Shown: positions 1-64,000 of the stretch, one piece after another
Layout of the letters: every line of letters starts with the position of its first letter
How positions within the stretch are numbered: position 1 is the stretch's first letter
DNA from: Escherichia coli
GTDB taxonomy: Bacteria > Pseudomonadota > Gammaproteobacteria > Enterobacterales > Enterobacteriaceae
Reading direction: 5' to 3' (one strand)
Length of the DNA stretch: 64,000 bases
Assembly: GCF_044324785.1 (NCBI RefSeq)
Contig: NZ_CP172127.1
Made by a program: the position numbers and the translations under genes
Notes under the pieces: model-generated
What the model saw: only the letters and a program-made list of their open reading frames with translations
What the model was told of the DNA's origin: nothing
The model's database searches: none

Positions 1-81
1 GTGATTATCGCTGACAAACCATTTAGTCATTAAGGCTGGATGGTTTGTATACCACACGCAAAATAACTGCCCTACCCCAGA

Positions 82-957
82 TCAATGCTCTCCTCTGAAC
101 ACCTCTTTTCTGTGCCATTCAACAAACTGCTCGCCCGGATAATTTTCTTTAACCGGTGGCAACGCAATCGCCTTTCCCGCAAAATCCCAGAACAGTCGCT
201 GTACCACTCCACCACCATTTACCGCGCCGGAAACCACCACACGCATATTTTCATCCAAGCCAATCGAACCGCGATCAAACGCTTTATGATGGATTGCGCA
301 CAATGCCAGGCCATTAGGTACTTCACAAGGGCCATGGTGCTGCTTCCATCTGATATGAGCGGCTTCCAGAGCAATCGGCGCATTGTCGTGGCGCATGTTA
401 AAGCCGCAGATAGCGCACTGATAATTGTAAGCACGTAGCACCATCTGGCGAAACTTCGGATCGCGTTGACGGAGAGAGGTGCGAATATCAAAACCCATCT
501 CGTCAGCGATCTCTTCCTGAATACTGGCCGGGAAATGCGCCTCCAGGAGCTGCTGCGCCAGCGTATCAATTAACCTGTGATTTTTTGCCACCAACGCAAA
601 ATTATCGGCATCAAATCCACCAGCAACATTATATTCAATGAGTTCTCGTCGGGGCGGCTGGCGGCTACCACTGGTTGAGCACAGTTCCGCGTTATGTAGT
701 TCCCAGAAGCCATCGCCCTTCAGACGCCAGAACGGCATGTCCGGGCGCTGGTCACGGCGCTGCGGTCCATAACGTTCCAGGAGATCCAACAGGGGCTCGT
801 AGATTTCAGAACCATAGTTAAACAGGCGACCATGACCCTGCCGATAGTGTGAGAGAACGTACAGCAGCAATAATGGCTTATGTGGCGCACGTTGTTCGCC
901 TTTGCGCCAGATGGTGATATTTGATATCGCTTGCTTTAGGGTTTTGTCAGAGGTCAT
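82..957 (-). CDS. HNH-nuclease-domain protein (C-terminal CxxC...H...N...CxxHH motif), island cargo gene; N-terminal ~190 aa of unknown function
   Basis: ORF track 82..1002; start moved to internal ATG at 957 (291 aa). C-terminus carries YQCAICGF...AAHIRWKQHHGP...NGLALCAIHHKAFD, typical of HNH/His-Me finger nucleases. No clear Shine-Dalgarno, so start is uncertain. Confidence 0.6.
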   Translation of the reverse strand: MTSDKTLKQAISNITIWRKGEQRAPHKPLLLLYVLSHYRQGHGRLFNYGSEIYEPLLDLLERYGPQRRDQRPDMPFWRLKGDGFWELHNAELCSTSGSRQPPRRELIEYNVAGGFDADNFALVAKNHRLIDTLAQQLLEAHFPASIQEEIADEMGFDIRTSLRQRDPKFRQMVLRAYNYQCAICGFNMRHDNAPIALEAAHIRWKQHHGPCEVPNGLALCAIHHKAFDRGSIGLDENMRVVVSGAVNGGGVVQRLFWDFAGKAIALPPVKENYPGEQFVEWHRKEVFRGEH

Positions 958-1101
958 TGCGTTGGAGAATCCATGAGCACATATTTGCGATGATGCTCGC
1001 AACTATATGTACATTCAAGGCATTATTGCAGACATCCTTTTTCTCTGGCGGTTCTGTACCTGGCAGATAGAATTCTGATAACAACGGTAAAAAATACAGC
1101 G

Positions 1102-1132
1102 ACCAACCAGTCCTAAGCGGGCTGGTTGGTCT
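1102..1132. terminator. Perfect 10-bp stem hairpin (GACCAACCAG/CTGGTTGGTC) between integrase and HNH gene, T-rich on both flanks
   Basis: Seen directly; followed by TTTTAAATTT on + strand and by TATTTTTTAC on - strand. Confidence 0.45.
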
Positions 1133-1172
1133 TTTAAATTTAAACATCAGCCGAGGAATAACGGCATTCAAC

Positions 1173-2441
1173 TCACTCGCCATTACCCCGATTGATCTTC
1201 GCATAGTCAAACGGCGTAATCGCTCTCTCCCGATTCGCATCCAGAAAATCGGCCCACCACTGCAACATCAGCTTGCGCTCATCCAGATGTTCCGCTTTAT
1301 GGATATACGCCGCTCGCACCGAATTGCGCTCCATATGACTCATCTGTCGTTCCACCGCATCCTTCGACCATAACCCGGACTCAATTAACGAGCTACAGGC
1401 CATTGTGCGGAAGCCGTGGCCGCAAACTTCAACCTTAGTGTCATAACCCATCACCCGTAGCGCACTGTTCACCGTGTTTTCACTCATGGGCTTACGCGGA
1501 TCGTGATCGCCAATAAAAATCAGCTCATGCTCACCACAGAACTGCTTTATCTGCTTCAGGATCGCCAGCGCCTGCTTTGAAAGCGGCACCAGATGCGGTG
1601 TGCGCATCTTTGTTCCTCGCTGAGAATGTTTCACGCCGGGAATCGGTTCTCGCTCAGGAGGGATGGTCCACATTGATGTTTCAAAATCGATCTCTGACCA
1701 ACGAGCAAAACGCAGCTCACTGGACCGAATAAAGATAAGCAGAGTGAGTTCTGTCGCCCAGCGGGTTAGCGGCCTGCCGGTATAGCCGTCTATTTTCTCA
1801 AGCAACTCAGGGATGCGCTTTAACTCCAGCGCCGGACGATGCTGTCGATTACTGGAAGCAACCGCCCCCGCCATCTCTTGCGCCGGATTGTAATCAATTA
1901 ACCCGCTTTGCACTGCATAACGCATGATGGCCGTGGTGCGCTGTTGAAGGCGGGAAGCCACTTCAAGGCGTCCGGATTTCTCCACGGCTTTAATAGGAAT
2001 TAACAGATCGCGGGTGCCTAGTTCAGCAATATTGCGAGTACCAATTGCCGGGAAGATATTGTCCTCCAGGCTCTTTTTTACACGATTAGCATGATCTTCC
2101 GACCATTTTTGGTTGGTTACGAACCACTCTCTGGCAACCTTCTCGAAAGTAATAATCTCTTTCGCCTGCTCTTCTTTCACAGCACGCTTATGCTCACGAG
2201 GATCGATACCAGCAGCTACCAGCTTTCTGGCCTCTTCCCTTTTCTTCCGCGCATCCGCCAGTGAAACATCCGGGTAAACGCCGAACGCCATCAAATGTTG
2301 TTTACCGCCAAAACGGAAACGAAATCGCCAATACTTTGAACCGCCAGGTTTTACAAGTAAGGACATGCCGTCGCCGTCAACAAGTGAATACTCTTTCTCC
2401 TCTGGTTTCGCAGAACGAACTTTAGTATCCGTTAGGGCCAT
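1173..2441 (-). CDS. P4-family (CP4-like) tyrosine integrase
   Basis: ORF track 1173..2519 begins with GTG; start placed at ATG for MALTDTKV with GGAAGGAAG RBS (422 aa). N-terminal arm-binding motif GSKYWRFRFRFGGK, C-terminal catalytic region, and position directly beside the tRNA-Leu 3' end. Confidence 0.9.
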   Translation of the reverse strand: MALTDTKVRSAKPEEKEYSLVDGDGMSLLVKPGGSKYWRFRFRFGGKQHLMAFGVYPDVSLADARKKREEARKLVAAGIDPREHKRAVKEEQAKEIITFEKVAREWFVTNQKWSEDHANRVKKSLEDNIFPAIGTRNIAELGTRDLLIPIKAVEKSGRLEVASRLQQRTTAIMRYAVQSGLIDYNPAQEMAGAVASSNRQHRPALELKRIPELLEKIDGYTGRPLTRWATELTLLIFIRSSELRFARWSEIDFETSMWTIPPEREPIPGVKHSQRGTKMRTPHLVPLSKQALAILKQIKQFCGEHELIFIGDHDPRKPMSENTVNSALRVMGYDTKVEVCGHGFRTMACSSLIESGLWSKDAVERQMSHMERNSVRAAYIHKAEHLDERKLMLQWWADFLDANRERAITPFDYAKINRGNGE

Positions 2442-2467
2442 AGTGGTCTTCCTTCCATTGGTATCTC

Positions 2468-2519
2468 GTGAGTATACAAGCAATATCGAATCGGCAAATA
2501 TACTCATTAGTATACTCAC
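2468..2519. repeat. Inverted 10-bp repeat GTGAGTATAC / GTATACTCAC plus extra TATACTCA copy in the integrase 5' region
   Basis: Seen directly at 2468-2477 and 2510-2519, with a further TATACTCA at ~2499-2506; lies between the integrase start and leuX. Confidence 0.5.
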
Positions 2520-2603
2520 AAGCCTGTTGATGTGGGTTGAGTCAGGTTGACTTCAGTTGAGGAGAAAAGCTGGAAAAGCCTTGTGTAGCGCGGATTTCAG
2601 GCA

Positions 2604-2628
2604 TAAAAAAAGACCTCAGTTGAGGTCT
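2604..2628 (-). terminator. Rho-independent terminator downstream of leuX
   Basis: Hairpin AGACCTCA-GT-TGAGGTCT followed on the minus strand by a T7 tract. Confidence 0.75.
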
Positions 2629-2641
2629 ATTTACATACTTT

Positions 2642-2726
2642 TGGTGCCGAAGGCCGGACTCGAACCGGCACGTATTTCTACGGTTGATTTTGAATCAACT
2701 GCGTCTACCGATTTCGCCACTTCGGC
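2642..2726 (-). tRNA. leuX: tRNA-Leu (anticodon CAA)
   Basis: 85-nt sequence GCCGAAGTGGCGAAATCGGTAGACGCAGTTGATTCAAAATCAACCGTAGAAATACGTGCCGGTTCGAGTCCGGCCTTCGGCACCA on the minus strand, with encoded CCA. Confidence 0.95.
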
Positions 2727-2921
2727 ACTGAAGAGGTATGCGGAAAACGTTGTGGATTATACCTGTCGCACGCCACCATGCAAGCGCCAGCTTGCTCGCA
2801 CCTCGCTAAGTGCTGAAATTTTCAGCATTGCATACAGCGATGTGTAACCTTTGTCACACTCCAGGCACCCCGCCCTGCCATGCTCTACACTTCCCAGACA
2901 ACACCAGAGAAGGACCAAAAA

Positions 2922-3941
2922 ATGTCGATGATAAAAAGCTACGCCGCAAAAGAGGCTGGCGGCGAACTGGAACTTTATGAGTACGATCCCGGTGAACTGA
3001 AGCCACAAGATGTTGAAGTGCAGGTGGATTACTGCGGGATCTGCCATTCCGATCTGTCGATGATCGACAACGAATGGGGATTTTCACAGTATCCGCTGGT
3101 TGCCGGGCATGAGGTGATTGGTCGCGTGGTGGCGCTCGGGAGTGCCGCACAGGATAAAGGTTTGCAGGTCGGTCAGCGTGTCGGGATTGGCTGGACGGCA
3201 CGCAGCTGCGGGCATTGCGATGCCTGTATTAGCGGTAATCAGATCAACTGCGAGCAAGGCGCGGTGCCGACGATTATGAATCGCGGCGGCTTTGCTGAGA
3301 AGCTGCGTGCGGACTGGCAATGGGTGATCCCACTGCCAGAAAATATCGACATTGAATCTGCTGGGCCGCTGTTGTGCGGCGGTATCACGGTCTTTAAACC
3401 ACTGTTGATGCACCATATCACTGCCACCAGCCGCGTCGGCGTAATTGGTATTGGCGGGCTGGGGCATATCGCTATAAAACTTCTGCACGCAATGGGATGC
3501 GAGGTGACAGCCTTTAGTTCGAATCCGGCGAAAGAGCAGGAAGTGCTGGCGATGGGTGCCGATAAAGTGGTGAATAGCCGCGATCCGCAGGCACTCAAAG
3601 CACTGGCGGGGCAGTTTGATCTCATTATCAACACCGTCAACGTCAGCCTCGACTGGCAGCCTTATTTTGAGGCGCTGACGTATGGCGGTAATTTCCATAC
3701 GGTCGGTGCGGTTCTCACGCCGCTGTCTGTTCCGGCCTTTACGTTAATTGCGGGCGATCGCAGTGTCTCAGGTTCGGCAACCGGTACGCCTTATGAGCTG
3801 CGTAAGCTGATGCGCTTTGCCACCCGCAGCAAGGTTGCGCCGACCACCGAACTGTTCCCGATGTCGAAAATAAACGACGCCATCCAGCATGTGCGCAACG
3901 GTAAGGCGCGTTACCGCGTGGTTCTGAAAGCCGATTTTTGA
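2922..3941 (+). CDS. ahr: NADPH-dependent aldehyde reductase (Zn-dependent ADH family)
   Basis: ORF 2880..3941; start at [14 protein letters not shown] with RBS; GHEVIG and CGICHSD zinc-ADH motifs. Confidence 0.92.
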
Positions 3942-3944
3942 AAA

Positions 3945-4508
3945 TCATTCGCAGCGCTGATCTGAGGCGCTGCCCCCTTTCGCACATATTCTGTCTTGTC
4001 GTATCGCCAGCACGGCCTGCCGACATTGTTCGGTGACATTGGCAATATCATGGTTGATATCAATGCGCACAATATCCTGTTCATCTGCTTGTGGACGCTC
4101 CAGCGCCTCAAACTGACTTTTTAGTAACGCTACCGGCATAAAATGCCCAGCCCGCCGCTGCATTCGCGCGAGAATAGTTTCATAGTCGCCATCTAACCAG
4201 AGGAAATGAACATGGGGGCTACCCTTGCGTAAAATATCACGATACTGTTTTTTTAATGATGAACAGACAATAAATCCTGTTTCATTCTTTTTATAAAGAC
4301 TGTATGAAGCATCATTTAAGCGTTCCAGCCAGGGAAGTCGATCTTCATCAGATAATGGAATACCCTGCGACATTTTATCTATATTTTTGGCTGGATGAAG
4401 ATCGTCACCATCAATAAATTTAGCAGATAATAACGCGGCAACCTTGCTACCAATTAATGTTTTACCACTCCCTGAAACGCCCATCAAAATAAAGCTTTCA
4501 CCCGCCAT
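3945..4508 (-). CDS. idnK: Gluconate kinase (thermosensitive, GntV)
   Basis: 187 aa, Walker A GVSGSGKT; sits divergent to idnD. Confidence 0.92.
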   Translation of the reverse strand: MAGESFILMGVSGSGKTLIGSKVAALLSAKFIDGDDLHPAKNIDKMSQGIPLSDEDRLPWLERLNDASYSLYKKNETGFIVCSSLKKQYRDILRKGSPHVHFLWLDGDYETILARMQRRAGHFMPVALLKSQFEALERPQADEQDIVRIDINHDIANVTEQCRQAVLAIRQDRICAKGGSASDQRCE

Positions 4509-4609
4509 TTAAAATCTCCTGAATCATCTTACCTGCTGCGATACTACGCCTAGTGGCATAATAATTTCACGTTTTTTTATTTCTGCTGATAAGAATTACA
4601 AGGCACATC

Positions 4610-4625
4610 ACGTTATGCGTAACAT
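4610..4625. promoter_or_regulatory. Near-palindromic GntR/IdnR-type operator (ACGTTATGCGTAACAT) in the idnK/idnD divergent promoter region
   Basis: Palindrome seen directly; resembles the gnt operator consensus ATGTTACCGGTAACAT. Confidence 0.55.
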
Positions 4626-4724
4626 AGTAATGTAACAATTTTCTGACGTGATCTTCATCACAAATAATGACAATTAAAACCGCTTAAATGCTTCCGAGGT
4701 GTCTACCTGACCAGTGAGGAATTT

Positions 4725-5756
4725 ATGCAAGTGAAAACACAGTCCTGCGTTGTTGCGGGCAAGAAAACTGTTGCCGTTACCGAGCAGACGATAGATTGGA
4801 ATAATAATGGAACATTAGTACAAATAACCCGAGGTGGAATTTGCGGTTCCGATTTACATTATTATCAGGAAGGAAAAGTAGGTAATTTCATGATAAAGGC
4901 ACCGATGGTGTTAGGTCATGAAGTTATCGGTAAAGTTATTCATAGCGACTCATCAGAATTACATGAAGGGCAAACGGTAGCCATTAATCCGTCTAAACCG
5001 TGCGGTCACTGCAAATACTGCATTGAACATAACGAGAATCAGTGTACAGATATGCGTTTTTTTGGCAGTGCCATGTATTTCCCTCATGTTGATGGTGGTT
5101 TTACCCGTTATAAAATGGTCGAAACGTCGCAATGTGTCCCTTATCCGGCCAAAGCTGACGAAAAGGTTATGGCTTTTGCCGAACCTTTAGCCGTCGCGAT
5201 TCATGCCGCACATCAGGCCGGCGAGTTACAGGGCAAGCGAGTATTTGTTTCCGGTGTTGGGCCCATTGGCTGCCTGATTGTCAGTGCTGTGAAAACACTG
5301 GGGGCCGCGGAAATTGTCTGTGCCGATGTGAGTCCCCGTTCCCTTTCGCTGGCCAAAGAGATGGGTGCGGATGTGCTCGTAAACCCACAAAACGACGACA
5401 TGGATCACTGGAAAGCGGAAAAAGGCCATTTCGATGTCAGCTTTGAAGTGTCCGGTCATCCTTCATCAGTGAATACCTGTCTGGAGGTCACTCGTGCACG
5501 CGGCGTAATGGTGCAGGTAGGGATGGGAGGCGCGATGGCAGAATTCCCAATGATGACGTTGATTGGTAAGGAGATTTCACTCAGAGGCTCTTTCCGTTTT
5601 ACCAGCGAATTTAATACCGCAGTGTCATGGCTGGCGAATGGCGTTATCAGTCCACTGCCTTTACTGAGTGCTGAATATCCCTTCACTGACCTGGAAGAGG
5701 CGCTACGTTTCGCCGGTGATAAAACCCAGGCAGCAAAAGTCCAGCTTGTTTTCTAA
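4725..5756 (+). CDS. idnD: L-idonate 5-dehydrogenase
   Basis: 343 aa zinc-ADH family; operon position idnD-O-T-R. Confidence 0.92.
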   Translation: MQVKTQSCVVAGKKTVAVTEQTIDWNNNGTLVQITRGGICGSDLHYYQEGKVGNFMIKAPMVLGHEVIGKVIHSDSSELHEGQTVAINPSKPCGHCKYCIEHNENQCTDMRFFGSAMYFPHVDGGFTRYKMVETSQCVPYPAKADEKVMAFAEPLAVAIHAAHQAGELQGKRVFVSGVGPIGCLIVSAVKTLGAAEIVCADVSPRSLSLAKEMGADVLVNPQNDDMDHWKAEKGHFDVSFEVSGHPSSVNTCLEVTRARGVMVQVGMGGAMAEFPMMTLIGKEISLRGSFRFTSEFNTAVSWLANGVISPLPLLSAEYPFTDLEEALRFAGDKTQAAKVQLVF

Positions 5757-5779
5757 GAGATAAATAAAGGAATAATACA

Positions 5780-6544
5780 ATGAACGATCTATTTTCACTG
5801 GCAGGAAAAAATATCTTGATTACCGGTTCAGCACAGGGCATTGGCTTTTTACTGGCAACCGGCCTGGGTAAATATGGCGCACAAATAATTATTAATGATA
5901 TTACTGCCGAACGCGCAGAACTTGCTGTAGAAAAACTCCACCAGGAGGGTATTCAGGCCGTTGCCGCACCTTTTAATGTTACTCATAAACATGAAATTGA
6001 TGCCGCCGTTGAACATATCGAAAAGGACATCGGCCCCATTGATGTGCTGGTGAATAACGCCGGTATCCAGCGCCGTCATCCTTTTACTGAGTTCCCTGAA
6101 CAAGAGTGGAATGATGTGATCGCAGTAAACCAGACCGCCGTGTTCCTGGTATCGCAAGCGGTAACTCGTCACATGGTTGAACGCAAGGCAGGTAAAGTTA
6201 TTAATATTTGCTCGATGCAAAGCGAACTGGGACGTGACACCATCACCCCTTATGCCGCATCGAAAGGGGCGGTAAAAATGCTCACCCGCGGCATGTGCGT
6301 CGAGCTGGCGCGCCACAATATTCAGGTCAACGGTATTGCGCCGGGCTATTTCAAAACAGAAATGACTAAAGCACTGGTTGAGGACGAAGCCTTCACCGCC
6401 TGGTTGTGCAAACGGACCCCCGCCGCACGCTGGGGAGATCCGCAGGAACTGATTGGTGCTGCGGTGTTCCTTTCTTCAAAAGCCTCTGATTTCGTAAACG
6501 GCCACCTGTTGTTTGTTGATGGCGGCATGTTAGTGGCTGTTTAA
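5780..6544 (+). CDS. idnO: 5-keto-D-gluconate 5-reductase (SDR)
   Basis: 254 aa; TGSAQGIG Rossmann motif. Confidence 0.92.
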   Translation: MNDLFSLAGKNILITGSAQGIGFLLATGLGKYGAQIIINDITAERAELAVEKLHQEGIQAVAAPFNVTHKHEIDAAVEHIEKDIGPIDVLVNNAGIQRRHPFTEFPEQEWNDVIAVNQTAVFLVSQAVTRHMVERKAGKVINICSMQSELGRDTITPYAASKGAVKMLTRGMCVELARHNIQVNGIAPGYFKTEMTKALVEDEAFTAWLCKRTPAARWGDPQELIGAAVFLSSKASDFVNGHLLFVDGGMLVAV

Positions 6545-6608
6545 CAGCCACCACCCTACGTGCAGCGCGAAAGCGCTGCTTTTCTGGCACTAATAAGAGA
6601 TAAAGACT

Positions 6609-7928
6609 ATGCCATTAATCATTATTGCGGCAGGCGTCGCGCTGCTTCTTATCCTGATGATCGGCTTTAAAGTTAACGGCTTTATTGCCCTCGTTCTGGT
6701 AGCTGCCGTCGTCGGATTTGCCGAAGGGATGGATGCACAGGCCGTCCTGCACTCTATACAAAATGGTATCGGCAGCACGCTCGGCGGGCTGGCAATGATC
6801 CTCGGTTTCGGGGCCATGTTAGGCAAGCTGATTTCTGATACGGGTGCGGCACAACGTATCGCCACTACGCTGATTGCTACTTTTGGTAAAAAACGCGTGC
6901 AATGGGCGCTAGTGATCACCGGTCTGGTTGTGGGCCTCGCCATGTTTTTTGAAGTGGGTTTTGTCCTGCTGTTGCCGTTGGTATTTACCATCGTAGCATC
7001 ATCAGGATTACCCCTGTTGTATGTTGGCGTACCAATGGTAGCAGCGCTCTCTGTAACCCACTGTTTTCTGCCGCCACATCCAGGGCCTACTGCCATCGCG
7101 ACTATCTTTGAGGCTAATCTCGGAACGACTTTACTGTATGGATTTATCATTACCATTCCGACAGTTATTGTCGCAGGACCGCTGTTTTCTAAACTGCTAA
7201 CTCGCTTTGAGAAAGCACCACCGGAAGGCTTATTTAATCCTCATCTGTTTAGCGAAGAGGAGATGCCCTCTTTCTGGAACAGTATTTTCGCTGCCGTGAT
7301 CCCGGTCATCCTGATGGCTATCGCCGCCGTTTGTGAAATTACGTTACCGAAAACTAACACCGTGCGCCTCTTCTTTGAATTTGTCGGTAACCCTGCCGTT
7401 GCGCTGTTTATTGCCATTGTTATTGCGATTTTCACACTGGGCCGACGTAATGGACGCACCATCGAGCAAATCATGGATATCATTGGGGATTCTATAGGCG
7501 CTATCGCGATGATTGTGTTTATTATCGCTGGCGGCGGCGCGTTTAAGCAGGTATTAGTAGATAGCGGTGTCGGGCACTATATTTCACACTTAATGACAGG
7601 AACTACGCTTTCGCCGTTATTGATGTGCTGGACTGTTGCGGCGCTGTTGCGTATCGCTCTGGGCTCTGCCACCGTCGCGGCCATTACCACCGCGGGTGTG
7701 GTGTTGCCGATTATCAACGTTACCCATGCCGATCCCGCTTTAATGGTACTGGCAACCGGTGCGGGCAGCGTGATCGCGTCACACGTAAACGACCCTGGCT
7801 TCTGGCTATTTAAAGGGTATTTTAATCTGACGGTTGGTGAAACGTTGCGTACCTGGACGGTGATGGAAACCCTTATTTCTATTATGGGTTTGCTGGGCGT
7901 GTTAGCCATTAACGCCGTATTGCACTGA
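6609..7928 (+). CDS. idnT: L-idonate/gluconate:H+ transporter (GntP family)
   Basis: 439 aa polytopic membrane protein. Confidence 0.92.
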   Translation: MPLIIIAAGVALLLILMIGFKVNGFIALVLVAAVVGFAEGMDAQAVLHSIQNGIGSTLGGLAMILGFGAMLGKLISDTGAAQRIATTLIATFGKKRVQWALVITGLVVGLAMFFEVGFVLLLPLVFTIVASSGLPLLYVGVPMVAALSVTHCFLPPHPGPTAIATIFEANLGTTLLYGFIITIPTVIVAGPLFSKLLTRFEKAPPEGLFNPHLFSEEEMPSFWNSIFAAVIPVILMAIAAVCEITLPKTNTVRLFFEFVGNPAVALFIAIVIAIFTLGRRNGRTIEQIMDIIGDSIGAIAMIVFIIAGGGAFKQVLVDSGVGHYISHLMTGTTLSPLLMCWTVAALLRIALGSATVAAITTAGVVLPIINVTHADPALMVLATGAGSVIASHVNDPGFWLFKGYFNLTVGETLRTWTVMETLISIMGLLGVLAINAVLH

Positions 7929-7994
7929 AAGAATAAAATATTGTGATGTAGTTTCGGGGGAAGATTGAAGATTCCCCCGACGTTGGGAGAAGTT

Positions 7995-8993
7995 ATGCGC
8001 AATCACAGAATTTCTTTACAGGATATCGCTACGCTGGCTGGCGTAACAAAAATGACCGTGAGTCGTTATATCCGCTCGCCGAAAAAGGTGGCAAAGGAAA
8101 CAGGCGAGCGCATCGCCAAAATTATGGAAGAGATCAATTATATCCCTAATCGCGCTCCCGGCATGTTGTTGAATGCACAAAGTTATACCCTCGGTATCTT
8201 GATTCCGTCATTTCAAAATCAACTCTTCGCTGACATTCTCGCGGGAATAGAATCCGTCACCTCTGAGCATAATTATCAGACCCTTATTGCTAATTACAAT
8301 TACGATCGCGATTCCGAAGAAGAGTCGGTGATTAACCTGCTCTCTTATAACATTGACGGGATTATACTTTCGGAAAAATATCACACCATCAGGACGGTGA
8401 AATTTCTGCGTTCAGCCACCATTCCGGTCGTGGAATTGATGGATGTACAGGGAGAACGGCTGGATATGGAGGTCGGTTTTGATAATCGGCAGGCCGCTTT
8501 TGACATGGTGTGTACCATGCTGGAGAAGCGAGTCAGGCACAAAATTCTGTATCTCGGTTCCAAAGATGACACCCGCGATGAACAGCGTTATCAGGGGTAT
8601 TGCGATGCGATGATGCTGCATAATCTTTCCCCATTACGCATGAATCCACGCGCCATCTCATCCATTCATTTAGGAATGCAGTTAATGCGTGATGCCCTTA
8701 GCGCAAACCCGGATTTAGACGGTGTATTTTGCACCAATGACGATATTGCGATGGGTGCGCTTCTGCTGTGCCGCGAGCGAAACCTCGCCGTGCCAGAACA
8801 AATTTCCATTGCGGGTTTTCATGGGCTGGAGATTGGCAGGCAAATGATCCCAAGCCTCGCCAGCGTAATTACTCCCCGTTTTGATATTGGTCGGATGGCC
8901 GCCCAAATGTTGCTGAGCAAAATTAAAAATAACGATCACAACCACAACACTGTTGACCTCGGGTATCAGATTTATCACGGCAACACGCTTTAG
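7995..8993 (+). CDS. idnR: LacI-family transcriptional regulator of idn operon
   Basis: ORF 7965..8993; start at [12 protein letters not shown] with RBS; N-terminal HTH. Confidence 0.9.
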
Positions 8994-9070
8994 GTTATTT
9001 TCTCTTCATTACACGTATTCTCTTTGCCGGACGTTGCCTATACTCCAGGCAGGAAACTGGAGGATATCTC

Positions 9071-10573
9071 ATGAGCGAACCCCTGTTAATTGCCCGCACG
9101 TCGGACACAGAACTGTTTTTACTGCCGGGAATGGCGAATCGTCACGGGCTGATTACTGGCGCAACGGGGACGGGTAAAACCGTTACGCTGCAAAAGCTGG
9201 CGGAGTCATTGTCGGAAATCGGTGTTCCGGTGTTTATGGCCGATGTGAAAGGTGATTTAACGGGAGTTGCGGAGGGAGGTACATCTTCGGAAAAACTGCT
9301 CGCAAGGCTTAAAAATATCGGCGTAAATGACTGGCAACCTCATGCTAATCCGGTGGTGGTGTGGGATATCTTTGGCGAGAAAGGCCATCCGGTGCGGGCG
9401 ACGGTTTCGGATCTGGGGCCGCTGTTGCTGGCGCGACTGTTGAATCTCAACGATGTGCAATCTGGCGTGCTGAATATTATCTTTCGTATTGCTGATGATC
9501 AGGGGCTGTTACTGCTCGACTTTAAAGATTTGCGGGCGATTACCCAGTACATCGGCGATAACGCCAAATCCTTCCAGAATCAGTACGGTAATATCAGTAG
9601 CGCATCGGTTGGTGCCATCCAGCGCGGGCTGTTATCGCTGGAACAGCAAGGCGCGGCGCACTTTTTTGGTGAGCCGATGCTGGATATCAAAGACTGGATG
9701 CGTACCGATACCAACGGTAAAGGCGTTATCAATATCCTCAGCGCCGAGAAGCTTTATCAGATGCCGAAACTGTACGCCGCCAGCCTGCTGTGGATGCTTT
9801 CAGAGTTGTATGAACAATTGCCGGAAGCGGGCGATCTGGAGAAACCAAAACTGGTGTTTTTCTTCGACGAGGCGCATCTGCTGTTTAATGACGCACCGCA
9901 GGTACTGCTGGATAAGATTGAGCAGGTGATAAGGCTTATCCGCTCGAAAGGCGTGGGCGTCTGGTTCGTTTCGCAAAACCCGTCAGATATTCCGGATAAC
10001 GTGCTCGGGCAGCTCGGTAATCGCGTTCAGCACGCTTTGCGGGCTTTTACGCCAAAAGATCAGAAAGCAGTGAAGGCAGCGGCGCAAACCATGCGGGCCA
10101 ATCCGGCATTTGATACCGAAAAGGCAATCCAGGAACTGGGGACCGGCGAGGCGTTGATCTCGTTTCTCGATGCGAAAGGAAGCCCTTCAGTGGTGGAACG
10201 GGCGATGGTGATTGCCCCCTGTTCACGAATGGGGCCGGTGACGGAAGATGAGCGTAATGGCTTGATTAATCACTCTCCGGTGTATGGCAAGTACGAGGAT
10301 GACGTGAACCGGGAATCCGCCTATGAGATGTTGCAAAAAGGCTTTCAGGCCAGTACCGAGCAGCAAAATAATCCTCCCGCGAAAGGGAAAGAGGTGGCGG
10401 TGGATGACGGTATTCTTGGTGGATTGAAGGATATTTTGTTTGGCACTACCGGACCACGCGGCGGGAAGAAAGATGGTGTGGTGCAAACAATGGCGAAAAG
10501 CGCCGCCCGCCAGGTGACGAATCAGATTGTGCGTGGGATGTTGGGGAGTTTGCTGGGGGGGAGAAAAAGATAA
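9071..10573 (+). CDS. yjgR: P-loop NTPase of unknown function (DUF853 family)
   Basis: 500 aa; Walker A GATGTGKT and Walker [10 protein letters not shown] seen. Confidence 0.88.
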
Positions 10574-10667
10574 GTCAGACGTGATCTGTGCCCCTCACCC
10601 TAACCCTCTCCCCAAAGGGGCAAGGGGACCGTTCGAACTCGTATTTGACTTTGTCAACAATAATAAA

Positions 10668-10683
10668 GGGAGCTTTCGCTCCC
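10668..10683. terminator. Short GC hairpin (GGGAGC-TTTC-GCTCCC) between convergent yjgR and lptG
   Basis: Seen directly; A/T-rich flanks. Confidence 0.45.
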
Positions 10684-10691
10684 TTGTTAGA

Positions 10692-11774
10692 TTACGATTT
10701 TCTCATTAACAGCCACAGGCTGATTAAGAAGAAGCTGGCGCTTGGCAACAGTGCGCCGATGATCGGCGGGATGCCATAAACCAACGTCAGCGGGCCGAAG
10801 ATCTGGTCCAGTACGTAGAAGACAAAACCGAAGCTGATACCGGTGACCACACGCACGCCCATCGGTACGCTACGCAGTGGGCCAAAGATGAACGACAGCG
10901 CCATCAACATCATCACCGCCACGGATAGCGGCTGGAAGATTTTGCTCCACATGTTGAGCTGATAACGTCCGGCATCCTGACCGCTCGACTTCAGATACTT
11001 CACATAGTTGTGCAAACCGCTGATAGAGAGTGCATCCGGGTCCAGCGCCACCACGCCCAGTTTGTCCGGCGTGAGGTTGGTTTTCCAGGTGCCGCTCACC
11101 GTCTGCGAACCGGTAATCTGTTTCGGATTGGTCAAATCAGATTCATCAACCTGCGACAGACGCCAGACTTTATGTTCCGGGTCAAACTTCGCGGTAGCGG
11201 CATAGCGTACGGATTGCAGACGACGATTCTCGTTAAAGGCATAAATGCTGATGCCACCTAACTCTTCGTCACCTTTAACCCGCTCAATGTAGACGAAGTT
11301 GTTGCCATCTTTCGCCCATAAGCCTTGCTGGGTAGAGAGCAACGAGCCGCCGTACATCGCCTGCGCACGGTAGTTACGCGCCATCTGTTCGCCCTGCGGC
11401 GCGACCCATTCGCCAATCGCCATCGTCAGCAAGACCAGCGGAATGGCGGTTTTCATCACCGACAGCGCAACCTGCATACGGGTAAAACCAGAAGCCTGCA
11501 TCACCACCAGTTCGCTGCGCTGCGCCAGCATCCCAAGACCAAGCAACGCCCCAAGCAGAGCCGCCATCGGGAAGAAGATTTGCACATCTTTCGGCACGCT
11601 CAGCAAGGTATACATTCCTGCGCCTAACGCGTCGTAACTCCCCTGCCCGGCTTTTTTCAGCTGATCGACAAACTTGATAATGCCCGACAGTGACACCAGC
11701 ATGAACAGCGTCATCATGATGGTGGTGAAAATAGTTTTACCGATATAGCGGTCAAGTACGCCAAAAGGTTGCAT
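10692..11774 (-). CDS. lptG: LPS export ABC transporter permease LptG
   Basis: ORF 10692..11777; start MQPFGVLDRYIGK (360 aa); overlaps the lptF stop. Confidence 0.92.
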   Translation of the reverse strand: MQPFGVLDRYIGKTIFTTIMMTLFMLVSLSGIIKFVDQLKKAGQGSYDALGAGMYTLLSVPKDVQIFFPMAALLGALLGLGMLAQRSELVVMQASGFTRMQVALSVMKTAIPLVLLTMAIGEWVAPQGEQMARNYRAQAMYGGSLLSTQQGLWAKDGNNFVYIERVKGDEELGGISIYAFNENRRLQSVRYAATAKFDPEHKVWRLSQVDESDLTNPKQITGSQTVSGTWKTNLTPDKLGVVALDPDALSISGLHNYVKYLKSSGQDAGRYQLNMWSKIFQPLSVAVMMLMALSFIFGPLRSVPMGVRVVTGISFGFVFYVLDQIFGPLTLVYGIPPIIGALLPSASFFLISLWLLMRKS

Positions 11775-12874
11775 CACACCGCTCCTTTACGCGAAAAACT
11801 GGCGCGCAGGCGGCGGACCGGCACGGTGTCCCAAAGGTTGAGAACAATCGCCAAAGCCAGATAAATCAGGTTAACGGTCCACATCCACAGCGTCGGGTCC
11901 AGCTTACCTTTACCGCCGTTCGATTTCAGGGAGGTCTGGATCAGGAAGAAAAGTAGATACAGCAGCATGGCTGGCAGCATCGACAGTACGCGTCCCTGAC
12001 GCGGGTTAACCACACTCAACGGTACAACCATAAGTGCCATCATAAACACGGTGAATACCAACGTGATACGCCAGTTCAGTTCTGCGCGGGCACGATCGGT
12101 GTCAGTCTTCCACAATGTGCGCATGTCCATCTGGTCGGTATCGTTCGGGTCGAGCGCCACCGCCTGGTGACCAATGATCGCCTGATAATCCTGGAAGTCC
12201 GTAATGCGGAAATCACGTAACAGTGCAGTGCCTTCGAAGCGCGTTCCCTGGTTGAGAGTGACGACCTGGGAGCCGTCGCGCAGCTGGGTTAAATGTCCGG
12301 AATCGGCCACCACCACAGAAGGACGTGCATTACCTTTTGGTCGAATTTGCGCGAGGAACACATCTTTAAAATCACTGCCGTCAACGCTTTCGATGAACAG
12401 CACCGAGCTGCCATTAGTCGCTTGCTGGAATTGCCCTTGCGCCAGCGCCGCCATGCCAGGGTTCGCTTTCGCTTCTGCTAACACTTCATCCTGATGACGC
12501 GATGACCACGGTCCCGCCCACATCACGTTAACCGCCGCGACGATTGCCGTGAATACCGCAAGGATCATTGCCGCTTTCACCAGAACCGCTTTGCTCAGGC
12601 CGCAGGCATGCATTACCGTAATTTCACTTTCGGTATACAGTTTGCCCAGCGTCATCAGCAGCCCGAGGAACAGGCTTAATGGCAGGATAAGCTGCGCCAT
12701 TTCCGGCACGCCCAACCCGAGAAGGGAGAGCACCAGATTCGCCGGAATATCGCCGTCAACCGCTGCGCCGAGGATCCTCACTAACTTTTGACAGAAGAAG
12801 ATCAAAAGCAAGATGAAGAGTATCGCCAGCTGGCTTTTGAGCGTCTCCCGCACCAGATATCTTATGATTATCAC
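11774..12874 (-). CDS. lptF: LPS export ABC transporter permease LptF
   Basis: 366 aa; MIIIRYLVRETLKSQ. Confidence 0.92.
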   Translation of the reverse strand: MIIIRYLVRETLKSQLAILFILLLIFFCQKLVRILGAAVDGDIPANLVLSLLGLGVPEMAQLILPLSLFLGLLMTLGKLYTESEITVMHACGLSKAVLVKAAMILAVFTAIVAAVNVMWAGPWSSRHQDEVLAEAKANPGMAALAQGQFQQATNGSSVLFIESVDGSDFKDVFLAQIRPKGNARPSVVVADSGHLTQLRDGSQVVTLNQGTRFEGTALLRDFRITDFQDYQAIIGHQAVALDPNDTDQMDMRTLWKTDTDRARAELNWRITLVFTVFMMALMVVPLSVVNPRQGRVLSMLPAMLLYLLFFLIQTSLKSNGGKGKLDPTLWMWTVNLIYLALAIVLNLWDTVPVRRLRASFSRKGAV

Positions 12875-13137
12875 TTTAAATACGCCCGTAAAAACTCGTC
12901 TTTTGCAGGATTTTAGCTTGTTTCATGGCTTAAACGTCATTTATTCTCTTGAGTCGTCGAAATCGTCGCTAAGATAATTATACTCAACGGATTCACCTCT
13001 CAGATTTTGTTCTGACGTGCCAATGCCGTAATAACGTTAAGATTAACACGAAGTCATCGCAACAGCGGACATGAGTTACGAAAGCTTGCAATTCTATCTG
13101 TAGCCACCGCCGTTGTCTTTAAGATTCAGGAGCGTAG

Positions 13138-14652
<1,515 letters not shown>

Positions 14653-14673
14653 TTGCATCAGGCAAAGTTGTTA

Positions 14674-14762
<89 letters not shown>

Positions 14763-14813
14763 CTGCGGTGTATATCTGATGCGCATTTAAATCCACCACA
14801 AGAAGCCCCATAT

Positions 14814-15257
14814 ATGAAAAACGCAACGTTCTATCTTCTGGACAATGACACCACCGTCGATGGCTTAAGCGCCGTTGAGCAGTTGGTGTGTGAAATTGCC
14901 GCAGAACGTTGGCGCAGCGGTAAGCGCGTACTCATCGCCTGTGAAGATGAAAAGCAGGCTTACCGGCTGGATGAAGCCCTGTGGGCGCGTCCGGCAGAAA
15001 GCTTTGTTCCGCATAATTTAGCGGGAGAAGGACCGCGCGGCGGTGCGCCGGTGGAGATCGCCTGGCCGCAAAAGCGTAGCAGCAGCCCGCGCGATATATT
15101 GATTAGTCTGCGAACAAGCTTTGCAGATTTTGCCACCGCTTTCACAGAAGTGGTAGACTTCGTTCCTTATGAAGATTCTCTGAAACAACTGGCGCGCGAA
15201 CGCTATAAAGCCTACCGCGTGGCTGGTTTCAACCTGAATACGGCAACCTGGAAATAA
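14814..15257 (+). CDS. holC: DNA polymerase III chi subunit
   Basis: ORF 14751..15257; start [11 protein letters not shown] (147 aa); stop overlaps valS start. Confidence 0.92.
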
Positions 15258-18112
15258 TGGAAAAGACATATAACCCACAAGATATCGAACAGCCGCTTTA
15301 CGAGCACTGGGAAAAGCAGGGCTACTTTAAGCCTAATGGCGATGAAAGCCAGGAAAGTTTCTGCATCATGATCCCGCCGCCGAACGTCACCGGCAGTTTG
15401 CATATGGGTCACGCCTTCCAGCAAACCATCATGGATACCATGATCCGCTATCAGCGCATGCAGGGCAAAAACACCCTGTGGCAGGTCGGTACTGACCACG
15501 CCGGGATCGCTACCCAGATGGTCGTTGAGCGCAAGATTGCCGCAGAAGAAGGTAAAACCCGTCACGACTACGGCCGCGAAGCTTTCATCGACAAAATCTG
15601 GGAATGGAAAGCGGAATCTGGCGGCACCATTACCCGTCAGATGCGCCGTCTCGGCAACTCCGTAGACTGGGAGCGTGAACGCTTCACTATGGACGAAGGC
15701 CTGTCCAATGCGGTGAAAGAAGTTTTCGTTCGTCTGTATAAAGAAGACCTGATTTACCGTGGCAAGCGCCTGGTAAACTGGGACCCGAAACTGCGTACCG
15801 CTATCTCTGACCTGGAAGTGGAAAATCGCGAATCGAAAGGTTCGATGTGGCACATCCGCTATCCGCTGGCTGACGGCGCGAAAACCGCAGACGGTAAAGA
15901 TTATCTGGTGGTTGCGACCACTCGCCCGGAAACCCTACTGGGCGATACCGGCGTAGCCGTTAACCCGGAAGATCCGCGTTACAAAGATCTGATTGGCAAA
16001 TATGTCATTCTGCCGCTGGTTAACCGTCGTATTCCGATCGTTGGCGACGAACACGCCGACATGGAAAAAGGCACCGGCTGCGTGAAAATCACTCCGGCGC
16101 ACGACTTTAACGACTATGAAGTCGGTAAACGTCATCAACTTCCGATGATCAACATCCTGACCTTTGACGGTGATATCCGTGAAAGCGCCCAGGTGTTCGA
16201 TACCAAAGGTAACGAATCTGACGTTTATTCCAGCGAAATCCCGGCAGAGTTCCAGAAACTCGAGCGTTTTGCTGCACGTAAAGCAGTCGTTGCTGCGGTT
16301 GATGCACTCGGCCTGCTGGAAGAAATTAAACCGCACGACCTGACCGTTCCTTACGGCGACCGTGGCGGCGTGGTTATCGAACCGATGCTGACCGACCAGT
16401 GGTACGTGCGTGCCGATGTACTGGCGAAACCGGCAGTTGAAGCGGTTGAGAACGGCGACATTCAGTTCGTACCGAAGCAGTACGAAAACATGTACTTCTC
16501 CTGGATGCGCGATATTCAGGACTGGTGTATCTCTCGTCAGCTGTGGTGGGGTCACCGTATCCCGGCATGGTACGACGAAGCGGGTAACGTTTATGTTGGC
16601 CGCAACGAAGACGAAGTGCGTAAAGAAAATAACCTCGGTGCCGACGTTGCCCTGCGTCAGGACGAAGACGTTCTCGACACCTGGTTCTCCTCCGCGCTGT
16701 GGACCTTCTCCACCCTCGGTTGGCCGGAAAATACCGACGCCCTGCGTCAGTTCCACCCAACCAGCGTGATGGTATCCGGTTTCGACATCATCTTCTTCTG
16801 GATTGCCCGCATGATCATGATGACCATGCACTTCATCAAAGATGAAAATGGCAAACCGCAGGTGCCGTTCCACACTGTTTACATGACCGGCCTGATTCGT
16901 GATGACGAAGGCCAGAAGATGTCCAAATCCAAGGGTAACGTGATTGACCCGCTGGATATGGTTGACGGTATTTCGCTGCCGGAACTGCTGGAAAAACGTA
17001 CCGGTAATATGATGCAGCCGCAGCTGGCGGACAAAATCCGTAAGCGCACCGAGAAGCAGTTCCCGAACGGCATTGAGCCGCACGGTACTGACGCGCTGCG
17101 CTTCACCCTGGCGGCGCTGGCTTCTACCGGTCGTGACATCAACTGGGATATGAAGCGTCTGGAAGGCTACCGTAACTTCTGTAACAAGCTGTGGAACGCC
17201 AGCCGCTTTGTGCTGATGAACACAGAAGGTCAGGATTGCGGCTTCAACGGTGGTGAAATGACGCTGTCGCTGGCGGATCGCTGGATTCTGGCAGAGTTCA
17301 ACCAGACCATCAAAGCGTACCGCGAAGCGCTGGACAGCTTCCGCTTCGATATCGCTGCAGGCATTCTGTATGAATTCACCTGGAACCAGTTCTGTGACTG
17401 GTATCTGGAGCTGACTAAGCCGGTAATGAATGGTGGAACAGAAGCCGAACTGCGTGGTACTCGCCATACGCTGGTGACTGTACTGGAAGGTCTGCTGCGC
17501 CTCGCGCATCCGATCATTCCATTCATCACCGAAACCATCTGGCAGCGTGTGAAAGTACTTTGCGGTATCACTGCCGACACCATCATGCTGCAACCGTTCC
17601 CGCAGTACGATGCGTCTCAGGTGGATGAAGCGGCACTGGCCGACACCGAGTGGCTGAAACAGGCGATCGTTGCTGTACGTAACATCCGTGCAGAAATGAA
17701 CATCGCGCCGGGCAAACCGCTGGAACTGCTGCTGCGTGGTTGCAGCGCGGATGCAGAACGTCGAGTGAACGAAAACCGTGGCTTCCTGCAAACGCTGGCG
17801 CGTCTGGAAAGCATCACCGTGCTGCCTGCCGATGACAAAGGTCCGGTTTCCGTTACCAAGATCATCGACGGCGCAGAGCTGCTGATCCCGATGGCTGGCC
17901 TCATCAACAAAGAAGATGAGCTGGCGCGTCTGGCGAAAGAAGTGGCGAAGATTGAAGGTGAAATCAGCCGTATCGAGAACAAACTGGCGAACGAAGGCTT
18001 TGTCGCCCGTGCACCGGAAGCGGTCATCGCGAAAGAGCGTGAGAAGCTGGAAGGTTATGCAGAAGCGAAGGCCAAGCTGATTGAGCAGCAGGCTATTATC
18101 GCCGCACTGTAA
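15257..18112 (+). CDS. valS: Valyl-tRNA synthetase
   Basis: 951 aa; HMGH and KMSKS class I motifs seen. Confidence 0.97.
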
Positions 18113-18133
18113 TCAACACAGTGATGAAAACGA

Positions 18134-18162
18134 AGGCCGGCGCATGCGCCGGCCTTTTTTAT
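18134..18162 (+). terminator. Rho-independent terminator of valS
   Basis: GGCCGGCGC-ATG-CGCCGGCC stem followed by TTTTTTAT. Confidence 0.85.
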
Positions 18163-18165
18163 CTC

Positions 18166-19362
18166 TTACAGAAATGGTAAAGAAGGCATAACTCCCCGAG
18201 AAATACTGGCTAAGAAACCTTTATCTGGTTGTTCTTCTTTATTGATTAAAGGAAGGTCATCCAAATCGCCCAGCAAATACGTATTTTTTGCCTGCCAGTC
18301 AATCATCCATATTTTCAGCAGTGGGTAAGCCAGACCACCCGTAATCCCGGATATCACCACCAACGCACACATGCGATAAAGCATACCGTGGTACGTTAAA
18401 GTTGAGCGAAAACGAATACGCCCATCATTCAGTGACAGGTTGCTCATAAAATGATTTCGCAACGACACCGTTAAATAACTGGTGCTAACAGCAATCCCAA
18501 AATAATAAATTAACTGCGCGATTATCATTTTACGTTGCATTTCCATAAATTGCTGTAAATTCTCAATGTCATCATTTGCATATACAGAACTATCATACGC
18601 ATTTAATATTTGATCGAAGATAATATAACCAGCAACAGCGAGAAAAGGCAATAAAGCTAAAAATGCGAGAATGGCATATTTTATACAATACGTAGTATCT
18701 AATTTCACCTTGAAACGATGTATACCGAAACTGGTATTGCTCCAGAGAAAACTCATTACCAGACTATATAAAGTACCATTAAAAATACCAATGGAAACAA
18801 TACCAACTATTGCCATCAGAACCATGGATATAATAACACTACTTGAACTATTGGCAGGTAGCATCTTTGTCGAGATAAAGAAAACAGTCCCCATCCCAAT
18901 GGCCATTAAAATCGGCAAGAAAAAGGTCACCCACCAGAACCCTTTCATAGAGCAATTAAAACTAAATCTTACGCCGTTGAGACTGGTCATTAAGGCCTGA
19001 TGACGCAGTCCTTTTGCTGCCATAAATATAAGCAAAGCCAACAGTAACAAAGTCAAAACACAACCAACAAGCGGCATATCTGCTGACACTGTCATTAAGA
19101 TTGCGAAATAGAAAAAAACAAAAACAAGACAACTAACAAAAACATTCCCACCGGTAATTCCATAAGAAAATCGTTGTCCGTTAACTTCCATATTAGCATA
19201 AAGATAACGCTTACATTTCATTAATGCCCATGGTAAATAGATACCTAGCGTTATAATCGTTAACAACACATTCACCACACAAATAAGAAAATATCTCTCA
19301 CCTGTACCATGAAAAACAAACGAATGGGACGGAACATCCATTTCATTAATAACTTGAGCCAT
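18166..19362 (-). CDS. yjgN: Inner-membrane protein of unknown function (DUF898 family)
   Basis: ORF 18166..19389; start MAQVINEMD (398 aa); multiple hydrophobic segments; AT-rich. Confidence 0.85.
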   Translation of the reverse strand: MAQVINEMDVPSHSFVFHGTGERYFLICVVNVLLTIITLGIYLPWALMKCKRYLYANMEVNGQRFSYGITGGNVFVSCLVFVFFYFAILMTVSADMPLVGCVLTLLLLALLIFMAAKGLRHQALMTSLNGVRFSFNCSMKGFWWVTFFLPILMAIGMGTVFFISTKMLPANSSSSVIISMVLMAIVGIVSIGIFNGTLYSLVMSFLWSNTSFGIHRFKVKLDTTYCIKYAILAFLALLPFLAVAGYIIFDQILNAYDSSVYANDDIENLQQFMEMQRKMIIAQLIYYFGIAVSTSYLTVSLRNHFMSNLSLNDGRIRFRSTLTYHGMLYRMCALVVISGITGGLAYPLLKIWMIDWQAKNTYLLGDLDDLPLINKEEQPDKGFLASISRGVMPSLPFL

Positions 19363-19554
19363 AAAAATTCCCTGAATTAAAAAATCCATTGATATAACTT
19401 ATATATACAGACAGTAAAATGTTCTGCCACGTTACAATACTCTTATCAGTAATAGGCTGGCAAAAACTTTATTACTTTATAAGTCGCTTGCGTACGTAAG
19501 AAGAGAGTGGTATTAAACAAATGTATAATTACTTTATTTTTATTGGGTTAAACT

Positions 19555-20058
19555 ATGAATAACATTGCGCCGCAATCACCTGTAATGCGTCGCCTGACGC
19601 TGCAGGATAATCCTGCTATCGCCCGCGTCATTCGTCAGGTATCCGCCGAATACGGTCTTACCGCTGATAAAGGCTACACCGTCGCCGATCCGAATCTTGA
19701 CGAGCTGTATCAAGTATATAGTCAGCCTGGCCATGCATATTGGGTGGTTGAGTACGAGGGTGAAGTGGTCGGCGGCGGTGGGATAGCGCCATTAACCGGG
19801 AGTGAGTCGGACATTTGCGAACTGCAAAAGATGTATTTTCTTCCGGCTATCCGCGGCAAAGGGCTGGCAAAAAAACTGGCCTTAATGGCGATGGAGCAGG
19901 CGCGAGAGATGGGTTTCAAACGCTGCTATCTGGAAACGACCGCTTTTTTAAAGGAAGCCATTGCGCTTTATGATCATTTGGGCTTTGAGCATATCGACTA
20001 TGCGCTTGGCTGCACGGGCCATGTCGATTGTGAAGTGCGGATGTTGCGCGAACTCTAA
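19555..20058 (+). CDS. yjgM: GNAT-family N-acetyltransferase
   Basis: 167 aa. Confidence 0.85.
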
Positions 20059-20061
20059 AAA

Positions 20062-20088
20062 ATGCCCGCGTGTTCAACTCGCGGGCAT
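20062..20088. terminator. Hairpin ATGCCCGCG...CGCGGGCAT between convergent yjgM and rraB, A6 tract upstream (T6 on minus strand)
   Basis: Seen directly. Confidence 0.65.
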
Positions 20089-20114
20089 TCGAACATTAAC
20101 AACGTACGTTTTGT

Positions 20115-20153
20115 TTATGCCGGATGTGACATGAATGCCTTATCCGGGCTACA
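20115..20153. repeat. REP element
   Basis: TTATGCCGGATGTGACATGAATGCCTTATCCGGGCTACA. Confidence 0.7.
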
Positions 20154-20201
20154 AATTCACCAGGTTGCAGGAACTACCTGAGCCTGATGCGCTACGCTTA
20201 A

Positions 20202-20618
20202 TTAGTGACGAACTCCGTCATCGTCTTCATCGACAAAATCTTCATCGTCGCCATCTTCGCCGTTAGGATCTTCAAAGTAAGTGCCCCAACCGTCGTACTC
20301 AACGTCAAATTTCTCTGCCAGCGTCATCAGTTGTTCAACCTGGGCATCGATCAGATCGGCATTCAATGCGCACTCGCTGAGGATGTCGCAGCAAATCACG
20401 ATGTCACCATCTTCAACTTCCAGCTCCTCTGGATCGGTCACTTCGTAACCGAGTTTAAACGCTTCAACTGCTGCTTTTTCCAGGGTTTCCAGATCGTCTG
20501 CAGAAAGATGGTGTTCGATGGTGTACAACGCGTCCGGATCGCTGCCATCTTCCAGTAATTCTTCAATAATCAAACGTGTTTCTTCACGCTGTTCTTCCAG
20601 TTGTTCCGGGTTTGCCAT
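20202..20618 (-). CDS. rraB: RNase E inhibitor RraB (acidic protein)
   Basis: 138 aa, highly acidic C-terminus. Confidence 0.9.
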
Positions 20619-20715
20619 GGCTCATTCCTCTTAATGTCCTGCCGATACTCTTATTGTCACACACCACTGACATTGCCTCCACCTTTGTGACAAAGATTTA
20701 TGCTTTAGACTTGCA

Positions 20716-20754
20716 AATGAATAATCATCCATATAAATTGAATTTTAATTCATT
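20716..20754. promoter_or_regulatory. Tandem ARG boxes (ArgR operator) upstream of argI
   Basis: AATGAATAATCATCCATA and AATTGAATTTTAATTCATT match the TnTGAATwwwwATTCAnw consensus. Confidence 0.75.
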
Positions 20755-20779
20755 GAGGCGTTAGCCACAGGAGGGATCT

Positions 20780-21784
20780 ATGTCCGGGTTTTATCATAAG
20801 CATTTCCTGAAATTACTCGATTTCACGCCAGCTGAACTCAACAGCCTGCTGCAGTTAGCCGCGAAGCTGAAAGCCGATAAGAAAAGCGGTAAAGAAGAAG
20901 CCAAACTCACTGGTAAAAACATCGCGCTCATCTTCGAAAAAGACTCGACTCGTACCCGATGCTCTTTCGAAGTTGCCGCATATGACCAGGGTGCTCGCGT
21001 TACTTATCTCGGCCCAAGCGGCAGCCAGATTGGTCATAAAGAGTCGATTAAAGACACTGCCCGCGTGCTTGGTCGCATGTATGACGGTATTCAGTATCGC
21101 GGCTATGGTCAGGAGATTGTCGAAACACTGGCGGAATACGCTGGCGTGCCGGTATGGAACGGCCTGACCAATGAGTTCCATCCCACGCAGCTGCTGGCGG
21201 ATCTTCTCACCATGCAGGAGCATTTGCCCGGCCAAGCGTTCAACGAAATGACGCTGGTTTATGCAGGTGACGCGCGTAACAACATGGGAAACTCGATGCT
21301 CGAAGCTGCGGCGCTTACCGGTCTGGATTTGCGTCTGGTCGCGCCGCAGGCATGCTGGCCGGAAGCTGCGCTGGTTACGGAATGCCGCGCCCTGGCACAG
21401 CAAAATGGTGGGAATATTACGCTGACAGAAGATGTCGCGAAGGGAGTTGAAGGTGCTGACTTTATCTATACCGATGTGTGGGTGTCGATGGGGGAAGCAA
21501 AAGAGAAATGGGCGGAACGGATTGCATTGCTGCGTGAATATCAGGTGAACAGCAAGATGATGCAGTTGACCGGTAACCCGGAGGTCAAATTCCTCCACTG
21601 CCTGCCCGCGTTTCATGACGACCAAACGACGCTTGGCAAGAAAATGGCGGAAGAATTTGGCCTACATGGCGGTATGGAAGTCACTGATGAGGTCTTCGAA
21701 TCTGCCGCCAGCATTGTTTTTGATCAGGCGGAAAACCGTATGCATACTATCAAAGCGGTGATGGTCGCGACGCTCAGTAAATAA
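20780..21784 (+). CDS. argI: Ornithine carbamoyltransferase
   Basis: 334 aa; STRTR and HCLP motifs. Confidence 0.96.
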
Positions 21785-21800
21785 TTGCTATCGCTATAAA

Positions 21801-21831
21801 GATGCCGGGAAATACAAACCATCCCGGCATC
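21801..21831. terminator. Bidirectional terminator hairpin between argI and yjgL (GATGCCGGGA...TCCCGGCATC)
   Basis: Seen directly. Confidence 0.7.
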
Positions 21832-21839
21832 ACATTATT

Positions 21840-31873: not shown

Positions 31874-32821
31874 ATGCAAAATCGGCTGACCATCAAAGAC
31901 ATCGCGCGCTTAAGCGGCGTGGGGAAATCTACGGTTTCCCGGGTGCTGAATAACGAAAGCGGCGTGAGCCAGCGCACGCGCGAGCGTGTTGAAGCAGTGA
32001 TGAATCAGCATGGATTTTCCCCTTCCCGCTCTGCGCGCGCTATGCGTGGGCAAAGCGATAAAGTGGTCGCCATCATTGTTACCCGTCTGGATTCGTTGTC
32101 AGAAAATCTCGCCGTTCAAACCATGCTGCCAGCGTTCTATGAACAAGGTTACGATCCAATCATGATGGAAAGTCAGTTTTCCCCACAATTAGTTGCCGAA
32201 CATTTGGGGGTGCTGAAACGGCGTAATATCGACGGCGTAGTGCTGTTCGGTTTTACCGGCATAACAGAAGAAATGTTAGCCCACTGGCAGTCATCGCTGG
32301 TTCTGCTGGCGCGTGACGCAAAAGGCTTTGCTTCGGTCTGTTATGACGACGAAGGGGCAATCAAGATCCTGATGCAACGGCTGTATGACCAGGGGCATCG
32401 TAATATCAGTTATCTCGGCGTGCCGCATAGTGACGTGACGACCGGTAAGCGACGTCACGAAGCCTACCTGGCGTTCTGCAAAGCGCATAAACTGCATCCC
32501 GTTGCCGCTCTGCCAGGCCTTGCTATGAAGCAAGGCTATGAGAACGTAGCAAAAGTGATTACGCCTGAAACTACCGCGTTACTGTGCGCAACCGACACGC
32601 TGGCACTTGGTGCAAGTAAATACCTGCAAGAGCAACGCATCGACACCTTGCAACTGGCGAGCGTCGGTAATACACCGTTAATGAAATTCCTCCATCCGGA
32701 GATCGTCACCGTAGATCCCGGTTACGCCGAAGCTGGACGCCAGGCGGCCTGCCAGTTGATCGCGCAGGTAACCGGGCGCAGCGAACCGCAACAAATCATC
32801 ATCCCCGCCACCCTGTCCTGA
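31874..32821 (+). CDS. treR: Trehalose operon repressor (LacI family)
   Basis: 315 aa; N-terminal HTH. Confidence 0.93.
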   Translation: MQNRLTIKDIARLSGVGKSTVSRVLNNESGVSQRTRERVEAVMNQHGFSPSRSARAMRGQSDKVVAIIVTRLDSLSENLAVQTMLPAFYEQGYDPIMMESQFSPQLVAEHLGVLKRRNIDGVVLFGFTGITEEMLAHWQSSLVLLARDAKGFASVCYDDEGAIKILMQRLYDQGHRNISYLGVPHSDVTTGKRRHEAYLAFCKAHKLHPVAALPGLAMKQGYENVAKVITPETTALLCATDTLALGASKYLQEQRIDTLQLASVGNTPLMKFLHPEIVTVDPGYAEAGRQAACQLIAQVTGRSEPQQIIIPATLS

Positions 32822-32939
32822 TCGTTTCCTGAACGATAAATTGTGATCTTCGCTGCGTTTCGGGAACGTTCCCGTTTTTAAATTTTTCCGCGCAATATAT
32901 TCTGCAGCCAACCAAAAATGTCATCTGCCATGGGGCTTT

Positions 32940-34361
32940 ATGATGAGCAAAATAAACCAAACGGATATCGATCGGTTGATTGAACTGGTCGGCGGGCGCG
33001 GCAATATTGCGACGGTGAGCCACTGTATTACTCGTCTGCGCTTTGTCCTCAACCAACCGGCCAATGCCAGACCGAAAGAAATTGAGCAACTCCCCATGGT
33101 GAAAGGCTGTTTCACCAATGCCGGGCAATTTCAGGTGGTGATTGGCACCAACGTGGGTGATTACTATCAAGCACTGATAGCGTCAACCGGACAGGCGCAG
33201 GTTGATAAAGAGCAGGTAAAAAAAGCCGCCCGGCAGAATATGAAATGGCATGAGCAGTTGATCTCTCATTTCGCGGAGATCTTCTTCCCGTTGCTGCCCG
33301 CGTTGATTAGTGGTGGTTTGATCCTCGGTTTTCGCAATGTGATCGGCGATTTGCCCATGAGCAACGGTCAGACGCTGGCGCAAATGTACCCTTCCCTGCA
33401 AACGATCTACGATTTTCTGTGGTTGATCGGTGAAGCGATCTTCTTCTACCTGCCGGTCGGGATTTGCTGGTCAGCGGTGAAAAAAATGGGCGGCACGCCG
33501 ATCCTTGGTATCGTGCTTGGCGTAACGCTGGTTTCTCCACAGCTGATGAACGCTTATCTGCTCGGGCAGCAGCTGCCGGAAGTGTGGGACTTTGGCATGT
33601 TCAGCATCGCCAAAGTGGGCTATCAGGCGCAGGTGATCCCGGCACTGTTAGCCGGGCTGGCGCTGGGCGTTATTGAAACTCGCCTTAAACGCATCGTGCC
33701 GGATTACCTCTATCTGGTGGTGGTGCCCGTCTGTTCGCTGATCCTCGCGGTGTTCCTCGCCCATGCGCTGATTGGTCCGTTTGGTCGCATGATTGGCGAT
33801 GGCGTTGCCTTTGCGGTACGTCACCTGATGACCGGCAGCTTTGCTCCGATTGGCGCGGCATTGTTTGGCTTCCTGTACGCCCCGCTGGTGATCACGGGCG
33901 TACACCAGACCACGCTTGCTATTGATTTGCAGATGATTCAAAGCATGGGTGGCACGCCAGTGTGGCCGCTGATTGCGCTGTCGAATATCGCTCAGGGTTC
34001 CGCCGTGATAGGCATTATCATTTCCAGCCGCAAGCACAATGAACGCGAGATCTCCGTGCCTGCTGCAATCTCCGCCTGGCTTGGGGTCACTGAGCCTGCA
34101 ATGTACGGCATCAACCTGAAATATCGCTTCCCGATGCTGTGCGCGATGATTGGTTCTGGTCTGGCAGGATTGCTTTGCGGCCTGAACGGCGTTATGGCGA
34201 ATGGCATCGGCGTAGGCGGCCTGCCGGGAATTCTCTCGATTCAACCGAGCTACTGGCAGGTGTTTGCGCTGGCAATGGCTATCGCCATCATCATCCCGAT
34301 TGTACTCACCTCGTTTATCTATCAGCGGAAATACCGTCTGGGCACGCTGGACATTGTTTAA
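32940..34361 (+). CDS. treB: PTS trehalose-specific EIIBC
   Basis: 473 aa; EIIB CITRLR motif followed by EIIC membrane domain. Confidence 0.93.
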   Translation: MMSKINQTDIDRLIELVGGRGNIATVSHCITRLRFVLNQPANARPKEIEQLPMVKGCFTNAGQFQVVIGTNVGDYYQALIASTGQAQVDKEQVKKAARQNMKWHEQLISHFAEIFFPLLPALISGGLILGFRNVIGDLPMSNGQTLAQMYPSLQTIYDFLWLIGEAIFFYLPVGICWSAVKKMGGTPILGIVLGVTLVSPQLMNAYLLGQQLPEVWDFGMFSIAKVGYQAQVIPALLAGLALGVIETRLKRIVPDYLYLVVVPVCSLILAVFLAHALIGPFGRMIGDGVAFAVRHLMTGSFAPIGAALFGFLYAPLVITGVHQTTLAIDLQMIQSMGGTPVWPLIALSNIAQGSAVIGIIISSRKHNEREISVPAAISAWLGVTEPAMYGINLKYRFPMLCAMIGSGLAGLLCGLNGVMANGIGVGGLPGILSIQPSYWQVFALAMAIAIIIPIVLTSFIYQRKYRLGTLDIV

Positions 34362-34410
34362 TTTTCTTCGGGGCGCAATTGCGCCCCCTCGCATTTGCAG
34401 GAATAACGTA

Positions 34411-36066
34411 ATGACTAATCTTCCCCACTGGTGGCAAAACGGCGTTATCTACCAGATTTATCCAAAGAGTTTTCAGGACACCACGGGTAGCGGCACCGGC
34501 GATTTACGTGGCGTTATCCAGCGCCTGGACTATCTGCATAAACTGGGCGTTGATGCCATCTGGCTAACCCCCTTTTATGTCTCTCCCCAGGTCGATAACG
34601 GTTACGACGTAGCGAACTATACGGCGATTGATCCCACCTACGGCACACTGGACGATTTTGACGAACTGGTGACACAGGCAAAATCTCGCGGGATTCGTAT
34701 CATTCTCGATATGGTGTTTAACCATACCTCTACCCAACATGCCTGGTTTCGTGAGGCGCTGAACAAAGCAAGCCCTTACCGCCAGTTTTATATCTGGCGC
34801 GATGGAGAACCAGAAACACCACCGAACAACTGGCGTTCAAAATTTGGCGGTAGCGCGTGGCGCTGGCATGCGGAAAGCGAACAGTACTATTTGCATCTCT
34901 TTGCACCAGAACAGGCGGATCTCAACTGGGAGAATCCAGCGGTACGCGCAGAGCTGAAAAAAGTCTGTGAGTTCTGGGCCGATCGTGGGGTCGACGGGTT
35001 GCGCCTGGATGTGGTGAATCTGATCTCCAAAGACCCGCGTTTCCCTGATGACCTGGATGGCGACGGGCGTCGCTTCTACACCGACGGGCCACGAGCACAC
35101 GAGTTTTTGCACGAGATGAACCGCGATGTGTTTACGCCGCGCGGGTTAATGACCGTAGGTGAAATGTCCTCCACCAGCCTTGAGCATTGCCAGCGATATG
35201 CGGCACTGACAGGCAGTGAATTGTCGATGACCTTTAATTTTCATCACCTGAAAGTCGATTATCCCGGTGGTGAAAAATGGACGCTGGCTAAACCTGACTT
35301 TGTGGCGTTGAAAACATTGTTCCGCCACTGGCAACAAGGAATGCACAACGTGGCATGGAATGCCTTGTTCTGGTGTAACCACGATCAGCCGCGCATTGTT
35401 TCTCGCTTTGGTGATGAAGGTGAATACCGCGTGCCTGCGGCAAAAATGCTGGCGATGGTGCTGCATGGCATGCAGGGAACGCCATATATCTACCAGGGCG
35501 AAGAGATTGGCATGACTAACCCACATTTCACGCGCATTACTGACTATCGCGACGTGGAGAGCCTCAATATGTTTGCCGAGCTGCGCAACGATGGGCGTGA
35601 TGCCGACGAGTTATTGGCAATCCTCGCCAGTAAATCCCGTGACAACAGTCGCACACCCATGCAATGGAGCAACGGCGATAATGCCGGGTTTACGGCTGGC
35701 GAACCGTGGATTGGCCTGGGCGATAACTATCAACAAATCAACGTAGAAGCAGCGCTGGCCGATGAGTCCTCGGTGTTTTACACCTACCAAAAGTTAATCG
35801 CACTGCGTAAGCAAGAAGCCGTCCTGACATGGGGCGATTACCAGGATCTGCTGCCAAACAGCCCTGTATTGTGGTGCTATCGCCGTGAGTGGAAGGGGCA
35901 AACCTTGCTGGTCATTGCCAACCTTAGCCGTGAGACCCAACCCTGGCAGCCAGGGAAAATGCTCGGCAACTGGCAGCTTGTGATGCATAACTACGAAGAA
36001 GCCTCACCACAACCCTGTGCCATGACTTTACGGCCTTTTGAGGCTGTCTGGTGGTTACAGAAGTAA
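34411..36066 (+). CDS. treC: Trehalose-6-phosphate hydrolase
   Basis: ORF 34264..36066; start MTNLPHWWQNGVIYQIYP (551 aa); GH13 family. Confidence 0.93.
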   Translation: MTNLPHWWQNGVIYQIYPKSFQDTTGSGTGDLRGVIQRLDYLHKLGVDAIWLTPFYVSPQVDNGYDVANYTAIDPTYGTLDDFDELVTQAKSRGIRIILDMVFNHTSTQHAWFREALNKASPYRQFYIWRDGEPETPPNNWRSKFGGSAWRWHAESEQYYLHLFAPEQADLNWENPAVRAELKKVCEFWADRGVDGLRLDVVNLISKDPRFPDDLDGDGRRFYTDGPRAHEFLHEMNRDVFTPRGLMTVGEMSSTSLEHCQRYAALTGSELSMTFNFHHLKVDYPGGEKWTLAKPDFVALKTLFRHWQQGMHNVAWNALFWCNHDQPRIVSRFGDEGEYRVPAAKMLAMVLHGMQGTPYIYQGEEIGMTNPHFTRITDYRDVESLNMFAELRNDGRDADELLAILASKSRDNSRTPMQWSNGDNAGFTAGEPWIGLGDNYQQINVEAALADESSVFYTYQKLIALRKQEAVLTWGDYQDLLPNSPVLWCYRREWKGQTLLVIANLSRETQPWQPGKMLGNWQLVMHNYEEASPQPCAMTLRPFEAVWWLQK

Positions 36067-36078
36067 ATCTTCCCTAAG

Positions 36079-36108
36079 CCCCGGTAATGCCGATCATTCC
36101 GGGGTTTT
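36079..36108 (+). terminator. Rho-independent terminator after treC
   Basis: CCCCGG...CCGGGG hairpin followed by TTTTGT. Confidence 0.65.
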
Positions 36109-36459
36109 GTCTGTCAGTATGTTGTTTTTGTTGATTTTTCAACCAGCAAATTCATTAAAAAATTTACATAACGCTGTAGCGCCCGTCATCCGTACGCTCT
36201 GCTTTTTACTTTGAGCTACATCAAAAAAAGTTAAAACATCCTTGATGCAAAGCACTATATATAGACTTTAAAATGCGTCCCAACCCAATATGTTGTATTA
36301 ATCGACTATAATTGCTACTACAGCTCCCCACGAAAAAGGTGCGGCGTTGTGGATAAGCGGATGGCGATTGCGGAAAGCACCGGAAAACGAAACAAAAAAA
36401 CCGGAAAACGCCTTTCCCAATTTCTGTGGATAACCTGTTCTTAAAAATATGGAGCGATC

Positions 36460-38598
36460 ATGACACCGCATGTGATGAAACGAGACGGCTGCAAAGTGCC
36501 GTTTAAATCAGAGCGCATCAAAGAAGCGATTCTGCGTGCAGCTAAAGCAGCGGAAGTCGATGATGCCGATTATTGCGCCACTGTTGCTGCGGTTGTCAGC
36601 GAGCAGATGCAGGGCCGCAACCAGGTGGATATCAATGAGATCCAGACCGCAGTTGAAAACCAGCTGATGTCGGGTCCATACAAACAACTGGCTCGTGCTT
36701 ACATCGAGTACCGTCACGATCGCGACATTGAACGTGAAAAACGCGGTCGCCTGAACCAGGAAATCCGTGGTCTGGTCGAGCAGACCAACTCCTCGTTGCT
36801 CAACGAAAACGCCAACAAAGACAGCAAGGTGATTCCAACCCAGCGCGACCTGCTGGCCGGGATCGTGGCTAAACACTATGCACGCCAGCACCTGCTGCCG
36901 CGTGACGTGGTGCAGGCACATGAGCGTGGCGATATTCACTATCACGATCTCGATTACTCACCGTTCTTCCCGATGTTCAATTGCATGTTGATCGACCTGA
37001 AAGGCATGCTGACCCAGGGCTTTAAGATGGGGAACGCCGAGATTGAACCGCCGAAGTCGATCTCTACGGCAACCGCTGTAACTGCGCAGATTATTGCTCA
37101 GGTCGCCAGCCATATTTATGGCGGCACCACCATTAACCGTATCGATGAAGTGCTGGCACCGTTTGTCACCGCCAGCTACAACAAACATCGCAAGACCGCA
37201 GAAGAGTGGAACATCCCGGACGCCGAAGGCTACGCTAACTCTCGAACCATCAAAGAGTGCTACGATGCCTTCCAGTCGCTGGAGTACGAAGTAAACACCC
37301 TGCACACCGCCAACGGTCAAACACCGTTTGTGACCTTTGGTTTTGGTCTGGGCACCAGCTGGGAGTCGCGCCTGATTCAGGAATCTATCCTGCGTAACCG
37401 TATCGCAGGCCTCGGTAAAAACCGTAAAACTGCGGTGTTCCCGAAACTGGTGTTTGCGATTCGCGATGGCCTAAACCATAAAAAAGGCGATCCGAACTAC
37501 GACATCAAACAGCTGGCGCTGGAGTGCGCAAGCAAGCGCATGTATCCGGATATCCTGAACTACGATCAGGTAGTGAAAGTCACCGGTTCGTTTAAAACCC
37601 CGATGGGCTGCCGCAGCTTCCTCGGCGTGTGGGAAAATGAAAACGGCGAGCAGATCCACGATGGTCGTAACAACCTCGGCGTGATCAGCCTGAACCTGCC
37701 GCGTATTGCTCTGGAGGCAAAAGGCGATGAAGCCACCTTCTGGAAGCTGCTGGATGAACGTCTGGTGCTGGCACGTAAGGCGCTGATGACCCGTATCGCC
37801 CGTCTGGAAGGCGTGAAGGCACGCGTAGCTCCTATCCTCTATATGGAAGGTGCTTGTGGCGTGCGTCTGAATGCTGACGATGATGTTTCTGAAATCTTCA
37901 AAAACGGTCGTGCGTCTATTTCGCTGGGCTACATCGGCATCCACGAAACCATTAACGCGCTGTTCGGCGGCGAGCATGTTTACGACAACGAGCAGCTTCG
38001 CGCGAAAGGTATCGCGATTGTTGAACGTCTGCGTCAGGCGGTGGATCAGTGGAAAGAAGAAACGGGTTATGGTTTCAGTCTCTACAGCACGCCAAGTGAA
38101 AACCTGTGCGACCGCTTCTGCCGTCTCGATACCGCTGAGTTTGGCGTGGTGCCGGGCGTGACCGATAAAGGTTACTACACCAACAGTTTCCACCTTGATG
38201 TGGAGAAAAAGGTGAACCCGTATGACAAGATCGACTTTGAAGCGCCTTACCCGCCGCTGGCGAACGGTGGTTTCATTTGCTACGGCGAGTATCCAAACAT
38301 TCAGCACAACCTGAAGGCGCTGGAAGATGTCTGGGATTACAGCTATCAGCATGTACCGTATTACGGCACCAATACGCCGATCGATGAGTGCTACGAGTGT
38401 GGCTTTACTGGCGAGTTCGAGTGCACCAGCAAAGGCTTCACTTGCCCGAAATGTGGTAACCATGACGCCTCCCGTGTGTCGGTGACTCGCCGCGTGTGCG
38501 GATATTTAGGTAGCCCGGATGCACGTCCGTTTAACGCCGGTAAGCAGGAAGAAGTTAAGCGCCGCGTTAAACATTTGGGAAATGGGCAGATCGGTTAA
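36460..38598 (+). CDS. nrdD: Anaerobic ribonucleoside-triphosphate reductase
   Basis: 712 aa; C-terminal glycyl-radical region and Zn-ribbon CxxC...CxxC. Confidence 0.96.
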   Translation: MTPHVMKRDGCKVPFKSERIKEAILRAAKAAEVDDADYCATVAAVVSEQMQGRNQVDINEIQTAVENQLMSGPYKQLARAYIEYRHDRDIEREKRGRLNQEIRGLVEQTNSSLLNENANKDSKVIPTQRDLLAGIVAKHYARQHLLPRDVVQAHERGDIHYHDLDYSPFFPMFNCMLIDLKGMLTQGFKMGNAEIEPPKSISTATAVTAQIIAQVASHIYGGTTINRIDEVLAPFVTASYNKHRKTAEEWNIPDAEGYANSRTIKECYDAFQSLEYEVNTLHTANGQTPFVTFGFGLGTSWESRLIQESILRNRIAGLGKNRKTAVFPKLVFAIRDGLNHKKGDPNYDIKQLALECASKRMYPDILNYDQVVKVTGSFKTPMGCRSFLGVWENENGEQIHDGRNNLGVISLNLPRIALEAKGDEATFWKLLDERLVLARKALMTRIARLEGVKARVAPILYMEGACGVRLNADDDVSEIFKNGRASISLGYIGIHETINALFGGEHVYDNEQLRAKGIAIVERLRQAVDQWKEETGYGFSLYSTPSENLCDRFCRLDTAEFGVVPGVTDKGYYTNSFHLDVEKKVNPYDKIDFEAPYPPLANGGFICYGEYPNIQHNLKALEDVWDYSYQHVPYYGTNTPIDECYECGFTGEFECTSKGFTCPKCGNHDASRVSVTRRVCGYLGSPDARPFNAGKQEEVKRRVKHLGNGQIG

Positions 38599-38619
38599 TC
38601 TTCACTCTGCGTTAAGCAA

Positions 38620-38750
<131 letters not shown>

Positions 38751-38755
38751 AAATA

Positions 38756-39220
38756 ATGAATTATCATCAGTACTATCCTGTCGACATCGTCAACGGCCCC
38801 GGCACTCGCTGTACCCTGTTTGTCTCCGGGTGTGTTCATGAATGCCCCGGTTGCTATAACAAAAGCACATGGCGGGTAAATTCTGGTCAGCCATTTACCA
38901 AAGCAATGGAAGACCAGATCATTAACGATCTGAATGACACTCGTATCAAACGCCAGGGGATTTCCCTCTCCGGCGGCGATCCGCTGCATCCGCAAAACGT
39001 GCCGGATATTCTGAAACTGGTACAACGCATCCGCGCCGAGTGTCCGGGTAAAGACATCTGGGTGTGGACAGGCTACAAGCTGGACGAGCTCAACGCCGCA
39101 CAAATGGAAGTGGTCGATCTCATCAACGTGCTGGTCGACGGTAAGTTTGTGCAGGATTTAAAAGACCCTTCCCTGATCTGGCGCGGCAGCAGCAATCAGG
39201 TGGTGCATCATTTGCGATGA
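38756..39220 (+). CDS. nrdG: Anaerobic RNR activating enzyme (radical SAM)
   Basis: ORF 38711..39220; start MNYHQYYPVD (154 aa); radical-SAM CxxxCxxC-type cluster. Confidence 0.92.
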   Translation: MNYHQYYPVDIVNGPGTRCTLFVSGCVHECPGCYNKSTWRVNSGQPFTKAMEDQIINDLNDTRIKRQGISLSGGDPLHPQNVPDILKLVQRIRAECPGKDIWVWTGYKLDELNAAQMEVVDLINVLVDGKFVQDLKDPSLIWRGSSNQVVHHLR

Positions 39221-39264
39221 TAAGTTCCCTGTTACCTGAGTGCAGGCAACAGGGAAATAAGGAA

Positions 39265-39654
<390 letters not shown>

Positions 39655-39834
39655 TCACTTCCTTTTTTATTTACACTTCATCCTTCACACTGCCTCATCG
39701 ACGGCTACGCTCATTCGACCGGGTCACCTACTACGAGTACGCTCCCCGGCCCTCATTCACTTTCCGTCTCGATGCAGTGCGAATGATTTTGTGTAATTTT
39801 TTAGTTTATAGCGCGGCAGGTCGCGCCAGTTTTT

Positions 39835-41187
39835 TTACTGCCCGGCGATTTTCATCTCCGGCAACAGCACAGAACCACACTGTATATTACTGCGTGTTTC
39901 AATATCGTTACCGACGGTGACAATATTGCGCCACATATCTTTCAAATTACCTGCGATGGTGATTTCACTAACAGGATACTGAATTTCGCCATTCTCTACC
40001 CAGAAGCCCGCTGCACCACGGGAATAATCACCGGTAATGGCACTCACGCCCTGGCCCATTAGCTCCGTCACCACCAGCCCGGTGCCCATCTCTTTGAGCA
40101 TTTGTTCGAAGCTTAGCCCTTGTCCGGCAATCCGCCAGTTATGAATACCGCCCGCGTGCCCAGTGCTTTTCAGCCCCAGTTTCCGCGCCGAGTAGCTGGT
40201 CAGCAGCCACTGAGTCAGAATGCCATCTTTAATAATATCGCGACGCTCGGTGCGCACACCTTCGCTGTCGAATGGTGTAGATGCCAGCCCTTTCAGCAGA
40301 TGCGGATGTTCTTCAATAGTCAGCCAGTCCGGCAGAATTTGTTTACCGAGCGAGTCGAGCAAGAAGGTCGATTTACGGTAGACCGCACCACCCGCTATCG
40401 CCCCCACCAAATGACCAAACAACCCTGTTGCCACTTCATTGGCAAAAATCACCGGCGCTTTCATGGTAGAAAGTTTACGCGGTGACAGGCGCGATAAAGT
40501 GCGGCGAGCACAGTCGGCCCCGACCCACTCTGGCGTTTGCAGATCGCTCATCGCACGACCAATGGTGTAGGCGTAATCACGCTCCATATCGCCATTTTCT
40601 TCGGCAATTACACAGCTGGAGAGCGAATGACGCGTTGAGCAGTAACCCTGCAACATGCCGTGGCTGTTGCCAAAAACTTTGACACCGTAGTGGCTGTTAA
40701 AGCTGCCACCTTCGGTATTGGTGATGCGTTTATCCGCCTGCAATGCTGCCTGTTCTGCGCGGGCCGCCAGTTCAATGGCTTCATCCGGGGAAACTTCCGC
40801 AGGGTGGAACAAGTCGAGATCCGGTGCGTCAAAGGCCAGCAGCTCTTTGTCTGCCACGCCGGCACAGGGATCTGGCGAGGTATAACGGGCAATATCCAGC
40901 GCCGCCTGTACGGTGCGGGCAATGGCCTGCGGGCTTAAATCGGTAGACGATGCGCTACCTTTGCGGTTCTGGTGATAAACAGTGATCCCCAGCGCGCCAT
41001 CGCTATTAAATTCAACATTCTCCACTTCACCATAGCGCGTGCTTACGCTAATGCCGGTGGTCTTGCTGACGGCAACTTCCGCACCGTCCGATTTGCCTGA
41101 GGCCAACTCCAGCGCAGTGGAAACTGCTTCTTCCAGAATCTTGCGCTGCGCTTCAACTTGAGAGATTACTTTCATTGCAAGTGCCAT
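39835..41187 (-). CDS. pmbA: Metalloprotease PmbA/TldE
   Basis: 450 aa. Confidence 0.93.
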
Positions 41188-41280
41188 AATGTAGAGAGTT
41201 TCTCTGAAGTCTAACAGAGAACCGTTTTTCAGTGCGCATCTTAACTGGTAACATTAGCCTCTTTTTTTAAGGAGCCTGAG

Positions 41281-41832
41281 ATGACTAAGCAGCCCGAAGA
41301 CTGGCTCGACGACGTTCCCGGTGATGACATCGAAGACGAAGACGATGAAATTATCTGGGTCAGTAAAAGTGAAATTAAACGCGATGCCGAGGAGCTAAAA
41401 CGCCTTGGCGCGGAAATTGTTGATCTGGGGAAAAACGCGCTGGATAAGATCCCGTTAGATGCGGATCTGCGCGCGGCTATTGAGCTTGCCCAGCGTATTA
41501 AGATGGAAGGTCGCCGCCGCCAGTTGCAGCTCATCGGCAAGATGCTGCGCCAGCGCGACGTAGAACCTATTCGTCAGGCGCTGGATAAGCTGAAAAACCG
41601 CCACAATCAGCAGGTGGTGCTGTTCCATAAACTGGAAAACCTGCGCGATCGTCTGATCGACCAGGGTGATGATGCCATCGCTGAAGTATTGAATCTGTGG
41701 CCCGATGCCGATCGTCAGCAACTGCGTACTCTGATCCGTAACGCGAAGAAAGAGAAAGAAGGGAATAAGCCACCGAAATCCGCACGCCAGATTTTCCAGT
41801 ATCTGCGCGAGTTAGCAGAGAACGAAGGGTAA
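41281..41832 (+). CDS. yjgA: Ribosome-associated protein YjgA (DUF615)
   Basis: 183 aa, charged. Confidence 0.9.
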
Positions 41833-41858
41833 TTTTCGTTGTTGATGTGAGTATGGTT

Positions 41859-41890
41859 TGCCGGATACGGTGTAAACGCCTTATCCGGCA
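41859..41890. repeat. REP element
   Basis: TGCCGGATACGGTGTAAACGCCTTATCCGGCA. Confidence 0.75.
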
Positions 41891-41914
41891 ATGCTATATC
41901 AGGCTGAGGCCGAA

Positions 41915-43288
41915 TTACTGCGCGGCTTCCGCTTTCTTCGCCAGACCATCCAGCAGTTTCTGATGGATGCCACCAAAACCGCCGTTGCTCATCACCAGAA
42001 TATGGTCGCCAGGCTGAGCGGTTTTCACCACCATATCTGCCAGCGTATCCACATCGCCACTCCAGTGTGCAGGCTGAACGCAGGCTTCTGCCACTTCTGC
42101 CACCTGCCACGGAATATGCGCCGGTTGCAGCAGGAAGACTTCATCGGCACGACCTAATGAAGGTGCCAGATCGTCTTTGCAGATCCCCATTTTCATGGTA
42201 TTCGAGCGCGGTTCCAGCACGGCAATAATGCGCGCCGTACCGCCAACTTTGCCACGCAGCGCCGCCAGCGTTGCCAGAATCGCAGTCGGGTGATGGGCGA
42301 AATCGTCATATACCGTCACGCCATTGGCTTCACCACGCAACTCCAGACGGCGACGAGCATTAATAAACGAACCCAGCGCGTTAGCGGCATCTGCCGGCGC
42401 TACGCCAACATGGCGGGCCGCCGCAATCGCCATCAGGCCATTATGCATATTATGTTCGCCTACCAGCGACCATTTCACTTCGCCCACTTTTTCGCCATCC
42501 AGCAAGACTTCCCATTCGGAAGCATCGGTGGTCAGCTTTTTCGCCTGCCAGTGACCCTGCTCGCCCACCAGCTCCTGCTCGCTCCAGCAGCCCATCGCCA
42601 TGGTCTGTTTCAGGTTGATGTCGTTTTCCGGCCAGATAATACGGCCCTGCCCCGGAACGATACGCACCAGATGGTGGAACTGTTTCTGGATCGCTTTCAG
42701 GTCGTCAAAGATATCGGCGTGATCGAACTCAAGGTTGTTGAGGATCAGCGTACGCGGGCAGTAATGGACAAATTTAGAGCGTTTGTCGAAAAAGGCGCAG
42801 TCGTACTCATCCGCTTCGATAACAAAGAAGTCGCTTTCGCCCAGACGCGCCGAAACCTCAAAGTTCCCCGGCACACCGCCGATCACAAATCCCGGTTTGT
42901 AACCGCACTGTTCCAGAATCCAGGTCGCCATTCCCGCGGTGGTAGTTTTGCCGTGTGTACCGGCAACGGCCAGCACCCAGCGGTCGCGCAGCACAAAATC
43001 GTGCAGCCACTGTGGACCTGACATATAAGGGATGTTTTTTTCCAGTACCGCTTCCACACACGGATTTCCACGGGTCATGGCGTTGCCAATAATCACCAGA
43101 TCCGGCTGCGGGTCGAGCTGGCTGGCATCGTAACCCTGAATCAGTTCAATGCCTTGCTTCTCAAGTAAGGTGCTCATCGGCGGATACACATTGGCGTCCG
43201 AACCCGTTACTTCATGGCCTAACTGGCGCGCCAGCATCGCCAGACCGCCCATAAACGTGCCACAAATTCCTAAAATATGAATGCGCAT
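41915..43288 (-). CDS. mpl: UDP-N-acetylmuramate:L-Ala-gamma-D-Glu-meso-DAP ligase (murein peptide ligase)
   Basis: 457 aa; Mur ligase GTHGKTTT motif. Confidence 0.94.
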   Translation of the reverse strand: MRIHILGICGTFMGGLAMLARQLGHEVTGSDANVYPPMSTLLEKQGIELIQGYDASQLDPQPDLVIIGNAMTRGNPCVEAVLEKNIPYMSGPQWLHDFVLRDRWVLAVAGTHGKTTTAGMATWILEQCGYKPGFVIGGVPGNFEVSARLGESDFFVIEADEYDCAFFDKRSKFVHYCPRTLILNNLEFDHADIFDDLKAIQKQFHHLVRIVPGQGRIIWPENDINLKQTMAMGCWSEQELVGEQGHWQAKKLTTDASEWEVLLDGEKVGEVKWSLVGEHNMHNGLMAIAAARHVGVAPADAANALGSFINARRRLELRGEANGVTVYDDFAHHPTAILATLAALRGKVGGTARIIAVLEPRSNTMKMGICKDDLAPSLGRADEVFLLQPAHIPWQVAEVAEACVQPAHWSGDVDTLADMVVKTAQPGDHILVMSNGGFGGIHQKLLDGLAKKAEAAQ

Positions 43289-43463
43289 ACGTCACTATCC
43301 TTTTTTAATCTGGCGCTCATTTTACGCATATGTCGGGCAAGTGAGAAACGCATTTCAGGATAATCCGTAATTTGCTGGCGCGATTCACCTGAGCGCAACA
43401 TTGAGATTATTTGTTAAGATTGTTGCGGTCGCTTTACTCCATAAACATTGCAGGGAAAGTTTT

Positions 43464-44462
43464 ATGAAAACGTTAGGTGAATTTATTGTCGAAAAGCAGC
43501 ACGAGTTTTCTCATGCTACCGGTGAGCTCACTGCTTTGCTGTCGGCAATAAAACTGGGCGCCAAGATTATCCATCGCGATATCAACAAAGCAGGACTGGT
43601 TGATATCCTGGGTGCCAGCGGTGCTGAGAACGTGCAGGGCGAGGTTCAGCAGAAACTCGACTTGTTCGCTAATGAAAAACTGAAAGCCGCACTGAAAGCA
43701 CGCGATATCGTTGCGGGCATTGCCTCTGAAGAAGAAGATGAGATTGTCGTCTTTGAAGGCTGTGAACACGCAAAATACGTGGTGCTGATGGACCCCCTGG
43801 ATGGCTCGTCCAACATCGATGTTAACGTCTCTGTCGGTACCATTTTCTCCATCTACCGCCGCGTTACGCCTGTCGGCACGCCGGTAACGGAAGAAGATTT
43901 CCTCCAGCCTGGTAACAAACAGGTTGCGGCAGGTTACGTGGTATACGGCTCCTCTACCATGCTGGTTTACACCACCGGATGCGGTGTTCACGCCTTTACT
44001 TACGATCCTTCGCTCGGCGTTTTCTGCCTGTGCCAGGAACGGATGCGCTTCCCGGAGAAAGGCAAAACCTACTCCATCAACGAAGGAAACTACATTAAGT
44101 TTCCGAACGGGGTGAAGAAGTACATTAAATTCTGCCAGGAAGAAGATAAGTCCACCAACCGCCCTTATACCTCACGTTATATCGGTTCACTGGTCGCGGA
44201 TTTCCACCGTAACCTGCTGAAAGGCGGTATTTATCTCTACCCAAGCACCGCCAGCCACCCGGACGGTAAACTGCGTTTACTGTATGAGTGCAACCCGATG
44301 GCATTCCTGGCGGAACAAGCGGGCGGTAAAGCGAGCGATGGCAAAGAGCGTATTCTGGATATCATCCCGGAAACCCTGCACCAGCGCCGTTCGTTCTTTG
44401 TCGGCAACGACCATATGGTTGAAGATGTCGAACGCTTTATCCGTGAGTTCCCGGACGCGTAA
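43464..44462 (+). CDS. fbp: Fructose-1,6-bisphosphatase class I
   Basis: ORF 43401..44462; start [12 protein letters not shown] (332 aa). Confidence 0.95.
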
Positions 44463-44470
44463 TCTCCTGC

Positions 44471-44497
44471 GCCTCTCCACACGGAGAGGCGTTTTTA
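44471..44497. terminator. Rho-independent terminator after fbp (overlaps yjfF stop)
   Basis: GCCTCTCC-ACAC-GGAGAGGC followed by GTTTTTAT. Confidence 0.75.
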
Positions 44498-45490
44498 TCG
44501 CTGCGCAATGTTGACTCTTGTCACAGGCGAACTCTGACGATTCTCCCACAGCACCGTTAATCCACGCTGTAATGCTATAAAAATAAACAACAAAATACCG
44601 ATGGCGATTTTCGTCCACCATGAGCTCAGCGTGCCATCAAAGTTTATGTAAGTCTGAATCAGTCCCTGAATCGCCACGCCAAAAAGCGTCCCTAATACCG
44701 TTCCAACGCCACCGCTCAAAAGCGTACCGCCAATCACCACTGAGGCGATAGCGTCCAGTTCCACACCTACGCCCGCCAGCGCATATCCGGCCTGGGTATA
44801 AATCGAGAAGACAATCCCCGCCAGCGTTGCCAGTCCGGTGGAAAGCATATAAATGCGAATAGTGGTGCTGCGAGTGGAAATCCCCATCAGGTTTGCCGAC
44901 GTTGCGTTGCCGCCAATGGCGTATACCTGATTACCAAAACGGGTACGATGCGCGAGGAATATGCCGATAACCACCACCGCCAGCATCAGCAGTCCCATCG
45001 CACTTAAGCGACCGCCGCCAGGGATTTTCCACGCAAGGCTTGAGAGCGTGTCATAAACAGGATGGTTTATCGGGATCGACTCTTCCGAAACGAGATAGCT
45101 GACGCCACGCAAAAAGAACATTCCTGCCAAAGTAATGATAAACGCCGGGATCTTCAGGGCGTCGATCAAAAGCCCCATAAATGCGCCGAAGGCACAGCCC
45201 ATCACCAGCACCAGTGGAAACGCCAGCAGCGGCGAGAGGCCGAAATCGCCAATCACTTTTGCCAGAAACACGCCGGTAAAGGCGATCACCGAACCGACGG
45301 AGAGATCGATCCCACCGGAGAGGATCACAAAGGTCATGCCAACGGCAATGATCCCAAGAAAAGCATTATCGGTCAGGATATTGCAGATCACTCTTGTGGA
45401 AGCAAAACCGGGAAACTGCGTCAGACAGTAGAGATAACCCAGCACAAAGACGCCGATGGTGATCATAAGCGGCAGGTTACGTTTTATCAC
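44495..45490 (-). CDS. yjfF: Galactofuranose ABC transporter permease
   Basis: 331 aa polytopic. Confidence 0.9.
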   Translation of the reverse strand: MIKRNLPLMITIGVFVLGYLYCLTQFPGFASTRVICNILTDNAFLGIIAVGMTFVILSGGIDLSVGSVIAFTGVFLAKVIGDFGLSPLLAFPLVLVMGCAFGAFMGLLIDALKIPAFIITLAGMFFLRGVSYLVSEESIPINHPVYDTLSSLAWKIPGGGRLSAMGLLMLAVVVIGIFLAHRTRFGNQVYAIGGNATSANLMGISTRSTTIRIYMLSTGLATLAGIVFSIYTQAGYALAGVGVELDAIASVVIGGTLLSGGVGTVLGTLFGVAIQGLIQTYINFDGTLSSWWTKIAIGILLFIFIALQRGLTVLWENRQSSPVTRVNIAQR

Positions 45491-46499
45491 GGCTACGCAC
45501 TCCTTTAATCAGACTGATAAAGCGTTGCGACTGAACAATCAGCACGCAAAGCACCACTACCGCTTTCACCACCTGGTTCATCTCTGGCGGAAAGCCCGAA
45601 AGCAAAATTCCGGTGTTCATCCCCTGAATAATCAGCGCCCCTACCACTGAGAGCAGCAGGTTAAAACGCCCGCCCATCAGCGATCCGCCGCCAATCACCA
45701 CCGCAAGAATGGCGTCCAGCTCCAGCCATAATCCGGCGTTGTTGGCATCGGCACCGCGAATATCCGCCGCCACGATAATGCCCGCAATCGCCGCACACAG
45801 CCCGCTCAACACATAAGTGAGCATGACGATGATTCGTGTGTTGACTCCGGCATTTTTGGCCGCCCGAATGTTGATACCAACGGCTTCGATAAACATCCCC
45901 AGTGCCGTTTTGCGGGTCAACAGCCAGAAGAGGAGAAGCGTCAGTACCGCAATAATGACTGGTGTTGGCAAGAACACCAGCGATCCGCTGCCAAACCATG
46001 AAAGATCCGGCGAGTTAAACGTGACGATCTGTCCGGAGGTGATCAGTTGCGCCACGCCGCGCCCGGCGACCATCAGGATCAGGGTGGCAACAAACGGCTG
46101 AATTTTGAGGATCGCTACCAGTATGCCGTTCCACAATCCCGCCAGGATGCCAGTGCCCAGGGCACTTAACAAAACAATTGGCAGGCTGAATCCCGCGACC
46201 GTCATCGCAGCCGTTGTGGCTCCGGCGATAGCCATCACCGCCCCCACGGAGAGATCAATCCCACCTGTTGCGATCACCAGCGTCATTCCGATAGCCAACA
46301 GCGCAACGGGGGCCGCACGGTTAAGAATGTCGATAGGGCTACCGAACAAACGCCCATCCTGAAGCACCACCTGCCAGAAATGCGGGGCCACCAGACTGTC
46401 GACCAGCAGCACCAGCAATAGCGCTACCAGCTGCGGCATCCCCGTCGGCCAGCAAAAGCGCCTTTTTGGCGTAGTGGTGTCCGGAAGAGATTGAGGCAT
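45477..46499 (-). CDS. ytfT: Galactofuranose ABC transporter permease
   Basis: ORF 45477..46523; start at MPQSLPD (a GTG one codon upstream is also possible). Confidence 0.88.
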   Translation of the reverse strand: MPQSLPDTTTPKRRFCWPTGMPQLVALLLVLLVDSLVAPHFWQVVLQDGRLFGSPIDILNRAAPVALLAIGMTLVIATGGIDLSVGAVMAIAGATTAAMTVAGFSLPIVLLSALGTGILAGLWNGILVAILKIQPFVATLILMVAGRGVAQLITSGQIVTFNSPDLSWFGSGSLVFLPTPVIIAVLTLLLFWLLTRKTALGMFIEAVGINIRAAKNAGVNTRIIVMLTYVLSGLCAAIAGIIVAADIRGADANNAGLWLELDAILAVVIGGGSLMGGRFNLLLSVVGALIIQGMNTGILLSGFPPEMNQVVKAVVVLCVLIVQSQRFISLIKGVRSRDKT

Positions 46500-46512
46500 C
46501 ACACTGTTCTCC

Positions 46513-48015
46513 TTACGCCGCAATGGCGTTCATGATCGCCGGAACGGAAAGCTCTGCCAGCGGGATCTCCGCCACCTGTTTGCGATCGCGCATGATAATC
46601 ACCCGGTCGGCATAGCCCACCAGCTCTTCCAGTTCAGAGGAGATCACCAGCAGTGCCAGACCGTCAGCGCATAGCGTTTCAATCAGGCGGATGATCTCGG
46701 CATGCGCACCAACATCAATGCCGCGGGTTGGCTCATCAAGGATCAAAAATTGCGGTCGGGTCAGTAGCCAACGTGAAAGCAACACTTTTTGCTGATTGCC
46801 GCCGGAGAGAAATTCAATCGGTTGTTCAGTTGAAGGTGTGCGAATGCCAAGCTGGCGGATAAAGCGTTCGGCAATCTCTTGCTGTTCTTTGCGGGAAATC
46901 GGTCGTAACCAGCCGCGCTGGGCCTGGAGAGCGAGGATGATATTTTCCCGCACCGAGGCGGCGGCGATGATGCCATCGGTTTTCCTGTCTTCCGGGCAGA
47001 AGCCGATACCCAGTACCGAAGCCTGATGTGGCGATCGCAGGGTTTGCTGTTTGCCTTTGATCAACGCCGTGCCGCTGTCAGCAGGTTTGATACCGAAGAT
47101 CACTTCGGCGGTTTCGGTACGTCCTGATCCCAGCAAGCCTGCCAAGCCAACGATCTCGCCGGGGCGTACTTCGAGATCAAACGGTGCGATCGTTCCTTTT
47201 TTACCGTAATTTTTGAACGCGGCAACGGGTTTGTCGCTCAGCAATGTTCGTCCGGCACGCTGTAGCGCGTGGGTGTCCAGCTCGCGCCCCAGCATCATTT
47301 TTACCAGTTCGATCTGCGGTAGCTCGCGGGTTTCCCGACAGCCTACGAAACTGCCGTTGCGTAAGACGGTGATCCGATCGCTGACCTGATAGACCTGATC
47401 GAGAAAGTGAGTGACAAAGATCAGGCTGACGCCGCGATCGCGCAACTGGCGCATCAAGCCAAACAGCAACTCTACTTCCTGAGTGTCGAGGCTGGCGGTG
47501 GGTTCATCGAGGATCAGCACTTTGGCGGAGAGATCGATGGCCCGACAAATGGCGACGATTTGCTGCATCGCCACCGATAAACGGTTGAGCGGTTCCCGCA
47601 CGTCGAGGGAGAAACCATACGATGCCATCAGTTCGGTGGCGCGCTTTTCCATCTCTTTGCGGCGTAGAAGGCCGAAACGTTTGGGTTCGCGACCTATGAA
47701 TAGATTATCAGCGACCGACATATTGGGTAGCAGGTTGACTTCCTGATAGACGGTGCCGATGCCGAGTTGTTGTGCGTGGGCGGTATTTTTCGGTGAGATA
47801 GTCTGGCCTTCCAGCCAGATGGTGCCGCGATCGGCGTGGTAGACACCGGTTAATGCTTTGATTAGCGTTGATTTTCCCGCCCCGTTTTCACCGAGCAGCG
47901 CCATGATTTCACCACGGCGCAGGCTGAAATCAACGTTGTCTAACGCTTTGACACCGGGGAAAAATTTACTTAATCCTTCGGTGCGGAGGATTTCCTGGTG
48001 TTGGTTAGTATTCAT
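46513..48015 (-). CDS. ytfR: Galactofuranose ABC transporter ATP-binding protein (duplicated ABC domains)
   Basis: ORF 46513..48066; start MNTNQHQEILRTEG (500 aa); two Walker A/signature sets. Confidence 0.92.
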   Translation of the reverse strand: MNTNQHQEILRTEGLSKFFPGVKALDNVDFSLRRGEIMALLGENGAGKSTLIKALTGVYHADRGTIWLEGQTISPKNTAHAQQLGIGTVYQEVNLLPNMSVADNLFIGREPKRFGLLRRKEMEKRATELMASYGFSLDVREPLNRLSVAMQQIVAICRAIDLSAKVLILDEPTASLDTQEVELLFGLMRQLRDRGVSLIFVTHFLDQVYQVSDRITVLRNGSFVGCRETRELPQIELVKMMLGRELDTHALQRAGRTLLSDKPVAAFKNYGKKGTIAPFDLEVRPGEIVGLAGLLGSGRTETAEVIFGIKPADSGTALIKGKQQTLRSPHQASVLGIGFCPEDRKTDGIIAAASVRENIILALQAQRGWLRPISRKEQQEIAERFIRQLGIRTPSTEQPIEFLSGGNQQKVLLSRWLLTRPQFLILDEPTRGIDVGAHAEIIRLIETLCADGLALLVISSELEELVGYADRVIIMRDRKQVAEIPLAELSVPAIMNAIAA

Positions 48016-48039
48016 AGTTTCCCCCGTTGTAAAGCGTGC

Positions 48040-48140
48040 GCCAGATAAGACACAACAGCGTCGCATCAGGCATCTCGCACAACCGCCGGATGCGGCGTGA
48101 ATGCCTTATCCGGCGGCCCACAAGTCGGCATCAGGCATTG
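48040..48140. repeat. REP/BIME pair between ytfR and ytfQ
   Basis: GATAAGACACAACAGCGTCGCATCAGGC and CGCCGGATGCGGCGTGAATGCCTTATCCGGCGG. Confidence 0.8.
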
Positions 48141-48147
48141 ATGCCCC

Positions 48148-49104
48148 TCAATACCCCATGTTTTTCTTCTTCTCTAACTCTTCTTTTGCGGTATCAGGCA
48201 GGTAAAGGGTGGATTTGGTCAGGGTCAGCTTTTCAGGCATGGTGCCGTCTTTTTTGTATTTCTCCAGCGCGTCAAAAGCGGGTCCCGCCATGTTCGGCGT
48301 CAGTTCAACGCTGGCGTTCGCTTCGCCATCAATCATCGCTTTGTAGATGTCCGGCACGCCGTCGATAGAGCCTGTCAGGATATCTTTGCCCGGTTTCAGG
48401 CCCGCTTCTTTAATTGCCTGAATTGCACCAATCACCATGTCATCGTTATGGGCGTAAACCATGCAGATGTTTTTGCCGTTGTTTTCCGCTTTGATAAAGC
48501 TCTCCATGACTTCTTTGCCTTTACTGCGGGTGAAGTCACCTGACTGCGAGCGGATAATTTTGATATTTGGCGCATTCTTTATGGCTTCGGCAAAGCCTTT
48601 CTTACGGTCAATGGCGACGCTGGCCCCAACGGTGCCCTGCAGCTCCACCACGTTGCATGGTTTGCCATTCACTTCTTTTACCAGCCAGTCACCAATCAAC
48701 TTGCCTTCGAGGATGTTGTCGGCAGTGACGGTGGTCATATAGAGAGACTTGTCTTTCACATCGATGGAACGATCGAGCAAGAAGACCGGGATTTCGGCAT
48801 CTTTCGCCTCTTTTAATACCGGCTCCCAACCGGTCGCTACCACTGGAGCGATAAAGATCGCATCCACCCCTTGCGCGACGAAGGAACGTACCGCTTTAAT
48901 CTGGTTTTCCTGCTTTTGCTGACCATCGGCAATTTTCAACGTAATTCCGCGCTTTTCGGCTTCACTTTTCGCCACATTGGTTTCTGCGGCGCGCCAGCCG
49001 GATTCCGATCCGACCTGCGAAAATCCAACGGTTAATGGAGCGGCCAACGCCATAGACGACATGGCTGCCGAGACTGCAGAGACTACAAGTAAGCGTTTCC
49101 ACAT
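48148..49104 (-). CDS. ytfQ: Galactofuranose-binding periplasmic protein
   Basis: 318 aa with signal peptide. Confidence 0.92.
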   Translation of the reverse strand: MWKRLLVVSAVSAAMSSMALAAPLTVGFSQVGSESGWRAAETNVAKSEAEKRGITLKIADGQQKQENQIKAVRSFVAQGVDAIFIAPVVATGWEPVLKEAKDAEIPVFLLDRSIDVKDKSLYMTTVTADNILEGKLIGDWLVKEVNGKPCNVVELQGTVGASVAIDRKKGFAEAIKNAPNIKIIRSQSGDFTRSKGKEVMESFIKAENNGKNICMVYAHNDDMVIGAIQAIKEAGLKPGKDILTGSIDGVPDIYKAMIDGEANASVELTPNMAGPAFDALEKYKKDGTMPEKLTLTKSTLYLPDTAKEELEKKKNMGY

Positions 49105-49413
49105 AGGGTTGTCCTCGTCGGGGTAATTATTATTGGTGAAAAGATGTTCGCGAAAAAACTATAGACAATTCGTTATGTAACGGATTGCGTTACATCACAC
49201 TTCAAAAAAGTAAATAAAACGTTAATCACAAGTTTGTAATCGCTTTCATCTCACTATGAAAAATGCGGCTACGGTTATGGATTTTCCTGCTCTTTAAACC
49301 ACCTTAAAACTGGCTAAAAAGGAAAATGAAGAAGAAAACAAGCGAAGACATTCGGCGCGAGTTGGCTATAATACTCGGCACTTGTTTGCCACATATTTTT
49401 AAAGGAAACAGAC

Positions 49414-49944
49414 ATGAGCTTACTCAACGTCCCTGCGGGTAAAGATCTGCCGGAAGACATCTACGTTGTTATTGAGATCCCGGCTAACGCAGATCCGATC
49501 AAATACGAAATCGACAAAGAGAGCGGCGCACTGTTCGTTGACCGCTTCATGTCCACCGCGATGTTCTATCCGTGCAACTACGGTTACATCAACCACACCC
49601 TGTCTCTGGACGGTGACCCGGTTGACGTACTGGTCCCGACTCCGTACCCGCTGCAGCCGGGTTCTGTGATCCGTTGCCGTCCTGTTGGCGTTCTGAAAAT
49701 GACCGATGAAGCCGGTGAAGATGCGAAACTGGTTGCGGTTCCGCACAGCAAGCTGAGCAAAGAATACGATCACATTAAAGACGTTAACGATCTGCCTGAA
49801 CTGCTGAAAGCACAGATCGCTCACTTCTTCGAGCACTACAAAGACCTCGAAAAAGGCAAGTGGGTGAAAGTTGAAGGCTGGGAAAACGCAGAAGCCGCTA
49901 AAGCTGAAATCGTTGCCTCCTTCGAGCGCGCAAAGAATAAATAA
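49414..49944 (+). CDS. ppa: Inorganic pyrophosphatase
   Basis: 176 aa. Confidence 0.97.
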
Positions 49945-50022
49945 GTTCTTCTAGCGTAATAACCCTGAACGCCGGGCTTCGGTTAGTAGGGGTTTTTTAT
50001 GCCCGCGATAAATAAACACACC

Positions 50023-50373
50023 TTATTCCACCACCGCCTGCAAACGTAATAACGCCTCTTCCACCACCTCACCCGCAGCCAGACCAATACGCTTTGCCAG
50101 CCGGGCGCGTAGATCCATCATCCGCACCTGATTCACCAGCACCACGCCGTGCACATCGCCTTCTTCGCAATGTAAAGGAACGCTAAATCCGGCATAACGG
50201 GCAAAATTTCCGCCCTGCGTAATGGGGGCCACCAGCGTCATTCCCAGTTGATTAAAGGCTTGAACGGAGAGCACAAGCGCAGGTCGACCAGCACCTTGCT
50301 GTTCATGGCCGCTTGCTGGATCAAAGCCAACCAGCACAATGTCTCCCCGTTCAAATTCACTTTTCTTTACCAT
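50023..50373 (-). CDS. chpB: Type II toxin ChpB (MazF-family endoribonuclease)
   Basis: 116 aa; MVKKSEFERGDIVLVGFDPASGHE... Confidence 0.92.
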   Translation of the reverse strand: MVKKSEFERGDIVLVGFDPASGHEQQGAGRPALVLSVQAFNQLGMTLVAPITQGGNFARYAGFSVPLHCEEGDVHGVVLVNQVRMMDLRARLAKRIGLAAGEVVEEALLRLQAVVE

Positions 50374-50618
50374 ATTTCGTCACCCGCAGGGGTGGATTTA
50401 CCCCAGACATCCTGCTCGCTAAGTTCCGTGGCGTTCATGTCACACTGTGCCAGCAGTTCATCAAGCGAGTAGCGCCTGGAGATGGGTGTCAGAATCAGTT
50501 GATTGTTGCTCACTTGCGCCTCCACGCTCTGCCCCGGCCGTAAGTTAAGTTCTTTCATCACAACATTAGGAATGACCATACCTGAACTGTTCCCCCATCT
50601 TTTTATGGTAATACGCAT
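50367..50618 (-). CDS. chpS: Antitoxin ChpS (MazE/AbrB-fold)
   Basis: ORF 50367..50624; start MRITIKRWGNSSGMVIP (83 aa); 7-nt overlap with chpB. Confidence 0.9.
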   Translation of the reverse strand: MRITIKRWGNSSGMVIPNVVMKELNLRPGQSVEAQVSNNQLILTPISRRYSLDELLAQCDMNATELSEQDVWGKSTPAGDEIW

Positions 50619-50829
50619 CTGCACCTCCTTAAGTTATACAAAGTATAACTCACGGTGCTACAGGAAACGTTTTACCCCTGCGCATTTGTGAACGCCAGCA
50701 GAGTTTTTTATGCGTTAACAGATATGGAAAGCGGCTCGGAGAGAAAAGCAAAAGGTGAGGGAATTACAAAACAGAATGCGAGTCGTCTCGCAAAAAACAA
50801 CGCCACCCGAAGGTGGCGTATGCGTATGG

Positions 50830-51171
50830 TTACTTATCCCTGTCTAACCAGTCGCCGCTTTCAATTAGCTTTAATCCATCGACGGGTCGTTGATAAACGT
50901 ACATCCATGCACTCCCGTACGGCGTCTGAATCAACTGGCGCGCGTATTCACCGCCCCTGGTGCGCAAGGCATCAAGTTCGGCCAGCGTGGCGTTGTCAAT
51001 ACGATAAACTTCACCGTGTACTGTTCCGTTCCCCGGAACTGCGCCTGGATAGTGGCCCAGGCTATACAACTGGTAGTTATCGATACTGAAATCGCCCAGT
51101 AACTGGGCATTGGTCATCCAGTGACTGTTGCCTTGTTTGTGGCGTAAACTGCCGTAGACAAATATTCGCAT
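50830..51171 (-). CDS. ytfP: Gamma-glutamylcyclotransferase-family protein
   Basis: 113 aa. Confidence 0.88.
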   Translation of the reverse strand: MRIFVYGSLRHKQGNSHWMTNAQLLGDFSIDNYQLYSLGHYPGAVPGNGTVHGEVYRIDNATLAELDALRTRGGEYARQLIQTPYGSAWMYVYQRPVDGLKLIESGDWLDRDK

Positions 51172-51173
51172 TG

Positions 51174-56725
<5,552 letters not shown>

Positions 56726-56888
56726 TTAAACGGCTTAACAAAAATCCAGTAATATGGATTAAAAAGCAGACTAAACCCCAAATATTTCTTATGTTTTACT
56801 TTAGACCTATTCACGGCGGTTATTGTGTGCAAATACGCCTCTTGTTACAACCTTAACCCCAATGACCGATTTTCGGGAGAGCGATACC

Positions 56889-57527
56889 ATGAGTTTATTT
56901 GATAAAAAGCATCTGGTTTCCCCCGCCGATGCCCTGCCTGGACGTAACACCCCGATGCCCGTAGCCACACTGCATGCGGTCAACGGTCACTCAATGACCA
57001 ATGTACCTGACGGAATGGAGATTGCCATTTTTGCGATGGGTTGTTTCTGGGGTGTGGAGCGTCTGTTCTGGCAGTTACCCGGCGTTTACAGCACCGCCGC
57101 AGGCTATACCGGCGGCTATACGCCAAATCCGACTTATCGGGAAGTGTGTTCCGGTGATACTGGTCATGCCGAAGCGGTACGCATTGTTTACGATCCTTCC
57201 GTCATCAGCTATGAGCAGTTGCTACAGGTATTTTGGGAGAATCACGATCCCGCCCAGGGAATGCGTCAGGGCAATGACCACGGCACGCAGTATCGTTCAG
57301 CGATTTATCCGCTGACCCCAGAACAGGATGCCGCAGCTCGCGCCAGTCTGGAACGTTTTCAGGCGGCGATGCTTGCCGCCGATGACGATCGTCGCATCAC
57401 CACGGAAATCGCGAACGCCACACCGTTTTATTATGCCGAAGATGACCACCAGCAATATCTGCATAAAAACCCGTATGGTTACTGTGGAATTGGCGGAATT
57501 GGCGTCTGTCTGCCGCCGGAAGCATAG
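56889..57527 (+). CDS. msrA: Peptide methionine sulfoxide reductase A
   Basis: ORF 56823..57527; start [10 protein letters not shown] (212 aa); active-site GCFWG. Confidence 0.95.
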
Positions 57528-57572
57528 CGTTACGGGTACAAATGTAGATTGTTGATAAAGTGCGTTTTGTTT

Positions 57573-57673
57573 ATGCCGGATGCGACGTAAACGCCTTGCC
57601 AGGCCTACAAAACCCTCCAAATTCAATATATTGCAGGGACTTCGTAGGCCTGATCGGCATAGCGCATCAGGCA
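57573..57673. repeat. REP/BIME pair after msrA
   Basis: TGCCGGATGCGACGTAAACGCCTTGCCAGGCCTACA and GTAGGCCTGATCGGCATAGCGCATCAGGCA. Confidence 0.8.
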
Positions 57674-57849
57674 GTTTTTCATTTATCAACAGTCTGAATT
57701 TTAACCCTCTGGCGGCTTTACAGTACCTTACGCTATACTAGCCACTGAAAATGCCGGTTCACTTTCTTCGAATCGGCTTTCAATGTGTATTTCACACAAA
57801 TTAATCAACTTCCCCTTCCGAGGATCTGGCCTGAAAGGTCGGATAAGAT

Positions 57850-59193
57850 ATGTTAAACAGTATTTTAGTCATACTCTGCTTGATCGCTGTAAGTGCGTTC
57901 TTCTCGATGTCCGAGATCTCGCTTGCCGCTTCACGCAAAATCAAACTTAAACTGCTGGCTGATGAAGGCAATATAAATGCCCAACGCGTTCTGAATATGC
58001 AGGAAAATCCCGGCATGTTCTTTACCGTGGTCCAAATCGGTCTGAACGCAGTGGCGATTCTCGGCGGTATCGTCGGTGATGCGGCATTTTCTCCAGCTTT
58101 TCACAGCCTGTTCTCCCGCTATATGTCGGCAGAACTCTCTGAGCAACTGAGCTTTATTCTCTCTTTCTCGTTAGTGACTGGCATGTTTATCCTGTTTGCG
58201 GATTTAACCCCGAAACGCATCGGTATGATTGCGCCAGAAGCTGTGGCTTTGCGTATCATCAACCCGATGCGCTTCTGCCTGTACGTTTGCACCCCGCTGG
58301 TGTGGTTCTTCAACGGACTGGCGAACATGATCTTCCGTATTTTCAAACTGCCAATGGTACGTAAAGATGACATCACTTCTGATGACATCTACGCGGTAGT
58401 GGAAGCCGGTGCGCTGGCGGGCGTGTTACGTAAACAGGAACACGAGCTGATTGAAAACGTCTTTGAGCTGGAATCCCGTACCGTTCCGTCGTCAATGACA
58501 CCGCGTGAAAACGTGATTTGGTTTGATCTCCACGAAGATGAGCAAAGTCTGAAGAATAAGGTGGCGGAACATCCACACTCTAAGTTCCTCGTCTGTAATG
58601 AAGATATTGACCACATCATCGGCTATGTCGATTCTAAAGACCTGCTGAACCGCGTGCTGGCTAACCAAAGCCTGGCACTGAACAGCGGCGTACAAATTCG
58701 CAACACGCTGATTGTGCCGGATACGTTAACCCTTTCAGAGGCGTTGGAAAGTTTTAAAACCGCAGGTGAAGACTTCGCGGTGATCATGAACGAGTACGCG
58801 CTGGTAGTGGGGATCATCACCCTCAACGACGTGATGACCACGCTGATGGGCGATCTGGTCGGTCAGGGGCTGGAAGAGCAGATTGTCGCCCGTGATGAGA
58901 ACTCATGGCTGATTGACGGCGGCACTCCGATTGACGACGTCATGCGCGTGCTGGATATTGACGAGTTCCCGCAGTCGGGCAACTACGAAACCATTGGCGG
59001 CTTTATGATGTTTATGCTGCGTAAGATTCCGAAACGCACCGATTCGGTGAAATTCGCCGGCTACAAATTTGAAGTGGTGGATATCGATAACTACCGCATC
59101 GACCAGCTGCTGGTGACCCGAATCGACAGCAAGGCCACCGCCCTTTCGCCAAAATTGCCTGATGCTAAAGATAAAGAAGAAAGCGTCGCGTAA
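57850..59193 (+). CDS. ytfL: CNNM/HlyC-CorC-family membrane protein (DUF21-CBS-CorC)
   Basis: 447 aa. Confidence 0.9.
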   Translation: MLNSILVILCLIAVSAFFSMSEISLAASRKIKLKLLADEGNINAQRVLNMQENPGMFFTVVQIGLNAVAILGGIVGDAAFSPAFHSLFSRYMSAELSEQLSFILSFSLVTGMFILFADLTPKRIGMIAPEAVALRIINPMRFCLYVCTPLVWFFNGLANMIFRIFKLPMVRKDDITSDDIYAVVEAGALAGVLRKQEHELIENVFELESRTVPSSMTPRENVIWFDLHEDEQSLKNKVAEHPHSKFLVCNEDIDHIIGYVDSKDLLNRVLANQSLALNSGVQIRNTLIVPDTLTLSEALESFKTAGEDFAVIMNEYALVVGIITLNDVMTTLMGDLVGQGLEEQIVARDENSWLIDGGTPIDDVMRVLDIDEFPQSGNYETIGGFMMFMLRKIPKRTDSVKFAGYKFEVVDIDNYRIDQLLVTRIDSKATALSPKLPDAKDKEESVA

Positions 59194-59210
59194 CCCCCAG
59201 AAACATCAAC

Positions 59211-59229
59211 GGCTCCTGAATCAGGAGCC
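59211..59229. terminator. Bidirectional terminator hairpin between ytfL and ytfK
   Basis: GGCTCCTG-AAT-CAGGAGCC. Confidence 0.6.
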
Positions 59230-59254
59230 GTCTTATTACTGCATAGCACTTTGG

Positions 59255-59461
59255 TTAAGCCATCTCTGTTTGCAGACGCATAACCTGACGGTTAACTTCG
59301 GACATCACTGACAAATGCAGCTTATCCTTCACTTTTGGGATAAGAATCTTACCCTTATCAAATTCAAAAGCGCCAACGTCCTTGATGTATAACCGTCCAC
59401 GGAACAGGATCTTTACGTACTTCGCCACCTGAAGTGGGTTGTACCGTTGGAAAATTTTCAT
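59255..59461 (-). CDS. ytfK: Small DUF1107 protein
   Basis: ORF 59255..59527; start [11 protein letters not shown] (68 aa) with GGAGATAA RBS. Confidence 0.85.
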
Positions 59462-59785
59462 TGTTATCTCCTGCTGAGTATTACGCCTGTGCGGTGCCAC
59501 AATCGGCCCAACTATTATGAGGCGCAAATTTTAATGCTTAGTGACTATAGACTATCCGGGCAATGTTTCCACCGCGTATAACTTTTTTTACCTAAAGGTT
59601 ACAATTATTCAGAATTATCTTTTTACCGAAGCGCGGTCTTCAGTATAAGCATTCATTTTTCATATGATTTGTGCGCTTGACCGCAAACTGGCATCACACT
59701 TGCGGGAAATTCGATAAATAGCACATATGATTAAAACTCAGACCCAAGTGGTCGGATCACCTGCATATCATAAGAAGGAAACACC

Positions 59786-60340
59786 ATGACCCTACGCAAG
59801 ATTCTGGCACTCACCTGCCTGCTGTTGCCGATGATGGCTTCCGCACATCAGTTCGAAACCGGTCAGCGAGTGCCGCCGATTGGCATTACCGATCGTGGCG
59901 AGTTGGTGCTTGATAAAGATCAGTTTAGCTACAAAACCTGGAACAGCGCGCAGTTAGTGGGAAAAGTGCGAGTACTGCAACATATTGCTGGTCGCACCTC
60001 TGCAAAAGAGAAAAATGCGACGCTGATTGAAGCGATTAAATCAGCAAAGTTACCGCACGATCGTTACCAGACCACCACCATTGTTAACACCGACGACGCA
60101 ATTCCGGGTTCCGGCATGTTTGTGCGCAGCAGTCTGGAGAGTAATAAAAAGCTTTATCCCTGGTCGCAGTTTATTGTCGATAGCAATGGCGTCGCGCGCG
60201 GTGCCTGGCAGCTGGATGAAGAAAGTTCCGCTGTAGTGGTGCTGGATAAAGACGGTCGCGTGCAATGGGCCAAAGACGGGGCGCTCACACCGGAAGAGGT
60301 GCAGCAAGTGATGGACCTGCTGCAAAAGTTGCTCAAATAA
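59786..60340 (+). CDS. ytfJ: Periplasmic protein YtfJ (DUF1131)
   Basis: 184 aa with signal peptide. Confidence 0.88.
   Translation: MTLRKILALTCLLLPMMASAHQFETGQRVPPIGITDRGELVLDKDQFSYKTWNSAQLVGKVRVLQHIAGRTSAKEKNATLIEAIKSAKLPHDRYQTTTIVNTDDAIPGSGMFVRSSLESNKKLYPWSQFIVDSNGVARGAWQLDEESSAVVVLDKDGRVQWAKDGALTPEEVQQVMDLLQKLLK

Positions 60341-64000: not shown

Follow-up and report, generated by a model that had tools for sequence, protein, structure and literature searches.

The gene at positions 82-957 of the analysed stretch of Escherichia coli DNA (64,000 nucleotides of contig NZ_CP172127.1, referred to here as the window) was identified with high confidence as coding for a stand-alone, phosphorothioate (PT)-dependent restriction endonuclease of the SBD-HNH type (type IV / type IIM), in which a sulfur-binding domain (SBD) precedes an HNH nuclease. 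This is an already known type of enzyme; the gene is already annotated by PGAP and a near-identical protein has been tested in the laboratory. The first-pass annotation of this DNA had proposed a single-gene, modification-dependent restriction nuclease with a sensor domain fused to an HNH domain. The proposal was correct: the SBD-HNH architecture was found, and restriction has been reported for WP_000199891, a protein identical at 290 of 291 residues (PMC6224610). The same annotation had considered the gene not assignable to a characterised family. This has to be revised, as the protein passes the cutoff of the NCBIfam model NF045808 and its near-identical counterpart was tested both biochemically and in vivo, which places it in a known characterised system.

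The open reading frame lies on the minus strand, with the ATG at 957 and the TGA stop codon as the complement of 82-84. It is intact, comprises 291 codons and begins at the start codon used by RefSeq in E. coli W and LY180. The translated product of 291 amino acids has a mass of 33.43 kDa and a pI of 8.3, and the motifs CAICGF, AAHIRWKQHHGP and NGLALCAIHHKAFD are all found in it. Short open reading frames antisense to the gene on the plus strand (85-438 and 156-317) were rejected as unsupported; they are located inside the conserved coding region.

Comparison of the protein with NCBIfam gave a match to NF045808, "phosphorothioated DNA-binding restriction endonuclease", with a score of 445 bits (E 9.4e-134), the cutoff being 180. 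The alignment runs end to end, placing residues 6-288 of the protein on positions 2-284 of the 284 in the model. The family is large: 526 representatives of 50%-identity clusters match the protein at E<1e-30. The NCBIfam E-value (9e-134) and the number of cluster representatives found at this threshold put the match well outside anything attributable to chance. The identical protein sequence is present on 354 public contigs, where it is labelled as a PT-DNA restriction endonuclease, and the precomputed Pfam matches for the exact protein in a public collection are PF26340 (DNA-SBD_ScoMcrA) and PF13391 (HNH_2). For the family alignment 131 diverse representatives were drawn from the 526; an AlphaFold2 model of the protein computed with this alignment had a mean pLDDT of 95.8 and a pTM of 0.91.

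A BLASTP comparison with WP_000199891.1 of E. coli W and LY180 revealed proteins of equal length with L37H as the sole change. The laboratory data for that protein come from Liu et al. 2018 (Nat Commun 9:4689, PMC6224610), who synthesised its gene and cloned it with 504 bp of upstream DNA. We checked the coordinates given there and found that they cover exactly the coding sequence plus 504 bp upstream, equivalent to window 82-1461; the upstream fragment in the window is 96% identical to that of W/LY180, with 19 nucleotide differences. The full gene with its own upstream region, introduced into DH10B, made transformation by the dnd cluster of Salmonella Cerro 87 about 1000-fold lower (PMC6224610). 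The phenotype demonstrated there is restriction of PT-modified plasmid DNA, so that phosphorothioated plasmids, which the first-pass annotation had put forward as a test substrate, are a real substrate of the near-identical protein. The purified SBD of WP_000199891 (residues 1-170) bound Rp and not Sp PT-DNA, and mutation of the proline equivalent to P165 of ScoMcrA diminished the binding (PMC6224610). In vitro it bound GpsGCC, GpsAAC/GpsTTC and GpsATC about equally (PMC6224610). Since an E. coli SBD shows this breadth in vitro, the sequence selectivity of the window enzyme may be looser than GpsAAC only.

The codons of the window gene and of the W allele differ by nine synonymous changes and one non-synonymous change, and purifying selection is therefore indicated. 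The single substitution, L37H, is located in the SBD helix which follows the H-K-P sulfur-cavity motif. Position 37 is occupied by R, K, Q or H in 108 of the 131 family representatives and by Leu in three; the H37 of the window allele is thus nearer to the family norm than the L37 tested in the laboratory. The DNA contacts described for ScoMcrA do not include its equivalent residue, Q127 (PMC6224610). The substitution itself is conservative-looking. Judging from these sequence comparisons, the H37 allele would be expected to behave like the tested L37 allele. It is unlikely in our estimation that the H37 allele has measurably different properties from L37 or that the integrase, the PT-nuclease and the 5′-nucleotidase at leuX form a functional unit. 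If H37 does differ, tighter or differently selective binding of PT-DNA, or less off-target "star" cleavage, would be possible.

The gene is the first, integrase-proximal cargo of a defence island which was integrated at leuX with a P4-family integrase and which extends past the left end of the window. The tRNA-Leu(CAA) gene leuX, the integration site of the island, was located at 2642-2726 on the minus strand by ARAGORN, by the Rfam tRNA model and by the E. coli W annotation. A tyrosine integrase of 422 amino acids is encoded next to leuX, on the same strand at 1173-2441. It is annotated as a tyrosine-type recombinase/integrase in E. coli W, and Pfam domains Arm-DNA-bind_3, Phage_int_M and Phage_integrase were recorded for the identical gene in two public assemblies (L004 and L009). 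To the right of leuX the core chromosome follows (ahr, idnK, idnDOTR, yjgR, lptFG, pepA ... tamAB, cpdB); it is collinear with that of E. coli W and about 97-98% identical to it. On the left, positions 1-4 hold the end of a convergent 5′-nucleotidase gene (PF06189) on the plus strand, with its stop codon at 2-4, as recognised from the E. coli W annotation and from L004 and L009; the locus occupies 11039-12004 in E. coli W, which corresponds to window -961..4. The genomic slot is the same as that of WP_000199891, which is also the first gene after the leuX integrase and convergent with a 5′-nucleotidase.

DNA of window 1-1200 has matches in 246 of 5,426 complete E. coli genomes (about 4%). Among the best matches (98.7%) are E. 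coli W and the strains KO11FL and LY180 derived from it; in these PGAP names the gene product "phosphorothioated DNA-binding restriction endonuclease". L004 and L009 share window 1-10957 with 100% identity and extend beyond its left edge, where the 5′-nucleotidase is followed by a 1263-aa SIR2_2 protein and then by a type I restriction-modification system. In L009 the SIR2_2 gene is interrupted by IS1. No dnd or ssp genes were found within the 64-kb window or within the 10 kb beyond its edge in L004 and L009. In the SBD-HNH family of PT-dependent endonucleases as a whole, fewer than 3.6% of the members are near dnd genes.

These neighbours bear on the question of partner genes past the window edge, raised in the first-pass annotation: further defence-island genes do lie there (5′-nucleotidase, SIR2 and type I restriction-modification). 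In principle the nuclease might act only within a multi-gene defence system, with the convergent 5′-nucleotidase and possibly the SIR2 protein as its partners, and not be a functional unit by itself. Recurrence of the gene order integrase / PT-nuclease / 5′-nucleotidase in E. coli W, in the lineage of the window and, with 96% protein identity, in Salmonella leuX islands speaks for such a system. We regard it as very unlikely, as the fragment which gave about 1000-fold restriction contained the PT-nuclease gene and its upstream region only, without the 5′-nucleotidase (PMC6224610). Moreover, homologues at 72-76% identity have other neighbours, namely McrBC, a separate ScoMcrA_N-domain protein or type II restriction-modification genes. 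The 5′-nucleotidase is missing from one Salmonella and one E. coli context (L003, L011/L012), and its convergent orientation means that it is not co-transcribed with the PT-nuclease. It was rejected as a required partner, being confined to the leuX-island lineage and absent around the homologues with 72-76% identity. The PT-nuclease is accordingly a stand-alone module within a defence island and not a subunit of a larger system, because its neighbours change at 72-76% identity and because the fragment of Liu et al. lacked the 5′-nucleotidase.

The intergenic region between the PT-nuclease and integrase genes (958-1172, minus strand) presumably contains the promoter and the 5′ UTR of the former. 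A GC-rich hairpin with a 13-bp stem was detected in it at 1101-1131 as an inverted repeat, by RNA folding and by a terminator scan, the last on the plus strand only. The hairpin lies 41 nt downstream of the integrase stop codon; folded as minus-strand RNA it has an energy of -21.7 kcal/mol, with z -4.09 relative to shuffled sequences. It is followed by TTTTAAATTT on the plus strand and by GCTGTATTTTTT on the minus strand and is likely to be an intrinsic terminator. An imperfect 18-nt inverted repeat (973-990 / 997-1014) is also present in the region. A TATAGT hexamer at 1002-1007, read by eye and not a tool result, resembles a -10 element.

Transcription of the gene separately from the integrase, as had been suggested in the first-pass annotation from the hairpin, is plausible. 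The 504 bp upstream of the W/LY180 gene (equivalent to window 958-1461) were enough for expression and restriction in DH10B (PMC6224610), which together with the hairpin favours the suggestion. In a scan for the sigma-70 consensus no promoter was called in the interval from the hairpin to the start codon of the 82-957 gene. A promoter belonging to the gene itself is probable within 958-1172, given that the hairpin stands between the gene and the integrase and that 504 bp of upstream DNA suffice for expression of the W allele.

The N-terminal part of the protein (residues about 1-142; 532-957 on the minus strand) is a ScoMcrA-type SBD, although the approximately 190 N-terminal residues had been thought to carry no recognisable motif. 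A phmmer search of PDB sequences matched residues 4-142 to the SBD of ScoMcrA (5ZMO/5ZMN/5ZMM) with E-values of 2e-6 to 2e-5; the same residues also match the SBD of SprMcrA (7CC9/7CCD/7CCJ). A modified-DNA-binding fold had been suspected for this part, with none recognised, and the AlphaFold2 model searched with Foldseek revealed the fold of a PT-DNA-binding SBD. The top Foldseek match in the PDB was 5zmo_A, the ScoMcrA SBD (probability 1.00, target-normalised TM 0.81, rmsd 2.7 A), and the top ranks also include the SprMcrA and Hga SBDs with TM of 0.68-0.77. The ScoMcrA, SprMcrA and Hga structures matched in this way were all solved with PT-DNA. The assignment is made because NCBIfam, the PDB sequence search, the precomputed Pfam matches and the fold search agree, unlike the Pfam-A scan. 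That scan, a check proposed in the first-pass annotation, did return HNH_2, as the sole match; PF26340, a newer SBD family, was not reported by it, and on this result by itself the N-terminal domain would have stayed without an assignment.

The sulfur cavity of ScoMcrA is built from H116, R117, Y164, P165 and A168 (PMC6224610). The putative cavity residues H26, K27, M74, P75 and R78 of the window protein align to these positions. Of the 131 family representatives, 120 retain H26, 129 retain K27 and 130 retain P75. The position of R117 is Lys in most homologues and that of Y164 is reported as variable, the Y164M change strengthening the binding in ScoMcrA (PMC6224610).

Sensing of a modified base instead of sulfur, as in the type IV enzymes dependent on methylcytosine or hydroxymethylcytosine (McrA, TagI and SRA-HNH kind), was weighed against this assignment and is extremely improbable. 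In favour of such sensing, the window protein has an HNH domain related by homology to the ones in TagI, VcaM4I and EcoKMcrA, and the generic "mREase_IV" model of PADLOC weakly matches the N-terminal region (E 5e-6). ScoMcrA also cleaves 5mC/5hmC DNA (PMC7461809), but it does so via its SRA domain, and a protein of 291 amino acids has no space for such a domain. The N-terminal domain matches SBD structures and not SRA or the N-terminal domain of EcoKMcrA; TagI, VcaM4I and EcoKMcrA ranked below the SBDs with low TM values of 0.21-0.31, and the sequence match to TagI is limited to the HNH domain (174-248). Finally, the allele which differs by one residue, WP_000199891, binds PT-DNA stereospecifically (PMC6224610).

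The possession of an SBD is shared with ScoMcrA of Streptomyces coelicolor (PDB 5ZMM/5ZMN/5ZMO), the founding PT-dependent type IV enzyme. The two SBDs are homologous (24% identity, TM 0.81), with H-R/K-P and x-P-F-W cavity motifs in both, and the C-terminal HNH domains are homologous as well. In contrast, ScoMcrA has 561 residues, with an extra N-terminal head domain and an SRA domain; its layout of head (PF26345, ScoMcrA_N), SBD, SRA and HNH was not encountered in the window protein, which consists of the SBD (1-142), a linker and the HNH domain only. The match to full-length ScoMcrA is limited to its SBD, chain residues 95-234. ScoMcrA further differs in its preference for GpsGCC and its variable cut distance (PMC7461809, PMC6224610), and has Y164 where the window protein has M74. 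The window protein works like the PT arm of ScoMcrA and is not a ScoMcrA orthologue. The two-domain SBD-HNH layout itself is found in SprMcrA of Streptomyces pristinaespiralis (PDB 7CC9/7CCD/7CCJ). That enzyme differs in needing Mn2+, in its H-N-R catalytic motif and in weak cleavage at a variable distance (PMC7461809). Sequence identity of the window protein to the SprMcrA and Hga (8H0L) SBDs is 18-19%.

The SBD is followed by a helical linker (residues about 143-175; 433-531, minus strand), which in the AlphaFold2 model contains helices at 144-154 and 167-176 and, over residues 161-170, a dip in pLDDT to 82. The legend of Fig. S19 of PMC7461809 refers to a "variable linker region", and the variable linker of the SBD-HNH family may set the cleavage distance. 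The remainder of the protein (residues about 176-291; 85-432, minus strand) is an HNH (beta-beta-alpha-Me) nuclease with a C-terminal extension. The HNH signature noticed earlier at the C-terminus was supported by the presence of its motifs and by Pfam HNH_2, which covers residues 181-235 with E 1e-9. Residues 174-248 match the HNH domain of TagI (6ghs) in the PDB sequence search, and among the Foldseek matches TagI, VcaM4I and EcoKMcrA represent the HNH part, ranked below the SBD structures. An NCBIfam match to IscB was weak (E 4e-4; 19.6 bits, with the cutoff at 175) and was rejected as due to the shared HNH motif only. From the alignment and the family motif, the zinc site is formed by C181-x2-C184 and C220-x2-H223, and the predicted catalytic residues are H201, N215 and H224. 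All seven (C181, C184, H201, N215, C220, H223 and H224) are present and are 96-100% conserved across the 131 family representatives. The assignment of CxxC/CxxH and H-N-H residues for the SBD-HNH family is given in the supplement of PMC7461809.

It is scarcely credible that the gene at this locus codes for a homing endonuclease or a selfish HNH element, or that it is a decayed, inactive remnant without a role in restriction. In favour of such readings are the frequent occurrence of HNH domains among homing endonucleases, the location on a mobile island and the "star" cleavage of which EcoWI, described below, is capable. Against them, no intron, intein or phage-packaging context was found at 82-957, an SBD forms the N-terminal domain, the frame is open over its full length with all zinc-binding and catalytic residues intact, the 9 : 1 ratio of synonymous to non-synonymous changes was observed, and the domain architecture is kept in hundreds of representatives.

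The name EcoWI, by REBASE nomenclature, presumably denotes an origin in E. coli strain W. We found two SBD-HNH genes in this strain, 76% identical to each other: the leuX copy, with a calculated product mass of 33.41 kDa, and the gene for WP_000168572.1 (33.31 kDa), which lies beside mcrBC, at the other end of this region. EcoWI resembles the window protein in its SBD-HNH architecture and in its size of about 33.3-33.4 kDa. It was characterised together with four homologues, about 28% identical to it, by Lutz et al. 2020 (Front Microbiol 11:1960, PMC7461809), and all five enzymes recognise GpsAAC/GpsTTC. EcoWI cuts N7/N6 relative to this site with a 1-nt 3′ overhang (PMC7461809). It is a dimer, stimulated by two sites, and needs Mg2+; with Mn2+ it is promiscuous, and non-specific "star" cleavage occurs at high concentration or with Mn2+ (PMC7461809). 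In vivo, dnd+ plasmids modified at GpsAAC were completely restricted (PMC7461809). EcoWI is also the enzyme behind EcoWI-seq (Yang et al. 2022).

The accession of EcoWI is absent from PMC7461809 (main text and supplement), PMC9521924 and PMC10602919. Assignment by mass was attempted and rejected, as the predicted masses published for EcoWI, 33.4 kDa in the main text and about 33.3 kDa in the supplement (PMC7461809), do not discriminate between the computed 33.41 and 33.31 kDa. EcoWI is thus either the WP_000199891 orthologue (99.7% identity) or its E. coli W paralogue with about 76% identity, and the data on GpsAAC, N7/N6 cleavage, Mg2+ and the dimer may belong to the paralogue. With two candidate genes for EcoWI, it is less certain that its exact cut geometry and metal dependence apply to the 82-957 enzyme as well. 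The assignment as a PT enzyme is unaffected by this ambiguity, since the experiments of Liu et al. were made on WP_000199891. The two paralogues of E. coli W present a small bookkeeping problem.

Taken together with the published work, these data would be consistent with the following mode of action. Foreign Dnd systems would write Rp-phosphorothioate linkages into DNA, most likely in the GpsAAC/GpsTTC context. The SBD of the nuclease, expressed from the gene's own upstream region, would dock the Rp sulfur into a small hydrophobic cavity (H26, K27, M74, P75), and the helical linker would place the zinc-stabilised HNH domain a fixed few base pairs off. HNH cleavage of both strands would follow a few base pairs away, probably by a dimer, as EcoWI is a dimer. 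Host DNA, presumed to carry no PT modification, would be spared, and incoming DNA replicated in dnd+ donors would be blocked, this being expected for plasmids and in principle for phages. The strain is predicted to resist plasmids, and possibly phages, from dnd+ Salmonella or E. coli donors which modify GpsAAC/GpsTTC. The practical value of the result is a correct annotation of the gene, which also marks the start of the leuX defence island.

A second SBD-HNH paralogue, WP_000168572.1, is encoded in E. coli W; it is 290 aa long and 76% identical to the window's protein. Its gene (L017:28974-29846, corresponding to NC_017635.1 4797973-4798845) adjoins mcrBC in the same region, at its nanS/fim end. 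The paralogue subfamily was also found in loci L013-L015 and L018-L021; in strains of Klebsiella and other E. coli, its members are paired with a protein of 212-216 aa that is divergently transcribed and contains PF26345 (ScoMcrA_N) and a weak HNH match. The 'head' domain, which in ScoMcrA is fused within the enzyme's own chain, therefore appears to stand as a separate, divergently oriented gene beside members of this subfamily. Unlike them, the window's gene has no ScoMcrA_N-type partner.

The characterised enzyme EcoWI was described without an accession both in the main text of the original report and in the legend of its supplementary Fig. S4, where the predicted mass is given as 33.4 kDa and ~33.3 kDa, respectively (PMC7461809). 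Since the masses computed for the two E. coli W paralogues are 33.41 and 33.31 kDa, EcoWI is not assignable to one of them by mass.

The part of the leuX island lying to the left of window position 1 was read from L004:10954-20876 and L009:10954-20876, two loci that are both 100% identical to window 1-10957. Beyond the window edge, a 5′-nucleotidase (PF06189) gene convergent with the nuclease gene is followed by genes for a SIR2_2-domain protein of 1263 aa, for a 228-aa protein lacking Pfam matches and for the type I RM system HsdS/M/R. IS1 interrupts the SIR2 gene in L009, after which the island gives way directly to fimB/fimE. Overall, the leuX island looks like a variable defence island. 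In one Salmonella locus (L012:1-7876, GCA_022331145.1), a 96%-identical gene and a P4-like satellite module comprising Psu, AlpA, Ash and D5/primase are separated by ~2 kb, in which no integrase was called; this proximity suggests that elements are arranged in tandem at a shared attachment site.

Inverted repeats are present on both sides of the nuclease gene. An imperfect 18-nt repeat at window 973-1014 (arms 973-990 and 997-1014, 78% complementary, 6-nt spacer) spans positions 16-57 nt ahead of the nuclease start codon, overlapping the -10-like hexamer TATAGT (1002-1007). This repeat could regulate the nuclease, acting either as an operator or as a 5′-UTR hairpin. A perfect 9-bp repeat at window 14-48, ACAAACCAT / ATGGTTTGT with a 17-nt spacer, is situated in the 77-bp gap separating the convergent stop codons of the 5′-nucleotidase and nuclease genes and may be a terminator common to both.

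Neither the core region (window 40000-64000) nor the whole window matched any complete RefSeq E. coli genome at more than 98.8% identity, and the window's lineage seems to be absent from the complete-genome collection searched. Identity to the left end of the window reaches 100% in two public assemblies, GCA_044687745.1 and GCA_053151395.1, both from the protein-lookup collection.

Comparison with E. coli W identified a ~1.2-kb segment between ytfJ and cysQ (window 60328-61552) that is missing in that strain. It carries no IS features and contains a 303-aa ORF (60430-61341, minus strand), presumably resembling K-12 ytfI. Window 21910-23100 is a locally divergent locus: only 520 bp of it align with E. 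coli W, at 88%, and opposite it that strain has a frameshifted 'DNA-binding protein' pseudogene between tabA and argF. All Rfam matches in the window were ordinary, namely the mgtA Mg2+ riboswitch (31589-31704) and several small RNAs.

Follow-up and report, generated by a model that had tools for sequence, protein, structure and literature searches.

The integrase end of the leuX island

A genomic island has inserted at the tRNA gene leuX, and the left 2.7 kb of the window (that is, the whole stretch of 64,000 nucleotides of Escherichia coli DNA that was analysed) comprise its integrase end (Table 1). The leuX-anchored defence island is hotspot #37 (PMC12707154). Its integrase is 57% identical to Int of phage P4 and is followed, after a gap of 215 bp (958-1172, between the integrase stop codon at 1175..1173 and the start codon from 957), by the gene for an HNH nuclease. 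leuX, the integrase gene, the gap, and the nuclease gene all lie on the minus strand, and the sequence to the right of leuX belongs to the E. coli core chromosome (ahr, idnK, idnD onward).

The cargo nuclease scored 445 bits on the NCBIfam model NF045808 ("phosphorothioated DNA-binding restriction endonuclease") and is 99.7% identical to the corresponding protein of E. coli W, EcoWI. The latter is a characterised Mg2+-dependent endonuclease, which cuts phosphorothioate-modified GpsAAC/GpsTTC DNA at N7/N6 (PMC7461809). The EcoWI-type gene has an internal stop in 2013C-4282, the closest complete genome, and is a pseudogene there.

Just past leuX and ahead of the integrase start, a terminator-like hairpin, AGACCTCAACTGAGGTCT followed by TTTTTTT, is found at 2611-2628 (minus strand); therefore, the integrase must have a promoter of its own, at about 2445-2610. 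At the other end, a palindrome at ~15-49 (ACAAACCAT…ATGGTTTGT, with 9-bp arms and a 17-nt loop) occupies the short gap where the nuclease gene and an upstream 5'-nucleotidase gene converge; the latter, as seen from orthologous loci, ends near window position 4, and from its sequence, the palindrome is possibly a terminator for the convergent genes. Two open reading frames that overlap or abut the hairpin treated below, one of 97 aa (947..1240, minus strand) and one of 49 aa (921..1070, plus strand), were dismissed as spurious; intergenic variants have indels of 11 nt and 22 nt there.

Table 1. Features at the integrase end of the island, in window coordinates
Feature	Position	Strand	Basis or remark
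SBD-HNH phosphorothioate-dependent restriction endonuclease, EcoWI orthologue, 291 aa	82..957	-	NCBIfam NF045808, Pfam HNH_2
Candidate -10, TATAGT	1007..1002	-	relaxed scan; poor -35
Promoter-like extended -10, TGcAATAAT	1022..1030	-	relaxed scan; poor -35
Sense tail, GCTGTATTTTTT	1089..1100	-	follows the stem immediately on the integrase strand; AAAAAA at 1089-1094 on the plus strand
Stem-loop	1101..1131	-	sequence, folds, terminator scan, covariation in 6 of 13 pairs
Antisense tail, TTTTAAATTT	1132..1141	+	directly 3' of the stem on the plus strand; A-rich on the integrase strand, where it precedes the stem
Integrase 3' untranslated spacer, stop codon to stem, 41 nt	1132..1172	-	
P4-type (arm-binding) tyrosine integrase, 422 aa	1173..2441	-	Pfam Arm-DNA-bind_3, Phage_int_M, Phage_integrase; RefSeq annotation of orthologous loci
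tRNA-Leu(CAA), leuX	2642..2726	-	integration site anchoring the island

A stable stem-loop with T-rich tails follows the integrase gene

Within the gap, GACCAACCAG (1101-1110) pairs with CTGGTTGGTC (1122-1131), which results in 10 perfect base pairs and an 11-nt loop (1111-1121). On the plus strand, T.G (G.U in RNA), C:G, and C:G extend the stem into the loop, so that 13 pairs enclose 5 nt; on the minus strand, two extra C:G pairs lie beyond a C.A mismatch. When folded as RNA, the minus (integrase sense) strand reached, with a context of 66 nt, -21.7 kcal/mol (z = -4.1; 1 of 200 shuffles was as good) and the plus strand -25.0 kcal/mol (z = -6.1; 0 of 200 shuffles). With -17.5 to -25 kcal/mol, the stem is as stable, G+C-rich, and short-looped as that of an intrinsic terminator. 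It begins 42 nt past the integrase stop codon, ahead of the next gene and so at the 3' end of a transcription unit, and lies 144 nt from the start of the EcoWI-type gene. The sequence-only reading had described a strong hairpin with a perfect 10-bp stem at 1102-1132, flanked by T-rich tracts on both strands, in a 215-bp gap between the integrase stop and the HNH start. The length of the gap is correct, the hairpin is borne out by the folds, the terminator scan, and the tails, and T-rich flanks are indeed present on either strand; the stem is real as well, only that its coordinates had been set one base too high.

When perfect hairpins with a stem of at least 10 bp and a loop of at most 12 nt were counted, the 64-kb window contained 8 distinct sites, as compared with 0.77 expected from first-order Markov simulations. 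Thus, the hairpin is a member of a truly enriched class and not a chance palindrome. The seven other sites are at 18133-18156, 20061-20089, 21801-21831, 23767-23796, 28150-28181, 59209-59231, and 60372-60402. T-runs directly follow the hairpins at 18133-18156 and 28152-28179 (an inner register of 28150-28181) on the plus strand, and these two are, from their sequence, probably ordinary terminators.

An intrinsic terminator would be expected to have its U-rich tract 0-2 nt 3' of the stem. On the integrase strand, the tail is interrupted: GCTGTA adjoins the stem and TTTTTT starts 6 nt after it, 6 T in 8 nt are reached only from offset 2, and 3 of the first 6 bases are not T. The terminator scan called the site on the plus strand only and not on the integrase strand, where the C.A mismatch extends the formal loop beyond the length that its rule allows; from offset 2, the sense tail satisfies the same T-count rule. 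As the T-run is 6 nt away from the stem and the scan call is on the opposite strand only, termination of the integrase transcript may be partial, which the interrupted U-run itself also suggests. A small RNA of the Hfq type derived from the 3'-UTR was considered and set aside, as the U-run does not adjoin the stem.

The stem is maintained by compensatory changes and with different cargo

The hairpin recurs after related integrases that are followed by other genes. In E. coli Z1323HEC0475 (locus L008), the integrase is 98% identical to that of the window and the cargo is a DUF4365/DUF1817 gene; the hairpin arms are 90% identical, the sole change being a compensatory one (C:G to T:A), whereas the flanks (15 nt on each side of the hairpin) are only 33% and 47% identical. 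In Enterobacter sp. JUb54 (L039/L040), the integrase is 83% identical, the first cargo is DptF, and the hairpin at the same place (ATCAACCAGCTTC…GAAGCTGGTTGAT) has three further compensatory pairs. The hairpin of Pantoea sp. 1.19 (L016) is a probable homologue with more compensatory pairs. DptF (3954-5633 in L039; 427 bits on TIGR03238) is a phosphorothioation-dependent restriction protein, and phosphorothioate-sensing defences in two different forms (EcoWI-type and, in L039, DptF) therefore stand first after integrases of the window family.

Covariation was assessed on only nine distinct sequences, with the limits of the hairpin chosen by hand. The hairpins were aligned alone and their register was checked by hand (alignment A4); MAFFT with the flanks included (A1) had mis-registered the diverged 3' arms. 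The pooled alignment A3 mixes both strands and was left out of counting, and L015, L018, L032, and L043 were excluded as uncertain homologues, which have only the 3' arm (…CTGGTTGG…) in common and fold differently. In the nine-sequence alignment, 6 of the 13 pairs changed on both sides and 94% of the cells were paired. On four of five measures, at most 1 of 500 column shuffles reached the observed values; the fifth, the number of further pair types, is unremarkable (reached by 161 of 500 shuffles). Sliding the register by 1 to 3 columns reduced pairing to 10-45%. Wobble and mismatch cells, counted by hand on A4, did not reveal a strand preference (2 favour the sense strand, 3 the antisense strand). 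In locus L006, which has decayed (the integrase has been lost and the HNH gene is a pseudogene), a G to A change in the stem is uncompensated.

The compensatory substitutions keep the helix, which is the behaviour of a conserved structured element. Because of these changes, and because the stem is kept with other cargo, it is under selection for pairing and travels with the integrase, not with the cargo. The notion that the hairpin separates the integrase from the downstream gene is thus supported insofar as the integrase module ends there: integrases of 98% and 83% identity are likewise followed by this stem, with different cargo beyond.

The sense tail is kept in all intact window-type loci and is absent in L008 and L039; when the tails of the homologous hairpins were inspected, no T-tract was found in these two on either strand. 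Hence, the conserved core function may be the protection or definition of an RNA 3' end and not termination, the latter coming on top in versions that have a T-run. As far as these homologues tell, it is the stem that is conserved and not a canonical terminator.

The element is single-copy and part of a mobile block

Of 5426 complete E. coli genomes, 242 contain the 215-bp intergenic region, at a median of one place each. When a covariance model was derived from seven close copies, its hits were confined to window-type copies, L008, and, as marginal matches, L039/L040; neither in the 64-kb window nor in 94 sources did it reveal a second copy of the hairpin. A dispersed palindromic repeat (REP/BIME and similar) was ruled out, the element being single-copy per genome. 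Rfam 15, searched at a permissive E-value, gave no relevant match, only a sub-threshold chance one to mir-7640 (22.7 bits vs a gathering score of 90; E 0.09).

Identity across the 215-bp region amounts to at least 99% in 44 complete E. coli genomes (100% among the matches listed), and the best match over window positions 1-2760 is only 97.5% identical. Thus, the differences must be located in the integrase and/or nuclease genes or in the leuX flank, and the region is a mosaic. From the integrase through the hairpin and the intergenic region to the EcoWI-like gene, the block hardly differs in E. coli W and many further E. coli (96-99% identity for the nuclease protein), and it is equally conserved in Mixta theicola (L017), Hafnia paralvei (L060), and Escherichia sp. 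E1V33 (L033), with 96-98% protein identity. This degree of similarity across genera indicates recent horizontal transfers of the module, and copies transferred so recently would say little about selection. Remnants away from leuX, which consist of the last 186 bp of the integrase gene, the hairpin, and a decayed nuclease gene, were observed in E. coli RM14721 (L005), C5 (L006), and SCU-176 (L007); they adjoin tia/outer-membrane-protein and phosphoethanolamine-transferase genes and IS elements.

Hairpins after other integrases of the family

Beyond the close homologues, 78 integrase relatives from other Enterobacterales were surveyed, and for each the most stable 45-nt fold was determined in the 120 nt that follow the stop codon. 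The median was -15.6 kcal/mol, as compared with -9.6 kcal/mol for dinucleotide shuffles and -12.6 kcal/mol inside coding sequence. A hairpin of -15 kcal/mol or better followed the stop codon at 43 of the 78 integrase loci, vs 5 of 78 for the shuffles and 16 of 78 inside coding sequence. Many of the hairpins are textbook terminators with T-runs (L022, L024, L055, L069, and L074). The E. coli alleles K-12 intB, pheV, asnT-HPI, and CFT073 each have a strong hairpin of their own, 5 to 45 nt after the stop codon, and strong 3' hairpins without T-runs were found for the K-12 intB type (L010), O157 (L011), L012, and L014. In phage P4 (L095, X51522, 730-815), no significant hairpin was found after int (z +1.1), and cII follows after 66 nt. 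A 3' hairpin is a trait of the island-borne relatives, neither of P4 nor universal to the family.

The interval between hairpin and cargo

Neither the promoter scan nor a relaxed scan detected a consensus or strong sigma-70 promoter for the HNH gene between the hairpin and its start; the relaxed scan returned the two promoter-like sites given in Table 1. The CAATAAT core of the extended -10 is also found in L008, despite the different cargo there, and the window and L008 remain similar for about 90 nt beyond the hairpin, up to near 1018. Because this similarity extends past the hairpin and includes the -10 core, the integrase block may carry an outward-facing promoter for whichever cargo follows. 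The weak promoter-like sites are compatible with the cargo having its own promoter; as no strong sigma-70 promoter was found, the HNH gene could also be expressed by read-through from the integrase. Within these bounds, "insulation" of the cargo by the hairpin is plausible. A second, imperfect hairpin at ~975-1012 (minus strand; GTACATATAGTTGCGAGCATCATCGCAAATATGTGC, -15.7 kcal/mol) overlaps TATAGT and the 5' leader of the nuclease gene.

The efficiency of termination determines what the hairpin would mean for the cargo: if it terminates efficiently, expression of the cargo is uncoupled from that of the integrase, and if it terminates poorly, induction of the integrase would also raise the expression of the first cargo gene.

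Function of the hairpin

With a probability of roughly 60%, we regard the hairpin as a 3'-end element of the integrase transcript, acting both as a bidirectional intrinsic terminator and as a stem that protects the 3' end. This reading builds on the observed structure and its position, the tails, the conservation by compensatory change, and the linkage to the integrase; release of the polymerase and protection of the 3' end at the stem, and how efficient either may be, we infer from the sequence. The nascent RNA, once past the integrase gene, would fold into the G+C-rich stem of 10 to 13 pairs, 42 nt beyond the stop codon, and the stem followed by GC-UGUAUUUUUU on the sense strand would bring about factor-independent termination, which is probably partial. 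The stem remaining at the 3' end would then block 3'-5' exonucleases. On the other strand, the palindrome followed by UUUUAAAUUU would stop transcription from the cargo side before it enters the integrase gene and leuX in antisense direction. The EcoWI-type cargo gene would then depend mainly on the weak promoter-like sites in the 144 nt after the hairpin.

The main alternative, which is possible although rather doubtful, is that the stem protects or defines the 3' end of an RNA whose transcription stops further downstream (by Rho or run-off decay) and which is trimmed back by exonucleases; the stability of the integrase mRNA would thereby be set and the cargo would not be insulated. In E. coli, 3' ends of Rho-dependent transcripts are commonly located at such stems. 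The compensatory conservation of the stem even in L008 and L039, which lack T-tracts, argues for this alternative, as do the strong 3' hairpins without T-runs of the other E. coli P4-type integrase alleles named above. However, both tails of the window type are T-rich and conserved in all intact copies, and a pure exonuclease block does not need them. Protection of the end and termination are not mutually exclusive.

Because compensatory change keeps the stem where neither strand has a U-tract, one may go further and assign it a primarily post-transcriptional role, in which it sets the stability of the integrase mRNA or couples integrase expression to read-through from upstream and so tunes the mobility of leuX defence islands instead of terminating transcription. 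By a loose analogy with lambda sib, such a role is conceivable, but we consider it unlikely.

It is quite improbable that the hairpin mainly terminates transcription on the plus strand, shielding the integrase gene and leuX from antisense transcription out of the cargo region, as a relic of converging cargo. The fold of the plus strand is indeed the stronger one, and this strand is the only one called by the scan. The A/T-rich TGTTTAAT 5' of the stem (in sense orientation), which constitutes the antisense T-rich tail, recurs in the diverged relatives L015, L016, L018, and L039, the antisense tail of L016 has 7 T's in 8 nt, and in many islands (for instance, those of CFT073, L009, and of L015) the cargo converges on the integrase. 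In the window, however, neither a plus-strand gene nor a consensus promoter lies upstream of the hairpin, the adjacent gene is read in the same direction as the integrase, and L008 does not have an antisense T-tract.

If the element acted as DNA, it could be the palindromic target of a dimeric regulator or recombination protein, or else a junction for cargo exchange; such a role would fit a perfect inverted repeat that lies where similarity between islands with different cargo decays. Yet, the compensatory changes at six stem positions keep the pairing and not a fixed half-site, the spacing of the arms varies (30, 31, or 34 nt in overall length), and similarity to L008 extends about 90 nt past the hairpin, which is therefore not the breakpoint; this makes such a role highly improbable. 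Identity of the hairpin with an attachment or arm site was ruled out, the arm sites of P4-type integrases being located upstream of int, by the attachment site (P4 annotation). A functionless chance palindrome, for which only the small size of the element speaks, is hardly credible in view of z-scores of -4 to -6, of the 0.77 such hairpins expected per 64 kb, and of covariation and conservation amid diverged flanks.

The element, which is real and selected, is ordinary biology of a well-known kind and matters little on its own. leuX is the most heavily occupied defence hotspot of E. coli, and the hairpin helps to draw its module map: the integrase block, its own conserved 3' hairpin, about 90 nt with a promoter-like -10, and then the interchangeable defence cargo, be it the EcoWI-type nuclease, the DptFGH type, or DUF4365/DUF1817.

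Comparison with known systems

The retroregulator of phage lambda (tI/sib) resembles the present arrangement in that a hairpin directly downstream of the integrase gene sets the fate of the 3' end of the integrase mRNA. sib is a substrate for RNase III, formed by a longer structure in the read-through transcript, and lies across attP, which means that integration separates sib from int. In contrast, the stem in the window is limited to 10 to 13 pairs; it is located on the island side of the integrase and is not parted from it by integration. A retroregulator of the sib type, which would comprise a long double-stranded RNase III substrate that integration uncouples, was rejected on these grounds.

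Closer are the bidirectional Rho-independent terminators of E. coli. Like these, the element, located just past a stop codon where a transcription unit ends, combines a short loop with a G+C-rich stem (10 to 13 pairs) that has an A-rich tract 5' and a T-rich tract 3', so that either strand looks like a hairpin with a U-run. Unlike in these, the U-run on the integrase strand of the window is parted from the stem by GCUGUA, and the homologous stems of two lineages are devoid of U-tracts.

The hairpins of other P4-type island integrases (K-12 intB at leuX, pheV/pheU, asnT-HPI, and CFT073 at leuX) differ in being unrelated in sequence, one per allele lineage, and in several cases have no T-run, and P4 has none at all. 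Still, like the hairpin in the window, they lie shortly past the integrase stop codon (by 5 to 45 nt) and are similarly stable (-16 to -29 kcal/mol), single-copy, and allele-specific.

Follow-up and report, generated by a model that had tools for sequence, protein, structure and literature searches.

Repeats between leuX and the integrase gene of an Escherichia coli defense island are probable arm-type sites of its P4-family integrase

We find that the short inverted and direct repeats upstream of the integrase gene of a leuX-inserted defense island are, with a probability of roughly 85%, the int-proximal P′-arm arm-type sites of the island's own P4-family integrase (Int), located in attL and doubling as an operator. 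Three copies of the GTATACTCA repeat, read directly from the letters, are present within the window, i.e., the whole 64-kb stretch of E. coli DNA analyzed here. The geometry of these sites, their conservation, their co-variation with the N-terminal domain of Int, and the copies present on the far arm of related islands are all directly observed. Physical binding of the repeats by Int, a requirement for them in recombination, and repression of int would follow by analogy with phage P4 and ICEMlSymR7A. Sites of this kind have already been characterized experimentally in relatives, and what is new here is a distinct motif class.

The integrase gene (int, 1173–2441, minus strand) encodes a tyrosine integrase of 422 aa that was assigned to the P4 family from its domains and the alignment of homologues. 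The protein comprises an Arm-DNA-bind_3 domain (residues 3–87, Pfam E = 5e-29) together with Phage_int_M and Phage_integrase domains, and is 57% identical to P4 Int. The tRNA-Leu(CAA) gene leuX (2642–2726) is also on the minus strand, separated from int by a gap of 200 bp, and the repeats sit inside this gap and outside the coding sequence. The last 20 nt at the 3′ end of leuX (2642–2661) are identical to the annotated 20-bp P4 attP core GAGTCCGGCCTTCGGCACCA, and this segment is therefore the core of attL. leuX is bordered by core genes (ahr, idnK, and others) on its right and by the island on its left. The intrinsic terminator of leuX (2604–2628, minus strand; stem 2611–2628, then a T run) is part of the element-borne P′ arm, and the same 50 bp of the terminator region follow the core copy that precedes a second island in E. 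coli W.

The island's first cargo gene (82–1002, minus strand) encodes a phosphorothioated-DNA-binding (phosphorothioate-dependent) restriction endonuclease, and the cargo of related islands includes type I restriction-modification, a TIR-domain protein, AbiEii, CbtA/YeeU, and an AlpA-like gene. Among the defense-island hotspots of E. coli, leuX has the heaviest occupancy (hotspot 37; PMC12707154), and leuX islands are able to excise and reintegrate via a P4-like integrase, as described for PAI II536 (PMC3202238).

The original prediction placed the repeats at the 5′ end of the integrase gene and over its first codons. This placement is wrong: the true start is ATG 2441 (MALTDTKVRSAKP...), which every homologue aligns with and which RefSeq uses for this gene in both E. 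coli W and E9, and the repeats are located 27–78 bp upstream of it. The residue encoded at ATG 2441 aligns with Met1 of a paralogous integrase and with a conserved Met of P4 Int, and a Shine-Dalgarno-like GGAAGGA (2450–2456, minus strand) that is conserved within the clade lies 8 nt upstream. A start at GTG 2519, which would yield a 448-aa ORF (1173–2519), was rejected as a purely mechanical ORF that begins at the first possible start after a stop codon. Since the repeats lie upstream of the true start codon, no coding constraint acts on them.

In contrast to their placement, the perfect 10-bp inverted repeat and its extra copy are confirmed, with GTGAGTATAC at 2468–2477, its perfect reverse complement GTATACTCAC at 2510–2519, and TATACTCA at 2499–2506. 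The inverted repeat can be extended to 13 nt at 92%, and the same-strand copies of TATACTCA start at 2499 and 2511, i.e., 12 bp apart start to start. We refer to the three copies as candidate arm-type sites P′1, P′2, and P′3. P′1 (2511–2518, minus strand; extended GTGAGTATAC, 2510–2519) reads TGAGTATA on the int strand and is the first tandem copy, followed 12 bp later by P′2 (2499–2506, minus strand; TGAGTATA). P′3 (2469–2476, plus strand; TGAGTATA, extended 2468–2477) is inverted relative to both, starting 42 bp after P′1 on the int strand and ending 27 bp before the int ATG. Among relatives, P′2 is the most degenerate copy: E. coli W has TAAGTATA in its place, and other genera have CGAGTATA or TTAGTATA.

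The repeat is enriched in the window and clustered at this location. TATACTCA occurs six times in the 64-kb window versus 1.00 expected, a count reached in 0 of 100 shuffles, and three of the six copies fall inside 51 bp. With up to one mismatch allowed per copy, 2499–2518 is the sole tandem of TGAGTATA with 12-bp spacing in the whole window. The remaining three matches (12979, 26552, and 60987) were dismissed as isolated singles in core genes, each lacking a 12-bp partner.

The arrangement of the three copies corresponds to that of the attachment site of phage P4, for which we used the records X05947 and X51522 (Pierson & Kahn 1987). Both elements target the same leuX 3′ end through an identical 20-bp core, and their integrases belong to the same family. 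In the P4 record, features named "attP arm sequence repeats" flank the core: a tandem pair plus one inverted copy toward int, and a second tandem pair on the opposite side. The int-side copies are arranged as in the window, with the direct copies offset by 12 bp and the inverted copy closer to int. The first int-side site, TGAGTATA in the window and TGGGGGCA in P4, is separated from the core by 123 bp and 113 bp, respectively; the second site follows at 12 bp start to start in both (TGAGTATA and TGGGGGCA); and the inverted site follows the first by 42 bp in the window (TATACTCA) and by 41 bp in P4 (TGCCCCCA). P′1 itself occupies the position of the P4 arm sequence repeat at 3954–3965 of X51522. 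No DNA similarity to P4 is detected by blastn over the 381-bp region; as P4 was reached via the protein, the correspondence between the window and P4 is positional and not one of sequence identity.

The alignment of related int 5′ regions, put forward in the original prediction as a check of whether the repeats are conserved, was carried out at two levels: the repeats themselves are conserved within the clade, and their layout, with co-varying motifs, recurs across the family. At the level of the family, a scan of one genome per species gave 80 loci with integrases that are 41–98% identical; 77 of these loci, together with the window, P4, and the second int of E. coli W, make up the 80 upstream regions compared. 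We searched 330 bp upstream of int for a pair of 8-mers spaced 8–16 bp apart accompanied by a downstream inverted copy, with at most one mismatch in total. The layout with a spacing of exactly 12 bp is present in 56 of the 80 regions and in approximately none of the shuffled sequences, and in 51 of these 56 loci the inverted copy starts 41–43 bp downstream of the leading direct copy. The only other enriched spacing, 8 bp at 22 loci, was traced to the acceptor stem of leuX and represents no new repeat. At nearly every locus, a tRNA gene (Leu, Phe, Asn, Arg, Pro, SeC, Ala, or Met) is located 185–300 bp upstream in the same orientation.

The family motif is TGnnGGTA, and its classes include TGTTGGTA (19 loci), TGAGTATA (9 loci), TGCGGGTA (8 loci), TGGGGGTA, TGACGGTA, and others, with TGGGGGCA in P4. 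The motif of the window fits TGnnGGTA at TG (positions 1–2) and TA (positions 7–8), whereas its positions 5–6 are TA where 76–82% of loci have G. At the level of the TGAGTATA clade, 11 sequences with Int identities from 78% to 100% were compared over columns −60 to +51, from genera including Escherichia, Pantoea, Pectobacterium, Cedecea, Enterobacter, Shimwellia, Tatumella, and others. Here, 2 of 24 repeat columns are variable versus 49 of 88 neighboring columns (Fisher p = 2e-5).

The motif also tracks the domain of Int that would read it. At a matched identity of 0.8–0.9 over the rest of the protein, the N-domain identity is 0.88 for pairs of integrases sharing the same motif versus 0.67 for pairs whose motifs differ by at least 2 nt, and the trend has the same direction in every identity band. 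We note that integrase pairs are phylogenetically non-independent, and this co-variation is therefore supportive and not proof. The N-domains of the TGAGTATA class carry S/T19, V21, F40, F42, and H49, whereas other classes carry K19, T21, L40, Y42, and K49, and, judging from these alignments, residues 19, 21, 40, 42, and 49 are candidate specificity residues for the change of the motif from GG to TA.

We also observe that integrases targeting tRNA-Leu(CAA) (loci L005–L066) use at least five arm motifs, namely TGAGTATA, TGCGGGTA, TGTTGGTA/TGATGGTA, TGGGGGTC/TGGGGGTA, and, in P4, TGGGGGCA. Such a combination of the same core target with a differing arm code could insulate tandem islands from each other.

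If the repeats are arm-type sites, two additional copies would be expected beside a core copy at the opposite end of the island. This end lies beyond position 1, outside the window, and we turned to E. coli W, in which both int and the first cargo gene are the same (96.5% identity over 4 kb). The relevant tandem-island loci span 22900–24472 of L004 (E. coli W, NC_017664) and 1–1240 of L085 (E. coli E9). In E. coli W, two tandem copies of TGAGTATAC are located at 22912–22919 and 22924–22931, 12 bp apart. This pair represents the only other clustered TATACTCA sites in L004, has the orientation of P′1 and P′2, and is followed after 55 bp by a degenerate leuX 3′-end copy, GAGCGGTGCGGCCTTCGCACCA; the corresponding gap in the P arm of P4 is 56 bp. 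The far end in E. coli E9 is structured as in W, with two tandem TGAGTATAC copies and a degenerate core copy. The core copies at the junctions of the W and E9 tandem islands contain indels relative to the leuX 3′ end.

Right after the junction in W, a second P4-like integrase (76% identical) is encoded; in both W and E9, two islands are arranged in tandem at leuX. Upstream of this second integrase we find TGCGGGTA, 12 bp, TGCGGGTA, and then an inverted TACCCACA, i.e., the same layout with another motif. A far-arm tandem of TGCGGGTA belonging to the second island was searched for in E. coli W and not found, and the second int of E. coli E9 is frameshifted.

These far-arm data bear on mobility, which can be scored from sequence by an intact int, three int-side sites, two far-arm sites, and a core copy. 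Scored in this manner, the first island of W and E9 appears complete except for its degenerate far-end core, the second island lacks a far arm, and most E. coli with this int lack a far arm of the W type. Indeed, of 5426 complete E. coli genomes, 1380 contain the 200 bp on the int side (at least 80% coverage), O157:H7 and O111 among them, and only 21–25 contain a far arm of the W type. Given this rarity, many copies of the module may be stranded; most may be remnants in which the sites are left with autoregulation as their sole role, or with none, or may use a different far arm. In the window, int, the leuX core, and the three int-side sites are all intact, and, since the far island end is outside it, the window alone does not settle mobility.

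The positions of the repeats relative to putative promoters suggest a second role. A strict sigma-70 scan of the window region finds no promoter, and a relaxed scan yields only weak int promoter candidates with 8–9 of 12 consensus matches. The first candidate combines CCCACA (2531–2536), a 16-bp spacer, and TATACT (2509–2514); it is at the position equivalent to that in P4, and its −10 is inside P′1, which overlaps this −10-like hexamer at the same place as the annotated int −10 of P4. The second candidate combines TTGCCG (15-bp spacer) or TTTGCC (16-bp spacer) with a second TATACT (2471–2476) located within P′3. In the P4 record, the int −35 (GTTGAAA) is annotated 13–19 nt before the first tandem site and the −10 (CATAAT) across the junction of the tandem sites. 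An anchored alignment of 50 distinct loci reveals TTGACA-like hexamers at the P4 −35 position in many distant members, and in the same alignment the conserved TA that ends the arm motif starts a TAnnnT hexamer.

Because both candidate −10s are inside a repeat, bound Int would occlude the −10 and should repress int. Where an integrase gene follows a co-oriented tRNA gene, negative autoregulation has been predicted and partly verified, a rule that arises because the int promoter lies within attL (Panis, PMC2951348). The 200-bp gap in the window compares with a published mean of 208–228 bp for loci predicted to be autoregulated (PMC2951348). In P4, Int reportedly binds DNA directly close to the start of int transcription and thereby represses int, which Vis also down-regulates (Piazzolla 2006, as cited in PMC2951348).

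Together, these data suggest how the sites may operate. The N-terminal Arm-DNA-bind_3 domain of Int would bind TGAGTATA at the tandem P′1 and P′2 and at the inverted P′3, while the C-terminal domains would bind the core in the leuX 3′ end. With two tandem sites on the far arm, this would produce a bridged nucleoprotein complex for integration and excision, and Int bound to the repeats would also repress int, resulting in negative autoregulation. The proposal that the repeats form a binding array for the integrase, as arm-type sites or for autoregulation, thus appears well supported at the sequence level by their conservation within the clade, the family-wide layout, the match to P4, and the far arm of W and E9.

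Two further elements of the P′ arm are adjacent to these sites. Four TCAAC repeats (2526–2560, minus strand; GTTGA on the plus strand at 2526, 2536, 2546, and 2556, with an exact spacing of 10 bp) sit between the leuX terminator and P′1. In an alignment of 50 distinct loci of the P4 family, phased (G)TC.A(C) boxes recur at −42, −32, −22, and −12 from P′1, including at loci with another arm motif. By analogy with directionality factors of the AlpA/Vis/RdfS type, the TCAAC boxes are candidate excisionase sites. Between P′2 and P′3, a spacer box, ATTCGAT (2485–2491, minus strand), has the family form GGTTCGAT; of 50 family loci, 31 contain GTTC[GA]A in this spacer, and TTCGATA does not vary among members of the TGAGTATA clade. 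The spacer box resembles the tRNA T-loop GGTTCGA. A search of the arm by eye for the IHF consensus (WATCAANNNNTTR) gave imperfect matches only.

Given these neighboring elements, we considered whether the repeats could be operators for another DNA-binding protein of the island, i.e., an AlpA/Vis-type excisionase or a repressor, instead of sites for the integrase. The directionality factor of P4 reportedly binds between the core and int. That of ICEMlSymR7A also binds there (PMC11963761), the homologous island of W and E9 encodes an AlpA-family protein, and a cognate regulator had been allowed for in the original prediction. We nonetheless consider this reading unlikely because directionality factors use direct repeats one helix turn apart (PMC7498355), whereas the repeats described here are a 12-bp tandem plus an inverted copy and are present on both arms; the adjoining TCAAC boxes (2526–2560), with their 10-bp phasing, suit such a factor better. 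Moreover, the positions of the repeats match the P4 arm repeats and the IntS P sites one-to-one, the site-by-site match to P1–P5 of ICEMlSymR7A being drawn from a text description, and the motif tracks the N-domain of Int.

The inverted repeat might also act as RNA, as a hairpin in the int 5′ leader that serves as an attenuator or as an element controlling stability or translation. Provided that the region is transcribed, a hairpin with a 13-bp stem is indeed predicted for the RNA of 2432–2522 (minus strand; −25 kcal/mol, z = −3.7), the repeat arms co-vary between clades as those of a conserved hairpin would, and an action of P4 Vis on int mRNA has been proposed (PMC2951348). However, the same co-variation is expected for inverted protein-binding sites, and a hairpin leaves the 12-bp tandem copy and the two far-end copies unexplained. 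In addition, with the candidate −10s inside P′1 or P′3, the 5′ arm of the hairpin would not be transcribed, and we regard this explanation as very unlikely. Finally, the motif includes a near-consensus −10 hexamer and the region is AT-rich, which could point to a chance cluster or to duplicated −10 hexamers (TATACT) devoid of any protein-specific role. This is extremely improbable in view of the enrichment of the 8-mer (6 versus 1.0 expected, 3 in 51 bp), the retention of the copies across genera while the spacers vary, the use of the same layout with GC-rich, non-−10-like motifs in other clades, and the near absence of the layout from shuffled sequences.

Taking the repeats as arm-type sites of Int, the arm motif should predict which integrases can act on tandem neighboring islands. 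A broader reading, which we put forward tentatively and consider doubtful, is that the arm motifs of P4-family integrases competing for tRNA-Leu(CAA) have diversified into at least five classes, with TGAGTATA as an outlier class coupled to K19S/T, Y42F, and K49H. Tandem islands such as those of E. coli W would then be recombinationally insulated, the GGTTCGAT box would be an undescribed family-wide element of the intasome, and the repeats of the window would be one readout of an arm code that sets the individuality of islands at the defense hotspot.

The organization proposed here for the repeats, as arm-type sites and operator of the island's own integrase, can be compared with several known systems. 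The arm-type sites of lambda Int (P1, P2, and P′1–P′3) are the paradigm of a heterobivalent integrase. Lambda differs from the arrangement proposed here in that its arm-binding domain comes from another family, its int promoter lies clear of attL, and its three P′ sites are all direct repeats. The principle is nonetheless alike: the N-terminal domain of lambda Int binds arm sites that are unlike the core sites, and three consecutive sites are present in the P′ arm (PMC9791396). A closer regulatory likeness is found in KplE1 IntS/TorI at argW, where the tRNA gene and int have the same orientation, the promoter is inside attL, and Int represses itself near the −10 (Panis 2010, PMC2951348), although that integrase belongs to another clade and uses other sites.

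P4 differs from the window in its motif, TGGGGGCA versus TGAGTATA(C), and in the position of the inverted site, which is at the annotated int start in P4, whereas P′3 is 27 bp upstream of the ATG. We observe that the annotated P4 int start (MCPQMKLN..., X05947 327–345) precedes by four codons the Met aligned with residue 1 of all homologues; if this second ATG is the real start of P4 int, the inverted arm repeat of P4 is also upstream of the coding sequence. P4 is, furthermore, a satellite phage with experimental data, whereas the element of the window is a defense-gene island known from its sequence.

The 283-bp attP of ICEMlSymR7A contains five IntS arm-type motifs, TGKTGGTATC, all of which are required for efficient integration (PMC11963761; primary Verdonk 2019 Plasmid 104:102416), and IntS lowers expression from PintS (Verdonk 2025, PMC11963761). 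RdfS binds a 40-bp stretch that overlaps P3 just upstream of intS (PMC11963761). The host and the target tRNA are different, and the motif differs from that of the window at four positions. TGKTGGTATC corresponds to the TGTTGGTA class of our survey (19 loci) and belongs to the same motif family as the repeats of the window, and the directionality factor site of ICEMlSymR7A is located just core-proximal to the first int-side site, the same place that the TCAAC boxes occupy in the window.

Follow-up and report, generated by a model that had tools for sequence, protein, structure and literature searches.

The yjgR gene of Escherichia coli very likely encodes an active ring ATPase of the HerA_C family, and here we add two observations that open this orphan ATPase to direct experiment. 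One is systematic evidence for a conserved and probable membrane anchor at the C-terminus, which is amphipathic in cellular members and transmembrane (TM) in phage ones; the other is that yjgR has no conserved genomic partner. The explanation we consider best, to which we give about an even chance of holding as a whole, is a membrane-tethered hexameric ATPase translocase whose most probable substrate is DNA. The gene was studied in a 64,000-nucleotide stretch of an E. coli chromosome (hereafter the window; contig NZ_CP172127.1 of RefSeq assembly GCF_044324785.1). The gene, its family and now its structure are already known, and YjgR is among the few near-universal E. coli core proteins whose motor fold is obvious but to which no function has been assigned. 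Its family extends over at least nine bacterial phyla and several phage groups. An earlier note on the same DNA had described yjgR as a standalone P-loop ATPase with distant HerA/FtsK-type relatives, and had passed over both the deposited YjgR structure (PDB 11kk) and a conserved C-terminal tail that resembles a membrane-targeting sequence.

Amino acids (aa) 5-500 of the protein match positions 3-502 of the 502-position Pfam profile PF05872 (HerA_C, formerly DUF853; E = 9.8e-253, 839.7 bits against a cutoff of 22), and all remaining Pfam matches are weak P-loop hits. All NCBIfam models score below their cutoffs, CedD coming first with 48.6 bits against 600, and PADLOC likewise returned only weak matches, led by mad8 (68.8 bits, 1.4e-19), with HerA models reaching 3e-13. 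When representatives of clusters at 50% identity were searched exhaustively with HMMER, 7750 proteins matched at E<=1e-3, of which 1669 passed E<=1e-30. When the window gene is compared with those of E. coli genomes, nucleotide identity is 90-95% and protein identity 97-99%; yjgR is therefore under purifying selection. It is a genuine conserved gene, and a chance open reading frame is excluded. PDB entry 11kk, entitled 'HerA like helicase YjgR', contains one sequence of 503 residues in six copies, and this sequence shares about 98% identity with the window protein. The entry must be very recent, since it is missing from a Foldseek PDB library with entries to 2026-04-08; no paper describing it was found, and our literature search found no functional study of yjgR, mentions of DUF853 being incidental. 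The features discussed below are located in Table 1.

Table 1. Features of yjgR and its flanks in the window (positions count from the first nucleotide of the window; A1, A2 and AF2 are the alignments and the structural model described in the text)
Feature	Position	Strand	Basis or remark
idnT	6609-7928		upstream of yjgR
idnR	7965-8993		upstream of yjgR
Conserved 5' region of yjgR	9033..9070	+	alignment A2; holds CTATACT and GGAGG
-10-like CTATACT	9038-9044	+	sigma-S-like owing to C at -13; putative promoter
Ribosome-binding site GGAGG of yjgR	9059-9063	+	7 nt 5' of ATG
yjgR coding sequence	9071..10573	+	intact open reading frame, ATG start, TAA stop, 500 aa
R24-H25 to Walker A G30-T37 (K36)	9140..9181	+	A1 conservation; R24 predicted trans arginine finger
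D58-V-K60-G61-D62 motif, equivalent of HerA 'DxHGE'	9242..9256	+	aligns with 'FDYHGE' of 4d2i
Alpha-helical insertion, about aa 112-215, between P-loop strand and Walker B	9404..9715	+	AF2
Walker B VFFFDEAH, aa 262-269	9854..9877	+	motif and A1 conservation; 78/78 orthologs
R291-S-K-G...S-Q302-N-P, FtsK-HerA sensor arginine and conserved glutamine	9941..9976	+	aligned to 4d2i
Low-complexity disordered linker, aa 434-468	10370..10474	+	pLDDT <50 from aa 441; extra segment in proteobacteria
C-terminal basic amphipathic helix, aa 469-500	10475..10570	+	proposed membrane-targeting sequence
GC-rich hairpin between yjgR and lptG	10666..10685	none	terminator scan and sequence

The catalytic motifs of YjgR are conserved throughout the family. 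The earlier note gave the coordinates of the gene correctly, and both Walker motifs that it reported are present (GATGTGKT at aa 30-37, VFFFDEAH at aa 262-269). Their conservation, which it had left to be checked, holds for Walker A in 76 of 78 orthologs and for Walker B in all 78. Alignment A1 combines the window protein with 31 representatives at 39-58% identity (32 sequences); its invariant residues are H25, G30, G33, G35, K36, E45, D58, K60, G61, D62, G105, Q130, G173, E252, P259, A268, F272, G294, D306, H321, G359, Y408 and E419, and a further eight positions (R24, D266, E267, H269, R291, S292, Q302 and R488) are conserved in at least 90% of the sequences. When the A1 profile is aligned with HerA of S. 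solfataricus (PDB 4d2i), R24 falls on R142 and K36 on K154, the stretch from R291 to Q302 falls on EGRKFGVGLTIVSQRP, and a 14-residue segment falls on GRKFGVGLTIVSQRP; the catalytic residues also align with 'EGRKFG' of HerA. Reportedly, R142 of HerA is a trans-acting arginine finger, and the arginine of 'EGRKFG' is said to be its phosphate sensor. We took as the marks of the FtsK-HerA superfamily a Walker A motif, a Walker B motif (hhhhDE), D-x-(K/H)-G-(D/E) after strand 2, a sensor arginine in R-x-x-G and the glutamine of (S/T)Q-x-P; YjgR has every one of them, as do 76-78 of the 78 orthologs, the DVKGD motif occurring in 77. Nucleotide binding is indicated by a proteomic study in which ATP stabilized YjgR peptides in and beside the P-loop in E. 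coli lysate (PELSA preprint, 10.1101/2025.04.28.650974).

An AlphaFold2 (AF2) model of the monomer, built on A1, has a mean pLDDT of 87.8 and a pTM of 0.83. Confidence is high over aa 1-433, and pLDDT is below 50 throughout aa 441-500. The insertion that separates the P-loop strand from Walker B contains helices (112-123, 128-143, 151-163, 165-172, 177-192 and 195-198) predicted with pLDDT values above 90. Comparison with HerA- and VirB4-type ATPases, which the earlier note had proposed as a check, gave the best values for HerA 4d2i (28.0), the C-domain of DndH/DptH (26.7) and VirB4 (25.6), followed by D. radiodurans HerA (22.8), TrwB (20.6) and FtsK (15.0), and Foldseek ranked these relatives in the same way. 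Together with the full-length match to PF05872, these results bear out the proposed distant kinship with HerA/FtsK-type ATPases, and the two rankings place YjgR in the HerA/VirB4/T4CP branch of the FtsK-HerA superfamily. YjgR stands outside HerA proper. Its P-loop begins as early as aa 30, which leaves no place for a HAS-barrel; no HAS-barrel was found among the Pfam matches, and only two short strands precede Walker A. That the protein forms a hexameric ring is indirectly indicated by the six chains of one sequence in 11kk.

The chromosomal setting identifies the gene as the ortholog of K-12 yjgR, as it is followed by lptG and lptF, which converge on it, in the order lptG, lptF, pepA, holC, valS seen at the K-12 locus. 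The hairpin between yjgR and lptG is likely a terminator shared by the two convergent genes. Nucleotide identity of the window is 90-95% with most E. coli genomes but 98.5% with strain VCSW5, which places its source in a divergent Escherichia lineage. On the upstream side, the adjacency to the idn operon pointed out earlier is real in the window and proves incidental, since ahr takes the place of the idn genes in strain VCSW5 and in Citrobacter werkmanii. When the three upstream regions are aligned (A2), homology begins only at position 9033, with GTTGCCTATACTCCAGG...GGAGG...ATG; from there to the start codon the block is identical in VCSW5 and nearly so in C. werkmanii, whereas no relationship is seen upstream of this block. 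It follows that the idn genes belong to a variable insertion whose end lies immediately before CTATACT. A promoter scan called no canonical sigma-70 promoter on the + strand, and an Rfam search of 8800-10900 gave no match.

The description of yjgR as a core gene is amply confirmed: of 5426 complete E. coli genomes, 5425 carry it, each in a single copy that RefSeq annotates as yjgR. Members of the family are rare on genuine plasmids, occurring in 31 of 72,556 PLSDB plasmid records, and most of these 31 are chromosome-sized. To survey gene neighborhoods across taxa, one genome per species was scanned, which yielded 80 loci with orthologs of 51-93% identity from alpha-, beta- and gammaproteobacteria, Acidobacteria, Bacteroidota, Clostridia, Coriobacteriia, Spirochaetes and Armatimonadota. 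Genes were called with a three-periodic model trained for each locus on its own yjgR homolog, and all proteins were then clustered; with this model the genes already known from the window were found again, and yjgR was called in 78 of 82 loci. No recurrent partner emerged from this survey of at least nine phyla, even the commonest neighbor clusters being limited to 15 of 78 loci at most. The recurrent ones (purD, yebC, upp, an M20 peptidase, methylmalonyl-CoA mutase) are restricted to particular lineages, and most of them are encoded on the opposite strand. In 51 of 73 loci the gene upstream of yjgR is divergent, and the majority of immediate neighbors are singletons. Neither NurA or another nuclease (Mre11/Rad50) nor genes for a type IV secretion system (T4SS), a relaxase or any other secretion system were found near yjgR in the 78 loci. 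For orthologs at 51-93% identity, the standalone character put forward in the earlier note is thus well supported.

Homologs are also found in phages, where they sit amid genes for primase, an RdgC-like protein, Cas4 exonuclease, RuvC and ligase. Those of Klebsiella phage YMC16/01/N133 (gp59), Rhodobacter phages RcZahn (gp71) and RcSalem (gp87) and Rhizobium phage RHph_X2_30 end in a TM segment, and that of the Xanthomonas jumbo phage Xoo-sp13 retains 'MRGMLG' and a basic amphipathic end.

The C-terminus is the part of YjgR that points to the membrane. Past about aa 433 the homologs diverge through a linker of roughly 30 to more than 250 aa, rich in K, E, A and R and hypervariable in both length and composition, and then reconverge at the extreme C-terminus on a single motif, ..GRxIxRG[ILV][LF]G[ST]L[KR][KR], or in fuller form (S)-h-G-R-x-h-G-R-x-h-x-R-G-[ILV]-[LFM]-G-[STG]-[LI]-(K/R)2-4. 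This motif was found in 38 of 48 strictly full-length representatives and in 75 of 76 full-length orthologs from genome loci, the latter drawn from at least nine phyla. AF2 predicts a helix at 469-494 that is unpacked against the core, within the region of low pLDDT. On the Eisenberg scale the hydrophobic moment of the tails is 0.75, against 0.45 for control windows (p=1e-23), and the last eight residues carry a mean net charge of +2.6. A HeliQuest-type discriminant, D, averages 1.65 for the tails (1.64 for that of the window) and 0.47 for the controls, and 91% of tails lie above the 'lipid-binding' line of D >1.34, as opposed to 8% of controls; by the same measure the targeting sequences of MinD and FtsA range from 1.08 to 2.14. 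The high D is mostly driven by charge, the hydrophobic moment on the Fauchere-Pliska scale being only moderate (0.34). The tail has the features of the membrane-targeting class, namely extreme C-terminal position, helical propensity, amphipathicity and net positive charge.

Further evidence comes from homologs in which the tail has been replaced. Among 150 cluster representatives, nine metagenomic homologs carry a TM-like hydrophobic segment in place of the motif, and one of these is a complete open reading frame in five independent contigs of 2-3 kb. In some other homologs the tail is swapped for soluble domains (TerD, GYF_2 or Ltp-like repeats). Given these replacements and the TM segments, the C-terminus behaves as an exchangeable localization or adaptor module, and the soluble ones leave room for the tail of YjgR to be a generic adaptor. 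The Ltp-repeat fusion, P0145, has no TM helix that could position its repeats outside the cell; a DctP fusion, P0154, was set aside as an apparent chimera or frameshift. STEPdb labels YjgR a peripheral inner-membrane protein and also 'cytoplasmic'; there was no yjgR entry in the Peptidisc and Min inner-membrane proteome supplements, and our literature search found no published link between the STEPdb classification and the tail. From the tail statistics and the TM replacements, we conclude that the tail probably tethers YjgR to the membrane. The sequence of the tail would fit an Arg/Gly-rich peptide that binds nucleic acid or a partner almost equally well.

Published expression and screening data contain several hints. 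In O157:H7 Sakai, yjgR rises by a log2 of +2.24 on entry into stationary phase (PMC2241611), and the conserved and putatively sigma-S-dependent CTATACT element fits this rise. In range-expansion lines, an increase in colony size is linked to loss-of-function mutations in yjgR (bioRxiv 355404), Genomic SELEX detected binding of the RpoE and RpoH holoenzymes within yjgR (PMC5493296), and yjgR mRNA is among the transcripts processed by MazF (PMC5001579); none of these last three reports defines what YjgR does.

A mechanism can be proposed that would join these observations. YjgR would be a catalytically competent hexameric ring ATPase of the HerA/VirB4/T4CP branch that works without an operon partner, and in which a flexible linker of variable length would connect the motor to the C-terminal basic amphipathic helix. 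This helix would hold the ring against the inner membrane on its cytoplasmic side, a motor-linker-anchor arrangement amounting to an 'inverted FtsK'. ATP would be hydrolyzed at the subunit interfaces, in composite active sites formed by K36, D266/E267, R291 and, in trans, R24, and the ring would thread a polymer through its pore and move it, the polymer most probably being DNA at the membrane. Expression of the protein appears to rise as cells enter stationary phase. DNA is the likeliest substrate because the closest structural relatives of YjgR either translocate DNA or belong to DNA-transfer systems, because the depositors of 11kk call the protein a helicase, and because the phage copies lie among genes of DNA metabolism; as this is reasoning by analogy, we put DNA forward only tentatively. 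It counts against DNA that relatives such as VirB4 and EccC serve protein or pilus systems.

Three other readings were weighed against a membrane-tethered translocase. YjgR could be a soluble helicase of HerA type that acts in DNA repair or recombination, its tail binding nucleic acid or recruiting a nuclease or other partner and any membrane association being incidental. The word 'helicase' in the PDB title, a strongly basic tail (z ~+4) with regularly spaced Arg and Gly, phage copies near recombination genes and the additional STEPdb label 'cytoplasmic' all speak for this, but YjgR lacks a HAS-barrel (its P-loop starts at aa 30, and Pfam gives no match) and has no NurA or nuclease neighbor in 78 loci, STEPdb classes it as a peripheral membrane protein, and the TM segments that replace the tail in metagenomic and phage homologs are hard to reconcile with a tail that binds DNA. 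On balance we regard the soluble helicase as unlikely. A motor that is associated with the membrane and works on something other than DNA, by extracting or translocating proteins or peptides in the manner of VirB4 and EccC or by remodeling complexes, strikes us as improbable. To our knowledge VirB4 and EccC never function alone, secretion-system genes lie near none of the 78 yjgR loci, and the phage context is one of DNA metabolism, all of which count against such a motor, whereas the evidence for membrane tethering applies to it equally. The larger colonies that accompany loss of yjgR in range-expansion lines would be in keeping with it too, as a hint at a costly housekeeping activity (bioRxiv 355404).

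The least likely alternative, and a very improbable one, is that YjgR is a single-gene anti-phage defense ATPase akin to the HerA proteins of SIR2-HerA, DUF4297-HerA, Dnd and MADS. It draws on the weak PADLOC matches (mad8 at 1.4e-19 and HerA models to 3e-13), on structural matches to defense HerAs and the C-domain of DndH, and on the one homolog fused to Ltp-like repeats. The scores of the defense models, however, are about a tenth of the PF05872 score, and yjgR belongs to the syntenic chromosomal core, with a single copy in 5425 of 5426 E. coli genomes. Few real plasmids carry it (31 of 72,556 records), and it is surrounded by housekeeping genes rather than by defense islands or an effector partner; phages, moreover, encode YjgR homologs themselves.

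If the tail of YjgR is an anchor, as the membrane-tethered translocase requires, the protein becomes experimentally tractable, and the FtsK/HerA/T4CP group of membrane-associated polymer pumps gains a member that stands alone and is tethered peripherally. A broader and more speculative proposition, which we think doubtful, is that the YjgR family forms a widespread and unrecognized class of DNA pumps anchored to the membrane by their C-termini, with amphipathic tails in cells and TM tails in phages. Were it true, these proteins would act on DNA at the inner membrane, on its cytoplasmic side. Their roles could include pulling in or clearing DNA in stationary phase, for example DNA as a nutrient, and the phage members could manage the viral genome at the membrane as it enters or replicates.

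Among known systems, the window protein agrees with E. coli YjgR (P39342, PDB 11kk) over its full length, C-terminal tail included, and its gene occupies the same chromosomal place by lptG and lptF, so that no substantive difference from the E. coli YjgR family is apparent. HerA of the HerA-NurA system (4d2i, 7wrx) is only about 17-19% identical; unlike HerA, YjgR has no HAS-barrel, NurA partner or operon, and has in addition a disordered linker and a C-terminal amphipathic tail. FtsK and SpoIIIE resemble YjgR in their superfamily, in a long low-complexity linker and, as proposed for YjgR, in being hexameric motors with a membrane anchor, but they are marked by an N-terminal polytopic membrane domain, an FtsK_SpoIIIE Pfam match above cutoff and a gamma wHTH domain, which YjgR does not have. 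The T4CPs (TrwB/VirD4) and VirB4 differ from YjgR in that the latter lacks an N-terminal TM domain, has no T4SS or relaxase genes nearby and is encoded by a chromosomal core gene; the NCBIfam models for VirB4, TraC and TraD give YjgR 15-32 bits against cutoffs above 500.

The ATPase core fold is shared with SIR2-HerA, DUF4297-HerA, DndH/DptH, Mad8 of MADS (for which the MADS preprint gives no domain description) and CedB/CedD. The CedD and CedB proteins of Sulfolobales are also membrane-anchored and act in DNA import. The defense HerAs and CedB/CedD nevertheless have dedicated operon partners, whereas YjgR has none, and the NCBIfam HerA_antiphage models give it 17-18 bits against cutoffs of 800-850. 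The closest likeness of the tail is to the targeting sequences of MinD and FtsA, each of which, as in YjgR, is a short basic amphipathic helix at the extreme C-terminus that follows a flexible segment; that of MinD (..KKGFLKRLFGG) has values of D and hydrophobic moment comparable to those of the YjgR tail. The host proteins are unrelated, and the YjgR motif, for which a membrane-targeting role is proposed here, is longer, rich in Arg and Gly, and built on a four-residue (h-G-R-x) periodicity.

Relative to the complete E. coli genomes, the yjgR gene of the window (9071-10573) is only 90-95% identical to its counterpart in 4335 of the 5425 genomes, while the copy in the soil isolate VCSW5 is 98.5% identical to it, which makes a divergent Escherichia lineage the source of the window. 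Upstream of yjgR the two differ, in that the idn genes are present in the window and not in VCSW5. This idn (GntII) segment is variable, and it meets the conserved yjgR leader just 5' of a -10-like CTATACT (window 9027-9044). When the upstream regions are aligned with those of two genomes carrying ahr upstream (VCSW5 and Citrobacter werkmanii), homology of the window to them starts only at 9033. Within the yjgR coding region, genomic SELEX has located binding of the RpoE (intensity 9.4) and RpoH (4.1) holoenzymes, the site lying at E. coli K-12 coordinate 4486746, near the yjgR 3' end, between lptG and idnR (PMC5493296).

Between yjgR and lptG lie a box C-like repeat (CCTCACCCTAACCCTCTCCCC...), present as a single copy within the 64-kb window, and a GC-rich hairpin that is probably the terminator for both yjgR and the convergent lptG.

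Coordinates of features around yjgR and of its plasmid and phage relatives
Feature	Record	Position	Remark
Box C-like repeat	window	10593-10629
GC-rich hairpin	window	10666-10685	3' of the repeat
Plasmid yjgR copy	NZ_AP023207.1	59375-60865	93.8-kb E. coli plasmid (PLSDB)
Phage YjgR homologue	L086	4935-6431
Phage YjgR homologue	L087	4956-6305
Phage YjgR homologue	L088	5001-6365
Phage YjgR homologue	L089	3878-5089
Phage YjgR homologue	L090	3956-5209

In a few E. coli plasmids there is a yjgR copy that is nearly identical in amino-acid sequence (97.8%), and the gene occurs at three plasmid places in the complete E. coli genomes; the remaining 'plasmid' matches are mostly chromosome-sized records.

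The ends of the protein vary across the family. Some members have other domains in place of the C-terminal amphipathic motif, namely TerD (two cases, P0143 and P0155), GYF_2 (P0241) and Ltp-like repeats (P0145), and three others (P0131, P0165 and P0203) are extended at the N-terminus by ~120-180 aa of low-complexity or Ala/Glu-rich sequence. YjgR homologues are also encoded by Klebsiella, Rhodobacter, Rhizobium and Xanthomonas phages, in early/DNA-metabolism regions near genes for primase, RdgC-like protein, Cas4 exonuclease, RuvC and ligase; in four of the five, a hydrophobic TM tail anchor replaces the amphipathic motif at the C-terminal end.

Follow-up and report, generated by a model that had tools for sequence, protein, structure and literature searches.

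The treC-nrdD spacer of Escherichia coli carries the FNR-activated promoter and the DnaA-box leader of the nrdDG operon

Organization of the treC-nrdD locus

The window, i.e. the whole 64,000-nt stretch of E. coli DNA analysed here, contains the genes treR-treB-treC, a spacer and nrdD-nrdG in this annotated order. TreC belongs to the alpha-amylase family (Pfam). Its reading frame stops at 36066 and the ATG of nrdD lies at 36460, so that a spacer of 393 bp (36067-36459) separates the two genes; the ORF limits confirm the length and the gene assignment given in the first-pass annotation of this DNA. nrdD (36460-38598, + strand) encodes an anaerobic ribonucleoside-triphosphate reductase of 712 aa, identified by Pfam (NRDD, 8e-193; Gly_radical; ATP-cone) and by the RefSeq annotation of the identical locus. 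The second gene of the operon, nrdG (38756-39220, + strand), encodes the activating enzyme of 154 aa (Pfam Fer4_12, 6e-57; Radical_SAM; annotation). A Shine-Dalgarno sequence, GGAG (36451-36454, + strand), was read from the sequence 6 nt 5' of the nrdD ATG, with a conservation of 0.8-1.0 between genera.

Of 5426 complete E. coli genomes searched, 5425 contain the spacer, each in a single copy. In strain MG1655 it is likewise 393 bp long, with no annotation inside, and in strain AST215 it is 100% identical to that of the window. The window nevertheless represents a different strain from AST215. The nrdD-nrdG spacer (38599-38755 in the window, 7033-7217 in L001) differs by 28 bp between AST215 and the window. 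In AST215, moreover, nrdG and cybC are separated by a RelE/RelB toxin-antitoxin pair that is apparently missing from the window; here cybC (39265-39651) follows directly 3' of nrdG.

The GC content of the spacer is 40.7%, compared to 50.5% for the window, which places it in the 8th percentile of all 393-bp windows. The AT-richness noted in the first-pass annotation is therefore real but moderate, not extreme. Within the spacer, a core region (36211-36300) has 31% GC and the 100 bp preceding it (36111-36210) have 37% GC. Small ORFs within the spacer were rejected as genes, all of them having non-canonical starts or lying in indel-rich sequence.

The spacer is the published promoter and leader of the E. 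coli nrdDG operon, which encodes the class III, anaerobic ribonucleotide reductase (RNR). It corresponds to the K-12 nrdDG promoter (Boston & Atlung 2003; Roca et al. 2008; PMC11317965) in locus and in its length of 393 bp, and the primers of the literature promoter probe flank it at 36038-36058 and 36481-36499. Its length can be divided into a terminator of about 45 bp, an upstream stretch of about 100 bp, an FNR/NrdR promoter of about 90 bp and a leader of about 178 nt as a landing platform for DnaA; the spacer is long because it accommodates NrdR boxes, DnaA boxes, neither of which the first-pass annotation mentioned, and the roughly 178-nt leader. Among the loci in which treC is the neighbour, its length varies from 372 to 494 bp with a median of about 392 bp.

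At the 5' end of the spacer we found the intrinsic terminator of treC (36076-36108, + strand), a hairpin with a GC core (CCCCGG, 36079-36084; CCGGGG, 36099-36104) followed by UUUU. Its RNA fold has a predicted energy of -17.1 kcal/mol (z = -3.6), and none of 200 shuffled sequences was equally stable. The genus-weighted identity of this segment is only 0.22, a low value that is expected for a terminator. A simple promoter/terminator scan of the spacer recovered neither the real promoter nor this terminator, the latter because the loop limit of the scan was set to 8. The sole call of the scan was a minus-strand promoter-like match in the palindromic NrdR boxes described below, and shuffled sequences gave as many.

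Phylogenetic footprint of the spacer

Species-representative genomes were scanned with a degenerate pattern of the NrdD N-terminus (KRDGCKVPF), which yielded 108 loci. At least 600 bp of upstream sequence was present in 85 of these, and 80 of the 85 showed the Enterobacteriaceae architecture. In 73 of the 80 Enterobacteriaceae loci, both FNR sites reached 10 bits or more at a distance of exactly 31 bp, and in 77 of the 80 both DnaA 9-mers were exact. The genus-weighted identity to the window was 0.93 for FNR site 1, 0.96 for the -10 hexamer, 0.80 and 0.87 for NrdR boxes 1 and 2 and 1.0 for the DnaA boxes. FNR site 2 reached 0.75; its TTG and ATCAA/GTCAA positions are fixed and the others vary.

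Outside this family, the Erwiniaceae genera Pantoea and Tatumella have a short leader that lacks DnaA boxes, and of the two FNR sites they keep the upstream one alone, which agrees with the upstream site being the essential one. In Pragia, a single FNR site is accompanied by two NrdR boxes and by DnaA boxes within the leader.

FNR sites of the nrdD promoter

We built a symmetric FNR position weight matrix (PWM) from 62 sites that coincide with ChIP-seq peaks (Myers et al. 2013, Table S6; PMC3688515), leaving out the nrdD site itself. The training sites score between 11.9 and 21.2 bits. In parallel, the spacer was searched for sequences that deviate from the consensus TTGAT-N4-ATCAA at no more than two positions.

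The consensus search returned two matches, at 36211-36224 (one mismatch) and at 36242-36255 (two mismatches), and the same two sequences stood out in the PWM scan. The upstream match, TTGAGCTACATCAA, scored 17.8 bits and ranked first of all 14-mers in the 64-kb window; the downstream match, TTGATGCAAAGCAC, scored 10.7 bits and ranked ninth. When the spacer was shuffled 2000 times with its dinucleotide composition preserved, the probability of a best score of at least 17.8 bits was 0.0005, as was that of a second-best score of at least 10.7 bits. The anaerobic, FNR-dependent nrdDG promoter proposed in the first-pass annotation is borne out by these matches, which lie well above background.

Comparison with the mapped sites of the nrdD promoter showed that the two matches are exactly the published ones. 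The upstream match is FNR site 2, the high-affinity, essential site with a published centre at -64.5, and the downstream match is FNR site 1, a weaker auxiliary site with a published centre at -33.5 that overlaps the -35 region. A published K-12 FNR-binding 54-mer (PMC10425943) aligned to 36207-36260 with 52 of 54 identical positions. The two differences, at 36231 (C to T) and 36233 (C to A), fall into the 17-bp gap between the FNR sites, and this strain polymorphism probably has no effect. They are the only differences from the published K-12 elements, since the NrdR 57-mer (57/57) and the DnaA double box (22/22) described below are identical. The 14-mer of FNR site 2 is moreover listed, as its reverse complement TTGATGTAGCTCAA, at the nrdD ChIP-seq peak of Myers et al. 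(2013, Table S6; PMC3688515) with a PatSer score of 15.68, which is among the higher ones in that genome-wide table.

FNR site 2 begins with TTGAG, and a scan by eye for TTGAT therefore misses the stronger of the two sites. The first-pass annotation had also mentioned further TTGAT motifs besides the one it highlighted. One TTGAT (36242) and one ATCAA (36220) are indeed there; however, a total of three half-sites compared to 1.27 expected is no significant enrichment (P = 0.13).

Alignment of the homologous loci revealed that FNR site 1 of E. coli is, judged from its sequence, a degraded version of the family consensus. The family form TTGATGCAAATCAC, which scores 15.4 bits compared to 10.7 bits for TTGATGCAAAGCAC, is found in 64 of the 80 relatives. 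E. coli has a G at 36252 where these 64 relatives have a T, at a cost of about 5 bits. Four Escherichia lineages (e.g. L019, L035, L057, L092) carry TTAATGCAAAGCAC (TTAAT...) as FNR site 1, in which the key G is lost, and the same four have a slightly better upstream FNR site, TTGAGCTAAATCAA.

The functional data on the two sites, like those on the start site and on regulatory effects, are taken from published work on K-12, whose sequence is nearly identical; sites, scores, spacing and conservation were computed here. In the passages of PMC10425943 that cite Roca et al. (2008), site 1 is placed at -33.5 and site 2 at -64.5, and gel shifts and mutagenesis are cited for site 2 being necessary and sufficient and site 1 being auxiliary. 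SEC-SAXS in the same paper (PMC10425943) showed [4Fe-4S] FNR dimers on both sites, bound to the same face of the DNA. Altogether, three independent papers put the FNR sites at -33.5 and -64.5, positions that correspond neither to canonical class II (-41.5) nor to class I (-61.5/-71.5) activation, and the authors of the SAXS study (PMC10425943) call the geometry of nrdDG activation 'a remaining mystery'.

Conserved sequences upstream of the FNR sites

The footprint revealed two further conserved blocks between about -122 and -92 of the published start (36160-36190), namely AAAATTTACA at 36160-36170, which includes TTTACA (36165-36170), and GCGCCCGTCA at 36179-36188. The essential FNR site follows 30-50 bp downstream, and both blocks keep their register to it across genera. 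Their genus-weighted identity is 0.8-0.99, whereas neutral stretches of the leader reach 0.24-0.48. Of 81 loci, 69 have TTTACA in register; in Pragia, TTTACT is found at an unchanged distance of 46 bp from the FNR site.

One possible, though rather unlikely, explanation is that the AT-rich segment 36111-36210 serves mainly as a platform for nucleoid proteins (H-NS, Fis, IHF) which silence or shape the promoter, and that the blocks reflect this role. The low GC content of the segment (37%) would fit, PMC12176259 names H-NS together with Fnr as binders of the nrdDG promoter, citing a review, and an RNR review refers to work from 2013 that deals with H-NS and nrd genes. In the genome-wide data of Myers et al. 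(2013; PMC3688515), however, the nrdD FNR site overlaps no Fis, H-NS or IHF enrichment (Table S6) and carries no flag for a higher FNR occupancy in the hns/stpA mutant. In addition, a high GC content sets the most conserved block, GCGCCCGTCA, apart from H-NS sites.

We consider it unlikely, but worth stating, that AAAATTTACA and GCGCCCGTCA form the site of an undescribed nrdDG regulator or belong to an unmapped upstream promoter. Such a regulator or promoter would be a fourth input to the operon beside FNR, NrdR and DnaA. Comparison by eye with consensus sequences of IHF, Fis, ArcA, NarL, OmpR, PhoP, Fur, PurR and sigma-54 gave no convincing fit. An ArcA regulon paper makes no mention of nrdD, and papers on Fur report only an indirect effect on nrdD expression.

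Promoter core, transcription start and NrdR boxes

Downstream of the FNR sites, a -10 hexamer TAAAAT (36269-36274, + strand) was read from the sequence. The best candidate for a -35 hexamer, TGCAAA (36246-36251), matches the consensus in three of six positions and lies inside FNR site 1. Back-calculation from the published centres of the FNR sites, -64.5 and -33.5, gave in both cases 36282 (+ strand) as the implied transcription start, seven bases after TAAAAT and thus in agreement with this hexamer. A genome-wide TSS data set contains no entry for nrdD. In a metabolic-engineering study, an 87-bp fragment reaching up to the start was used as the nrdDG promoter.

A second -10-like sequence, TATAAT, is located at 36307-36312 (+26 to +31) and is conserved as CTAnnAT (36306-36312). 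It could represent a second start, a sigma-70 pause element, a flank of NrdR box 2, or nothing. If the main or an extra start lay downstream of this TATAAT, the FNR sites would be centred at about -70 and -101, a class I-like arrangement, and NrdR box 2 would cover the -35 region. In favour of such a start, the published geometry of -33.5 and -64.5 is acknowledged as odd, and the E. coli hexamer TATAAT matches a -10 perfectly; its positions 1, 2, 5 and 6 (TAnnAT) are kept across genera with positions 3 and 4 varying, as expected of a -10. We nevertheless regard a downstream start as improbable: it disagrees with the three independent papers on the position of the FNR sites, the sequence 16-18 bp upstream of TATAAT contains no -35-like hexamer, it was not among the calls of the consensus promoter scan, and TAAAAT is as strongly conserved (0.96).

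The core is framed by two NrdR boxes. Box 1, GCACTATATATAGACT (36252-36267), has three mismatches to ACACTATATATAGTGT, and box 2, ACCCAATATGTTGTAT (36283-36298), covers +2 to +17. Both lie within a published NrdR-binding 57-mer, which aligned to 36247-36303 with 57 of 57 identical positions and is bound with a Kd of about 160 nM in the presence of ATP and dATP (PMC12176259). The 15-bp linker between the boxes contains the -10, and the linker and the central AT match the description in PMC12176259. The promoter hence displays the arrangement that characterises NrdR-repressed RNR promoters, two 16-bp palindromic boxes placed over the RNA polymerase site. Box 1 shares 4 bp with the end of FNR site 1, an overlap also noted for Salmonella.

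The leader and its DnaA boxes

With a start at 36282, the nrdD mRNA would have a leader (5' UTR) of about 178 nt (36282-36459, + strand). It is poorly conserved except for its DnaA boxes and the ribosome-binding region. The DnaA boxes lie on the - strand. An exact box, TTATCCACA, is located at 36348-36356 (+67 to +75), and a double box at 36425-36444 consists of a second exact TTATCCACA (36425-36433) and a weak box, TTAAGAACA (36436-36444), 2 bp apart. On the + strand the exact 9-mers, which begin at 36348 and 36425, read TGTGGATAA. The chance of finding two exact DnaA 9-mers in 393 bp is about 1e-5. The double box lies 7-26 nt upstream of the Shine-Dalgarno sequence.

Binding of DnaA to this region has been described. 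A published 22-mer of the DnaA ChIP-seq peak 'nrdD', tTTAAGAACAggTTATCCACAg, aligned to 36424-36445 with 22 of 22 identical positions, and the peak assigned to nrdD reached 62-fold over control (PMC11317965). Its coordinate, 4462739, is 79 bp upstream of the nrdD ATG of MG1655 (4462660), between the two boxes. The leader thus shows the closely paired, high-affinity DnaA 9-mer that is typical of DnaA-bound regulatory regions. Regulation of nrdD was inferred by the authors of the ChIP-seq study (PMC11317965), and the NrdD protein is increased in DARS2 deletion strains; this rise in the absence of DARS2 is compatible with repression by DnaA-ATP, but is no proof of it.

Riboswitches are present in the RNR operons of some other bacteria, and 178 nt is long for an E. 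coli leader, so that a cis-acting regulatory RNA (riboswitch or attenuator) in 36282-36459 might account for the long spacer. We judge this very improbable. Neither an Rfam family nor a stable conserved fold was found in the leader: Rfam searches gave no match to it even at E <= 1 and only three chance-level matches upstream of the promoter, and the predicted fold was no better than that of shuffled sequences (z = -0.77). No other part of the spacer is as poorly conserved as the leader outside its DnaA boxes and ribosome-binding region (0.24-0.48), where indels between genera are frequent, and the elements that are conserved are 9-mers for DNA-binding by a protein with ChIP support.

Between the exact DnaA boxes, the leader contains an exact 11-bp direct repeat, ACCGGAAAACG, at 36379-36389 and 36400-36410, the copies being 21 bp apart. 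It is specific to Escherichia, occurring also in E. albertii and being absent in other genera (conservation 0.24), and looks like a lineage-specific duplication without shown function.

The TTGAT motif at 36131-36144

The motif that the first-pass annotation had highlighted as FNR-like, TTGATTTTTCAACC, exists once in the spacer; its position is 36131-36144 and not about 36125-36140. As an FNR site it did not hold up. Its PWM score is -8.0 bits (rank 2771), a value reached by 4.3% of all 14-mers in the window, and it differs from the consensus by more than two mismatches. A gap of 4 bp separates its TTGA arm from its TCAA arm, compared to 6 bp in an FNR site. At the homologous place (±12 bp) in 80 relatives the median best score was -2.2 bits, with only two of the 80 reaching 8 bits, and it is thus not conserved as an FNR-like sequence. 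Located some 145 bp 5' of the published start, it is not included in the 87-bp promoter fragment.

That TTGATTTTTCAACC is nevertheless a genuine third FNR site activating from about -145 has a next to negligible probability: it offers one perfect TTGAT half-site in a short TTGA/TCAA inverted repeat, ChIP-seq resolution is too coarse to separate it from site 2 at 80 bp distance, and part of the T-rich block around it is kept in about half of the genera, but against this stand the background PWM score, the surplus of mismatches, the 4-bp gap between the arms, a right arm that is replaced in Salmonella, Enterobacter and others, and a literature that knows only two FNR sites and an 87-bp promoter fragment. 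A part of TTGATTTTTCAACC in FNR control is nearly refuted, and the two sites at 36211-36224 and 36242-36255 remain.

The motif lies partly in a T-rich block, TGTTTTTGTTGA (36123-36134), and its GTTGA is in register in 40 of 81 loci. The block is kept in Escherichia, Salmonella, many Citrobacter and Enterobacter, Lelliottia and Trabulsiella, and is not kept in Klebsiella, Raoultella, Kluyvera and Kosakonia. We rejected the idea that it is merely the 3' end of treC, its presence being independent of treC as neighbour.

Regulation of nrdDG and comparison with related promoters

Taken together, the spacer very probably contains an FNR-activated nrdDG promoter, in which the treC terminator and an AT-rich stretch devoid of FNR sites are followed by the pair of FNR sites at a distance of 31 bp, by a weak sigma-70 promoter between the NrdR boxes and by a leader with DnaA boxes. 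According to the work on K-12, dimeric [4Fe-4S] FNR occupies under anoxic conditions the strong upstream site (36211-36224), which is necessary and sufficient for activation. FNR on the weak site (36242-36255) boosts expression further, but only if the upstream site is occupied. In the presence of oxygen the cluster decays, FNR becomes monomeric and the promoter falls silent. NrdR, whose box 1 shares 4 bp with FNR site 1, represses the promoter when dATP is plentiful. DnaA, which the ChIP-seq data place on the leader boxes in vivo, would probably act by repression or as a roadblock and may couple the anaerobic dNTP supply to the replication initiator.

All important elements are already known in detail, as the nrdDG promoter has been experimentally dissected to textbook level. 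NrdR control of the K-12 operon has reportedly been covered by Torrents et al. in 2007 and by Rozman Grinberg et al. in 2025. The discovery value of our analysis is accordingly small; it mainly corrects which bases form the FNR sites. It may also serve as a calibration, since counting TTGAT by eye led to the wrong motif, whereas a PWM combined with phylogenetic footprinting led to exactly the published sites.

The nrdDG promoter resembles the class II FNR promoters of narG, nirB and dmsA, which respond to the same regulator through a 14-bp site of the TTGAT-N4-ATCAA type; both are activator-dependent because their -35 is weak. Of the 23 FNR-activated promoters whose start is known, 19 have the site at -41.5 ± 4 (Myers et al. 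2013; PMC3688515). In nrdDG, in contrast, the proximal site is 8 bp closer to the start, at -33.5 over the -35/spacer region, and the essential site is at -64.5. The tandem FNR promoters of yfiD, cydA and ompW (Myers et al. 2013, Table S6) also combine one strong and one weaker site. The spacing of their sites is 53 bp in yfiD, 52 bp in cydA and 45 bp in ompW, compared to 31 bp, on the same face of the DNA, in nrdD.

The E. coli nrdAB promoter (class Ia RNR) shares with nrdDG two NrdR boxes separated by a 15-bp linker as well as a ChIP-seq-bound double DnaA box. It differs in not being FNR-dependent, and the DnaA boxes of nrdD are situated in the transcribed leader, at +67 and +144. The cross-genus comparison yielded as by-products the near-invariant 31-bp spacing of the FNR sites and the leader DnaA boxes in Enterobacteriaceae, the degraded FNR site 1 of E. 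coli and the conserved upstream block.

What the first reader, a model, noticed from the sequence alone, without database searches (positions are those of the whole stretch)
50023..50618. chpBS type II toxin-antitoxin module in core context
The MazF-family toxin ChpB and MazE-like antitoxin ChpS overlap by 7 nt in the canonical antitoxin-first arrangement. It is a known system, noted because TA modules can contribute to abortive infection and are easily mistaken for novel defence pairs.
Basis: established knowledge. Interest (0 to 1): 0.15.

Follow-up and report, generated by a model that had tools for sequence, protein, structure and literature searches.

The report
Known chpSB toxin-antitoxin pair, intact
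This is the well-known E. coli chpS-chpB toxin-antitoxin gene pair, intact and in its usual chromosomal place, so the finding is correct but ordinary.

Summary
On the minus strand, chpS (50367..50618, 83 aa) precedes chpB (50023..50373, 116 aa), and the two overlap by 7 nt (ATGGTAA). Both proteins match the NCBIfam ChpS and ChpB equivalog models over their full length, far above the cut-offs. They are 95% and 98% identical to the K-12 proteins. The DNA is 100% identical to strains such as SMS-3-5. The gene order ytfQ / ppa / chpB-chpS / ytfP-tamB is the K-12 locus. Neither gene has a frameshift or premature stop, and the conserved catalytic Arg30 and Thr52 of MazF-type RNases are present.

The most likely mechanism is the published one. 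ChpB is a weak, ribosome-independent endoribonuclease that cuts at ACY (Y = U, A or G). ChpS neutralises it. I infer that ChpS also represses the operon at a palindrome (AGTTATAC-TTT-GTATAACT) just upstream of its ribosome-binding site.

Two corrections apply. The flanks are core, but the module is not: only 3097 of 5426 complete E. coli genomes carry it. The others examined, such as BL21(DE3), hold a decayed chpB remnant, and in one examined strain (Z1323HEC0477) esiB sits beside it. Nothing found here links chpSB to phage defence: no PADLOC hit, housekeeping neighbours, and no coliphage homologues.

Verdict: already known, low interest.

The parts
50367..50618 (-). chpS (chpBI) antitoxin gene, 83 aa. 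It has an N-terminal AbrB/MazE-type DNA-binding domain (residues 5-49) and an acidic C-terminal toxin-binding tail ending ...WGKSTPAGDEIW.
   Evidence: ORF; Pfam PF04014 E=1.5e-11; NCBIfam NF008463 'antitoxin ChpS' 192.8 bits against a cut-off of 101, 1-83/83; 79/83 identical to K-12 ChpS; W72, G73, P77, E81 and W83 invariant with MazE and the Burkholderia homologues.
50023..50373 (-). chpB (chpBK) toxin gene, 116 aa, a MazF/PemK-family endoribonuclease.
   Evidence: ORF; Pfam PF02452 E=3.7e-25; NCBIfam NF007320 'ChpB family toxin' 226.8 bits against a cut-off of 129, 1-116/116; 114/116 identical to K-12 ChpB, differing at H89R and D101G, both variable columns; closest solved structure is Kid, 1m1f, E=6.3e-21; R30 and T52 align with MazF R29 and T52.
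50367..50373 (-). 7-nt overlap ATGGTAA between the chpS stop and the chpB start. Translational coupling is inferred.
   Evidence: Sequence read directly. The same 7-nt overlap (ATGGTGA) and the same gene lengths occur in Burkholderia plasmid ChpB-family pairs that are only 61% identical.
50623..50630 (-). Shine-Dalgarno sequence AAGGAGGT of chpS, 4 nt upstream of the ATG at 50618.
   Evidence: Sequence read directly.
50619..50663 (-). Inferred operator and promoter core. It is an imperfect 21-nt inverted repeat with a perfect 8-bp core, AGTTATAC (50643-50650) - TTT - GTATAACT (50632-50639). The core overlaps a -10-like TATACT (50642-50647).
   Evidence: the repeat finder I1 and the sequence. 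The region is identical in K-12 and deleted in the BL21-type remnant allele. In the B. multivorans plasmid homologue (L010) a TACAAT -10, flanked by a 7-bp inverted repeat, lies 22 nt from the ATG, against 23 nt here. The B. glumae homologue (L009) has the TACAAT but no inverted repeat was detected. Function is inferred, not shown. The simple sigma-70 scan found no full promoter on this strand.

Best explanation
This is an intact copy of the chromosomal E. coli chpSB (chpBI/chpBK) type II toxin-antitoxin operon at its normal locus between ppa and ytfP. Shown here by sequence: two overlapping minus-strand genes in antitoxin-first order; full-length equivalog matches; near-identity to K-12; catalytic Arg30 and Thr52 present. 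Taken from the literature on the K-12 orthologue: ChpB is a ribosome-independent, sequence-specific endoribonuclease. It cuts single-stranded RNA before or after the A of ACY (Y = U, A or G) and leaves 2',3'-cyclic phosphate and 5'-OH ends. It is a weak toxin, reducing protein synthesis to about 60% of normal and causing growth inhibition rather than killing. Co-expressed ChpS abolishes that growth inhibition. Inferred: the C-terminal tail of ChpS (conserved W72/G73/E81/W83) binds and blocks the ChpB dimer in the way MazE blocks MazF. The AbrB-type N-terminal domain of ChpS binds the palindrome AGTTATAC-TTT-GTATAACT, which overlaps a -10-like TATACT just upstream of the Shine-Dalgarno sequence, and so autorepresses the operon. 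The 7-nt overlap couples chpB translation to chpS translation. Degradation of the labile antitoxin under stress frees ChpB; Lon is the protease I recall from Christensen et al. 2003, which I could not read here.
For: ORFs and overlap. Pfam PemK_toxin and MazE_antitoxin. NCBIfam ChpB and ChpS equivalogs above cut-off over the full length. 98% and 95% protein identity to K-12. Same gene order as K-12 (tamB-ytfP-chpS-chpB-ppa-ytfQ). The spacers are 211 nt and 78 nt here, against 211 and 79 tabulated for K-12 in PMC5120126. 100% DNA identity to RefSeq genomes annotated chpB/chpS. R30 and T52 are invariant with MazF R29 and T52. The equivalent Arg and Thr are catalytically essential in MazF-bs and MazF-sth (PMC10893535). 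Cleavage specificity and weak toxicity: PMC5408214. Growth inhibition neutralised by ChpBI: PMC8406201. Ribosome independence: PMC2814082. Palindrome at the promoter. Gene lengths and overlap are conserved in both Burkholderia homologues, and a promoter-proximal inverted repeat is present in the B. multivorans one. Native-like base composition (module 52.7% GC against 50.5% for the window).
Against: Nothing contradicts the identification. The weak points are all in the mechanism. No canonical -35 element was found for the inferred promoter. No operator-binding data, transcription start site or ChpS half-life data for chpSB were retrieved. This allele differs from the tested K-12 proteins at 2 toxin and 4 antitoxin residues, and its activity is untested. 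About 43% of complete E. coli genomes do without the module, so any physiological role is dispensable.
Confidence: 0.96

Rival explanations
1. The genes are intact, but the module is an evolutionary leftover with no role in the cell. On this view it is a weakly toxic, selfish or decaying addiction cassette that persists by drift or self-addiction and is on its way to loss.
For: Only 3097 of 5426 complete genomes keep it. The alternative alleles examined show it can decay to a ~160-bp remnant without harm, for example in BL21(DE3). Literature describes ChpB as a poor toxin (PMC5408214). Deleting chpB together with three other TA loci had no effect in the Lon-overproduction assays (PMC7167474).
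Against: Both ORFs, the catalytic residues, the Shine-Dalgarno sequence, the overlap and the palindrome are all preserved. The differences from K-12 fall in variable columns. The architecture is conserved down to 61% identity in Burkholderia. These points suggest purifying selection on the pair where it is retained. This rival concerns the biological role, not what the element is.
Confidence: 0.3
2. chpSB acts as an abortive-infection or anti-phage defence pair, with phage infection triggering loss of ChpS and RNA cleavage by ChpB.
For: There is only generic precedent. Other TA systems, including mazEF against RNA phages (PMC12151602), can protect populations. The patchy distribution of the module resembles that of defence genes.
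Against: Neither protein hits a PADLOC model. The neighbours are housekeeping genes, not a defence island. ChpB sites ACG and ACU are not depleted in E. coli RNA phage genomes (PMC12151602). No coliphage in the phage collection carries a ChpS- or ChpB-like gene that might indicate an arms race.
Confidence: 0.05
3. The two ORFs are chance open frames or a mis-called pseudogene pair.
For: None.
Against: Both give full-length equivalog matches with E-values of 3.9e-68 and 7e-58. There are no stops or frameshifts. They are near-identical to the K-12 genes that have been characterised experimentally.
Confidence: 0.01

Closest known systems
E. coli K-12 chpSB (chpBI/chpBK; b4224/b4225), Masuda et al. 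1993; Zhang et al. 2005
   Same: Same locus (ppa | chpB-chpS | ytfP-tamB), same gene lengths (83 and 116 aa), same 7-nt overlap, and an identical promoter-proximal palindrome. Proteins are 95% and 98% identical.
   Different: Allelic only: ChpB H89R and D101G; ChpS A12S, I19V, Q27R and A64T. The DNA is about 98.2% identical to K-12-type strains and 100% identical to SMS-3-5, PCN033 and others.
E. coli mazEF (chpA)
   Same: Same two protein families, antitoxin-first operon, conserved catalytic Arg and Thr, conserved C-terminal W/E/W motif in the antitoxin, and ACA within the recognised sites (PMC5408214).
   Different: Only 34-37% (toxin) and 35% (antitoxin) identity. The locus differs (downstream of relA). 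The NCBIfam MazF and MazE equivalog scores fall below their cut-offs (62.7 against 120; 34.8 against 113). ChpB has the looser ACY specificity and much weaker toxicity.
Plasmid R1/R100 kis-kid / pemIK
   Same: Kid is the closest solved structure (1m1f, E=6.3e-21) and is 46% identical to ChpB in the alignment. chpB was originally described as a chromosomal pem homologue.
   Different: It is plasmid-borne and functions in post-segregational killing. Plasmid PemK copies are about 44% identical. By my own residue count from the alignment, Kid's proposed catalytic R73 and D75 (recalled from Kamphuis et al. 2006) align with Leu and Asn in ChpB, in K-12 as well. Kid cleaves at UAH / UUACU.
ChpB-family pairs on Burkholderia plasmids (e.g. 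B. glumae BGR1 bglu_1p)
   Same: 252-nt and 351-nt genes, 7-nt ATGGTGA overlap, toxin 61% identical and annotated as ChpB family. A promoter-proximal inverted repeat is present in the B. multivorans copy (L010).
   Different: They lie on plasmids next to integrase genes. The antitoxin is only 36-39% identical, the L010 repeat differs in sequence from the E. coli palindrome, and no inverted repeat was detected upstream of the B. glumae copy (L009).

Membership tests
ChpB toxin (NCBIfam NF007320 equivalog; Pfam PF02452 PemK/MazF) | Full-length match to the curated equivalog model above its cut-off | tested here: met
   226.8 bits against a cut-off of 129, residues 1-116 on model 1-116. Pfam PF02452 scores 88.7 bits against 23.1. 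The MazF equivalogs score below their cut-offs, so this is ChpB and not MazF.
ChpB toxin (NCBIfam NF007320 equivalog; Pfam PF02452 PemK/MazF) | Conserved catalytic Arg and Thr of MazF-type RNases (MazF-ec R29/T52; MazF-bs R25/T48) | tested here: met
   ChpB R30 and T52 fall in invariant alignment columns with MazF, Kid and the Burkholderia homologues. These residues are essential in MazF-bs and MazF-sth according to PMC10893535.
ChpB toxin (NCBIfam NF007320 equivalog; Pfam PF02452 PemK/MazF) | Orthologous chromosomal position (between ppa and ytfP) | tested here: met
   The window gene order matches K-12 and SMS-3-5.
ChpB toxin (NCBIfam NF007320 equivalog; Pfam PF02452 PemK/MazF) | Ribosome-independent RNA cleavage at ACY that causes growth inhibition | not testable with these tools
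   Known for the K-12 protein (PMC5408214, PMC2814082, PMC8406201). This allele differs at 2 non-conserved residues.
ChpS antitoxin (NCBIfam NF008463 equivalog; Pfam PF04014 MazE/AbrB) | Full-length match to the equivalog model, with an N-terminal AbrB/MazE domain | tested here: met
   192.8 bits against a cut-off of 101, 1-83/83. PF04014 covers residues 5-49, E=1.5e-11.
ChpS antitoxin (NCBIfam NF008463 equivalog; Pfam PF04014 MazE/AbrB) | C-terminal toxin-binding tail with the conserved Trp/Glu/Trp motif | tested here: met
   W72, G73, P77, E81 and W83 are invariant with MazE and the Burkholderia antitoxins. Binding itself was not tested.
Type II TA operon | Antitoxin gene directly upstream of the toxin gene on the same strand, overlapping or abutting it | tested here: met
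   chpS 50618..50367 and chpB 50373..50023, both on the minus strand, overlap by 7 nt.
Type II TA operon | Autoregulation by antitoxin binding to a palindromic operator in the promoter | tested here: inconclusive
   A palindrome with a perfect 8-bp core lies next to the Shine-Dalgarno sequence and overlaps a -10-like hexamer. No canonical promoter was called, and no binding or transcription start data were found.
Anti-phage abortive-infection system | Match to a catalogued defence-system protein model | tested here: not met
   No PADLOC family matched either protein at E<=0.01.
Anti-phage abortive-infection system | Location in a defence island or mobile element | tested here: not met
   The neighbours are ppa, ytfP, tamAB and ytfQRT. 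GC content is native-like.
Anti-phage abortive-infection system | Protection of a culture against phage | not testable with these tools
   No report for chpSB was found in the papers searched.

The most novel reading that the evidence does not exclude
The ppa-ytfP spacer carries old alternative alleles that segregate across E. coli: intact chpSB, a decayed chpB remnant, and that remnant plus esiB. The most novel reading not excluded is that selection maintains this polymorphism. On that reading chpSB would give a condition-dependent benefit in natural isolates, such as phage or plasmid exclusion (anti-addiction against pemIK/kis-kid plasmids), set against a cost. The R89/G101 ChpB allele found here might then differ in activity from the weak K-12 enzyme.
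Probability: 0.08. Interest if true: 0.4.

Novelty: already known. Interest (0 to 1): 0.05.

Why it matters
It matters little for discovery. It is a correct call of a textbook type II TA module, and flagging it stops it being mistaken for a new defence pair. Two facts are mildly useful. The module is not core: it is present in about 57% of complete E. coli genomes, and the chpSB-less alleles examined hold a decayed remnant rather than a clean empty site. Its exact architecture (83 and 116 aa, 7-nt overlap) is also conserved in ChpB-family pairs on Burkholderia plasmids.

Tried and rejected
(1) The sigma-70 and terminator consensus scan of 49850-50900 found no full promoter on the minus strand upstream of chpS. 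Its only minus-strand calls were the two ytfP terminator hairpins (50800-50819 and 50777-50792). The promoter assignment therefore rests on a -10-like TATACT and on the analogy with Burkholderia homologues.

(2) Rfam found nothing in or around the module, either at gathering threshold over the whole window or at E<=1 over 49900-50900. The single hit, to the S15 leader at E=0.99, is chance.

(3) PADLOC gave no hit.

(4) Phage collection: only distant (<40% identity) MazF/MazE-like genes turned up, almost all in phages of Gram-positive hosts plus one Pantoea phage, and none in coliphages.

(5) Plasmid collection: the hits at >=99% identity all lie in E. coli records labelled as plasmids. The one inspected (pMTY18781-2) carries the chromosomal tamB-ytfP-chpSB-ppa-ytfQRT segment, and another (H61/H86) is a 4.9-Mb record. 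This gives no sign that chpSB is plasmid-mobile.

(6) ACD site counts in the chpSB mRNA were 26 observed against 24.5 +/- 4.3 in shuffles, so there is no enrichment or avoidance.

(7) Base composition gives no sign of recent horizontal acquisition.

(8) Masuda et al. 1993 (PMC206809) is not held in the paper library, so the original description could not be read.

(9) Several fetched loci (L002, L004-L006) never reached the Python sandbox. The comparison of the whole window with SMS-3-5 was therefore done by coordinates and ORF lists, not by alignment.

(10) Structure prediction was not run. Sequence-level homology to the solved Kid and MazF structures made it unnecessary.

Full report
**Observation**

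On the minus strand of 50023-50618 there are two ORFs. One runs 50373 to 50023 and encodes 116 aa (MVKKSEFERGD...LQAVVE). The other ends at 50367. The mechanical ORF list starts the second at a GTG (50624). That codon lies inside a strong Shine-Dalgarno sequence (AAGGAGGT, 50623-50630). The ATG at 50618 gives the 83-aa protein MRITIKRWGNSSG...AGDEIW.

The junction reads GAC GAA ATA TGG TAA in the chpS frame and ATG GTA AAG in the chpB frame. The two genes therefore overlap by the 7 nt ATGGTAA at 50367-50373.

**Identity**

- The toxin matches Pfam PemK_toxin (E=3.7e-25) and the antitoxin matches MazE_antitoxin (E=1.5e-11).
- NCBIfam's equivalog models settle the identity. "ChpB family toxin" scores 226.8 bits against a cut-off of 129 over 1-116/116. 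"Antitoxin ChpS" scores 192.8 bits against a cut-off of 101 over 1-83/83. The MazF and MazE equivalogs fall well below their own cut-offs.
- Against K-12 MG1655, ChpB is 114/116 identical (H89R, D101G). ChpS is 79/83 identical (A12S, I19V, Q27R, A64T).
- The 881 bp around the module are 100% identical to at least 20 complete genomes, including SMS-3-5 and PCN033. RefSeq annotates chpB and chpS there.
- The gene order ytfQ / ppa / chpB-chpS / ytfP-tamB is the K-12 locus.
- The flanking spacers are 211 nt (chpS to ytfP) and 78 nt (ppa to chpB). K-12 has 211 and 79 as tabulated in PMC5120126.
- GC content is 52.7% for the module against 50.5% for the window, so there is no compositional sign of recent acquisition.

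**Is the module functionally intact?**

In alignments with K-12 MazF, Kid and two Burkholderia ChpB-family toxins, ChpB R30 and T52 fall in invariant columns with MazF R29 and T52. The equivalent Arg and Thr are required for catalysis in MazF-bs and MazF-sth (PMC10893535). The two differences from K-12 ChpB lie in variable columns.

ChpS keeps the AbrB/MazE-type N-terminal domain at residues 5-49. It also keeps the C-terminal W72/G73/P77/E81/W83 motif shared with MazE.

PDB holds no ChpB or ChpS structure. The nearest are Kid (1m1f, E=6.3e-21) for the toxin and MazE (1mvf, 1ub4) for the antitoxin.

**Mechanism**

The following is published for the K-12 orthologue:
- ChpBK cuts RNA before or after the A of ACY (Y = U, A or G). 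It leaves 2',3'-cyclic phosphate and 5'-OH ends.
- It is a weak toxin, reducing protein synthesis to about 60% of normal (PMC5408214).
- It acts independently of the ribosome (PMC2814082).
- Induction inhibits growth, and co-expressed ChpBI prevents that (PMC8406201).

The following I infer from this sequence:
- The 7-nt overlap couples chpB translation to chpS translation.
- An inverted repeat sits immediately upstream of the Shine-Dalgarno sequence. It spans 50619-50663 and has a perfect core, AGTTATAC-TTT-GTATAACT at 50632-50650. The core overlaps a -10-like TATACT (50642-50647). It is the likely operator for ChpS or the ChpS-ChpB complex.
- The simple promoter scan found no canonical -35/-10 pair on this strand, so the promoter assignment is tentative.

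Some support comes from distant homologues. ChpB-family pairs on Burkholderia glumae and B. multivorans plasmids have a toxin 61% identical and an antitoxin 36-39% identical. They have exactly the same gene lengths (252 and 351 nt) and the same 7-nt overlap (ATGGTGA). Both carry a TACAAT -10; in the B. multivorans copy it lies 22 nt from the ATG, against 23 nt for TATACT here. In the B. multivorans copy it is bracketed by a 7-bp inverted repeat, whereas no inverted repeat was detected upstream of the B. glumae copy.

Release of ChpB by Lon-dependent degradation of ChpS is what I recall from Christensen et al. 2003. I could not read that paper here.

**Corrections to the interpretation**

"Core context" needs qualifying. 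A megablast of the region against 5426 complete E. coli genomes finds a match covering at least 80% of the query in 3097 of them (57%). Another 1785 match only partly, and 544 do not match at all.

In BL21(DE3) the ppa-ytfP spacer is 379 nt and unannotated. It is not a clean empty site. It keeps the chpB stop codon and 3' end, plus about 95 bp that are 74-76% identical to window 50238-50332 (chpB codons ~14-45). chpS and the palindrome are gone.

A third allele, seen in strain Z1323HEC0477, carries the same remnant plus esiB. The esiB gene is inserted beside a second copy of the ytfP terminator hairpin.

The loss allele therefore looks old and shared between lineages. Both states occur among well-known laboratory strains: K-12 has the module and BL21 has the remnant.

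The abortive-infection remark is generic. Four results fail to support it for chpSB:
- Neither protein hits a PADLOC model.
- The neighbours are housekeeping genes.
- No coliphage in the phage collection encodes a ChpS- or ChpB-like protein.
- ChpB sites ACG and ACU are not depleted in E. coli RNA phage genomes, unlike MazF's ACA (PMC12151602).

**Comparison with known systems**

This is the chpSB system itself, an allelic variant of the K-12 genes. It is not mazEF: identity is 34-37%, the MazF equivalog score is below its cut-off, and the locus differs.

It is not plasmid pemIK/kis-kid either. Plasmid PemK copies are about 44% identical and Kid is 46% identical in the alignment. By my own residue count from the alignment, Kid's R73 and D75 align with Leu and Asn in ChpB. 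Their catalytic role is recalled from Kamphuis et al. 2006, which I did not read here.

The E. coli "plasmid" records that carry chpSB appear to be chromosomal DNA labelled as plasmid. The one I inspected (pMTY18781-2) carries the segment tamB-ytfP-chpSB-ppa-ytfQRT, and another is a 4.9-Mb record.

**Verdict**

The element is already known and of low interest. The only mildly new points are the three-state polymorphism of the ppa-ytfP spacer and the exact conservation of the operon architecture in Burkholderia plasmid homologues.

Noticed in passing
window 49945-50829; compare L002 (BL21(DE3)) 1496-1874 and L003 (strain Z1323HEC0477) 2496-4530: The ppa-ytfP spacer has three states in E. coli. 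They are intact chpSB (3097 of 5426 complete genomes), a ~160-bp decayed chpB remnant lacking chpS and its palindrome (BL21(DE3)-type, unannotated in RefSeq), and the same remnant plus esiB inserted next to a duplicated ytfP terminator hairpin. The chpSB-less alleles examined are therefore old decay products, not virgin sites.
   Followed up: partly
window 82-2726: The left edge of the window lies in an island at tRNA-Leu (2645-2726, -; the leuX position by gene order with SMS-3-5). It holds a P4-type integrase ORF (1173-2519, -; match to NCBIfam integrase domain model NF007246, E=6.9e-84, though its 281.8 bits fall below that model's 434-bit cut-off). Next to it is a phosphorothioated-DNA-binding HNH restriction endonuclease (82-1002, -; NF045808, 444.7 bits against a cut-off of 180). 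This is a real defence gene, and the rest of the island lies outside the window.
   Followed up: partly
window 39221-39264 (between nrdG and cybC): SMS-3-5, whose chpSB region is 100% identical to the window, carries a RelB/DinJ-RelE-family TA pair between cybC and nrdG. The window has only a 44-bp spacer there. This is a second small TA presence/absence polymorphism in otherwise collinear core DNA.
   Followed up: partly
L009 1256-1851 (B. glumae BGR1 plasmid bglu_1p); L010 1256-1851 (B. multivorans plasmid): ChpB-family TA pairs on Burkholderia plasmids sit next to integrase genes. They share the 252-nt and 351-nt gene lengths and the 7-nt ATGGTGA overlap with E. coli chpSB at only 61% (toxin) and 36-39% (antitoxin) identity. 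A promoter-proximal inverted repeat around a TACAAT -10 was found in the B. multivorans copy but not in the B. glumae copy.
   Followed up: partly
L008 (NZ_AP023207.1, E. coli 'plasmid' pMTY18781-2, 93.8 kb, non-mobilizable): The inspected record (93.8 kb) carries the chromosomal segment tamB-ytfP-chpSB-ppa-ytfQRT. Six further E. coli records labelled as plasmids (0.37-4.9 Mb) carry near-identical chpB (H86, H88-H92). These are probably chromosomal fragments or mis-assigned replicons rather than mobile chpSB. Only L008's context was checked.
   Followed up: no
window 13699-13893 (-), 31589-31704 (-), 48039-48115 (-), 57609-57651 (+), 57731-57788 (+), 62360-62482 (-): Rfam matches at gathering threshold elsewhere in the window are Ysr276, the mgtA Mg2+ riboswitch, naRNA4 (REP-derived), ES036, STnc450 and ES239. 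All are known enterobacterial RNA elements, and none lies near chpSB.
   Followed up: no
window 50668-50829: The part of the chpS-ytfP spacer nearest ytfP is conserved at about 89% even in the remnant alleles. It holds two tandem terminator-like hairpins for ytfP (50800-50819 and 50777-50792, minus strand). K-12 once listed a phantom gene (yzfA) here. No Rfam family matches.
   Followed up: partly
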